A stretch of DNA of 64,000 nt, taken from assembly GCF_003018255.1 (NCBI RefSeq), contig NZ_CP027440.1; one strand, written 5' to 3'. The stretch is from Escherichia coli. GTDB lineage: Bacteria; Pseudomonadota; Gammaproteobacteria; Enterobacterales; Enterobacteriaceae. Shown here in pieces: positions 1 to 64,000 of the stretch. The notes beneath the pieces are model-generated. The model was not told the DNA's origin, did not search any database, and saw nothing but the letters and a program-made list of their open reading frames with translations. The position numbers and the translations under genes were made by a program. Numbering within the stretch: the first letter of the stretch is position 1; the number at the start of each line of letters is the position of its first letter.

Positions 1-330
1 AAACTCGCGGATATCCGGCGCTCCGGGGGAGTGATACACCGTTTTACCGTGGCTATTTGCCAGGGAGATCAACACATTGGAATAACCACTGACGATATCT
101 TCCAGCGTCATTAAGCGTCGGGCTTGCGTTTCGTCAGGGTGATTAAGTACCCGTTCAAGGGTGGCGCTAATCTCCTTTAAATCATTAATATCCTGCTCGG
201 CAAAATGCACTTTTACCGAGTGGATCATGATCCATGCAAAGGCGAAAAACGCCGCGATGGTGGCGAGGCTGATAAAAAAGGTCAGGCGGGTTGCCAGCGA
301 AAACGGGCGCTGAAATGGCTTACTGACCAT
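1..330 (-). CDS. cusS: Copper/silver sensor histidine kinase CusS, N-terminal 110 codons (gene continues past window start)
   Basis: Reverse-complement translation of 1-330 reads [43 protein letters not shown]..., matching CusS N-terminus; start overlaps cusR stop. Confidence 0.85.
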
Positions 331-1003
331 CCGGCACCTCTAGCATGTAACCCACGCCGCGCACGGTTTGAATCAGCTTCGGCTCAAAGTCGTTGTCGAT
401 TTTGCCACGCAGCCGCTTCACCGCCACATCAATGGCGTTAGTGTCGCTGTCGAAATTCATGTCCCACACCTGTGAGGCAATAAGTGAGCGGGGCAGTACT
501 TCGCCCTGATGGCGAAGGAAAAACTCCAGCAGAGTAAATTCTTTACTGGTCAGAGTGATGCGCGTGCCACTGCGGGTGACTTTGCGGCTGACGAGATCGA
601 CCATCAGATCGGCAACCTGAAACTGACTTTCGATAATCACCGCCGCCCCGCGCCGCAGTAGAGTGCGCACCCGCGCCAGCAGTTCAGCAAAAGCGAACGG
701 CTTCACCAGATAGTCATCCGCCCCCAACTCCAGCCCCTTGACGCGATGTTCAATGGTGCCAAGCGCGGTAAGCAACAGAATCGGCATCCCCTTATTGGCG
801 GAACGCAACATGCGCACGATATCCCAGCCGTTCACGTCCGGCAGCATAATATCGAGGATTATCAGATCATAATCACCGGTCATCGCCAGATGGTAGCCAT
901 TCAGCCCGTTGTCGGCCAAATCGACCACAAAACCGGCTTCGGTTAACCCTTTGGTCAAGTATTCTCCGGTTTTCTTTTCATCTTCGACAATCAACAGTTT
1001 CAT
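320..1003 (-). CDS. cusR: Copper-responsive response regulator CusR (OmpR family)
   Basis: 227-aa [23 protein letters not shown]...; receiver plus winged-helix domains; divergent from cusCFBA. Confidence 0.95.
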
Positions 1004-1068
1004 ATTTCCTCCGCATGTTGCCCGGGCAATTCTAGAGTAGCGGGATCAGATGGCAATCGCTTATTGGC

Positions 1069-1090
1069 AAAATGACAATTTTGTCATTTT
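1069..1090. promoter_or_regulatory. CusR box palindrome in the cusR-cusC divergent promoter region
   Basis: Sequence aaaatgacaattttgtcatttt is a near-perfect inverted repeat (AAAATGACAA-NN-TTGTCATTTT), as reported for the CusR operator. Confidence 0.7.
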
Positions 1091-1159
1091 CCTGTCACCG
1101 GAAAATCAGAGCCTGGCGAGTAAAGTTGGCGGCATAAAATCACCAGAAATTATGAGCCT

Positions 1160-2542
1160 ATGTCTCCTTGTAAACTTCTGCCATTTTGTGTGGCCCTTGC
1201 GCTAACCGGTTGTTCACTGGCACCGGATTATCAGCGCCCGGCAATGCCCGTGCCGCAGCAGTTCTCACTCAACCAGAACGGCCTGGTTAACGCAGCAGAT
1301 AACTACCAGAACGCGGGCTGGCGCACCTTTTTTGTTGATAATCAGGTGAAGACGCTGATTAGCGAGGCGCTGGTGAATAACCGGGATTTGCGCATGGCGA
1401 CGCTGAAAGTGCAGGAAGCGCGGGCGCAATATCGTCTGACCGATGCCGACCGCTACCCACAGCTCAATGGCGAGGGCAGCGGCAGCTGGAGCAACAATCT
1501 TAAAGGCGATTCAGCCACGACGCGGGAGTTCTCGACTGGCCTTAACGCCAGCTTTGATCTCGATTTTTTCGGGCGCTTAAAGAACATGAGCGAAGCCGAG
1601 CGCCAAAATTATTTAGCCACTGAGGAAGCTCAGCGCGCGGTGCATATTTTGCTGGTTTCTAATGTCGCGCAAAGCTATTTCAATCAGCAGCTGGCGTATG
1701 CGCAATTGCAAATAGCCGAAGAAACGCTGCGTAATTATCAGCAGTCATATGCGTTTGTCGAAAAACAACTGTTGACAGGTAGCAGTAATGTTCTGGCGCT
1801 GGAACAGGCTCGCGGGGTGATTGAAAGTACCCGCAGCGACATCGCTAAACGTCAGGGGGAACTGGCGCAGGCGAATAATGCATTGCAACTGTTATTGGGA
1901 AGCTACGGCAAGCTGCCGCAAGCGCAGACAGTAAACAGCGACAGCCTGCAAAGCGTTAAATTACCGGCGGGCTTGTCGTCGCAAATCTTATTGCAGCGCC
2001 CGGATATTATGGAAGCTGAACATGCGTTAATGGCGGCTAATGCCAATATTGGTGCTGCACGCGCGGCATTTTTCCCGTCTATCAGCCTGACCAGCGGAAT
2101 ATCAACCGCCAGCAGCGATCTGTCGTCATTATTTAACGCCAGCAGCGGGATGTGGAATTTTATACCCAAAATTGAGATCCCCATTTTTAATGCCGGACGT
2201 AACCAGGCCAATCTGGATATCGCCGAAATTCGCCAGCAGCAGTCGGTGGTGAATTATGAACAGAAAATCCAGAACGCCTTTAAAGAAGTGGCAGATGCGC
2301 TGGCATTACGTCAAAGCCTGAACGATCAAATTAGCGCCCAGCAGCGTTATCTGGCGTCGCTGCAAATTACTTTGCAACGGGCGCGGGCATTATATCAGCA
2401 CGGCGCGGTAAGTTATCTGGAAGTGCTGGATGCTGAGCGTTCTTTATTTGCAACCCGACAAACTTTACTTGACCTGAATTATGCCCGTCAGGTTAATGAA
2501 ATTTCTTTATATACCGCCTTAGGCGGCGGTTGGCAGCAATAA
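1160..2542 (+). CDS. cusC: Copper/silver efflux outer membrane factor CusC (lipoprotein, TolC family)
   Basis: 460-aa ORF with lipobox LTGC; first gene of cusCFBA. Confidence 0.95.
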   Translation: MSPCKLLPFCVALALTGCSLAPDYQRPAMPVPQQFSLNQNGLVNAADNYQNAGWRTFFVDNQVKTLISEALVNNRDLRMATLKVQEARAQYRLTDADRYPQLNGEGSGSWSNNLKGDSATTREFSTGLNASFDLDFFGRLKNMSEAERQNYLATEEAQRAVHILLVSNVAQSYFNQQLAYAQLQIAEETLRNYQQSYAFVEKQLLTGSSNVLALEQARGVIESTRSDIAKRQGELAQANNALQLLLGSYGKLPQAQTVNSDSLQSVKLPAGLSSQILLQRPDIMEAEHALMAANANIGAARAAFFPSISLTSGISTASSDLSSLFNASSGMWNFIPKIEIPIFNAGRNQANLDIAEIRQQQSVVNYEQKIQNAFKEVADALALRQSLNDQISAQQRYLASLQITLQRARALYQHGAVSYLEVLDAERSLFATRQTLLDLNYARQVNEISLYTALGGGWQQ

Positions 2543-2565
2543 TTTTTAACTCCAGGAGAGAATAA

Positions 2566-2898
2566 ATGAAAAAAGCACTGCAAGTCGCAATGTTTAGTCT
2601 GTTTACCGTTATTGGCTTTAATGCCCAGGCTAACGAACATCATCATGAAACCATGAGCGAGGCACAACCACAGGTCATTAGCGCCACCGGTGTGGTAAAA
2701 ACCATTGATCTGGAAAGCAAAAAAATCATCATCCACCACGATCCAATTACCGCGGTGAACTGGCCGGAGATGACCATGCGCTTTACCATCACCCCGCAGA
2801 CGAAAATGAGTGAAATTAAAACCGGCGACAAAGTGGCGTTTAATTTTGTCCAGCAGGGCAACCTTTCTTTATTACAGGATATTAAAGTCAGCCAGTAA
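2566..2898 (+). CDS. cusF: Periplasmic copper chaperone CusF
   Basis: 110-aa ORF with signal peptide and His/Met-rich metal site; position between cusC and cusB. Confidence 0.95.
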   Translation: MKKALQVAMFSLFTVIGFNAQANEHHHETMSEAQPQVISATGVVKTIDLESKKIIIHHDPITAVNWPEMTMRFTITPQTKMSEIKTGDKVAFNFVQQGNLSLLQDIKVSQ

Positions 2899-2913
2899 CC
2901 CAGGTTTAATGAG

Positions 2914-4137
2914 ATGAAAAAAATCGCGCTTATTATCGGCAGCATGATCGCGGGCGGTATTATTTCTGCGGCAGGTTTTACCTGGTTTGCAAAGGCGGAA
3001 CCGCCCGCAGAAAAAACGTCGACCGCAGAACGTAAAATCTTATTCTGGTACGACCCGATGTATCCCAATACGCGGTTCGATAAACCAGGTAAATCGCCGT
3101 TTATGGATATGGATCTGGTGCCGAAATATGCCGATGAAGAGAGTTCTGCGTCTGGTGTACGCATTGACCCGACCCAGACGCAGAATCTGGGGGTGAAAAC
3201 GGCGACCGTAACGCGCGGGCCGCTGACTTTTGCCCAGAGTTTCCCGGCGAATGTCAGTTACAACGAGTATCAGTATGCCATTGTGCAGGCTCGCGCTGCC
3301 GGGTTTATCGATAAGGTGTATCCGCTTACCGTGGGCGATAAAGTACAAAAGGGCACACCGCTTCTCGACCTGACCATTCCCGACTGGGTGGAAGCGCAGA
3401 GTGAGTATTTACTGCTGCGCGAAACCGGCGGTACGGCGACCCAGACTGAAGGCATTCTTGAGCGACTGCGACTGGCGGGAATGCCGGAGGCGGATATTCG
3501 CCGCCTGATTGCCACGCAAAAAATCCAGACTCGCTTTACGCTCAAAGCACCCATTGATGGCGTGATCACCGCGTTTGATCTGCGCGCGGGAATGAATATC
3601 GCCAAAGATAACGTGGTCGCGAAAATTCAGGGTATGGACCCGGTGTGGATCACTGCCGCGATCCCGGAGTCCATCGCCTGGCTGGTGAAAGATGCCTCGC
3701 AGTTTACGCTCACCGTTCCGGCGCGACCTGATAAAACACTCACCATTCGCAAATGGACCCTGCTACCCGGCGTGGATGCCGCGACCCGCACGCTGCAGCT
3801 GCGTCTGGAAGTCGACAACGCCGACGAGTCGCTAAAACCGGGCATGAACGCCTGGTTGCAACTCAATACCGCCAGCGAACCGATGCTGCTCATTCCGTCA
3901 CAGGCGCTGATTGATACCGGCAGTGAACAGCGGGTGATTACCGTTGATGCCGACGGACGCTTTGTACCGAAACGCGTTGCCGTTTTCCAGGCATCGCAAG
4001 GCGTCACCGCGTTACGCTCTGGTCTGGCGGAAGGTGAAAAGGTGGTTTCCAGCGGCCTGTTCCTGATTGATTCCGAAGCCAATATTTCTGGCGCACTGGA
4101 GCGGATGCGCTCTGAAAGTGCTACCCATGCGCATTGA
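2914..4137 (+). CDS. cusB: Copper/silver efflux membrane fusion protein CusB
   Basis: 407-aa ORF, HlyD/RND adaptor family, operon position. Confidence 0.95.
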   Translation: MKKIALIIGSMIAGGIISAAGFTWFAKAEPPAEKTSTAERKILFWYDPMYPNTRFDKPGKSPFMDMDLVPKYADEESSASGVRIDPTQTQNLGVKTATVTRGPLTFAQSFPANVSYNEYQYAIVQARAAGFIDKVYPLTVGDKVQKGTPLLDLTIPDWVEAQSEYLLLRETGGTATQTEGILERLRLAGMPEADIRRLIATQKIQTRFTLKAPIDGVITAFDLRAGMNIAKDNVVAKIQGMDPVWITAAIPESIAWLVKDASQFTLTVPARPDKTLTIRKWTLLPGVDAATRTLQLRLEVDNADESLKPGMNAWLQLNTASEPMLLIPSQALIDTGSEQRVITVDADGRFVPKRVAVFQASQGVTALRSGLAEGEKVVSSGLFLIDSEANISGALERMRSESATHAH

Positions 4138-4148
4138 GGGAATAACCA

Positions 4149-7100
4149 ATGATTGAATGGATTATTCGTCGCTCGGTGGCGAACCGTTTTCTGGTGCTGA
4201 TGGGCGCGTTGTTTCTGAGTATCTGGGGCACCTGGACCATCATTAACACGCCAGTGGATGCACTGCCGGATCTCTCTGATGTGCAGGTGATTATTAAAAC
4301 CAGCTATCCCGGTCAGGCACCGCAAATCGTTGAAAATCAGGTGACTTATCCGCTAACCACCACCATGTTGTCGGTGCCTGGCGCGAAGACTGTGCGCGGT
4401 TTCTCGCAGTTTGGCGACTCTTATGTGTATGTCATTTTCGAAGATGGCACCGATCCGTACTGGGCGCGCTCGCGGGTGCTGGAGTACCTCAACCAGGTAC
4501 AGGGTAAGCTGCCTGCGGGAGTCAGCGCCGAGCTGGGGCCAGATGCCACGGGTGTTGGCTGGATCTATGAATATGCACTGGTGGATCGCAGCGGTAAGCA
4601 CGATCTTGCCGATTTACGCTCATTGCAGGACTGGTTTCTCAAATATGAGCTGAAAACCATTCCTGACGTTGCGGAAGTGGCGTCGGTAGGCGGTGTGGTG
4701 AAAGAGTATCAGGTGGTTATCGATCCTCAGCGCCTGGCGCAATATGGCATCAGTCTCGCCGAAGTAAAAAGCGCGCTGGATGCTTCAAACCAGGAAGCGG
4801 GTGGTTCGTCGATCGAACTGGCGGAAGCGGAATATATGGTGCGAGCCAGCGGCTATCTGCAAACGCTCGACGACTTTAATCACATCGTTTTAAAAGCCAG
4901 TGAAAATGGCGTGCCCGTTTATCTGCGTGATGTTGCGAAGGTCCAGATTGGCCCGGAGATGCGCCGGGGCATTGCCGAACTGAACGGCGAAGGCGAAGTG
5001 GCGGGCGGGGTGGTGATCCTGCGCTCCGGCAAAAACGCCCGAGAAGTAATCGCCGCCGTGAAGGACAAACTGGAAACGCTGAAAAGTAGTCTGCCGGAAG
5101 GCGTGGAGATAGTTACAACATACGATCGCAGCCAGCTCATTGATCGCGCCATCGACAACCTCAGCGGCAAGTTGCTGGAAGAGTTTATTGTGGTGGCGGT
5201 AGTCTGTGCGCTGTTTCTCTGGCATGTGCGCTCGGCGCTGGTGGCGATTATTTCGTTGCCGCTGGGGTTGTGTATTGCTTTTATTGTCATGCACTTTCAG
5301 GGACTGAACGCCAATATTATGTCGTTGGGTGGCATTGCGATTGCCGTCGGGGCGATGGTCGATGCCGCTATCGTCATGATCGAGAATGCGCATAAACGGC
5401 TGGAAGAGTGGCAGCACCAGCATCCTGACGCCACGTTGGATAATAAAACGCGCTGGCAGGTGATTACCGATGCATCTGTTGAAGTGGGGCCGGCGCTGTT
5501 TATCAGTCTGCTGATTATCACGCTGTCGTTTATCCCGATCTTCACCCTGGAAGGGCAGGAAGGGCGTCTGTTTGGCCCGCTGGCGTTCACCAAAACCTAT
5601 GCGATGGCGGGTGCGGCGCTACTGGCGATCGTAGTGATCCCGATCCTGATGGGCTACTGGATCCGTGGCAAAATTCCGCCGGAAAGCAGTAACCCGCTCA
5701 ATCGCTTTTTGATTCGTGTTTATCATCCGCTGTTGCTGAAAGTACTGCACTGGCCGAAAACCACGCTGTTGGTGGCAGCGCTTTCGGTGCTGACGGTTCT
5801 CTGGCCGCTCAATAAAGTTGGCGGGGAATTTTTACCGCAGATCAATGAAGGCGACTTGTTGTATATGCCATCGACGCTGCCGGGGATTTCCGCAGCAGAG
5901 GCGGCGAGCATGCTGCAAAAAACCGACAAGCTGATTATGAGCGTACCGGAAGTGGCGCGGGTATTTGGCAAAACCGGGAAAGCGGAAACCGCCACCGATT
6001 CAGCTCCACTGGAGATGGTAGAAACGACTATCCAGCTTAAGCCGCAGGATCAGTGGCGGCCTGGCATGACGATGGACAAAATCATTGAGGAACTGGATAA
6101 CACCGTGCGTCTGCCGGGGCTGGCGAATCTGTGGGTGCCGCCAATTCGTAACCGTATCGATATGCTCTCGACTGGCATTAAAAGCCCGATTGGCATTAAA
6201 GTTTCCGGCACCGTGCTGGCGGATATCGACGCGATGGCGGAGCAAATTGAAGAAGTGGCGCGAACGGTGCCAGGCGTGGCTTCTGCGCTTGCTGAGCGTC
6301 TGGAAGGTGGGCGTTATATCAACGTTGAGATTAACCGTGAAAAAGCCGCGCGTTACGGTATGACGGTGGCGGATGTGCAGTTGTTTGTGACTTCTGCGGT
6401 GGGCGGGGCGATGGTTGGCGAAACGGTGGAAGGGATTGCTCGTTATCCAATTAATCTGCGTTATCCGCAAAGCTGGCGCGATAGCCCGCAGGCACTGCGC
6501 CAGTTGCCGATCCTCACGCCGATGAAGCAGCAAATCACCCTGGCAGACGTGGCTGACGTTAAAGTCTCTACCGGACCGTCGATGCTGAAAACCGAGAATG
6601 CGCGCCCGACGAGCTGGATTTATATCGATGCCCGCGATCGTGACATGGTGTCGGTGGTTCACGATCTGCAAAAAGCGATAGCTGAAAAAGTGCAGTTAAA
6701 ACCGGGCACCAGCGTGGCATTCTCCGGGCAGTTCGAGCTACTGGAGCGCGCCAACCATAAGCTGAAACTCATGGTGCCGATGACGCTGATGATCATCTTC
6801 GTGCTGTTATATCTGGCGTTCCGTCGGGTGGGCGAAGCGTTGCTGATTATCAGCAGCGTACCGTTTGCGCTGGTGGGCGGCATCTGGTTGCTGTGGTGGA
6901 TGGGCTTTCATCTTTCCGTGGCGACGGGCACCGGTTTTATTGCCCTTGCCGGGGTTGCCGCCGAATTTGGCGTGGTGATGCTGATGTATTTACGTCACGC
7001 CATAGAGGCCGAGCCGTCGTTGAATAATCCGCAAACATTCAGCGAGCAGAAGCTGGATGAGGCGTTGTATCACGGCGCGGTCCTGCGCGTGCGCCCGAAA

Positions 7101-7292
7101 GCGATGACGGTGGCAGTGATTATCGCCGGTCTGCTGCCGATTCTGTGGGGAACGGGGGCTGGTTCAGAGGTGATGAGCCGGATTGCCGCACCGATGATTG
7201 GCGGCATGATCACCGCACCTTTGCTGTCGCTGTTTATTATCCCGGCGGCGTATAAGCTGATGTGGCTGCACCGACATCGGGTACGGAAATAA
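4149..7292 (+). CDS. cusA: Copper/silver RND efflux pump CusA
   Basis: 1047-aa ORF, RND/HME family, 12-TM architecture. Confidence 0.95.
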
Positions 7293-7393
7293 AAGCAGGA
7301 TACCCCGTTTAACCGTGTGGATTGTGTCTTGCGACGATGGGCACTAAATGTTAAAAGGTGCCCCTCAACAAAAAAGACACACAGGGGAAAGGC

Positions 7394-8770
7394 GTGAAAA
7401 ACGCGTCAACCGTATCGGAAGATACTGCGTCGAATCAAGAGCCGACGCTTCATCGCGGATTACATAACCGTCATATTCAACTGATTGCGCTGGGTGGCGC
7501 AATTGGTACTGGTCTGTTTCTTGGCATTGGTCCGGCGATTCAGATGGCGGGTCCGGCTGTATTGCTGGGCTACGGCGTCGCCGGGATCATCGCTTTCCTG
7601 ATTATGCGCCAGCTTGGCGAAATGGTGGTTGAGGAGCCGGTATCCGGTTCATTTGCCCACTTTGCCTATAAATACTGGGGACCGTTTGCGGGCTTCCTCT
7701 CTGGCTGGAACTACTGGGTAATGTTCGTGCTGGTGGGAATGGCAGAGCTGACCGCTGCGGGCATCTATATGCAGTACTGGTTCCCGGATGTTCCAACGTG
7801 GATTTGGGCTGCCGCCTTCTTTATTATCATCAACGCCGTTAACCTGGTGAACGTGCGCTTATATGGCGAAACCGAATTCTGGTTTGCGCTGATTAAAGTG
7901 CTGGCGATCATCGGTATGATCGGCTTTGGCCTGTGGCTGCTGTTTTCTGGTCACGGCGGCGAGAAAGCCAGTATCGATAACCTCTGGCGTTACGGTGGTT
8001 TTTTTGCCACCGGCTGGAATGGGCTGATTTTGTCGCTGGCGGTAATTATGTTCTCTTTCGGCGGTCTGGAGCTGATTGGGATTACTGCCGCTGAAGCGCG
8101 CGATCCGGAAAAAAGCATTCCGAAAGCAGTGAATCAGGTGGTGTATCGCATTCTGCTGTTTTATATCGGTTCACTGGTGGTTTTACTGGCACTCTATCCG
8201 TGGGTGGAAGTGAAATCCAACAGTAGCCCGTTTGTGATGATTTTCCATAATCTCGACAGCAACGTGGTAGCTTCTGCGCTGAACTTCGTCATTCTGGTGG
8301 CATCGCTGTCGGTGTATAACAGCGGGGTTTACTCTAACAGCCGCATGCTGTTTGGCCTTTCTGTGCAGGGTAATGCACCGAAGTTTTTGACTCGCGTCAG
8401 CCGTCGCGGCGTGCCGATTAACTCGCTGATGCTTTCCGGAGCCGTCACTTCGCTGGTGGTGCTGATTAACTATCTGCTGCCGCAAAAAGCGTTTGGTCTG
8501 CTGATGGCGCTGGTGGTAGCAACGCTGCTGTTGAACTGGATTATGATCTGCCTGGCGCATCTGCGTTTTCGCGCGGCGATGCGACGTCAGGGACGTGAAA
8601 CACAGTTTAAGGCGCTGCTCTATCCGTTCGGCAACTATCTTTGCATCGCCTTCCTCGGCATGATTTTGCTGCTGATGTGCACGATGGATGATATGCGCTT
8701 GTCAGCGATTCTGCTGCCAGTGTGGATTGTATTCCTGTTTGTAGCGTTTAAAACGCTGCGTCGGAAATAA
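7394..8770 (+). CDS. pheP: Phenylalanine-specific permease PheP (APC family)
   Basis: ORF 7358-8770; K-12 PheP begins MKNASTVSEDTASNQEP, which corresponds to a GTG start at 7394. Confidence 0.9.
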   Translation: MKNASTVSEDTASNQEPTLHRGLHNRHIQLIALGGAIGTGLFLGIGPAIQMAGPAVLLGYGVAGIIAFLIMRQLGEMVVEEPVSGSFAHFAYKYWGPFAGFLSGWNYWVMFVLVGMAELTAAGIYMQYWFPDVPTWIWAAAFFIIINAVNLVNVRLYGETEFWFALIKVLAIIGMIGFGLWLLFSGHGGEKASIDNLWRYGGFFATGWNGLILSLAVIMFSFGGLELIGITAAEARDPEKSIPKAVNQVVYRILLFYIGSLVVLLALYPWVEVKSNSSPFVMIFHNLDSNVVASALNFVILVASLSVYNSGVYSNSRMLFGLSVQGNAPKFLTRVSRRGVPINSLMLSGAVTSLVVLINYLLPQKAFGLLMALVVATLLLNWIMICLAHLRFRAAMRRQGRETQFKALLYPFGNYLCIAFLGMILLLMCTMDDMRLSAILLPVWIVFLFVAFKTLRRK

Positions 8771-8811
8771 GGCATTCGCGCCGTATCCGACAAAATGATG
8801 TCAACCATCCG

Positions 8812-8848
8812 AAACCGCTCTCATCCATTCGATGAGAGCGGTTTTTTT
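8812..8848. terminator. Bidirectional rho-independent terminator between convergent pheP and ybdG
   Basis: Hairpin aaaccgctctcatc / gatgagagcggttt flanked by A-run and T-run. Confidence 0.7.
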
Positions 8849-8850
8849 AA

Positions 8851-10146
<1,296 letters not shown>

Positions 10147-10205
10147 TTATGCAAATCAGGAGAATCTGAGGGGAAATAGCCGGGCAGATGCCCGGCAAGG
10201 GAGAA

Positions 10206-10859
10206 TTACACTTCGGTTAAGGTAATGTTTTGCGGCAGACGAGATTTCGGCAGCGTAGCGTTAAAATCTTCAACGCTGTGATGACCCACAGGAACAACCA
10301 CCAGACTGGTGTAGCCTTTCTCTTCCAGACCAAATTCTTCATCGAGGATGGCGGCGTCAAAACCTTCGATGGGCACCGCGTCCAGACCCAGCGCCGCCAC
10401 GCCGAGCAGGAAGTTACCGACGTTGAGATAAACCTGTTTTGCCATCCACTCTGCATCATCGTGCAGATCTTTACGGTGCATATCGGCGAAGAACTTGCGA
10501 CCTTTATCGTTCGCGGCTTTCGCTTCCGGCGTGGCAAAGCGGCCATCGGCATCTTCCTGGTCAACAACCAGCTTCAGCCAGGCATCGTCCATCGCGGTTT
10601 TTGCACAGAACACCACGACGTGCGAGGCATCAAGCATTTTACGCTCGTTGAACACGTAATTATCGGCAGCGGATTTGGCAACACGCGCTTTACCTTCTTC
10701 CGTGCTGGCAACAATAAAATGCCATGGCTGGGAGTTGGTGCTGGATGGGCTGTATTGCAGTAGCGTTTTTATCTGCTCGGCCTGTTCCGGGGTAAGTTTT
10801 TTGCTGGCATCAAATGCCTTAGTGGAATGACGCTTTAAGGCGACAGAAATGATATCCAT
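10206..10859 (-). CDS. nfsB: Oxygen-insensitive NAD(P)H nitroreductase NfsB
   Basis: ORF 10206-10910; known start [17 protein letters not shown] at internal Met. Confidence 0.95.
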
Positions 10860-10952
10860 AAAGACTCCATGTGAAAGTAATTTTGCGTGCCAGCAGATTA
10901 CAAGGTTCAACGAGAAATGGTAAGCGAGAAAAATGCGCTATAGATTTCCGCT

Positions 10953-11321
10953 TTAGCCTGGACGCACTCTTTTTTGATCGCGTTTAGCCAGACCATCAAC
11001 CACCAGATTCCACGAATCGTTGATCAGATCGCGAAGTAACGCTTCGGAGATTTCCTCGCCGGGATACACTGAAATCCAGTGCTTTTTATTCATGTGATAC
11101 CCTGGCTTGATGCTCGGGTATATTTGCTGATTTAACAGGGATTTTTGTGGATCGGACTTCAGATTGATAAAGGGGACGCCGCGCAGCTCCGACGACAGCA
11201 TAAAAATCTTGCCGCCAATTTTAAAAACATCGAACTCCGGGCCAAAAGGCCAGCAAAGCTCGACAAAGGGTAACTCAAGGGCCAGGCGTTTCGCCGTTTC
11301 GTGCAGTGATTGCTTATCCAT
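10953..11321 (-). CDS. ybdF: Uncharacterized protein YbdF
   Basis: ORF 10953-11441; known protein begins [18 protein letters not shown] (Met 41 of ORF). Confidence 0.85.
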
Positions 11322-11385
11322 AAACGTTCCTTTAGGCGAAGGAGAATAAGCAAAGTATGCCGCGAAGTACGGCGATAATCGACGT

Positions 11386-11634
11386 TTAATCCGCCAGCGA
11401 GAACCAGCGTCGCCAGATAAAGCGCAGAACAAAATACTCAATAGCGCCCAGCACTAAAAACCACAGACAAAACAATAAAGTGTAAAGCTGGCTAAGATCC
11501 ATCAGATGGAACATGGTCACCAGTTTTTGTGCCAGCGTCAGCCCCAGTGCGGGGGCGGGCAGCAGCAGGCAAGAAAGGAAAGCCATCAGCAAAATGCCTG
11601 CTGCGGTGGTCAAGGTTTCTAAAGGGTGTTTCAT
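11386..11634 (-). CDS. ybdJ: Small inner-membrane protein YbdJ
   Basis: 82-aa hydrophobic ORF in the conserved position between ybdF and ybdK. Confidence 0.8.
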
Positions 11635-11699
11635 AACATTGTTAAATGTAAGTTAAAACACCATTGTCAGGGATATTCTTCTGTAAGGCAATTCCCGGC

Positions 11700-12827
<1,128 letters not shown>

Positions 12828-13259
12828 TTATGTTGGCGTTTTCTATTCAGTATAGAAGTCGGAGCGGCTGGGCGAGATGCGGAAGTTCTGGAATGTTTCT
12901 TTTTTTGATGATGGTGACTGAAGCAAATTGGCTACATTTTGCAATATGACAAGTTATGGCAGTGCGGACTGGTGGCGAAGAATTTTGACGATTGAGGCAT
13001 GCAGAATAAAACGGGTTCAGCTTCAGTTGATCAAATGAGGATTGAGAAGTCCGAAACAGGACTTACTGTATAAATAAACAGCTATTTTGCTAAGGAAGGG
13101 TAAGATAACGGCGGGTGCCTGAAGCTTTCCGGTTTCAGGTTTACTCTGAGGTCTGGAAAGATGAAGCCCCAGGAGATATTTCTATCAATCCTGGGGCTGC
13201 CACTCCAAACCCAAACAATTTGGATGGTAGTCCCTTCTTCGCATGGAGGCAATATAAAC

Positions 13260-13397
13260 ATGCTGACGAAATATGCCCTTGTGGCGGTCATGGTGCTGTG
13301 TTTAAAGGTAATTTTTATCCGGTTTATTCGGAGCAATAGTGATTGCAAGCGTATCAAGAAAATTCTTATAGAACTGAGCAATTTGTTGCCAGAATGA
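13260..13397 (+). CDS. Hok-family toxin-like small membrane peptide (hokE-like, divergent C-terminal half), preceded in frame by a mok-like leader from 13161
   Basis: MLTKYALVAVMVLCL matches the Hok/HokE N-terminal transmembrane segment; the rest diverges from K-12 HokE and becomes AT-rich. Confidence 0.4.
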   Translation: MLTKYALVAVMVLCLKVIFIRFIRSNSDCKRIKKILIELSNLLPE

Positions 13398-23362: not shown

Positions 23363-25603
23363 TCAGAAGTGAGTATTAATGCTCATATACCACGTACGTC
23401 CCGGCTCGTTATAGGTATACGCCCCGGCACCGGCGATATAGTTGGCTCCTGCCAGATCGCCCGTGGTCTGGGCATTACCCGCACGCCACAAACGTTTGTC
23501 GAACAGGTTGTCCACGCCGCCGGTCAGACTGACATTCTTCGTCACATCCCAGGTCGCGCTCAGACCCACAATGCTGTAAGGACTGATTTCTTTGGTTTCC
23601 GGTCCAACCGCTGGCTGACCTTTATAGTTGTACTTCTTCGGCTGCTGCTTGCCGTACCAGGTGAAGGTTGTTTGCATCGACAAATCTTCCCGTGCCTGCC
23701 AGCTCAGCGTTGAGTTCAACGTATACTCCGGGATGATCGACAAACGGTCGCCCGTGGTTTTGTTTTCACTCTTCAGCATATAAGTGATGTTATTGGTCCA
23801 CATCACCGTTTCGCTAACCGGTACGTTTAACGATCCTTCCAGACCTTCAACCACCGCTTTCGGTACGTTATCCCACTGATAGAGATCGGTGCCGACTGCG
23901 TTTTGCCCTACAGCCACATAGCCCGCTTCAATCTTATTGCGATAATCGTTACGGAACCAGGTGACGCCCGCCAGCCAACCGTCGCGTTTGAACTCCAGAC
24001 CAATCTCTTTGTTGATGCTGGTTTCCGCTTTCAGGTCATCATTACCTTGCAGATAGCAGCCGCCCGCGCTGGCATAGCAGCCCTGACCTTTACTGTAGAG
24101 AATGTAGTTTGGGTTAGTCTGGTACAGACTCGGCGCTTTATAAGCGCGGGCAATGCCCATTTTCAGCGTGAAGTCATCGCCTAAACCTTGCGATATGTTC
24201 AGCGCCGGACTCCAGTTATTGCCGACAATACTGTGATGATCGAAACGCAGCCCCGGCGTTACGATGGTGCTGTCAGTCAGCTCCATATTGTTTTCGGCAA
24301 ACAGCGAGAAAATTTCTGCTTTTGAATACGGGCTACGGTCGGTGGCACTCACGCCATCAATAGCGCCGCCGGTATTCGTCCCGGTGAGCGCCTGGGTGTT
24401 GGAACTCAAGTCCTTCATCCGCTGCTGATTCCACTCCGTACCCAGCGTCAGCGTCTGGTTAACGAGGAAATCAATCGGCAGGTTAACTTCGCTGTGCAGC
24501 ATCACGTCATCGAGATCGATATCGACGAAATCCTGTGTCGCTTTTTCGTTAAATTTCCCTTCGGTACCGCCCGCCAGACCTTCCGGAATACGCGAGTTAC
24601 GGGTGTGTTCGTACTGCACCCAGTTGCTGGTGGTCACGCCGTTATCCCAGCCGCCGTTCCATGTCAGCGAGTAGTTCTGGCGATACAGACGGTTGGTTTC
24701 ATCGCCATATTTCGAGCGGGTATAGGAGTCAGAGTTGGTGTTCTGGGTATCGCCCGCATACAGGTTACCCTGGCGGCTGTAACCCGCTTCCAGTTCCAGC
24801 GATTGCAATGGTGCGAAGTCCCAGCGCACCACGCCGTTAATATCTTTGTTGATCACCCCTTCGCGCCCGGCTGGTAACGTCGTGGCATACGTTCCGGCAC
24901 GCGCGGACTGATGGCCCTGGTTGATATCCCACGCGTCAGCCTGAGTTTTGTCGAGGTTGCCATACAAGCGGAAGCTGAATTCGTCGCCCAGCGGACCGGT
25001 GAGGCTAAAGTTAGTGCGTTTGGTGGCACCTTCCTCTTTATGTTCTGGCGCATTGAAATAAGCGTCCCACGAGCCGTGCCACTCACCACTGCCTTTTTTG
25101 GTAATGATGTTAACCACGCCGCCCGCCGCGCCGTTGCCATAACGCGCAGCTGCCGGACCACGTAGAACTTCAATACGTTCAATCATTTCAGGCGGCACCC
25201 AGGAGGTATCACCACGGGTATCGCGCTCGCCACGCCAGCCCTGACGCACCGAGTTACGGCTGCTTACCGGCTTGCCGTCAATCAAAATCAGCGTGTTTTC
25301 CGGACCCATACCGCGAATATCAATCTGGCGGTTATTCCCACGCTGACCACTGGTGGAGTTACCGGTCAGGTTAACGCCTGGCATGGTACGGATGATCTCC
25401 GACACATCGCGGGCAACCGGGTTTTTGCGGATTTCATCTGCGGTGATGGTCGAAACGCCAGGTGCCTGCAAGTTCTGCTCGGCGGCGGTAACGACAATGG
25501 TATCGTCATGTGAAACAGGAGTATCGGTCGGCTCTTGTGCCTGTGCTACCCCATAAATCCCCAGATTGACCAACAAGGCCAGGGAATGAATCTTCTTGTT
25601 CAT
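23363..25603 (-). CDS. fepA: Ferric enterobactin outer-membrane receptor FepA (TonB-dependent)
   Basis: ORF 23363-25663; known start MNKKIHSLALLVNLGIYGVAQA at internal Met; C-terminal ...YMSINTHF. Confidence 0.95.
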   Translation of the reverse strand: MNKKIHSLALLVNLGIYGVAQAQEPTDTPVSHDDTIVVTAAEQNLQAPGVSTITADEIRKNPVARDVSEIIRTMPGVNLTGNSTSGQRGNNRQIDIRGMGPENTLILIDGKPVSSRNSVRQGWRGERDTRGDTSWVPPEMIERIEVLRGPAAARYGNGAAGGVVNIITKKGSGEWHGSWDAYFNAPEHKEEGATKRTNFSLTGPLGDEFSFRLYGNLDKTQADAWDINQGHQSARAGTYATTLPAGREGVINKDINGVVRWDFAPLQSLELEAGYSRQGNLYAGDTQNTNSDSYTRSKYGDETNRLYRQNYSLTWNGGWDNGVTTSNWVQYEHTRNSRIPEGLAGGTEGKFNEKATQDFVDIDLDDVMLHSEVNLPIDFLVNQTLTLGTEWNQQRMKDLSSNTQALTGTNTGGAIDGVSATDRSPYSKAEIFSLFAENNMELTDSTIVTPGLRFDHHSIVGNNWSPALNISQGLGDDFTLKMGIARAYKAPSLYQTNPNYILYSKGQGCYASAGGCYLQGNDDLKAETSINKEIGLEFKRDGWLAGVTWFRNDYRNKIEAGYVAVGQNAVGTDLYQWDNVPKAVVEGLEGSLNVPVSETVMWTNNITYMLKSENKTTGDRLSIIPEYTLNSTLSWQAREDLSMQTTFTWYGKQQPKKYNYKGQPAVGPETKEISPYSIVGLSATWDVTKNVSLTGGVDNLFDKRLWRAGNAQTTGDLAGANYIAGAGAYTYNEPGRTWYMSINTHF

Positions 25604-25767
25604 TGTTTTATTCCTGCATTTTTGCCACGAATTGCAACTGTCGGGCATGGTCGCCATCAACACGACGCATCCCGCTACCGCGAAAACCTTTGATCCTGAA
25701 AGACACGCAGTGCAGCTGATTAATTAATGTCCGCGCTTCCCACGGCGCGCCATTACGCTATTGCAAA

Positions 25768-25800
25768 TGCAAATAGTTATCAATAATATTATCAATATAT
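25768..25800. promoter_or_regulatory. Fur box in the fepA-fes divergent promoter region
   Basis: aaatagttatcaataatattatcaatatat resembles Fur consensus GATAATGATAATCATTATC. Confidence 0.6.
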
Positions 25801-25845
25801 TTCTGCAATCAATGAAAAATTGCACAGTAAACATGGGGTTATGGT

Positions 25846-27048
25846 GTGACGGCGTTAAAAGTAGGAAGTGAGAGCTGGTGGCAGTCGAAACATGGCCCGG
25901 AATGGCAACGTCTGAATGACGAAATGTTTGAGGTCACTTTCTGGTGGCGTGATCCCCAGGGTTCTGAAGAATACTCGACGATAAAGCGCGTATGGGTCTA
26001 TATCACTGGCGTGACCGATCACCATCAGAACAGCCAGCCCCGGTCGATGCAGCGAATTGCAGGAACCGATGTTTGGCAGTGGACGACACAACTCAATGCC
26101 AACTGGCGCGGCAGCTACTGCTTTATTCCTTCTGAACGCGATGACATTTTTTCTGCACCATCCCCCGATCGCCTCGAATTACGCGAAGGCTGGCGAAAAC
26201 TATTACCCCAGGCGATAGCCGATCCGCTGAATCCACAAAGCTGGAAAGGCGGGCGAGGGCACGCTGTTTCTGCACTCGAAATGCCGCAAGCGCCTCTGCA
26301 ACCGGGATGGGATTGTCCGCAAGCGCCAGAAACGCCTGCCAAAGAAATTATCTGGAAAAGTGAACGGTTGAAAAATTCACGCCGTGTATGGATTTTTACC
26401 ACCGGCGATGCAACAGCAGAAGAACGCCCGCTGGCAGTTTTGCTTGATGGCGAATTTTGGGCGCAGAGTATGCCCGTCTGGCCTGCGCTGACTTCGCTGA
26501 CCCATCGTCGGCAACTTCCGCCCGCCGTGTATGTGTTGATCGACGCTATCGACACCACGCACCGCGCCCACGAACTGCCGTGTAATGCGGATTTCTGGCT
26601 GGCAGTACAGCAAGAGTTATTACCCCAGGTGAAAGCTATTGCCCCTTTTAGCGATCGCGCCGATCGCACCGTGGTCGCCGGACAGAGTTTTGGTGGGCTT
26701 TCCGCGCTGTATGCCGGACTGCACTGGCCTGAACGCTTTGGCTGTGTATTAAGCCAGTCAGGTTCGTACTGGTGGCCGCATCGGGGCGGGCACCAAGAGG
26801 GCATGTTACTTGAACAGCTAAATACTGGTGAAGTTAGCGCCGAAGGTCTGCGCATTGTGCTGGAAGCGGGTGTTCGCGAGCCGATGATCATGCAGGCCAA
26901 TCAGGCGCTGTATGCGCAATTACACCCCCTAAAAGAATCCATTTTCTGGCGTCAGGTTGACGGCGGACATGATGCGCTTTGTTGGCGCGGTGGCTTGATG
27001 CAGGGGCTAATCGACCTCTGGCAACCACTTTTCCATGACAGGAGTTGA
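25846..27048 (+). CDS. fes: Enterochelin esterase Fes
   Basis: 400-aa ORF MTALKVGSESWWQSKHGPEWQRLNDEMFEVTFWW... Confidence 0.95.
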   Translation: MTALKVGSESWWQSKHGPEWQRLNDEMFEVTFWWRDPQGSEEYSTIKRVWVYITGVTDHHQNSQPRSMQRIAGTDVWQWTTQLNANWRGSYCFIPSERDDIFSAPSPDRLELREGWRKLLPQAIADPLNPQSWKGGRGHAVSALEMPQAPLQPGWDCPQAPETPAKEIIWKSERLKNSRRVWIFTTGDATAEERPLAVLLDGEFWAQSMPVWPALTSLTHRRQLPPAVYVLIDAIDTTHRAHELPCNADFWLAVQQELLPQVKAIAPFSDRADRTVVAGQSFGGLSALYAGLHWPERFGCVLSQSGSYWWPHRGGHQEGMLLEQLNTGEVSAEGLRIVLEAGVREPMIMQANQALYAQLHPLKESIFWRQVDGGHDALCWRGGLMQGLIDLWQPLFHDRS

Positions 27049-27050
27049 AT

Positions 27051-27269
27051 ATGGCATTCAGTAATCCCTTCGATGATCCACAGGGAGCGTTTTACATTTT
27101 GCGCAATGCGCAGGGGCAATTCAGTCTGTGGCCGCAACAATGCGCCTTACCGGCAGGCTGGGTCGTTGTGTGTCAGCCGCAGTCACAGGCGTCCTGCCAG
27201 CAGTGGCTTGAAGCCCACTGGCGTACTCTGACACCGGCGAATTTCACCCAGTTGCAGGAGGCACAATGA
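27051..27269 (+). CDS. ybdZ: MbtH-like protein YbdZ (enterobactin synthase accessory)
   Basis: MAFSNPFDDPQGAFYILRNAQGQFSLWP...; overlaps fes stop and entF start. Confidence 0.9.
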   Translation: MAFSNPFDDPQGAFYILRNAQGQFSLWPQQCALPAGWVVVCQPQSQASCQQWLEAHWRTLTPANFTQLQEAQ

Positions 27270-30200
27270 GCCAGCATTTACCTTTGGTCGCCGCACAGCC
27301 CGGCATCTGGATGGCAGAAAAACTGTCGGATTTACCCTCCGCCTGGAGCGTGGCGCATTACGTTGAGTTAACCGGAGAGGTTGATGCGCCACTACTGGCA
27401 CGCGCGGTGGTTGCCGGATTAGCGCAAGCAGATACGCTGCGGATGCGTTTTACGGAAGATAACGGCGAAGTCTGGCAGTGGGTCGATGATGCGCTGACGT
27501 TCGAACTGCCAGAAACTATCGACCTGCGAACCAACATTGATCCGCACGGTACTGCGCAGTCATTAATGCAGGCGGATTTGCAACAAGATCTGCGCGTCGA
27601 TAGCGGTAAACCACTGGTCTTTCATCAGTTGATACAGGTGGCGGATAACCGCTGGTACTGGTATCAGCGTTATCACCATTTGCTGGTCGATGGCTTCAGT
27701 TTCCCGGCCATTACCCGCCAGATCGCCAATATTTACTGCGCATGGCTGCGTGGCGAACCAACGCCTGCTTCGCCGTTTACGCCTTTCGCTGATGTAGTGG
27801 AAGAGTACCAGCAATACCGCGAAAGCGAAGCCTGGCAGCGTGATGCGGCATTCTGGGCGGAACAGCGTCGTCAATTGCCGCCGCCCGCGTCACTTTCTCC
27901 GGCACCTTTACCGGGGCGCAGCGCCTCGGCAGATATTCTACGCCTGAAACTGGAATTTACCGACGGGGAATTCCGCCAGTTGGCTACGCAACTTTCAGGT
28001 GTGCAGCGTACCGATTTAGCCCTTGCGCTGGCGGCTTTGTGGCTGGGGCGATTGTGCAACCGCATGGACTACGCTGCCGGATTTATCTTTATGCGTCGAC
28101 TGGGCTCGGCGGCGCTGACGGCTACCGGACCCGTGCTCAACGTTTTGCCGTTGGGTATTCATATTGCGGCGCAAGAAACGCTGCCGGAACTGGCTACCCG
28201 ACTGGCGGCTCAACTGAAAAAAATGCGTCGCCATCAACGTTACGATGCCGAACAAATTGTCCGTGACAGCGGGCGAGCGGCAGGTGATGAACCGCTGTTT
28301 GGTCCGGTACTCAATATCAAGGTATTTGATTACCAACTGGATATTCCTGATGTTCAGGCGCAAACCCATACCCTGGCAACCGGTCCGGTTAATGACCTTG
28401 AGCTGGCCCTGTTCCCGGATGAACACGGTGATTTGAGTATTGAGATCATTGCCAATAAACAGCGTTACGCTGAGCCAACGTTAATCCAGCATGCTGAACG
28501 CCTGAAAATGCTGATTGCCCAGTTCGCCGCGGATCCGGTGCTGTTGTGCGGCGATGTTGATATTATGCTGCCAGAAGAGTATGCACAGCTGGCGCAGATC
28601 AACGCCACTCAGGTTGAGATTCCAGAAACCACGCTGAGCGCGCTGGTGGCAGAACAAGCGGCAAAAACACCGCATGCTCCGGCGCTGGCAGATGCGCGTT
28701 ACCTGTTCAGCTATCGGGAAATGCGCGAGCAGGTGGTGGCGCTGGCGAATCTGCTGCGTGAGCGCGGCGTTAAACCAGGCGACAGCGTGGCGGTGGCGCT
28801 ACCGCGCTCTGTATTTTTGACTCTGGCGCTACATGCAATTGTTGAGGCTGGTGCGGCCTGGTTACCGCTGGATACCGGCTATCCGGACGATCGCCTGAAA
28901 ATGATGCTGGAAGATGCGCGTCCGTCGCTGTTAATCACCACCGACGATCAACTGCCGCGCTTTGCCGATGTTCCAGATTTAACCCGCCTTTGCTATAACG
29001 CCCCGCTTACACCGCAGGGCAGTGCGCCGCTGCAGCTTTCACAACCGCACCACACGGCTTATATCATCTTCACCTCCGGTTCCACCGGCAGACCAAAAGG
29101 GGTAATGGTCGGGCAGACGGCTATCGTTAATCGCCTGCTTTGGATGCAAAACCATTACCCGCTTACAGGCGAAGATGTCGTTGCCCAAAAAACGCCGTGC
29201 AGTTTTGATGTCTCGGTGTGGGAGTTTTTCTGGCCGTTTATTGCCGGGGCTAAACTGGTGATGGCTGAACCGGAAGCGCACCGCGACCCGCTCGCTATGC
29301 AGCAATTCTTTGCCGAATATGGTGTAACGACCACGCACTTTGTGCCGTCGATGCTGGCGGCATTTGTTGCATCGCTGACGCCGCAAACCGCTCGCCAGAG
29401 TTGCGCGACGTTGAAACAGGTTTTCTGTAGTGGTGAAGCCTTACCGGCTGATTTATGCCGCGAATGGCAACAGTTAACCGGCGCGCCGTTGCATAATCTA
29501 TATGGCCCGACGGAAGCGGCGGTAGATGTCAGTTGGTATCCGGCTTTTGGCGAGGAACTGGCAGAGGTGCGCGGCAGCAGTGTGCCGATTGGTTATCCGG
29601 TGTGGAATACGGGCCTGCGCATTCTCGATGCGATGATGCATCCGGTGCCGCCGGGTGTGGCGGGAGATCTCTATCTCACCGGTATTCAACTGGCGCAGGG
29701 GTATCTTGGACGACCCGATCTGACCGCCAGCCGCTTTATTGCCGATCCTTTTGCCCCAGGTGAACGGATGTACCGTACCGGAGATGTTGCCCGCTGGCTG
29801 GATAACGGCGCGGTGGAGTACCTCGGGCGCAGTGACGATCAGCTAAAAATTCGCGGGCAGCGTATTGAACTGGGCGAAATCGATCGCGTGATGCAGGCGC
29901 TGCCGGACGTTGAACAGGCCGTGACCCACGCCTGCGTCATTAACCAGGCTGCCGCAACGGGAGGCGATGCGCGTCAGTTGGTTGGGTATCTGGTGTCGCA
30001 ATCAGGCCTGCCGCTGGATACCACTGCATTGCAGGCGCAGTTGCGCGAAACATTGCCACCGCATATGGTGCCCGTGGTTCTGCTGCAACTTCCGCAGTTG
30101 CCGCTTAGCGCCAACGGCAAGCTGGATCGCAAAGCCTTACCGTTGCCTGAACTGAAAGCACAAGCGCCGGGGCGTGCGCCGAAAGCGGGCAGTGAAACGA

Positions 30201-31147
30201 TTATCGCCGCGGCATTCTCGTCGTTGCTGGGTTGTGACGTGCAGGATGCCGATGCTGATTTCTTTGCGCTTGGCGGTCATTCGCTACTGGCAATGAAACT
30301 GGCTGCGCAGTTAAGTCGGCAGTTTGCCCGTCAGGTGACGCCGGGGCAGGTGATGGTCGCGTCAACTGTCGCCAAACTGGCAACGATTATTGATGGTGAA
30401 GAAGACAGCTCCCGGCGCATGGGATTCGAAACCATTCTGCCGTTGCGTGAAGGTAATGGCCCGACGCTGTTTTGTTTCCATCCTGCGTCCGGTTTTGCCT
30501 GGCAGTTCAGCGTGCTCTCGCGTTATCTCGATCCACAATGGTCGATTATCGGCATTCAGTCGCCGCGCCCTCATGGCCCCATGCAGACCGCGGCAAACCT
30601 GGATGAAGTCTGCGAAGCGCATCTGGCAACGTTACTTGAACAACAACCGCACGGCCCTTATTACCTGCTGGGGTATTCGCTGGGCGGTACGCTGGCGCAG
30701 GGCATTGCGGCGCGGCTGCGTGCCCGTGGCGAACAGGTGGCATTTCTTGGCTTGCTGGATACCTGGCCGCCAGAAACGCAAAACTGGCAGGAAAAAGAGG
30801 CTAATGGCCTGGACCCGGAAGTGCTGGCGGAGATTAACCGCGAGCGCGAGGCCTTCCTGGCGGCACAGCAGGGAAGTACTTCAACGGAGTTGTTTACCAC
30901 CATTGAAGGCAACTACGCTGATGCTGTGCGCCTGCTGACGACTGCTCATAGCGTACCGTTTGACGGTAAAGCGACGCTGTTTGTTGCTGAACGCACGCTT
31001 CAGGAAGGTATGAATCCCGAACGCGTCTGGTCGCCGTGGATAGCCGAGCTGGATATCTATCGTCAGGATTGTGCGCATGTGGATATTATCTCTCCAGGGG
31101 CATTTGAAAAAATTGGGCCGATTATTCGCGCAACGCTAAACAGATAA
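27266..31147 (+). CDS. entF: Enterobactin NRPS EntF (serine-activating C-A-PCP-TE)
   Basis: 1293-aa ORF; adenylation motifs (…TSGSTGRPKG…), PCP (…LGGHSLLAMKL…), thioesterase GYSLGG. Confidence 0.95.
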   Translation: MSQHLPLVAAQPGIWMAEKLSDLPSAWSVAHYVELTGEVDAPLLARAVVAGLAQADTLRMRFTEDNGEVWQWVDDALTFELPETIDLRTNIDPHGTAQSLMQADLQQDLRVDSGKPLVFHQLIQVADNRWYWYQRYHHLLVDGFSFPAITRQIANIYCAWLRGEPTPASPFTPFADVVEEYQQYRESEAWQRDAAFWAEQRRQLPPPASLSPAPLPGRSASADILRLKLEFTDGEFRQLATQLSGVQRTDLALALAALWLGRLCNRMDYAAGFIFMRRLGSAALTATGPVLNVLPLGIHIAAQETLPELATRLAAQLKKMRRHQRYDAEQIVRDSGRAAGDEPLFGPVLNIKVFDYQLDIPDVQAQTHTLATGPVNDLELALFPDEHGDLSIEIIANKQRYAEPTLIQHAERLKMLIAQFAADPVLLCGDVDIMLPEEYAQLAQINATQVEIPETTLSALVAEQAAKTPHAPALADARYLFSYREMREQVVALANLLRERGVKPGDSVAVALPRSVFLTLALHAIVEAGAAWLPLDTGYPDDRLKMMLEDARPSLLITTDDQLPRFADVPDLTRLCYNAPLTPQGSAPLQLSQPHHTAYIIFTSGSTGRPKGVMVGQTAIVNRLLWMQNHYPLTGEDVVAQKTPCSFDVSVWEFFWPFIAGAKLVMAEPEAHRDPLAMQQFFAEYGVTTTHFVPSMLAAFVASLTPQTARQSCATLKQVFCSGEALPADLCREWQQLTGAPLHNLYGPTEAAVDVSWYPAFGEELAEVRGSSVPIGYPVWNTGLRILDAMMHPVPPGVAGDLYLTGIQLAQGYLGRPDLTASRFIADPFAPGERMYRTGDVARWLDNGAVEYLGRSDDQLKIRGQRIELGEIDRVMQALPDVEQAVTHACVINQAAATGGDARQLVGYLVSQSGLPLDTTALQAQLRETLPPHMVPVVLLQLPQLPLSANGKLDRKALPLPELKAQAPGRAPKAGSETIIAAAFSSLLGCDVQDADADFFALGGHSLLAMKLAAQLSRQFARQVTPGQVMVASTVAKLATIIDGEEDSSRRMGFETILPLREGNGPTLFCFHPASGFAWQFSVLSRYLDPQWSIIGIQSPRPHGPMQTAANLDEVCEAHLATLLEQQPHGPYYLLGYSLGGTLAQGIAARLRARGEQVAFLGLLDTWPPETQNWQEKEANGLDPEVLAEINREREAFLAAQQGSTSTELFTTIEGNYADAVRLLTTAHSVPFDGKATLFVAERTLQEGMNPERVWSPWIAELDIYRQDCAHVDIISPGAFEKIGPIIRATLNR

Positions 31148-31163
31148 ATTAACATTATCTACA

Positions 31164-31199
31164 AACCCATAATTACAGAAAATAATTATGGGGTTTTTA
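31164..31199 (+). terminator. Rho-independent terminator downstream of entF
   Basis: Hairpin aacccataatt-acagaaaat-aattatgggtt followed by ttttatttg. Confidence 0.7.
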
Positions 31200-31361
31200 T
31201 TTGTTTGATTTATAGGTTTGATGAATATTTCTCTTAAATAGAGTGAATGTTGCATTCAGTGGAAGGAATTTACAAACTTCAGCTTCGGATAATTATCACC
31301 AACTGGTAAAGTGAGCGCCGTGGAGATTTCCCCTATTGGACTCATTTTCAGGTTATACCCC

Positions 31362-32495
31362 ATGTCATCACTGAATATTAAACAGGGAAGTGACGCTCAT
31401 TTTCCTGAGTATCCTCTGGCGTCGCCCAGTAATAATGAAATTGATTTACTTAATCTAATCGCAGTTTTATGGCGGGCCAAAAAAACGGTCATGGCGGTCA
31501 TTTTTGCGTTTGCCTGCGCAGGCTTGCTGATCTCTTTCATCCTGCCGCAAAAATGGACCAGCGCGGCGGTTGTCACGCCTCCAGAACCTGTTCAGTGGCA
31601 GGCGCTTGAGAAAACATTCACTAAGCTTCGAGTGCTGGATCTGGATATCAAAATTGATCGTACAGAAGCATTTAACCTGTTTATCAAGAAGTTTCAGTCG
31701 GTTAGCTTGCTGGAAGAGTACCTGCGTTCATCACCTTATGTGATGGACCAATTAAAAGAGGCGAAAATCGACGAACTGGATTTGCATCGCGCAATTGTCG
31801 CATTGAGCGAAAAAATGAAAGCGGTTGATGACAATGCCAGTAAGAAAAAAGATGAACCGTCACTGTATACCTCCTGGACGCTAAGTTTTACCGCGCCAAC
31901 CAGCGAAGAGGCGCAGACCGTTTTGAGCGGGTATATCGATTATATCTCTGCGTTGGTGGTGAAAGAGTCGATAGAAAACGTCCGTAATAAACTGGAGATC
32001 AAAACCCAGTTTGAAAAAGAAAAACTGGCTCAGGATCGCATTAAAACGAAAAATCAACTTGATGCAAACATTCAGCGCCTCAATTATTCACTCGACATTG
32101 CCAACGCGGCAGGAATTAAAAAGCCCGTTTACAGTAATGGTCAGGCCGTTAAAGATGACCCCGATTTCTCTATTTCTCTCGGCGCAGACGGTATTGAACG
32201 CAAACTGGAAATTGAAAAAGCGGTTACTGACGTTGCGGAACTGAACGGTGAATTACGTAATCGTCAGTATCTTGTTGAGCAGTTAACAAAAGCAAATATC
32301 AACGATGTGAATTTTACGCCGTTTAAATATCAGTTAAGCCCGTCATTGCCAGTGAAAAAAGACGGTCCGGGTAAGGCGATTATTGTGATCCTTTCTGCGA
32401 TGATCGGCGGGATGGTGGCTTGTGGTGGCGTGCTGTTGCGCTATGCGATGGCATCCAGAAAACAGGATGCCATGATAGCAGACCACTTAGTTTAA
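31362..32495 (+). CDS. fepE: Polysaccharide co-polymerase family protein FepE
   Basis: ORF 31311-32495; known start MSSLNIKQGSDAHFP at internal Met. Confidence 0.9.
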   Translation: MSSLNIKQGSDAHFPEYPLASPSNNEIDLLNLIAVLWRAKKTVMAVIFAFACAGLLISFILPQKWTSAAVVTPPEPVQWQALEKTFTKLRVLDLDIKIDRTEAFNLFIKKFQSVSLLEEYLRSSPYVMDQLKEAKIDELDLHRAIVALSEKMKAVDDNASKKKDEPSLYTSWTLSFTAPTSEEAQTVLSGYIDYISALVVKESIENVRNKLEIKTQFEKEKLAQDRIKTKNQLDANIQRLNYSLDIANAAGIKKPVYSNGQAVKDDPDFSISLGADGIERKLEIEKAVTDVAELNGELRNRQYLVEQLTKANINDVNFTPFKYQLSPSLPVKKDGPGKAIIVILSAMIGGMVACGGVLLRYAMASRKQDAMIADHLV

Positions 32496-33307
32496 CTATT
32501 TGCGGTTGAAGGTGCCGTTCGTCCGAGCGGCACCACGAGCGGCGTTCCGGCAACCGGGTCGTCAATAATCATGCAGCGCAGACCATAAATGCGCTCGATC
32601 AATTCAGCAGTGACAATCTCTTTCGGCGCTCCCTGAGCAACAATTTTCCCTTCCCGCAATGCAATCAAATGGCTGGCGTAACGACAGGCCTGATTAAGAT
32701 CGTGCAGCACCGCCGCCAGGGTATAGCCTTTCTCGCGGTTCAGTTCGCTTAACAGTTCCAGGAGATCAATCTGATGACTGATATCCAGCCAGGTCGTGGG
32801 TTCATCGAGCAGCATAATTGCCGTTTCCTGGGCCAGCACCATCGCGATCCACGCTCTCTGGCGTTGCCCACCGGAGAGGGTATCCACGCTTTGATCCGCC
32901 AGATGGGTGATTCCCGTGGCCTGCATCGCTTTTGTGACGGCCTCTTCATCTTCTTTGCGCCAGCGGGTAAACAGCGGTTGATGCGGGTAACGCCCACGCG
33001 CCACCAGCTCCTGCACGGTGATATCTCCCGGCGTGGTGGCGTTTTGCGCCAACAGGCCAATCCGGCGGGCAACTTCTTTACTGGCGTAATGTTGAATGTG
33101 CTCACCATCCAGCCAGACATGCCCGTGAGCAGGCGTCATCAGGCGGCTTAAGGTACGCAGTAACGTGGATTTACCGCAGCCATTTGGCCCGATAATTGCC
33201 GTGAAGTGACCATCAGGTATTTCTACAGTCAGATTTTCCGCAACGGTATATTTGCCATATCCGAGGGTTAACTGTTCGCCACGCAAACGGGCTACTGATT
33301 CGGTCAT
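32492..33307 (-). CDS. fepC: Ferric enterobactin ABC transporter ATPase FepC
   Basis: ORF 32492-33448; known start MTESVARLRGEQLTLGYG; Walker A GPNGCGKST. Confidence 0.95.
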   Translation of the reverse strand: MTESVARLRGEQLTLGYGKYTVAENLTVEIPDGHFTAIIGPNGCGKSTLLRTLSRLMTPAHGHVWLDGEHIQHYASKEVARRIGLLAQNATTPGDITVQELVARGRYPHQPLFTRWRKEDEEAVTKAMQATGITHLADQSVDTLSGGQRQRAWIAMVLAQETAIMLLDEPTTWLDISHQIDLLELLSELNREKGYTLAAVLHDLNQACRYASHLIALREGKIVAQGAPKEIVTAELIERIYGLRCMIIDDPVAGTPLVVPLGRTAPSTANS

Positions 33308-34296
33308 TTTTTGCGAGACTCCTGAATTAACAAGACGATAAGGTAAATACCGCCGAGGCTGACGGTAACGACGCCAACCGGAAGTTGATACGGCATAAAC
33401 AGTTGTTGGGCGCAGAGATCGGCCGCCAGCAGTAACAACGCCCCGCACAGCGCCGCCTGGGTCAGCCCCCAGCGAGCGGTGCCGCTAATGCGTCGGGCAA
33501 TGTGCGGCGCGACTAAAGCAATAAAGGAAATCGGCCCGGCAAGCGCTGTTGCCGCAGCGGTAAGCACCACTGCAACCAGCATCATTAACAGACGCGAACG
33601 TTCGACGCTGACGCCCAGCGCACACGCGGTATCATCGCCCATTTCCAGCAAGCGCATCCGGCGTACCAGTAAGGCGGCGGCAATTAGCATCAATATAATG
33701 ATGGGTGCGGAAGGCGAGGTTTTTGCCCACGTCAGGCCGTTGAGCGATCCGGCATTCCACAAACCTGCTGTTAGCGCCGTTTCTAAAGACGCTTTCAGCA
33801 ACAGCCAGGTATTAAAGGCCACCAGCATGGCGCGAACGCCGATGCCGATAATAATCAACCGAAAGGTGTCGATGCCGTTACGCCAGGCGAGCAGCCAGAC
33901 CAGCAGCGAGGTGACAATACCCCCCGCCATTGCTGCCAGCGCGATAGCCGTCAGATCCTGACCAAACAGCACCATCGCCACCAGTACGCCGCTCCATGCC
34001 CCGGTGTTAAAGCCCATTACGTCAGGGCTGCCGAGCGGGTTACGCATCAGCGACTGAAAAATCGCGCCGCTGACGCCCAGCGCCGCGCCAATCAACAGCG
34101 CCATCAGCACGCGTGGTAAACGCCATTCGGTGACCACCATCGTCATACTGCGCGGCGCATCGCCCATCAGCGCGGCGAATACCTGCGAGGTTTCCAGCGT
34201 GATGGCACCGCTGCGTAATCCCCAGATACCTGCAACCACACAGGCGGAAACCAGCAGCAAACAGGTGATAATTAATCGGCGAGAGACGTAAATCAT
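33304..34296 (-). CDS. fepG: Ferric enterobactin ABC transporter permease FepG
   Basis: 330-aa FecCD-family permease ORF. Confidence 0.95.
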   Translation of the reverse strand: MIYVSRRLIITCLLLVSACVVAGIWGLRSGAITLETSQVFAALMGDAPRSMTMVVTEWRLPRVLMALLIGAALGVSGAIFQSLMRNPLGSPDVMGFNTGAWSGVLVAMVLFGQDLTAIALAAMAGGIVTSLLVWLLAWRNGIDTFRLIIIGIGVRAMLVAFNTWLLLKASLETALTAGLWNAGSLNGLTWAKTSPSAPIIILMLIAAALLVRRMRLLEMGDDTACALGVSVERSRLLMMLVAVVLTAAATALAGPISFIALVAPHIARRISGTARWGLTQAALCGALLLLAADLCAQQLFMPYQLPVGVVTVSLGGIYLIVLLIQESRKK

Positions 34297-35297
34297 GCGC
34301 CACCTCGCGTTTTACGTCGCACGAGGAAGATCAGCACCGGTGCACCAATAAACGCACTGACCACGGAAACTCGCAGTTCGCCGGGCACAATCACCCGCCC
34401 GATGATATCGGCAAACAGCAGCAGGGCAGGGGTGGCAAGTAGCGTGACGGGCAGCGACCAGCGATGATCTGCTCCAACCAACCAACGCGCCATATGCGGC
34501 ATCATCAGGCCAATAAAGGCAATCGGGCCAACTACCGCCGTCGCACTACCACAAAGCACGGTAATCGCCAGCAGACCAATCAACTGTGTGCGCGCCACGC
34601 GGCTGCCCAGCGCTGTCGCGGTGTCACTGCCGAGGCTTAAACTGTTCAGCGCGCGGCTCAGTAATAGCGCGGTTGCTCCGGCGATCAGCACCGGGATCAG
34701 CACAACTTTTAAGGTATATAGATTGCGAATATCCAGCGAACCGGCTTGCCAGAAACGCAGTTGATCGTAGACGTCAGGATTAAGCAGGGCGATGCCGCTG
34801 GTCAGCCCTTCCAGCACCGCCGCCAGCGCCACGCCCGCCAGGGTTAAACGCACCGGACTTAACTGCCCGCCGCCCTGGCTGCCGGTAAAGGCAACAATCA
34901 ACGAGGCCACCAGCGCCCCGGCGAAGGCCATCGCCAGTTGTTCCTGCGCGGATGAGTAACCAAACAGCGCCGCACCCAGCACAATGGCAAAGCTGGCTCC
35001 GGCGTTTACGCCAAGCAAGCCGGGGTCGGCAAGTGGGTTTCGGGTGAGGGTTTGCATTAACGCCCCGGCAAGCCCAAGCGCGCCGCCTGCCAGTAAACCG
35101 GCAAGGGTGCGCGGCAGCCGCGCGTCGAGCACGATGGTGCAGTCGGCGCTCTGGCAGGTGCCGGAGAGGGCCTCCAGCACTACGGAAGCGGGGAGTGATT
35201 TTGCCCCAATGAGCAGGCTTAATGCCGTCGCGATAATCAGTAATAACAGCAATCCGGGCACGGCAATGGCGCGTGTCACGGCAACAGAACCAGACAT
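34293..35297 (-). CDS. fepD: Ferric enterobactin ABC transporter permease FepD
   Basis: ORF 34293-35309; known start MSGSVAVTRAIAVPGLL. Confidence 0.95.
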   Translation of the reverse strand: MSGSVAVTRAIAVPGLLLLLIIATALSLLIGAKSLPASVVLEALSGTCQSADCTIVLDARLPRTLAGLLAGGALGLAGALMQTLTRNPLADPGLLGVNAGASFAIVLGAALFGYSSAQEQLAMAFAGALVASLIVAFTGSQGGGQLSPVRLTLAGVALAAVLEGLTSGIALLNPDVYDQLRFWQAGSLDIRNLYTLKVVLIPVLIAGATALLLSRALNSLSLGSDTATALGSRVARTQLIGLLAITVLCGSATAVVGPIAFIGLMMPHMARWLVGADHRWSLPVTLLATPALLLFADIIGRVIVPGELRVSVVSAFIGAPVLIFLVRRKTRGGA

Positions 35298-35308
35298 ACG
35301 AACTTCCA

Positions 35309-35335
35309 TGATAATGAAATTAATTATCGTTATCG
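35309..35335. promoter_or_regulatory. Fur box in the fepD-entS divergent promoter region
   Basis: gataatgaaattaattatcgttatc resembles the Fur consensus. Confidence 0.65.
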
Positions 35336-35407
35336 ATCTTATTTGGATATGTTAGCATGTGCAGCCTAAGAATAGGTATTTAAAATATTTGATGGCAAGG
35401 CATTGTA

Positions 35408-36658
35408 ATGAATAAACAATCCTGGCTGCTTAACCTCAGCCTGTTGAAAACGCACCCGGCGTTTCGCGCAGTATTCCTCGCTCGTTTTATCTCAATTGTG
35501 TCTCTGGGTTTGCTCGGCGTCGCGGTACCGGTGCAGATCCAGATAATGACGCATTCTACCTGGCAGGTGGGGCTTTCGGTGACGCTGACCGGCGGCGCGA
35601 TGTTTGTTGGCCTGATGGTCGGCGGTGTGCTGGCGGATCGCTATGAGCGCAAAAAAGTGATTTTGCTGGCGCGCGGCACCTGTGGCATTGGCTTCATTGG
35701 ACTGTGCCTTAATGCACTGCTGCCGGAGCCGTCATTGCTGGCAATCTATTTACTTGGTTTATGGGATGGTTTTTTCGCATCACTTGGCGTTACGGCGCTA
35801 CTGGCGGCGACACCAGCACTGGTAGGGCGTGAAAACTTAATGCAGGCCGGGGCGATCACCATGTTGACCGTGCGTCTGGGATCGGTGATTTCGCCCATGA
35901 TTGGCGGTTTACTGCTGGCGACTGGCGGTGTGGCCTGGAACTACGGGCTGGCGGCGGCGGGCACGTTTATTACCTTGCTACCGTTGTTAAGCCTTCCGGC
36001 GTTACCACCACCACCGCAGCCGCGTGAGCATCCGTTGAAATCATTACTGGCAGGATTTCGTTTTCTGCTCGCCAGCCCGCTGGTAGGAGGGATTGCGCTG
36101 TTGGGTGGTTTATTGACGATGGCGAGCGCGGTGCGGGTACTGTATCCGGCGCTGGCTGACAACTGGCAGATGTCGGCGGCACAGATTGGTTTTCTCTATG
36201 CGGCGATCCCGCTCGGCGCGGCTATTGGCGCGTTAACCAGCGGGAAGCTGGCACATAGCGCGCGACCAGGGTTATTGATGCTGCTCTCCACGCTGGGATC
36301 GTTCCTCGCCATTGGGCTGTTTGGCCTGATGCCGATGTGGATTTTAGGCGTGATTTGTCTGGCGCTATTCGGCTGGCTGAGCGCGGTCAGCTCGTTGCTG
36401 CAATACACAATGCTGCAAACGCAAACCCCGGAAGCGATGTTAGGGCGGATTAACGGTTTGTGGACGGCGCAAAACGTGACGGGCGATGCCATAGGCGCGG
36501 CGCTGTTAGGCGGTCTGGGAGCGATGATGACACCGGTTGCTTCCGCAAGCGCGAGCGGTTTTGGTTTGTTGATTATCGGCGTGTTGTTATTGCTGGTGCT
36601 GGTGGAGTTGCGGCGTTTTCGCCAGACGCCGCCGCAGGTGACAGCGTCCGACAGTTAA
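35408..36658 (+). CDS. entS: Enterobactin exporter EntS (MFS)
   Basis: 416-aa [33 protein letters not shown]... Confidence 0.95.
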
Positions 36659-36661
36659 TGC

Positions 36662-37618
36662 TTAAAACAGCGCCTTAAGTCGTTCCAGCACTTGCATGGC
36701 GCTGTAGTAATCCAGTCGGAACGTCTCGGTTCCCAGCGCATAAACCTGCTTGTTTTGTACTGCAGGCAGGTGCGCGAGCAGCGGATTGGCATAAATCGCA
36801 TCGGCATCTTTCTGATCACCGGCGAACAGGAATAGTGACTCGCCATTTAACCCTGCAGCCAGATTTTCCCCACCAAGCTGAATGATGTCATGGCGTTTAC
36901 CCTGGCTTTGGCTGGCATTTAACCCTGCGGGTAACTTCGCCAGCGTAAAGCCGAGTTGTTCCAGCATCTGCCCTTGTGCTGATTCCGGCGTCCAGAGATT
37001 GGCACTGTGTGCAGCGGCAGTATAGACAATGGCAGTGACCGGCTGCGGCGGTAATTTGATTTGCTCTTTCGCCGCCGCCAGTTGCTTATCAAACTGCGCA
37101 ATCCGCTCTGCCGCTTGTTTCTCATGCCCGGTAATTTCGCCAAGTTGCGTTAACAGCGCCTGCCAGCTTTTGTCGTCGTAATTGATGATTAATGTCGGGG
37201 CGATGGTGGAAAGCTGATCATACAGCGCCAGCGCCGAATCACCGCCGGTTGCGCTAATTAAAATCAGATCCGGCATTTGCGCGGCAACGGCTTCGGCGCT
37301 CGGTTCGCCGATATAGAGCCGTTGCAGTTTGCGTTCTTTCGCCACCTTGCTCCACTGGCGTAAAAAGCCCTGGTCATCCGCTACGCGGTTATTCGGCGTG
37401 GTCGCGCCGCTGGCGATCACCGGAGCATCAATCGCCAGCAGTGAGCCGGTCAGGGTGACGCTGGTGGAAACAATACGCTGCGGCTGGCTTTCTAGGGTAT
37501 GAGTGCCCCGGCTGTCAGTAATCTGACGCGGCCAGTCGGCAGCCTGAACTGCGGCTATTCCTGAAAGCAAAAGTCCTGTTAATAGAAGGGCGTTGCGGTA
37601 GAGCGGGGCGAGTCTCAC
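36662..37618 (-). CDS. fepB: Periplasmic ferric enterobactin-binding protein FepB
   Basis: 318-aa ORF with signal peptide [26 protein letters not shown]. Confidence 0.95.
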
Positions 37619-37757
37619 AAGTCAGCTTCCTGTTATTAATGAAGTTAATGCTTCTCATTTTCATTGTAACCACAACCAGATGCAACCCCGAGTTGCAGAT
37701 TGCGTTACCTCAAGAGTTGACATAGTGCGCGTTTGCTTTTAGGTTAGCGACCGAAAA

Positions 37758-37782
37758 TATAAATGATAATCATTATTAAAGC
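37758..37782. promoter_or_regulatory. Fur box in the fepB-entC divergent promoter region
   Basis: aaatgataatcattattaa, near-consensus Fur box. Confidence 0.75.
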
Positions 37783-37806
37783 CTTTATCATTTTGTGGAG
37801 GATGAT

Positions 37807-38982
<1,176 letters not shown>

Positions 38983-38991
38983 GGAGCGAGG

Positions 38992-40602
38992 ATGAGCATT
39001 CCATTTACCCGCTGGCCGGAAGAGTTTGCCCGTCGCTATCGGGAAAAAGGCTACTGGCAGGATTTGCCGCTGACCGACATTCTGACGCGACATGCTGCGA
39101 GTGACAGCATCGCGGTTATCGACGGCGAGCGGCAGTTGAGTTACCGGGAGCTGAATCAGGCGGCGGATAACCTCGCGTGTAGTTTACGCCGTCAGGGCAT
39201 TAAACCTGGTGAAACCGCGCTGGTACAACTGGGTAACGTCGCTGAACTTTACATTACCTTTTTCGCGCTGCTGAAACTGGGCGTTGCGCCGGTGCTGGCG
39301 CTGTTCAGCCATCAGCGTAGTGAACTGAACGCCTATGCCAGCCAGATTGAACCGGCGTTACTGATTGCCGATCGCCAACATGCGCTGTTTAGCGGGGATG
39401 ATTTTCTCAACACATTTGTTGCAGAGCATTCTTCCATTCGCGTGGTGCAACTGCACAACGACAGCGGTGAGCATAACTTGCAGGATGCGATTAACCATCC
39501 GGCTGGGGATTTTACTGCCACACCGTCACCTGCTGATGAAGTGGCCTATTTCCAGCTTTCCGGCGGCACCACCGGCACTCCGAAACTGATCCCGCGCACT
39601 CATAACGACTACTACTACAGCGTGCGTCGTAGCGTCGAGATTTGTCAGTTCACACAACAGACGCGCTACCTGTGCGCGATTCCGGCGGCTCATAACTACG
39701 CCATGAGTTCGCCGGGATCGTTGGGGGTATTTCTCGCTGGCGGCACTGTCGTTCTGGCTGCCGACCCCAGCGCCACGCTTTGCTTCCCATTGATTGAAAA
39801 ACATCAGGTCAACGTTACCGCGCTGGTGCCGCCCGCAGTCAGCCTGTGGTTGCAGGCACTGGCTGAAGGCGAAAGCCGGGCGCAGCTTGCCTCGCTGAAA
39901 CTGTTACAGGTCGGTGGTGCACGTCTTTCTGCCACGCTTGCGGCGCGTATTCCCGCAGAGATTGGCTGCCAGTTACAGCAGGTATTCGGCATGGCGGAAG
40001 GACTAGTGAACTACACCCGACTTGATGATAGCGCGGAGAAAATTATCCATACCCAGGGTTACCCAATGTGTCCGGACGATGAAGTGTGGGTTGCCGATGC
40101 CGAAGGAAATCCACTGCCGCAAGGGGAAGTTGGACGCCTGATGACCCGCGGTCCGTATACCTTCCGTGGCTATTACAAAAGCCCGCAGCACAATGCCAGC
40201 GCCTTTGATGCCAACGGTTTTTACTGTTCCGGCGATCTGATCTCTATTGATCCAGAGGGTTACATCACTGTGCAGGGGCGCGAGAAAGATCAGATCAACC
40301 GTGGCGGCGAGAAGATCGCTGCCGAAGAGATCGAAAACCTGCTGCTGCGCCATCCGGCGGTGATCTACGCCGCACTGGTGAGCATGGAAGATGAGCTGAT
40401 GGGCGAAAAAAGCTGTGCTTATCTGGTGGTAAAAGAGCCGCTGCGCGCGGTGCAGGTGCGTCGTTTCCTGCGTGAACAGGGTATTGCCGAATTTAAATTA
40501 CCGGATCGCGTGGAGTGTGTAGATTCACTTCCGCTGACGGCGGTCGGGAAAGTCGATAAAAAACAATTACGTCAGTGGCTGGCGTCACGCGCATCAGCCT
40601 GA
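38992..40602 (+). CDS. entE: 2,3-dihydroxybenzoate-AMP ligase EntE
   Basis: 536-aa adenylate-forming enzyme [25 protein letters not shown]... Confidence 0.95.
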
Positions 40603-40615
40603 AGGAGAGAACACG

Positions 40616-41472
40616 ATGGCTATTCCAAAATTACAGGCTTACGCACTGCCGGAGTCTCACGATATTCCGCAGAATAAAGTCGACTGGGCCTTTGAACCGC
40701 AACGTGCCGCGTTGTTAATCCATGATATGCAGGACTATTTTGTCAGCTTCTGGGGCGAGAACTGCCCGATGATGGAGCAGGTGATCGCGAATATTGCGGC
40801 ACTACGCGACTACTGCAAACAGCACAATATCCCGGTTTATTACACCGCCCAGCCGAAAGAGCAGAGCGATGAAGATCGGGCGCTGTTGAATGATATGTGG
40901 GGGCCAGGCCTGACCCGTTCGCCGGAACAGCAAAAGGTGGTGGATCGCCTGACGCCAGATGCCGACGACACGGTGCTGGTGAAGTGGCGCTACAGCGCGT
41001 TTCATCGTTCCCCGCTGGAGCAAATGCTCAAAGAGAGTGGACGTAACCAGCTGATTATTACCGGGGTATATGCCCACATTGGCTGTATGACCACCGCAAC
41101 GGACGCATTTATGCGCGATATTAAACCGTTTATGGTGGCGGATGCGCTGGCCGATTTCAGCCGTGACGAGCATTTGATGTCGCTGAAATATGTGGCCGGA
41201 CGTTCTGGTCGGGTGGTGATGACCGAAGAATTGCTGCCAGCACCTATCCCCGCCAGCAAAGCGGCGCTGCGTGAGGTGATCCTGCCGTTGCTGGACGAGT
41301 CCGATGAACCGTTCGATGACGACAACCTGATCGACTACGGTCTGGATTCGGTGCGGATGATGGCGCTGGCGGCGCGCTGGCGCAAAGTGCATGGCGATAT
41401 CGACTTTGTCATGCTGGCGAAAAACCCGACCATCGACGCCTGGTGGAAGCTACTTTCCCGCGAGGTGAAATA

Positions 41473-41473
<1 letters not shown>
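40616..41473 (+). CDS. entB: Isochorismatase / aryl carrier protein EntB
   Basis: 285-aa ORF MAIPKLQAYALPESHDIPQNKVDW... Confidence 0.95.
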
Positions 41474-42635
<1,162 letters not shown>

Positions 42636-42815
42636 ACCCGACAGAATTAAATGAGATTGCAGGAAAACTCGGTTAACGGAGTGATCGAGTTAACATTGTT
42701 AAGTTAAATATTGGTTTCAACTCCGATTTGCATGGTTGCTGTGTTGTTAAATTGTACAAAGATGTTATAGAAACAAAATGTAACATCTCTATGGACACGC
42801 ACACGGATAACAACT

Positions 42816-44921
42816 ATGAACAAATCAGGGAAATACCTCGTCTGGACAGTGCTCTCTGTAATGGGAGCATTTGCTCTGGGATACATTGCTTTAAATCGTG
42901 GGGAACAGATCAACGCGCTGTGGATTGTGGTGGCGTCGGTCTGTATCTATCTGATCGCTTACCGTTTTTATGGGCTGTATATCGCCAAAAATGTGCTGGC
43001 GGTTGACCCGACGCGTATGACGCCAGCGGTGCGCCATAACGACGGGCTGGACTATGTGCCGACGGACAAAAAAGTGCTGTTCGGTCACCATTTTGCGGCC
43101 ATTGCCGGAGCAGGTCCGTTGGTTGGGCCGGTACTGGCGGCGCAAATGGGTTACCTGCCAGGGATGATCTGGCTGCTCGCTGGGGTGGTTCTCGCCGGTG
43201 CGGTGCAGGATTTCATGGTGCTGTTTGTTTCTACGCGCCGCGATGGTCGCTCGCTGGGTGAGCTGGTCAAAGAAGAGATGGGGCCAACCGCCGGGGTGAT
43301 AGCGCTGGTGGCCTGCTTTATGATCATGGTCATTATCCTTGCCGTGCTGGCGATGATCGTGGTGAAAGCTCTGACCCATAGCCCGTGGGGAACGTATACC
43401 GTTGCGTTCACTATTCCGCTGGCGCTGTTTATGGGGATCTACCTGCGCTATCTGCGTCCGGGGCGTATTGGCGAAGTGTCGGTGATTGGCCTGGTGTTCC
43501 TGATTTTCGCCATTATCTCTGGCGGCTGGGTGGCAGAAAGTCCGACCTGGGCACCGTACTTTGACTTTACCGACGTGCAGCTGACCTGGATGCTGGTGGG
43601 TTACGGTTTTGTGGCGGCGGTGCTGCCGGTGTGGCTGCTGCTGGCTCCGCGTGACTACCTCTCAACCTTCCTGAAAATCGGGACTATCGTCGGTCTGGCG
43701 GTGGGCATTTTGATTATGCGCCCGACGCTGACCATGCCGGCACTGACCAAATTTGTTGATGGCACTGGCCCGGTATGGACCGGTAACCTGTTCCCGTTCC
43801 TGTTTATCACCATCGCCTGTGGCGCGGTGTCTGGCTTCCATGCACTGATCTCTTCCGGCACTACACCGAAGATGCTGGCGAACGAAGGGCAGGCGTGCTT
43901 TATCGGCTACGGTGGGATGTTGATGGAATCCTTCGTGGCGATTATGGCGCTGGTTTCCGCCTGTATCATCGATCCGGGTGTGTACTTCGCCATGAACAGC
44001 CCGATGGCGGTGCTGGCTCCGGCAGGGACGGCGGATGTGGTTGCTTCTGCCGCGCAGGTGGTGAGTAGCTGGGGCTTTGCGATTACCCCGGATACGCTAA
44101 ACCAGATTGCCAGCGAAGTGGGTGAACAGTCGATCATTTCCCGTGCGGGCGGTGCGCCGACCCTGGCGGTGGGGATGGCCTACATTCTGCACGGTGCGCT
44201 GGGCGGCATGATGGATGTGGCGTTCTGGTATCACTTCGCCATTCTGTTTGAAGCACTGTTTATTCTGACGGCGGTGGATGCAGGTACGCGTGCTGCGCGC
44301 TTTATGTTGCAGGATCTGCTGGGCGTGGTGTCTCCGGGCCTGAAACGGACCGATTCACTGCCTGCTAACCTGCTGGCAACGGCGCTGTGCGTGCTGGCGT
44401 GGGGCTACTTCCTGCATCAGGGCGTGGTCGATCCGCTGGGCGGTATTAACACCTTGTGGCCGCTGTTTGGTATTGCCAACCAGATGCTGGCAGGGATGGC
44501 GCTGATGCTCTGTGCTGTGGTGCTGTTCAAAATGAAACGTCAACGTTACGCCTGGGTGGCGCTGGTACCAACGGCCTGGCTGCTGATTTGTACCCTGACC
44601 GCAGGCTGGCAGAAAGCGTTTAGCCCGGATGCGAAAGTCGGCTTCCTGGCGATTGCTAACAAGTTCCAGGCAATGATCGACAGCGGCAATATTCCATCGC
44701 AGTATACTGAGTCACAGCTGGCGCAACTGGTGTTCAACAACCGTCTTGATGCCGGGTTAACCATCTTCTTTATGGTGGTCGTGGTGGTTCTGGCACTGTT
44801 CTCGATTAAGACGGCACTGGCGGCATTGAAAGAGCCGAAGCCAACGGCGAAAGAAACGCCATATGAGCCAATGCCGGAAAATGTCGAGGAGATCGTGGCG
44901 CAGGCAAAAGGCGCGCACTAA
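42816..44921 (+). CDS. cstA: Carbon starvation protein CstA (peptide/pyruvate transporter)
   Basis: 701-aa polytopic ORF MNKSGKYLVWTVLSVMGAFALGYIALN... Confidence 0.95.
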   Translation: MNKSGKYLVWTVLSVMGAFALGYIALNRGEQINALWIVVASVCIYLIAYRFYGLYIAKNVLAVDPTRMTPAVRHNDGLDYVPTDKKVLFGHHFAAIAGAGPLVGPVLAAQMGYLPGMIWLLAGVVLAGAVQDFMVLFVSTRRDGRSLGELVKEEMGPTAGVIALVACFMIMVIILAVLAMIVVKALTHSPWGTYTVAFTIPLALFMGIYLRYLRPGRIGEVSVIGLVFLIFAIISGGWVAESPTWAPYFDFTDVQLTWMLVGYGFVAAVLPVWLLLAPRDYLSTFLKIGTIVGLAVGILIMRPTLTMPALTKFVDGTGPVWTGNLFPFLFITIACGAVSGFHALISSGTTPKMLANEGQACFIGYGGMLMESFVAIMALVSACIIDPGVYFAMNSPMAVLAPAGTADVVASAAQVVSSWGFAITPDTLNQIASEVGEQSIISRAGGAPTLAVGMAYILHGALGGMMDVAFWYHFAILFEALFILTAVDAGTRAARFMLQDLLGVVSPGLKRTDSLPANLLATALCVLAWGYFLHQGVVDPLGGINTLWPLFGIANQMLAGMALMLCAVVLFKMKRQRYAWVALVPTAWLLICTLTAGWQKAFSPDAKVGFLAIANKFQAMIDSGNIPSQYTESQLAQLVFNNRLDAGLTIFFMVVVVVLALFSIKTALAALKEPKPTAKETPYEPMPENVEEIVAQAKGAH

Positions 44922-44939
44922 AGTCAGAGTGAGGGGGGA

Positions 44940-45075
44940 ATGTTGGCATAGTGCCGAGGGTTCCCCCTCACCCTAACCCTCTCCCCGATGGGGCGAGGGG
45001 ACTGACCGAGCGCGTTGATAGCATTTGTAGGCCGGATAAAGCGTTCACGCCGCATCCGGCACTCTTTCAGCAACA
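44940..45075. repeat. Intergenic repeat cluster (BIME/REP-type palindromic units)
   Basis: GC-rich palindromes gggttccccctcaccctaaccctctccccgatggggcgagggg and REP-like tgtaggccggataaagcgttcacgccgcatccggca. Confidence 0.6.
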
Positions 45076-45093
45076 TGGTTAGCGGAGGCCAAG

Positions 45094-45291
45094 ATGTTTG
45101 ATTCACTGGCAAAAGCCGGAAAATATTTAGGTCAGGCGGCGAAGCTGATGATTGGTATGCCTGATTACGACAACTATGTCGAACATATGCGGGTTAACCA
45201 TCCCGATCAAACGCCGATGACCTACGAAGAGTTTTTCCGTGAGCGGCAGGACGCGCGCTACGGTGGAAAAGGCGGCGCGCGCTGCTGCTAA
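45094..45291 (+). CDS. ybdD: Small protein YbdD (DUF466)
   Basis: 65-aa [35 protein letters not shown]... immediately after cstA. Confidence 0.9.
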
Positions 45292-45300
45292 ATTGGTACG

Positions 45301-46389
45301 TCAGGCTTGAAACGATTCCACTTTTTCGAACGCTGCACGTAACGTATCTGGTGTCAGCGTGACCGGCAGGTAATGAATGGATTCCACCGGACGTAAGGTG
45401 TGGGCAATCACTTTGTCGATCTCCGCCTGATTATTGATATCCACTTCCAGCTCCGCCAGCGTAGTCGGCAGATGAAAACGCTGATACGCCTCTGTTAATT
45501 GCGCCAGCACATCATCCTGACCCAGCAAGGCGCTTTGCACCAGAATTCCGTAGGCGACTTTGGTGCCGTGGAGAAACTTCTCGGTTTGCGGCAAAACGGT
45601 CAGACCGTTATGCACGGCATGGGCCGCCGCCACACGCGTAAAACGATCGCCCAGACCACCGACCATCCCACCACCAGCAATAATAGCATCCACCACATCG
45701 CAAAATGATTGCGTTAACTGTTGTTTTTGCTGATCGCTCAGCGCCTGTTCGCTACTGTTTAACAAGACGTCGCGAATGGCCTGCGCATTATTGATCCCCA
45801 GCCGCACGGTTAGCGGCAACGTTTCTGGTTGCGGAGCCAGCACCACCGCTTCATACCATTTCGCCAGCGTGTCACCGATCCCCGCCAGCAGATATTCTTG
45901 CGGCGCATTGAGGATAATCTCTGGCTCCACCAGCACCATAAAATTGGCGTCGTCGAAAATCTCATAATGCAGCGCCTGTCCGGCATCGTTATACCAGACG
46001 GAGAGCGGTGTCCAGGCGGCGCAGGTGGCGGCGATCGTCGGAACGGCAACAAACGGCAGACCGAGACGGCGGGCGAGGGCTTTCGCGGTGTCGAGCAGTG
46101 CGCCGCCGCCGACGCCAATCACCACGCTGCGATCGTCACCGGACTCAGCCGCCAGTTGTTGTACATCGCTTTCGCTGCAATGGCCGCGAAACAAAATATG
46201 CTTTGCCCCTGGCAGTTCAAACGCTGGCGGAAGTTTTGTTTGCGCCGCAGCAATGGCGCGTTCGCCGTAGATCCACACCGCGCGAGAAAGTTGTTCATCA
46301 GTGAAAAAATCGTGCAGGTGATTGAAACTTCCGGGATGTGAAAAGTAGTTAGCCGGGCCGACGACCACGCGGATAGGATTGTGAGGCAT
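45301..46389 (-). CDS. ybdH: Iron-containing alcohol dehydrogenase-family oxidoreductase YbdH
   Basis: 362-aa ORF, glycerol dehydrogenase-like fold motifs (GGGxxxD). Confidence 0.9.
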   Translation of the reverse strand: MPHNPIRVVVGPANYFSHPGSFNHLHDFFTDEQLSRAVWIYGERAIAAAQTKLPPAFELPGAKHILFRGHCSESDVQQLAAESGDDRSVVIGVGGGALLDTAKALARRLGLPFVAVPTIAATCAAWTPLSVWYNDAGQALHYEIFDDANFMVLVEPEIILNAPQEYLLAGIGDTLAKWYEAVVLAPQPETLPLTVRLGINNAQAIRDVLLNSSEQALSDQQKQQLTQSFCDVVDAIIAGGGMVGGLGDRFTRVAAAHAVHNGLTVLPQTEKFLHGTKVAYGILVQSALLGQDDVLAQLTEAYQRFHLPTTLAELEVDINNQAEIDKVIAHTLRPVESIHYLPVTLTPDTLRAAFEKVESFQA

Positions 46390-46497
46390 GTTGTGTTGTC
46401 CTTATTGTTTTATTTAGACATCTAAACGTCTTGATTGCCAAATACTAGCATCGTGTTATAGTGCCTTCAACACGCAACTTCGTCAGGTACAATAAAA

Positions 46498-47658
46498 ATG
46501 ACAAATAACCCTCTGATTCCACAAAGCAAACTTCCACAACTTGGCACCACTATTTTCACCCGGATGAGCGCGCTGGCGCAGCAACACCAGGCCATTAACC
46601 TGTCGCAAGGCTTTCCTGATTTTGATGGTCCGCGCTATTTGCAGGAGCGGCTGGCGTACCATGTTGACCAGGGGGCAAACCAATACGCGCCTATGACTGG
46701 CGTACAGGCCTTGCGCGAGGCGATTGCTCAGAAAACGGAACGTCTGTATGGCTATCAACCGGATGCCGATAGCGATATCACCGTAACGGCAGGGGCGACG
46801 GAAGCGTTATATGCAGCGATTACCGCATTGGTGCGCAATGGTGATGAAGTGATCTGCTTTGATCCCAGCTATGACAGTTACGCGCCCGCCATCGCGCTTT
46901 CGGGGGGAATAGTGAAACGTATTGCACTGCAACCACCGCATTTTCGCGTGGACTGGCAGGAATTTGCCGCATTGTTAAGCGAGCGCACCCGACTGGTGAT
47001 CCTCAACACCCCGCATAACCCCAGTGCAACTGTCTGGCAGCAGGCTGATTTCGCCGCTTTGTGGCAGGCGATCGCCGGGCACGAGATTTTTGTCATTAGC
47101 GATGAAGTCTACGAGCACATCAATTTTTCACAACAGGGCCATGCCAGCGTGCTGGCGCATCCGCAATTGCGTGAGCGAGCGGTGGCGGTGTCATCGTTTG
47201 GCAAGACCTATCATATGACCGGCTGGAAAGTGGGTTATTGCGTTGCGCCTGCGCCCATCAGCGCCGAGATCCGCAAAGTGCATCAGTATCTGACCTTTTC
47301 GGTGAATACCCCGGCACAGTTGGCGCTTGCCGATATGCTACGTGCAGAACCTGAGCATTATCTTGCGTTACCGGACTTTTATCGCCAGAAACGCGATATT
47401 CTGGTGAATGCCTTAAGTGAGAGTCGGCTGGAGATTTTACCGTGCGAAGGTACATACTTTTTGCTGGTGGATTACAGCGCGGTTTCTTCGCTAGATGACG
47501 TTAAGTTTTGCCAGTGGCTGACGCGGGAGCACGGTGTAGCGGCGATCCCGCTGTCGGTATTTTGCGCCGATCCCTTCCCCCATAAACTGATTCGTCTCTG
47601 TTTTGCCAAGAAGGAATCGACGTTGCTGGCAGCAGCTGAACGCCTGCGCCAGCTGTAG
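46498..47658 (+). CDS. ybdL: Methionine aminotransferase YbdL (PLP-dependent)
   Basis: 386-aa class I aminotransferase ORF; PLP lysine context SFGKTYHMTGWKVGY. Confidence 0.9.
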   Translation: MTNNPLIPQSKLPQLGTTIFTRMSALAQQHQAINLSQGFPDFDGPRYLQERLAYHVDQGANQYAPMTGVQALREAIAQKTERLYGYQPDADSDITVTAGATEALYAAITALVRNGDEVICFDPSYDSYAPAIALSGGIVKRIALQPPHFRVDWQEFAALLSERTRLVILNTPHNPSATVWQQADFAALWQAIAGHEIFVISDEVYEHINFSQQGHASVLAHPQLRERAVAVSSFGKTYHMTGWKVGYCVAPAPISAEIRKVHQYLTFSVNTPAQLALADMLRAEPEHYLALPDFYRQKRDILVNALSESRLEILPCEGTYFLLVDYSAVSSLDDVKFCQWLTREHGVAAIPLSVFCADPFPHKLIRLCFAKKESTLLAAAERLRQL

Positions 47659-48288
47659 TTATTTGACAGTCCAGGCACGGGAATATTGACGGTCGGCAAA
47701 CAACTCTTGCAGGCCGTTAATTTGTTTCAGGCGCAGCACTTCGTCGCTGTCCATTCCCAGCTCTTTGCCAATTTTATTATCGTCCCATCCCAACTGGCTG
47801 AGTTCACGAACAATTTCGGACATGGCAGTGATTTGGTGGCGACCACGAGCGCGGTTATGACGAATAGTCGCGGCGATGCGTTGATTACGCGTACCTTCCA
47901 GACAGGTCACCGGCAAATAACCTTTTAAGCGTAATTTTAACGATGATGAGCCTTTACCAATTTCATGGCGGTGAAAACCATCCACGATTTCCAGGGCATT
48001 TTTATCCGTATGCGTGACCACAATGGGTTGGGTAAAACCATCTATTTCAATGGATTTTTTCAGCAGTTTTTTTTCGGGTGGTGCCACGTTGTTTGGGTTG
48101 TAATCATTAGGCATAAGTTGGCTGTTTTTAACCCACAGAACGCAATCCACTGGCTCTTCACGAAAGGGGCTAACCTGATGGATCGCCATGCGGATTTCAT
48201 TAATCGCTTTGATGCGATCATCTTCCGGCAAGCTGGCGAGAAATTGGGTTAAATCCTGCGTTAATCGTTGTTGCATAGTATCCCCCAT
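47659..48288 (-). CDS. ybdM: ParB-like nuclease domain protein YbdM
   Basis: 209-aa ORF in conserved position. Confidence 0.8.
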   Translation of the reverse strand: MGDTMQQRLTQDLTQFLASLPEDDRIKAINEIRMAIHQVSPFREEPVDCVLWVKNSQLMPNDYNPNNVAPPEKKLLKKSIEIDGFTQPIVVTHTDKNALEIVDGFHRHEIGKGSSSLKLRLKGYLPVTCLEGTRNQRIAATIRHNRARGRHQITAMSEIVRELSQLGWDDNKIGKELGMDSDEVLRLKQINGLQELFADRQYSRAWTVK

Positions 48289-49481
48289 TCCTGACGTTTT
48301 CCTTTTATCCGTTCGTTATAACGCTGATAGTTCTTCGCTTTCGTAGGACTAAATGATAATGCCCGGCACCAGTAATCGTTATTGAGTAAAACTTTGCATA
48401 TTCGCCGCCAGGAGGGGATATCTTTCGCGCCAATGTCCCCTTGCTGGGTTTGTGGAACTTCGATGCCTTTTTTCTGATACCAGTGCAAATAAATGGCGAT
48501 TTTATTGCGGTAATGCTCAGCTGTTTTTTCCGGCATGCTATTGAGCAGCAATAATGCATATTCTTGCCAGTCTAAATGTTCTGGCTTGAGGATTTTCCGA
48601 TGACCATAAAAATGATTATCATGTCCGGCGTAAATGCCGCCACTTTTTACCCCGCTGACTCGTGCGCACATAGCAGCCCAGCGATCCGGTTCGATAACGT
48701 GATAGAGCCATAATCCTTGCCGTTGCTCCGGGCCAAAAGGTTCGCAAATTCGCATATGACGCAGAGGAACGCCTGCCTGATACATTATATTATACAGTGG
48801 GTTACAGAGCTGTTGATGGTTAGCATACCAGGTCCAGATATCAGCCACTTTCCAGTCGTAGATGGGGTAAATGTACCAGCTATGACCGCCTGGTGCGGCG
48901 GTGGTCCAGGGCATATCATCGGCAAAACGTTGTTTATTTAAACTGGCGATGGCGACAAAACGGTTGTAGGACTCATCTGCACGGATGCCGATCATCATCG
49001 CCGCCGGACGTTTTTGTGAAAACCATTCAGCAAACTCACGCACAAATTGTTCGAAGGTCATGCCAGGCTGGTAAAAGGAGAAAAAGTCAGGATCGGTTAT
49101 CGCATCTTGCGGGGGCTGACGCACCCATTCGACATCAGGTTCCCAGCACTGCCATTCGGGTTGGTATTGAGAAAGGGAATTTTGCGTCGTAAGCGGGAGC
49201 GCAACCCAGTAAAACTCTTCGATGACATCGGCGTAAAACTCACGTAATGACTGAACATAGTTAATAGTGCATGAGAACTGCGCTTCCCAGTCGATAAACA
49301 AAACGCAGATTTTTTTGCCCATTTGTCGGGCAATTTCGGCTGTCAGATGCAGCATTAATCCGGAATCTTTACCACCCGAAAAAGAAACACAGATACGGGG
49401 TAGGGTATTAAGTGTCCAGGTAATACGTTCTTTTGCAGCTTCCAGAATATTCAGTGGAAGCGGGATTTTATAAATAGACAT
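48261..49481 (-). CDS. ybdN: PAPS reductase-like domain protein YbdN
   Basis: 406-aa ORF with SFSGGKDS (PP-loop) motif. Confidence 0.85.
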   Translation of the reverse strand: MSIYKIPLPLNILEAAKERITWTLNTLPRICVSFSGGKDSGLMLHLTAEIARQMGKKICVLFIDWEAQFSCTINYVQSLREFYADVIEEFYWVALPLTTQNSLSQYQPEWQCWEPDVEWVRQPPQDAITDPDFFSFYQPGMTFEQFVREFAEWFSQKRPAAMMIGIRADESYNRFVAIASLNKQRFADDMPWTTAAPGGHSWYIYPIYDWKVADIWTWYANHQQLCNPLYNIMYQAGVPLRHMRICEPFGPEQRQGLWLYHVIEPDRWAAMCARVSGVKSGGIYAGHDNHFYGHRKILKPEHLDWQEYALLLLNSMPEKTAEHYRNKIAIYLHWYQKKGIEVPQTQQGDIGAKDIPSWRRICKVLLNNDYWCRALSFSPTKAKNYQRYNERIKGKRQEWGILCNND

Positions 49482-49627
49482 CTAAAAACGCTCTCTGAAC
49501 GTTACGGGGTGACTCGTGAGATGAATCCGCTAATTATAGGATAAACGAAGCAAGATAGAGCACATTATTTTATATTCACACAATGAATTAATTGATGCGT
49601 AATATATTATTTGTCAGTGGTAATGAA

Positions 49628-50530
49628 TCAGAAACTATCATTTAAACGATCTATGAATCGGGAGAAGACAAGGTTGTTCAACGAAGCCTTGTTATAGGAA
49701 ATATAAAGTTTAACCGCAGGAAGAGGTTGTTCTAGTTTTATTTCTTTTAACTTCAAAAAATCACGATGTAAATCGTACAGTTCGGTGGGCACAATGCCTA
49801 ATAAGTCAGTAACAGAAATGCTATTAATTATAGTCAACAAAGAAGAACTGCGAAATGAAACTTTACGGTTTATAAAACGTTCATCTATGTCCATTTGAAT
49901 TTCGTCAATCCCTGCTGATTTAGATATCAACAGGGTGAATTCTTCGGCGATAATTTGTTCATAGTTACTGGTATCAGTAATACGAGGATGTTTGTTGCTA
50001 CATATAAGGGAATTGCGAATAGTGTGTAACGGCATGCAGATGACAGAGCGACTAATTACTGGTTGCAGTGTAATTGCCAGGTCAGTTTTGCGTTGAACCA
50101 ACAGTTCTTCGGCATTTTCAGCTGAAAGCAGGATGTCATGGCATTCTATATCGATTGAAGTATCTTGTCTAAGACAGCGGATTAGCATGTTGTTATTAGT
50201 ACAAGAAATAAGCTGAGGACCGTAGATAATAAAATTTTTCTTTAGTTCAGACTTATTAACGATATTGATCGTTTGTTCAAGGCCTCTGAGATTTTTCTCA
50301 AGATGGTGATGCAGGTTTAACCCTGTTGTAGTCGGCGCGATACCTTTCCCTGAGCGAATGAATAACGGGTCATTAAATTGCGCACGTAAACGTTGTAATG
50401 ACTGACTAACAGCAGAGGGCGTTATATATAATGATTCTGCCGCTTTACTAATGCTGAGATGTTGATAAATACATTCAAATATGACCAGTAAATTGAGGTC
50501 AAATTTTTTTAGATCATAAAGATTAGCCAT
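49628..50530 (-). CDS. ybdO: LysR-family transcriptional regulator YbdO
   Basis: ORF 49628-50566; N-terminal HTH; start assigned to internal Met (MANLYDLKKF...), alternative start possible. Confidence 0.8.
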   Translation of the reverse strand: MANLYDLKKFDLNLLVIFECIYQHLSISKAAESLYITPSAVSQSLQRLRAQFNDPLFIRSGKGIAPTTTGLNLHHHLEKNLRGLEQTINIVNKSELKKNFIIYGPQLISCTNNNMLIRCLRQDTSIDIECHDILLSAENAEELLVQRKTDLAITLQPVISRSVICMPLHTIRNSLICSNKHPRITDTSNYEQIIAEEFTLLISKSAGIDEIQMDIDERFINRKVSFRSSSLLTIINSISVTDLLGIVPTELYDLHRDFLKLKEIKLEQPLPAVKLYISYNKASLNNLVFSRFIDRLNDSF

Positions 50531-50735
50531 AACATACTCCGTTGTATTGTCTCTTCCATAAATCATTCACTTGATCAATAATGTTTTTTGTATTTATATG
50601 TATTATGTTTTTCTGCTTAACTTTGGATTAAGATTTTCTAAAATAGCATAGCTGTCAGGTGGGTTACGAGCAATTCATGCGTTTTTAGGATGGTTGAAAA
50701 GCAAGGATATATTTCAACCATCCATGAATTATCCT

Positions 50736-51482
50736 TTATTTATTCCCCATAATGATATTAAGCATTTTCTGATCGGGTAATCCGACGGCTTGTTGCAGGG
50801 TATTTTCCTTACTCATGTAATAGATAGCTGGTGTGACATTTGCCCCCAGATCGTCCATGAGTTTCTCGTTGTCGCTTAACACTTTCATTTGCTCTGTGCT
50901 TACGTTTGCAGGCACGCTTAGCTTAAGCTTGCCACCAGAGGCTTCATATTGTTGCCAGGTTTTTGCGGGATCTTTGGAGGCAAGAATTGCCGCTGCTGTC
51001 GCCGGGCTTTCTGGCTTGATAACCCCAACCAACAATGTTCTTAATTGCACTTTGCCAGAATCTACCCACGGACGAGCCTGCTGCCAGAATTGTTTACAAT
51101 ATGGGCAGAACGGATCGGCGAAGACGTAGACAATGACCGGCGCATCTTTTTTACCGTCGAGGAGCCAGTGGGATTGTTCCATCCGTTGCCACATTTCACG
51201 TCCGGCGGGTGCGTAAATTTCTTTTTCGATAAGCGTGTTACTCAGGTTTTCACCTTTTTCGTTGTACATGTAACCAGAGATAGCGTGCTTACCATCTGGA
51301 GTCAGGTAGATGGTGACGCCCATATCCTGATACTTACCGAGATAACCTTTCATTCCTCCAGGGGCATCGAACGTTTTGATGATTGTAATACCCTGTTTTT
51401 CAATCGCTTTTACTGGGGCAGGAAGTTCCTCTGCGAAGGCGATTGCAGGAAGCAGAGCCAGTAAAAGTATCTTTTTTAACAT
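50736..51482 (-). CDS. dsbG: Periplasmic disulfide isomerase DsbG
   Basis: ORF 50736-51542; known start [21 protein letters not shown] active site. Confidence 0.95.
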
Positions 51483-51853
51483 TAATTTGTCCTTTTCAGT
51501 CAGTGCAAAAGTCGAGTAAAAGGCATAACCTATCACTGTCATAGGTAAGAGCTTAGATCAGGTGATTGCCCTTTGTTTATGAGGGTGTTGTAATCCATGT
51601 CGTTGTTGCATTTGTAAGGGCAACACCTCAGCCTGCAGGCAGGCGCTGAAGATACCAAAGGGTAGTTCAGATTACACGGTCACCTGGAAAGGGGGCCATT
51701 TTACTTTTTATCGCCGCTGGCGGTGCAAAGTTCACAAAGTTGTCTTACGAAGGTTGTAAGGTAAAACTTATCGATTTGATAATGGAAACGCATTAGCCGA
51801 ATCGGCAAAAATTGGTTACCTTACATCTCATCGAAAACACGGAGGAAGTATAG

Positions 51854-52417
51854 ATGTCCTTGATTAACACCAAAATTAAACCTTTTAAAAACCAGGCATT
51901 CAAAAACGGCGAATTCATCGAAATCACCGAAAAAGATACCGAAGGCCGCTGGAGCGTCTTCTTCTTCTACCCGGCTGACTTTACTTTCGTATGCCCGACC
52001 GAACTGGGTGACGTTGCTGACCATTACGAAGAATTGCAGAAACTGGGCGTAGACGTATACGCAGTATCTACCGATACTCACTTCACCCACAAAGCATGGC
52101 ACAGCAGCTCTGAAACCATCGCTAAAATCAAATATGCGATGATCGGCGACCCGACTGGCGCCCTGACCCGTAACTTCGACAACATGCGTGAAGATGAAGG
52201 TCTGGCTGACCGTGCGACCTTCGTTGTTGACCCGCAGGGTATCATCCAGGCAATCGAAGTTACCGCTGAAGGCATTGGCCGTGACGCGTCTGACCTGCTG
52301 CGTAAAATCAAAGCAGCACAGTACGTAGCTTCTCACCCAGGTGAAGTTTGCCCGGCTAAATGGAAAGAAGGTGAAGCAACTCTGGCTCCGTCTCTGGACC
52401 TGGTTGGTAAAATCTAA
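51854..52417 (+). CDS. ahpC: Alkyl hydroperoxide reductase peroxiredoxin AhpC
   Basis: 187-aa [31 protein letters not shown]... with peroxidatic Cys motif FTFVCPTE. Confidence 0.97.
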
Positions 52418-52587
52418 ATTTCCTTTGTCTTTCGCGCTACTAACTCCGGCGCGAAATACTTCGGAAATTCACCTAATTCTTCGGGTGCTGCGGCACCCGA
52501 TTTTCTTCCCCGCACCATGATGCAAGCTGCATCCAGGTAGCCGCAGAGGCCGCTTGCATGATGATGTTTAAAGCCCAGGAGATAAAC

Positions 52588-54153
52588 ATGCTCGACACAA
52601 ATATGAAAACTCAACTCAAGGCTTACCTTGAGAAATTGACCAAGCCTGTTGAGTTAATTGCCACGCTGGATGACAGCGCTAAATCGGCAGAAATCAAGGA
52701 ACTGTTGGCTGAAATCGCAGAACTGTCAGACAAAGTCACCTTTAAAGAAGATAACAGCTTGCCGGTGCGTAAGCCGTCTTTCCTGATCACCAACCCAGGT
52801 TCTAACCAGGGGCCACGTTTTGCAGGCTCCCCGCTGGGCCACGAGTTCACCTCGCTGGTACTGGCGTTGCTGTGGACCGGTGGTCATCCGTCGAAAGAAG
52901 CGCAGTCTCTGCTGGAGCAGATTCGCCATATTGACGGTGATTTTGAATTCGAAACCTATTACTCGCTCTCTTGCCACAACTGCCCGGATGTGGTGCAGGC
53001 GCTGAACCTGATGAGCGTACTGAACCCGCGTATTAAGCATACGGCAATTGACGGCGGCACCTTCCAGAACGAAATCACCGATCGCAACGTGATGGGCGTT
53101 CCGGCAGTGTTCGTAAACGGGAAAGAGTTTGGTCAGGGTCGCATGACGTTGACTGAAATCGTCGCCAAAATTGATACTGGTGCGGAAAAACGTGCGGCAG
53201 AAGAGCTGAACAAGCGTGATGCTTATGACGTATTAATCGTTGGTTCCGGCCCGGCGGGTGCAGCGGCAGCAATTTACTCCGCACGTAAAGGCATCCGTAC
53301 CGGTCTGATGGGCGAACGTTTTGGTGGTCAGATCCTCGATACCGTTGATATCGAAAACTATATTTCTGTACCGAAGACCGAAGGCCAGAAACTGGCAGGT
53401 GCGCTGAAAGTTCACGTTGATGAATACGACGTTGATGTGATCGACAGCCAGAGCGCCAGCAAACTGATCCCGGCAGCGGTTGAAGGTGGCCTGCATCAGA
53501 TTGAAACAGCTTCTGGCGCGGTACTGAAAGCACGCAGCATTATCGTGGCGACCGGTGCAAAATGGCGCAACATGAACGTTCCGGGCGAAGATCAGTATCG
53601 CACCAAAGGCGTGACCTACTGCCCGCACTGCGACGGCCCGCTGTTTAAAGGTAAACGCGTAGCGGTTATCGGCGGCGGTAACTCCGGCGTGGAAGCGGCA
53701 ATTGACCTGGCGGGTATCGTTGAGCACGTAACGCTGCTGGAATTTGCGCCAGAAATGAAAGCCGACCAGGTTCTGCAGGACAAACTGCGCAGCCTGAAAA
53801 ACGTCGACATTATTCTGAATGCGCAAACCACGGAAGTGAAAGGCGACGGTAGCAAAGTCGTAGGTCTGGAATATCGAGATCGTGTCAGCGGCGATATTCA
53901 CAACATCGAACTGGCCGGTATTTTCGTGCAGATTGGTCTGCTGCCGAACACCAACTGGCTGGAAGGCGCAGTCGAACGTAACCGCATGGGCGAGATTATC
54001 ATTGATGCGAAATGCGAAACCAACGTGAAAGGCGTGTTCGCAGCGGGTGACTGTACAACGGTTCCGTACAAGCAGATCATCATCGCCACTGGCGAAGGTG
54101 CCAAAGCCTCTCTGAGTGCTTTTGACTACCTGATTCGCACCAAAACTGCATAA
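52588..54153 (+). CDS. ahpF: Alkyl hydroperoxide reductase flavoprotein AhpF
   Basis: ORF 52558-54153; known start [21 protein letters not shown] and CPHC redox motifs. Confidence 0.95.
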
Positions 54154-54182
54154 GAAGAAGTAAGATTCACCTGCAATTGCTT

Positions 54183-54213
54183 AGCCGCCGGGGTCAAACC
54201 TGGCGGCTTTTTT
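54183..54213 (+). terminator. Rho-independent terminator downstream of ahpF
   Basis: Hairpin agccgccgggg...ctggcggct followed by tttttatt. Confidence 0.65.
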
Positions 54214-54273
54214 ATTGCATTAAAAAGCCCTGCAGGGATGGCTCCGGGCAGGGCGGGAGACTTATTCTGGCAA

Positions 54274-54702
54274 TTAACGCACAACCAGCACCGGCAAATT
54301 GGCGTGGCGGATCACGCTCGAGGCGTTAGAACCCAACAGATGAGTTGAAATTGATGGGTTACGCGAACCAATCACTACTACATCTGCATCAAGTTCTTTC
54401 GCTAACTCGTTAACTTCATCCCGCACACTACCAAAACGGACATGTTGCTTAATGCGGGAAGGATCGATGGTGAAGTGGCTGACCATCGTTTGCAGACGTT
54501 CTTCTGCTTCATGTTGCAGATGCTCTTCAAAACGACGTACATCAGCGGCAAAACGGTGCAGGCTCAGGCTGGCTGACCCCGGTAGTACGTGAAGTAGATG
54601 AATAACTCCGTCATCCTGGGCGAGGAATTCAGCGTGGCGAATCGCTTTGTCGCTCAATTCCATTTCGAAAACATCCACTGGCATGATGATTGTTTTGTAC
54701 AT
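54274..54702 (-). CDS. uspG: Universal stress protein UspG
   Basis: ORF 54274-54735; known start [20 protein letters not shown]. Confidence 0.9.
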
Positions 54703-55058
54703 AAGCATTCTCTCCTTGTTTTTGCATGTATGCATAACAGCACATTATTGGTTATGAATCTATAATTTGCGAGGCTGATTTGATCTGAATTTGCTATTGA
54801 GCTGGAAAATAAATAAAAACCAGGCGCTACCAGCGTTGTTCAAGGTATAGCACTGCAGCAACAATAATTGCTGCTATGAATATATAAAATGCAGTGATAC
54901 CGAGAGCTTCGCTCATATGAGGTTCCGCAGATGAATAGCCAGTTCAGATTAGAATGCTGCGCTTAAGAGCAAAATGATAAATCTGGTTGATATTTGAGCG
55001 GAAAGAGGATGCGAGTGCATCCTCTGGGCAAAGCGAGTTATCGCTTGTGCAGATGGGA

Positions 55059-55469
55059 TTAAAGCAGGTAGTCGCCAGCAGCTTCTGGCTGGTATTCGAG
55101 TTCCAGCACTTCAAGGTGGGTTGCAACGCCGCCCGGAAGTTCCCAGTGAATGGAATCGCCAACGCGCAGCCCCAGCAGTGCGGCACCTACCGGAGCCATA
55201 ACGGAAAGCTGAGTATTGCTGTCGGTCATTTTTGCCGGATACACCAGCGTGCGCACACGCACTTCGCCATCGCTAAGATTGCGGAATTTAACCCGGCTGT
55301 TCATTGTCACCACGTCGTGTGGCATCTCTTCTGGCGAACACATTTGGGCGCGATCCAACTCTGCGTTTAACGCGTCGGCGATTGGCAAACCAGCATAGGC
55401 GGGTTGCTCCAGCAGAATATCGATGCGTTCGGCATCCAGGTCGTTAATGATGATAGTTGGTCTGGACAT
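55059..55469 (-). CDS. rnk: Regulator of nucleoside diphosphate kinase Rnk (GreA/GreB-like)
   Basis: 136-aa [32 protein letters not shown]... Confidence 0.9.
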
Positions 55470-55698
55470 TTTTACTCCATGTCGTCGGTACTGCGAGTGT
55501 CGCAGATAAACATACCCAAAAGAAAACCCTCACCGTCAGGCGGCGAGGGTTTAACTCACATGATGATACTGACTGTTGCTCACTCTTTGAAGTGATTTGC
55601 GTCACATTCAGGGAATTCCTCAATGTAGCGCATTATGTATAAATCTTAATCGTCATGGTTTATGGAAGACGAATTAGCGTGTTTTGTAAATCAGAGGA

Positions 55699-56505
55699 TT
55701 AATAACCTGCTTTATCAATCACAAAGGTTTTGCCACAGTTGCCTGGGTGTGGTTGTGGCAAGAATGAGTTGGCAGAAAGCGGAGCGTTGATGGCGTCAGC
55801 TTTGATCGAGATCTGAATTTCAGTCAAATACGCAGGGTTACCCTGGCACGTTAGCTTAACTGCTTTCACGTTCTCTTTTCCCCAGCTTTTGGCAAAGGCG
55901 GCATCAAAGTCACGGCGGCTCACTGTTTTACCGTAGTTATCCGCAAGGAATTTTCCGGCTTCGCTCTCTTTAATTTCTTGATTCAGGCGTACCATCGTGC
56001 CGAAGTATGCGTCTGGATCAAAACCAAAGCAGGCACCGTGTTTGGCATATTCGTAGCGTTCCAGGCAGGAACGTCCGCCAGCTCCTGGCATGACTTCACT
56101 TAGTTTAGCGGCCGTTTCCAGTGATAACCCGGTTTCCGGCGATGAACACATTCGGCTGGCGCGCGCTTCTGGTAGATTCGGGATTGGGCGAGTAGCGCAA
56201 CCGAAGCGCATCCAGCGGCGTTCATCAACACCACGGGCAGCAACCGATTTAGGCAATCCTGGCCACAGACCATGTACGGTCAGAAAATCAGCTTTGTTGG
56301 TCGTTTCGGTTTGCAGGCGACATTCATCTCGTTCGTTACGATTTCGATCGTGTTGACTCTGGCAAAATCCGGTTTGCCAGGAGAGGGCCAGGACATAGCG
56401 ATCAAAATCGCCATACTGTTTTGCCTGCAACGCCACGGCGTTGGCAGAAGAGAAGGGAAGCAGAGAAACCGCGAGCAACGCGGCGTTACGCCAGAATGCT
56501 TTCAT
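55699..56505 (-). CDS. rna: Periplasmic ribonuclease I
   Basis: ORF 55699-56523; known start MKAFWRNAALLAVSLLPFSSANA; T2 RNase HGLWP motif. Confidence 0.95.
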   Translation of the reverse strand: MKAFWRNAALLAVSLLPFSSANAVALQAKQYGDFDRYVLALSWQTGFCQSQHDRNRNERDECRLQTETTNKADFLTVHGLWPGLPKSVAARGVDERRWMRFGCATRPIPNLPEARASRMCSSPETGLSLETAAKLSEVMPGAGGRSCLERYEYAKHGACFGFDPDAYFGTMVRLNQEIKESEAGKFLADNYGKTVSRRDFDAAFAKSWGKENVKAVKLTCQGNPAYLTEIQISIKADAINAPLSANSFLPQPHPGNCGKTFVIDKAGY

Positions 56506-56552
56506 AATGGGTGTGGAACTCATACATACACTGAATATTATCTATTTAATCA

Positions 56553-56587
56553 TAAAAAAGCCCGCCAGGTGGGTTTACCTGGCGGGC
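56553..56587 (-). terminator. Rho-independent terminator downstream of citT (minus strand)
   Basis: Minus-strand reading gcccgccaggtaaacccacctggcgggc followed by ttttttatg. Confidence 0.7.
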
Positions 56588-56618
56588 GTGATGATTTATT
56601 CAGCGTTTGGCGAACGTA

Positions 56619-58082
56619 TTAGTTCCACATGGCGAGAATCGGCCAGCCAACCAACAGCAACATAGAGATGTAAATCACCCCGAAGATTGCGCCAAGACGC
56701 CAGTAATCTTTTGATTTCACATAGCCACAGCCGTAAATAATCACCCCAGGACCGGTTGCATACGGCGTCAGACAGCCCATGATACCGATAGATAGCACCA
56801 GCAGGATACACAGTTGTTCCATTGGTACGCCCGGAATACCTTTACCGACGGCCAGAATAACCGGCAGCATGGTTGCGGTGTGCGCAGACAGGCTGGCAAA
56901 CAGGTAGTGTGCAAAGTAGAACACCAGAACCAGTACAATCACCGTTGCGTTTGGTGAGAATCCTTCCAGGTGCGTACTCATGGTATTGGCGAACCAGTCA
57001 ATAAAACCAGAACGAGTCAGGCCGTTAGCCATCACAACCAGAGTTGCCAGGTTGACCAGCGTGTTCCATGCGCTGTTATAGCGGGTAATGTCTTTCCACG
57101 GCACAACGTGCAGGGCCAGCATTAGCGAAACTGCCAGCAGACCAACCGCAGTAGCATTAATGACTTCACTGCCAAATACCCACAAACCTAAGCTGAGCAA
57201 TACAAGGCCAATCAGCGTCCACTCTCTGCGTGTCAGCGCACCCATGGTTTTTAGTTCATCACCCGCCCAGGTTGCCACTTCTTCACTGTGTGTGATTTCC
57301 GGTTTGTACAGCACGTAGGAAAGCCACGGCGCAATGATAAGCAAGATAACCCCAACCGGCAGGAAGCAGAGGAACCACTGCAACCAGCTAATCTGGATAC
57401 CGGCAATTTTGCTGACGAACTCCAGACCCAGCACGTTTGGTGCCGCACCGGTGACAAACATGGACGAACTCAGACTGGTACTAATGACCATCATCCACAT
57501 CAAATAGCCGCCAATACGACGCGCGGACGGATCGTTCGGGAATGATTTAAACAACGGCGGCAGGTTTTTAATGACCGGAAAAACCGTACCCCCGGTACGC
57601 GCGGTGTTGGACGGTGTAAACGGTGCCAGCAGAATGTCGATAATGACAATCGCATAACCCAACGTCAGCGTGCGTTTGCCCATGAATTTCACCAGGAAAA
57701 GGGCAATACGACGGCCTAACCCGGAAACTTCATACCCTAATGCAAAAATAAATGCGCCAAATACCAGCCATACCGTGGTGCTGGAAAAACCAGCCAGACC
57801 CCATTTCAGCGCCTGTTTTTGCGCATTAAACGCTGGGTCAGCTAATTCTTTGGCATCAAAGAGCAGGTAATTACTGCCAATAACGCAAATAGTAACCGCA
57901 ATAAAACTGATCGCCGTTGCCGGAATTGGCTCGAGGATCATGCCGACAATCATTGCCACAAACACTGCAAAGTAATGCCACGCCTGCGGCGGCATACCGT
58001 CAGGTACAGGGATAAGAAACATGACACCCATCACCACCAGGGGCGCCAATAATTTCCATATATTATCTTTTGCTAAAGACAT
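56619..58082 (-). CDS. citT: Citrate:succinate antiporter CitT (DASS family)
   Basis: 487-aa polytopic ORF MSLAKDNIWKLLAPLVVMGVMFLIP... Confidence 0.95.
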   Translation of the reverse strand: MSLAKDNIWKLLAPLVVMGVMFLIPVPDGMPPQAWHYFAVFVAMIVGMILEPIPATAISFIAVTICVIGSNYLLFDAKELADPAFNAQKQALKWGLAGFSSTTVWLVFGAFIFALGYEVSGLGRRIALFLVKFMGKRTLTLGYAIVIIDILLAPFTPSNTARTGGTVFPVIKNLPPLFKSFPNDPSARRIGGYLMWMMVISTSLSSSMFVTGAAPNVLGLEFVSKIAGIQISWLQWFLCFLPVGVILLIIAPWLSYVLYKPEITHSEEVATWAGDELKTMGALTRREWTLIGLVLLSLGLWVFGSEVINATAVGLLAVSLMLALHVVPWKDITRYNSAWNTLVNLATLVVMANGLTRSGFIDWFANTMSTHLEGFSPNATVIVLVLVFYFAHYLFASLSAHTATMLPVILAVGKGIPGVPMEQLCILLVLSIGIMGCLTPYATGPGVIIYGCGYVKSKDYWRLGAIFGVIYISMLLLVGWPILAMWN

Positions 58083-58132
58083 ACGGGTTCTCCGAAAATT
58101 AATATTTCCAAATTTATCAAGTGCTTAAATAA

Positions 58133-59537
<1,405 letters not shown>

Positions 59538-59540
59538 GGC

Positions 59541-61073
59541 TTATTCCTTCACCTGATGCACAACATCGATCACCGAGCCATCGCGGTAACGCACAACGGC
59601 AACGACGCGGTCGGTGAATTCAATCGGCTGTGGTTCACCGGTCAGCAGACGCGCACGTTCACGCAGCCACTCAATAGAAACCACTTTGATCCCCGCTTCC
59701 TGCAGACGTTCTGCCAGCTCCGGACGTGCCGGGTTAACAGCGATGCCGTGGTCTGTGACCAGAATATCGACACTGGAGCCCGGGGTGATGCAGGTCAGCA
59801 CGTTATCCACCAGCGTCGGAATACGACCGCGTACCAGCGGCGCGACGATGATGGAAAGCGCAGAAGAAATCGCGGTATCGCAGTGACCACCGGAAGCACC
59901 ACGCAGTACGCCGTCAGAGCCGGTCAGCACGTTAACGTTGAACTGGGTGTCAATTTCCAGCGCACTCAGTACCACCACGTCGAGACGATCAACCGATGCG
60001 CCTTTCGACCCCCAGTTAGCGTACTGGTTGGCGCTGATTTCGATGTGATTGGGGTTACGGGCCAGCGATTGCGCAGCATGGCTGTCAAAGCTCTGCACAT
60101 CCAGCAGTTTGCGGATCAGACCTTTTTCGTGCAGATCAACCATCGTTGCGGTAATACCGCCGAGGGCGAAGTCGGCGCGAATATCGCGGCTACGCATTTT
60201 GTCTTCCAGGAAACGGGTTACCGCCAGCGAAGCGCCGCCGGTGCCGGTCTGCATGGAGAAACCTTCTTTGAAGTAGCCAGAGTTAACAATCACATCCGCA
60301 GCGCTACGGGCAATAAGCAGTTCGCGCGGGTTAGTGGTCATACGGGTAGCACCAGCGCCGATTTTTGCAGCATCGCCAACGCGATCAACTTTGACGATCA
60401 GATCAACCTGATCTTGCTCAATGCTTGCCGGATTATGCGGATAAGGCAGCAGTTCTTCAGTGAGCATCACAACCTGTTTTGCGTTGTCGGCATCAACCAT
60501 TGCATAGCCGAGGGAGCCGCAGCAGGCTTTACCGGTGTAGCCGTTGGCATTGCCGAATTCATCACAGGACGGGACGCCGAGGAAAGCCACGTCGATATTC
60601 AGTTCGCCGCTCTGTACCAGATGCACACGTCCGCCGTGAGAGTGGATTTGCACCGGTTCCGCCAGCAGACCACGGGAGATCTCTTCCGCCAGCGGACCGC
60701 GCAGGCCGGAGGTATAAATGCGGGTAACCACGCCCTGGCGAATGTGTTCTACCAGCGGCGCATGGCAATCACTCAGGGAGCTGGAGGCCAGAGTCAGGTT
60801 TTTAAAGCCCATCTTCGCGATGACGTCCATCACCATATTGACGGTCAGGTCACCGCCACGGAAAGCGTGATGGAAGGAAACCGTCATGCCGTTCTGTAAA
60901 CCAGAGCGACGAATCGCTTCTTCCAGGTTGGCGCACAGTTTGCGATCTCGCGCTTTTTCAGCCTGGTAGGTTTGCTTTGGCGAGTTCTGGAAAGCGGCAA
61001 GATCGCATTCAGCGCGACGATTCCAGGCCGCTACCCGTTCTTGTCGTTGAGATTGTTCAATTTTCTGCGTCAT
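59541..61073 (-). CDS. citF: Citrate lyase alpha subunit CitF
   Basis: 510-aa ORF MTQKIEQSQRQERVAAWNRRAE... Confidence 0.95.
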   Translation of the reverse strand: MTQKIEQSQRQERVAAWNRRAECDLAAFQNSPKQTYQAEKARDRKLCANLEEAIRRSGLQNGMTVSFHHAFRGGDLTVNMVMDVIAKMGFKNLTLASSSLSDCHAPLVEHIRQGVVTRIYTSGLRGPLAEEISRGLLAEPVQIHSHGGRVHLVQSGELNIDVAFLGVPSCDEFGNANGYTGKACCGSLGYAMVDADNAKQVVMLTEELLPYPHNPASIEQDQVDLIVKVDRVGDAAKIGAGATRMTTNPRELLIARSAADVIVNSGYFKEGFSMQTGTGGASLAVTRFLEDKMRSRDIRADFALGGITATMVDLHEKGLIRKLLDVQSFDSHAAQSLARNPNHIEISANQYANWGSKGASVDRLDVVVLSALEIDTQFNVNVLTGSDGVLRGASGGHCDTAISSALSIIVAPLVRGRIPTLVDNVLTCITPGSSVDILVTDHGIAVNPARPELAERLQEAGIKVVSIEWLRERARLLTGEPQPIEFTDRVVAVVRYRDGSVIDVVHQVKE

Positions 61074-61083
61074 TTTGATTGCC

Positions 61084-64000: not shown

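Follow-up and report, generated by a model that had tools for sequence, protein, structure and literature searches.

In the window, that is, the whole 64-kb stretch of Escherichia coli DNA that was analysed, the genes ahpF, uspG, rnk, rna and citT follow one another in this order, with a gap of 356 bp (54703-55058) between uspG and rnk. The gap is delimited by the start codon of uspG (54700-54702, minus strand) and by the stop codon of rnk (55059-55061, minus strand), in agreement with the spacing of about 355 bp given in the first-pass annotation of this DNA. The same annotation placed ybdR between these two genes in K-12 and had proposed that ybdR is missing here. Both points were borne out: ybdR occupies this position in the K-12 locus (1239 bp, plus strand), and a tblastn search of the whole window with K-12 YbdR gave no match at E ≤ 1e-3. 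The features of the interval and of its flanks are collected in Table 1. The longest open frame of uspG extends over 54274-54735, with 11 extra codons upstream; RefSeq and all the orthologues start at MYKTIIMP (54702), and this start is preceded by the ribosome-binding site AAGGAGAG.

Table 1. Coordinates of the genes and signals in and around the uspG-rnk gap (window positions).
Feature	Position	Strand	Description
ahpF	52558-54153	+	
uspG	54274-54702	-	left flank; same strand as yldA; start 124 bp downstream of the yldA stop
haplotype-specific 277-bp segment	54721-54997		covers yldA, the sequence upstream of it and the spacer to uspG, including the promoter region of uspG
candidate extended -10 element for uspG (TGcTGTTAT)	54734-54742	-	conserved TG-n-T..AAT block in the alignment of ybdR-less loci; putative, not called by the consensus scan
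yldA coding sequence	54827-54916	-	29 codons and TAG stop; product MSEALGITAFYIFIAAIIVAAVLYLEQRW, small membrane protein YldA
weak Shine-Dalgarno-like GGAA	54923-54926	-	6 nt upstream of the yldA ATG, about 90 nt past the rnk hairpin; putative function
rnk terminator hairpin	55004-55025	-	AGAGGATGC-N4-GCATCCUCU, 9-bp stem, then short U tract UUUCCGCUC; right-hand edge of the variable segment
rnk	55059-55469	-	right flank; same strand as yldA, upstream of yldA

The short open frame in the gap had been described at first pass as either a small membrane protein or a chance frame. Its position and translation were reproduced as originally given, and of the two readings only the small membrane protein held. 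In genomes with the same arrangement, RefSeq names the frame "yldA: small membrane protein YldA", and the K-12 homologue has been detected as a protein by chromosomal epitope tagging and immunoblotting (VanOrsdel et al. 2018; PMC6001520, Table 1). Neither of the two outcomes named at first pass as refuting, a K-12 locus that also lacks ybdR or the lack of a translation signal for the frame, applies. The product of the window frame scored 59 bits against the NCBIfam equivalog NF041476 (cut-off 45), with residues 1-29 placed on model positions 1-29. Against Pfam PF23689 ("YldA-like") it reached 22.9 bits (E = 9e-5), under the gathering score of 27, compared with 73.6 bits for the K-12 allele; this model appears to be centred on K-12-type sequences, and the shortfall is a matter of one model's threshold, not a biological feature. 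The window protein has all six residues that are invariant in the family, the length of 29 amino acids, the single hydrophobic helix and the synteny of YldA. The frame is thus almost certainly yldA, a real and conserved gene coding for a 29-residue single-pass inner-membrane protein, located at its usual place downstream of the rnk terminator.

The K-12 protein (b4734 region; WP_000796528.1; NF041476; PF23689) is similar to that of the window in its length of 29 residues, in the position and strand of its gene directly downstream of the rnk terminator, in its hydrophobic helix with the C-terminal core AAIIV.AVLYLE and in its RefSeq gene name. The surroundings of the two genes are different: in K-12, yldA and ybdR are convergent and their stop codons are separated by 3 bp, whereas in the window yldA is followed by uspG on the same strand. 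A survey published in 2025 reports the ybdR-yldA pair as a case of overlapping convergent transcription in K-12 RNA-seq data (PMC12288877).

The conservation of the frame was analysed in 80 rnk loci from Enterobacteriaceae, obtained by an rnk scan with one genome per species. In 34 of these 80 loci, the terminator of rnk is closely followed, on the same strand, by a 29-codon frame. When the window and K-12 are added, the 36 yldA-bearing loci belong to many genera and have distinct coding sequences, all of them exactly 29 codons long; the alternative forward frames are open in just 3 and 9 of the 36. The entropies of codon positions 1, 2 and 3 were 0.66, 0.48 and 1.18, the third being about twice the others, and the mean pN/pS was 0.37. 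Between the window and E. albertii, YldA is identical, with a pN of 0 and a pS of 0.295. Judged by these substitution patterns, yldA is a protein-coding gene under purifying selection. The same selection supports the production of the window allele as a protein, the immunoblot detection covering the K-12 allele only. As 84 frames of at least 20 amino acids occur within 5 kb, a frame of 29 codons would be unremarkable by itself, and it stands above chance because it is conserved.

The residues M1, E3, A21, V22, L25 and E26 are invariant in YldA, and the consensus is MxExLxITLxFLIxxAIIVxAVLYLERHW. The entropy is 0.58 at residues 15-26 versus 1.55 at residues 2-14. Residues 4-25 have a mean Kyte-Doolittle hydropathy of 2.5 and are flanked by an acidic N-terminus (M-x-E) and by the tail E-(R/Q/N)-(H/R)-W. 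The conservation along the helix has no one-sided periodicity such as would indicate a single binding face (p = 0.53).

Lack of ybdR is a common form of natural variation in E. coli. A megablast of the uspG-rnk interval against 5426 complete E. coli genomes revealed the same arrangement, at 97-100% identity, in 1816 of them; the gap of the window was matched over its whole length in 1817 of 5422 genomes and the K-12 segment with ybdR in 3600. ATCC 25922 and an O127:H6 strain are examples of the ybdR-less type, and K-12 derivatives and O157:H7 carry ybdR. The ybdR-less type is also present in E. albertii, with an identical YldA, and in an Escherichia clade genome. A literature search on ybdR gave no account of its variable presence.

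Blastn similarity between the window and K-12 ends at 54720, 18 nt upstream of the uspG start, and is found again from 54998 onwards, immediately past the terminator hairpin of rnk. The K-12 counterpart of the 277-bp segment lying in between measures 1611 bp, cannot be aligned to it and contains ybdR and a divergent yldA. Possession of yldA is therefore not peculiar to the ybdR-less arrangement: in K-12 the gene lies between ybdR and rnk and encodes MAEAFYILIGFLIMAAIIVMAVLYLENHS. Fifteen of the 29 residues are identical in the two proteins, 4 among the first 14 and 11 among residues 15-26. At the DNA level, neither megablast nor distant blastn matched the two alleles, the kinship being visible at the protein level only, and distant blastn of 54721-54997 gave no match in ybdR-carrying genomes. 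The pS of the two alleles is 0.80, as high as between genera, and the pN is 0.345; their synonymous sites are nearly saturated. The flanking genes show 92.8% (uspG, 86% in one 100-bp bin) and 99.8% (rnk) DNA identity to K-12. Given the very divergent alleles, the unalignable segment and the contrast between uspG and rnk, the difference within E. coli is an exchange between two old haplotypes and not a recent or clean deletion of ybdR. The divergence of the haplotypes seems to extend into uspG and to stop sharply at the rnk terminator.

The evidence on the ancestral form in E. coli is divided: E. albertii and the Escherichia clade genome are ybdR-less, and YbdR of K-12 and Salmonella share 92% of their amino acids, about as distant as neighbouring core proteins. 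All four combinations of the two genes were found across genera. K-12, Citrobacter sedlakii and many Enterobacter have both ybdR and yldA; the window, E. albertii, several Citrobacter, Lelliottia and Phytobacter have yldA without ybdR; Salmonella subspecies arizonae and diarizonae, Leclercia and Silvania have ybdR without yldA; and Kluyvera, most Kosakonia and several Citrobacter have neither. In Enterobacter, Lelliottia and Citrobacter, relatives with and without ybdR align cleanly on either side of the gene, and the indel begins just past the stop codon of yldA and ends some 50-70 nt upstream of uspG.

Two matches that looked anomalous were set aside. A 67-residue "double" YldA, considered as a pair of tandem paralogues, was present in one metagenome scaffold (2703-2906) and in none of the 5426 complete E. 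coli genomes. It consists of the first 19 codons of window-type yldA, a K-12-type upstream region and a K-12-type yldA, then ybdR, and is probably a chimera created when two co-occurring strains were assembled, or else a rare recombinant. The apparent overlap of yldA with the rnk terminator in another match proved to be merely a longer start-codon call on the K-12-type haplotype.

In the aligned orthologous loci, a GG-containing purine patch occupies the position of the GGAA motif of the window. A scan of the gap with the sigma-70 consensus detected no promoter for yldA or uspG. As none was called upstream of yldA, the gene may be transcribed from a promoter that is weak or non-canonical, or by polymerase reading through the hairpin of rnk. 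This hairpin has a folding energy of -15.5 kcal/mol (z = -4.75); it was spotted by eye and confirmed by folding, the consensus terminator scan having failed to call it, and is present in 49 loci, with or without yldA, its stem being invariant across genera. An intrinsic terminator after yldA was also considered and rejected, the T-rich run found there having no significant hairpin (z = 0.08). A search of Rfam gave no credible match inside the gap. On the side of uspG, the sequence upstream of the gene differs entirely between the E. coli haplotypes beyond 18 nt before the start codon (window 54703-54826 versus K-12 locus 1873-2092), so that the regulation of uspG may differ between strains; K-12 also differs at the position of the candidate -10 block.

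As regards function, the most informative likeness is with YoaI (34 aa; NF041475; PhoB-regulated), another single-pass small membrane protein. All 34 YldA sequences matched the NCBIfam YoaI model NF041475 at E ≤ 0.01 (best 1.9e-8) and matched almost no other model. When the YldA alignment was compared with YoaI by hhalign, an ungapped match of YldA 1-28 on YoaI 6-33 was obtained with 91% probability (E = 1e-6). YoaI scored 18.9 bits on the YldA HMM made here, a value reached by none of 5000 composition-preserving and none of 5000 core-only shuffles, the best core-only shuffle coming near it with 18.7 bits; the scores of eight further small membrane proteins from E. coli were about 0. A YldA profile search of 1.84 billion representative proteins returned only 44 clusters at E ≤ 0.001. 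One of these clusters, P0033, lies at the yoaI position, between yeaL-like and yeaK-like genes, and scored 68.9 bits with the YoaI model and 38.4 bits with the YldA model. In the reverse direction, K-12 YoaI matched the YldA model weakly (E = 0.035). The window protein reached 30 bits on NF041475, below the equivalog cut-off of 45, and its gene lies between rnk and uspG whereas K-12 yoaI lies between yeaK and yeaL; the window frame is therefore not a YoaI orthologue. YldA and YoaI are probable paralogues, the homology of two short hydrophobic helices being hard to prove. On the annotation side, P0033 (4001-4138 of its locus) is a YoaI orthologue called with an 11-residue N-terminal extension and labelled PF23689:YldA, and K-12 YoaI is left without a Pfam match, so that in current annotation the overlap between YoaI and the YldA-like family of Pfam is inconsistent.

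A 2025 preprint (PMC11429745) describes YoaI as a binding partner and activator of the sensor kinase EnvZ. It gives S26, V27 and E31 as the invariant residues of YoaI, places E31 in a predicted cytoplasmic tail and reports that the substitutions E31A or E31Q abolish both binding and activation of EnvZ. In an ungapped superposition of YldA 1-29 on YoaI 6-34, these three residues align with the invariant A21, V22 and E26 of YldA: the valine and the glutamate, the latter followed by R, are kept, as is a glutamate near the N-terminus. The two proteins differ in the five extra N-terminal residues of YoaI, in their loci (yeaK-yoaI-yeaL versus rnk-yldA) and in the replacement of the invariant serine by alanine. 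The preprint (PMC11429745) mentions neither YldA nor any YoaI paralogue, and no mention of a link between YldA and YoaI was found in the searchable literature. The kinship suggests that YldA could modulate a membrane protein.

Taken as a whole, the data are best explained, with a probability of about 0.85, by a yldA gene on a common ybdR-less haplotype, the product of which would act by binding a larger inner-membrane protein. YldA would be inserted in the inner membrane with a periplasmic N-terminus and a short cytoplasmic C-terminal tail, and would bind a larger protein of this membrane, as characterised small membrane proteins do. The contact may involve the strongly conserved, cytoplasm-proximal half of the peptide (A16-E26, motif AVLYLE), including Glu26. 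By analogy with MgrB-PhoQ, MzrA-EnvZ, SafA-PhoQ and AcrZ-AcrB, which are small membrane proteins of E. coli that modulate kinases or associate with complexes (in part from PMC11429745), we lean towards such an interaction; these are also short single-helix inner-membrane proteins, which bear no sequence relationship to YldA and provide an analogy only. The most specific guess at the partner would be a sensor histidine kinase, EnvZ or another, because YldA is a probable YoaI paralogue and the EnvZ-binding glutamate of YoaI aligns with the invariant Glu26. This identification of the partner is tentative and rather doubtful. Still more speculatively, YldA and YoaI could belong to a single family of very small membrane peptides that modulate kinases, in which the invariant juxtamembrane Glu26 of YldA would bind EnvZ or another sensor kinase. 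The two yldA alleles differ at 10 of the first 14 residues and keep the motif on the cytoplasmic side, and the haplotypes might then tune signalling differently. If this were true, signalling would be tuned in one way in the two-thirds of E. coli where yldA converges on ybdR and in another in the one-third where it stands in tandem upstream of the stress gene uspG.

YldA may instead be a real small membrane protein whose partner is not a sensor kinase, a serious possibility in our view. It would then belong to a transporter, a respiratory complex or another membrane enzyme as an accessory subunit, or modulate one of these, and the likeness to YoaI would reflect ancestry or convergence without a shared class of target. 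The small membrane proteins of E. coli are known to have widely varying partners, AcrZ, KdpF, CydX and MgtS being accessory subunits or modulators. The sub-threshold score on the YoaI model and the alanine found in place of YoaI S26 are in agreement with this proposal. It fits less well with the two positions conserved in both families, which include the glutamate functionally critical in YoaI, and with the syntenic YoaI orthologue that bridges the two families.

A type I toxin-like peptide, whose translation would be repressed by an antisense RNA, is very improbable. Ibs, Ldr, TisB and ShoB are short hydrophobic single-helix toxins, and YldA shares these three traits; yet yldA occurs in a single copy whose syntenic position is the same in many genera, growing K-12 cells make the protein in detectable amounts, and YldA has no polar or basic C-terminus of the kind that several toxin families typically carry. 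Moreover, no Rfam antitoxin or small RNA family matched the gap, and the consensus scan detected no promoter-like site on its opposite strand. Just as improbable is the reading in which the frame is translated only as a regulatory upstream frame or uspG leader, or as an appendage to rnk transcripts, with a peptide devoid of function of its own. The orientation of rnk, yldA and uspG, all on the minus strand in the window haplotype, is compatible with such a role, and the poor U tract after the rnk hairpin together with the lack of a significant hairpin after yldA makes read-through plausible. Nevertheless, selection acts on the amino acids themselves, as indicated by the comparison with E. albertii and by the six invariant residues, and yldA is equally conserved where a convergent ybdR separates it from uspG (K-12, Enterobacter, C. 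sedlakii). Finally, the many nearby frames of similar length and the weak Shine-Dalgarno sequence would suit a chance open frame in an intergenic region, a reading effectively refuted by the conservation data, namely the constant length of 29 codons in 36 of 36 loci with the other forward frames seldom open, and by the score above the curated equivalog cut-off.

The main reading, yldA on a common ybdR-less haplotype, makes the original observation real but ordinary: a known small membrane protein gene, annotated and with experimental support in K-12, lies on a common version of the locus. As public annotation contains yldA, its protein and the window allele, and the lack of ybdR is common, the finding was already known. 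The present analysis adds how deeply the alleles are split, that ybdR and yldA were gained or lost independently across genera, and the link to YoaI, a modest and hypothesis-generating contribution. The probable kinship with the EnvZ activator YoaI offers a directly testable hypothesis on the function of YldA. Furthermore, E. coli carries two very different YldA alleles, one linked to ybdR and the other to its absence, each with its own sequence upstream of uspG, and results obtained in K-12 may therefore not transfer to ybdR-less strains such as ATCC 25922 or the O127:H6 isolate.

Some minor observations concern rnk itself. The stem of its terminator hairpin (AGAGGATGC / GCATCCTCT) is identical in sequence in many genera whereas the loop and the flanks vary, without covariation, and this conservation exceeds what a plain terminator would need. 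Upstream of the gene, the Enterobacteria rnk leader (RF01771, 124.9 bits) was detected at 55515-55623 on the minus strand, and the consensus scan called inside it a promoter-like site (55591-55563) and a terminator-like hairpin (55552-55524). In Citrobacter amalonaticus (5444-5628), two copies of the rnk terminator hairpin lie 163 bp apart, on either side of an insert with a hairpin of its own (aaagaaggaaaaa...tttttccttcttt), an arrangement that looks like a small insertion with target duplication.
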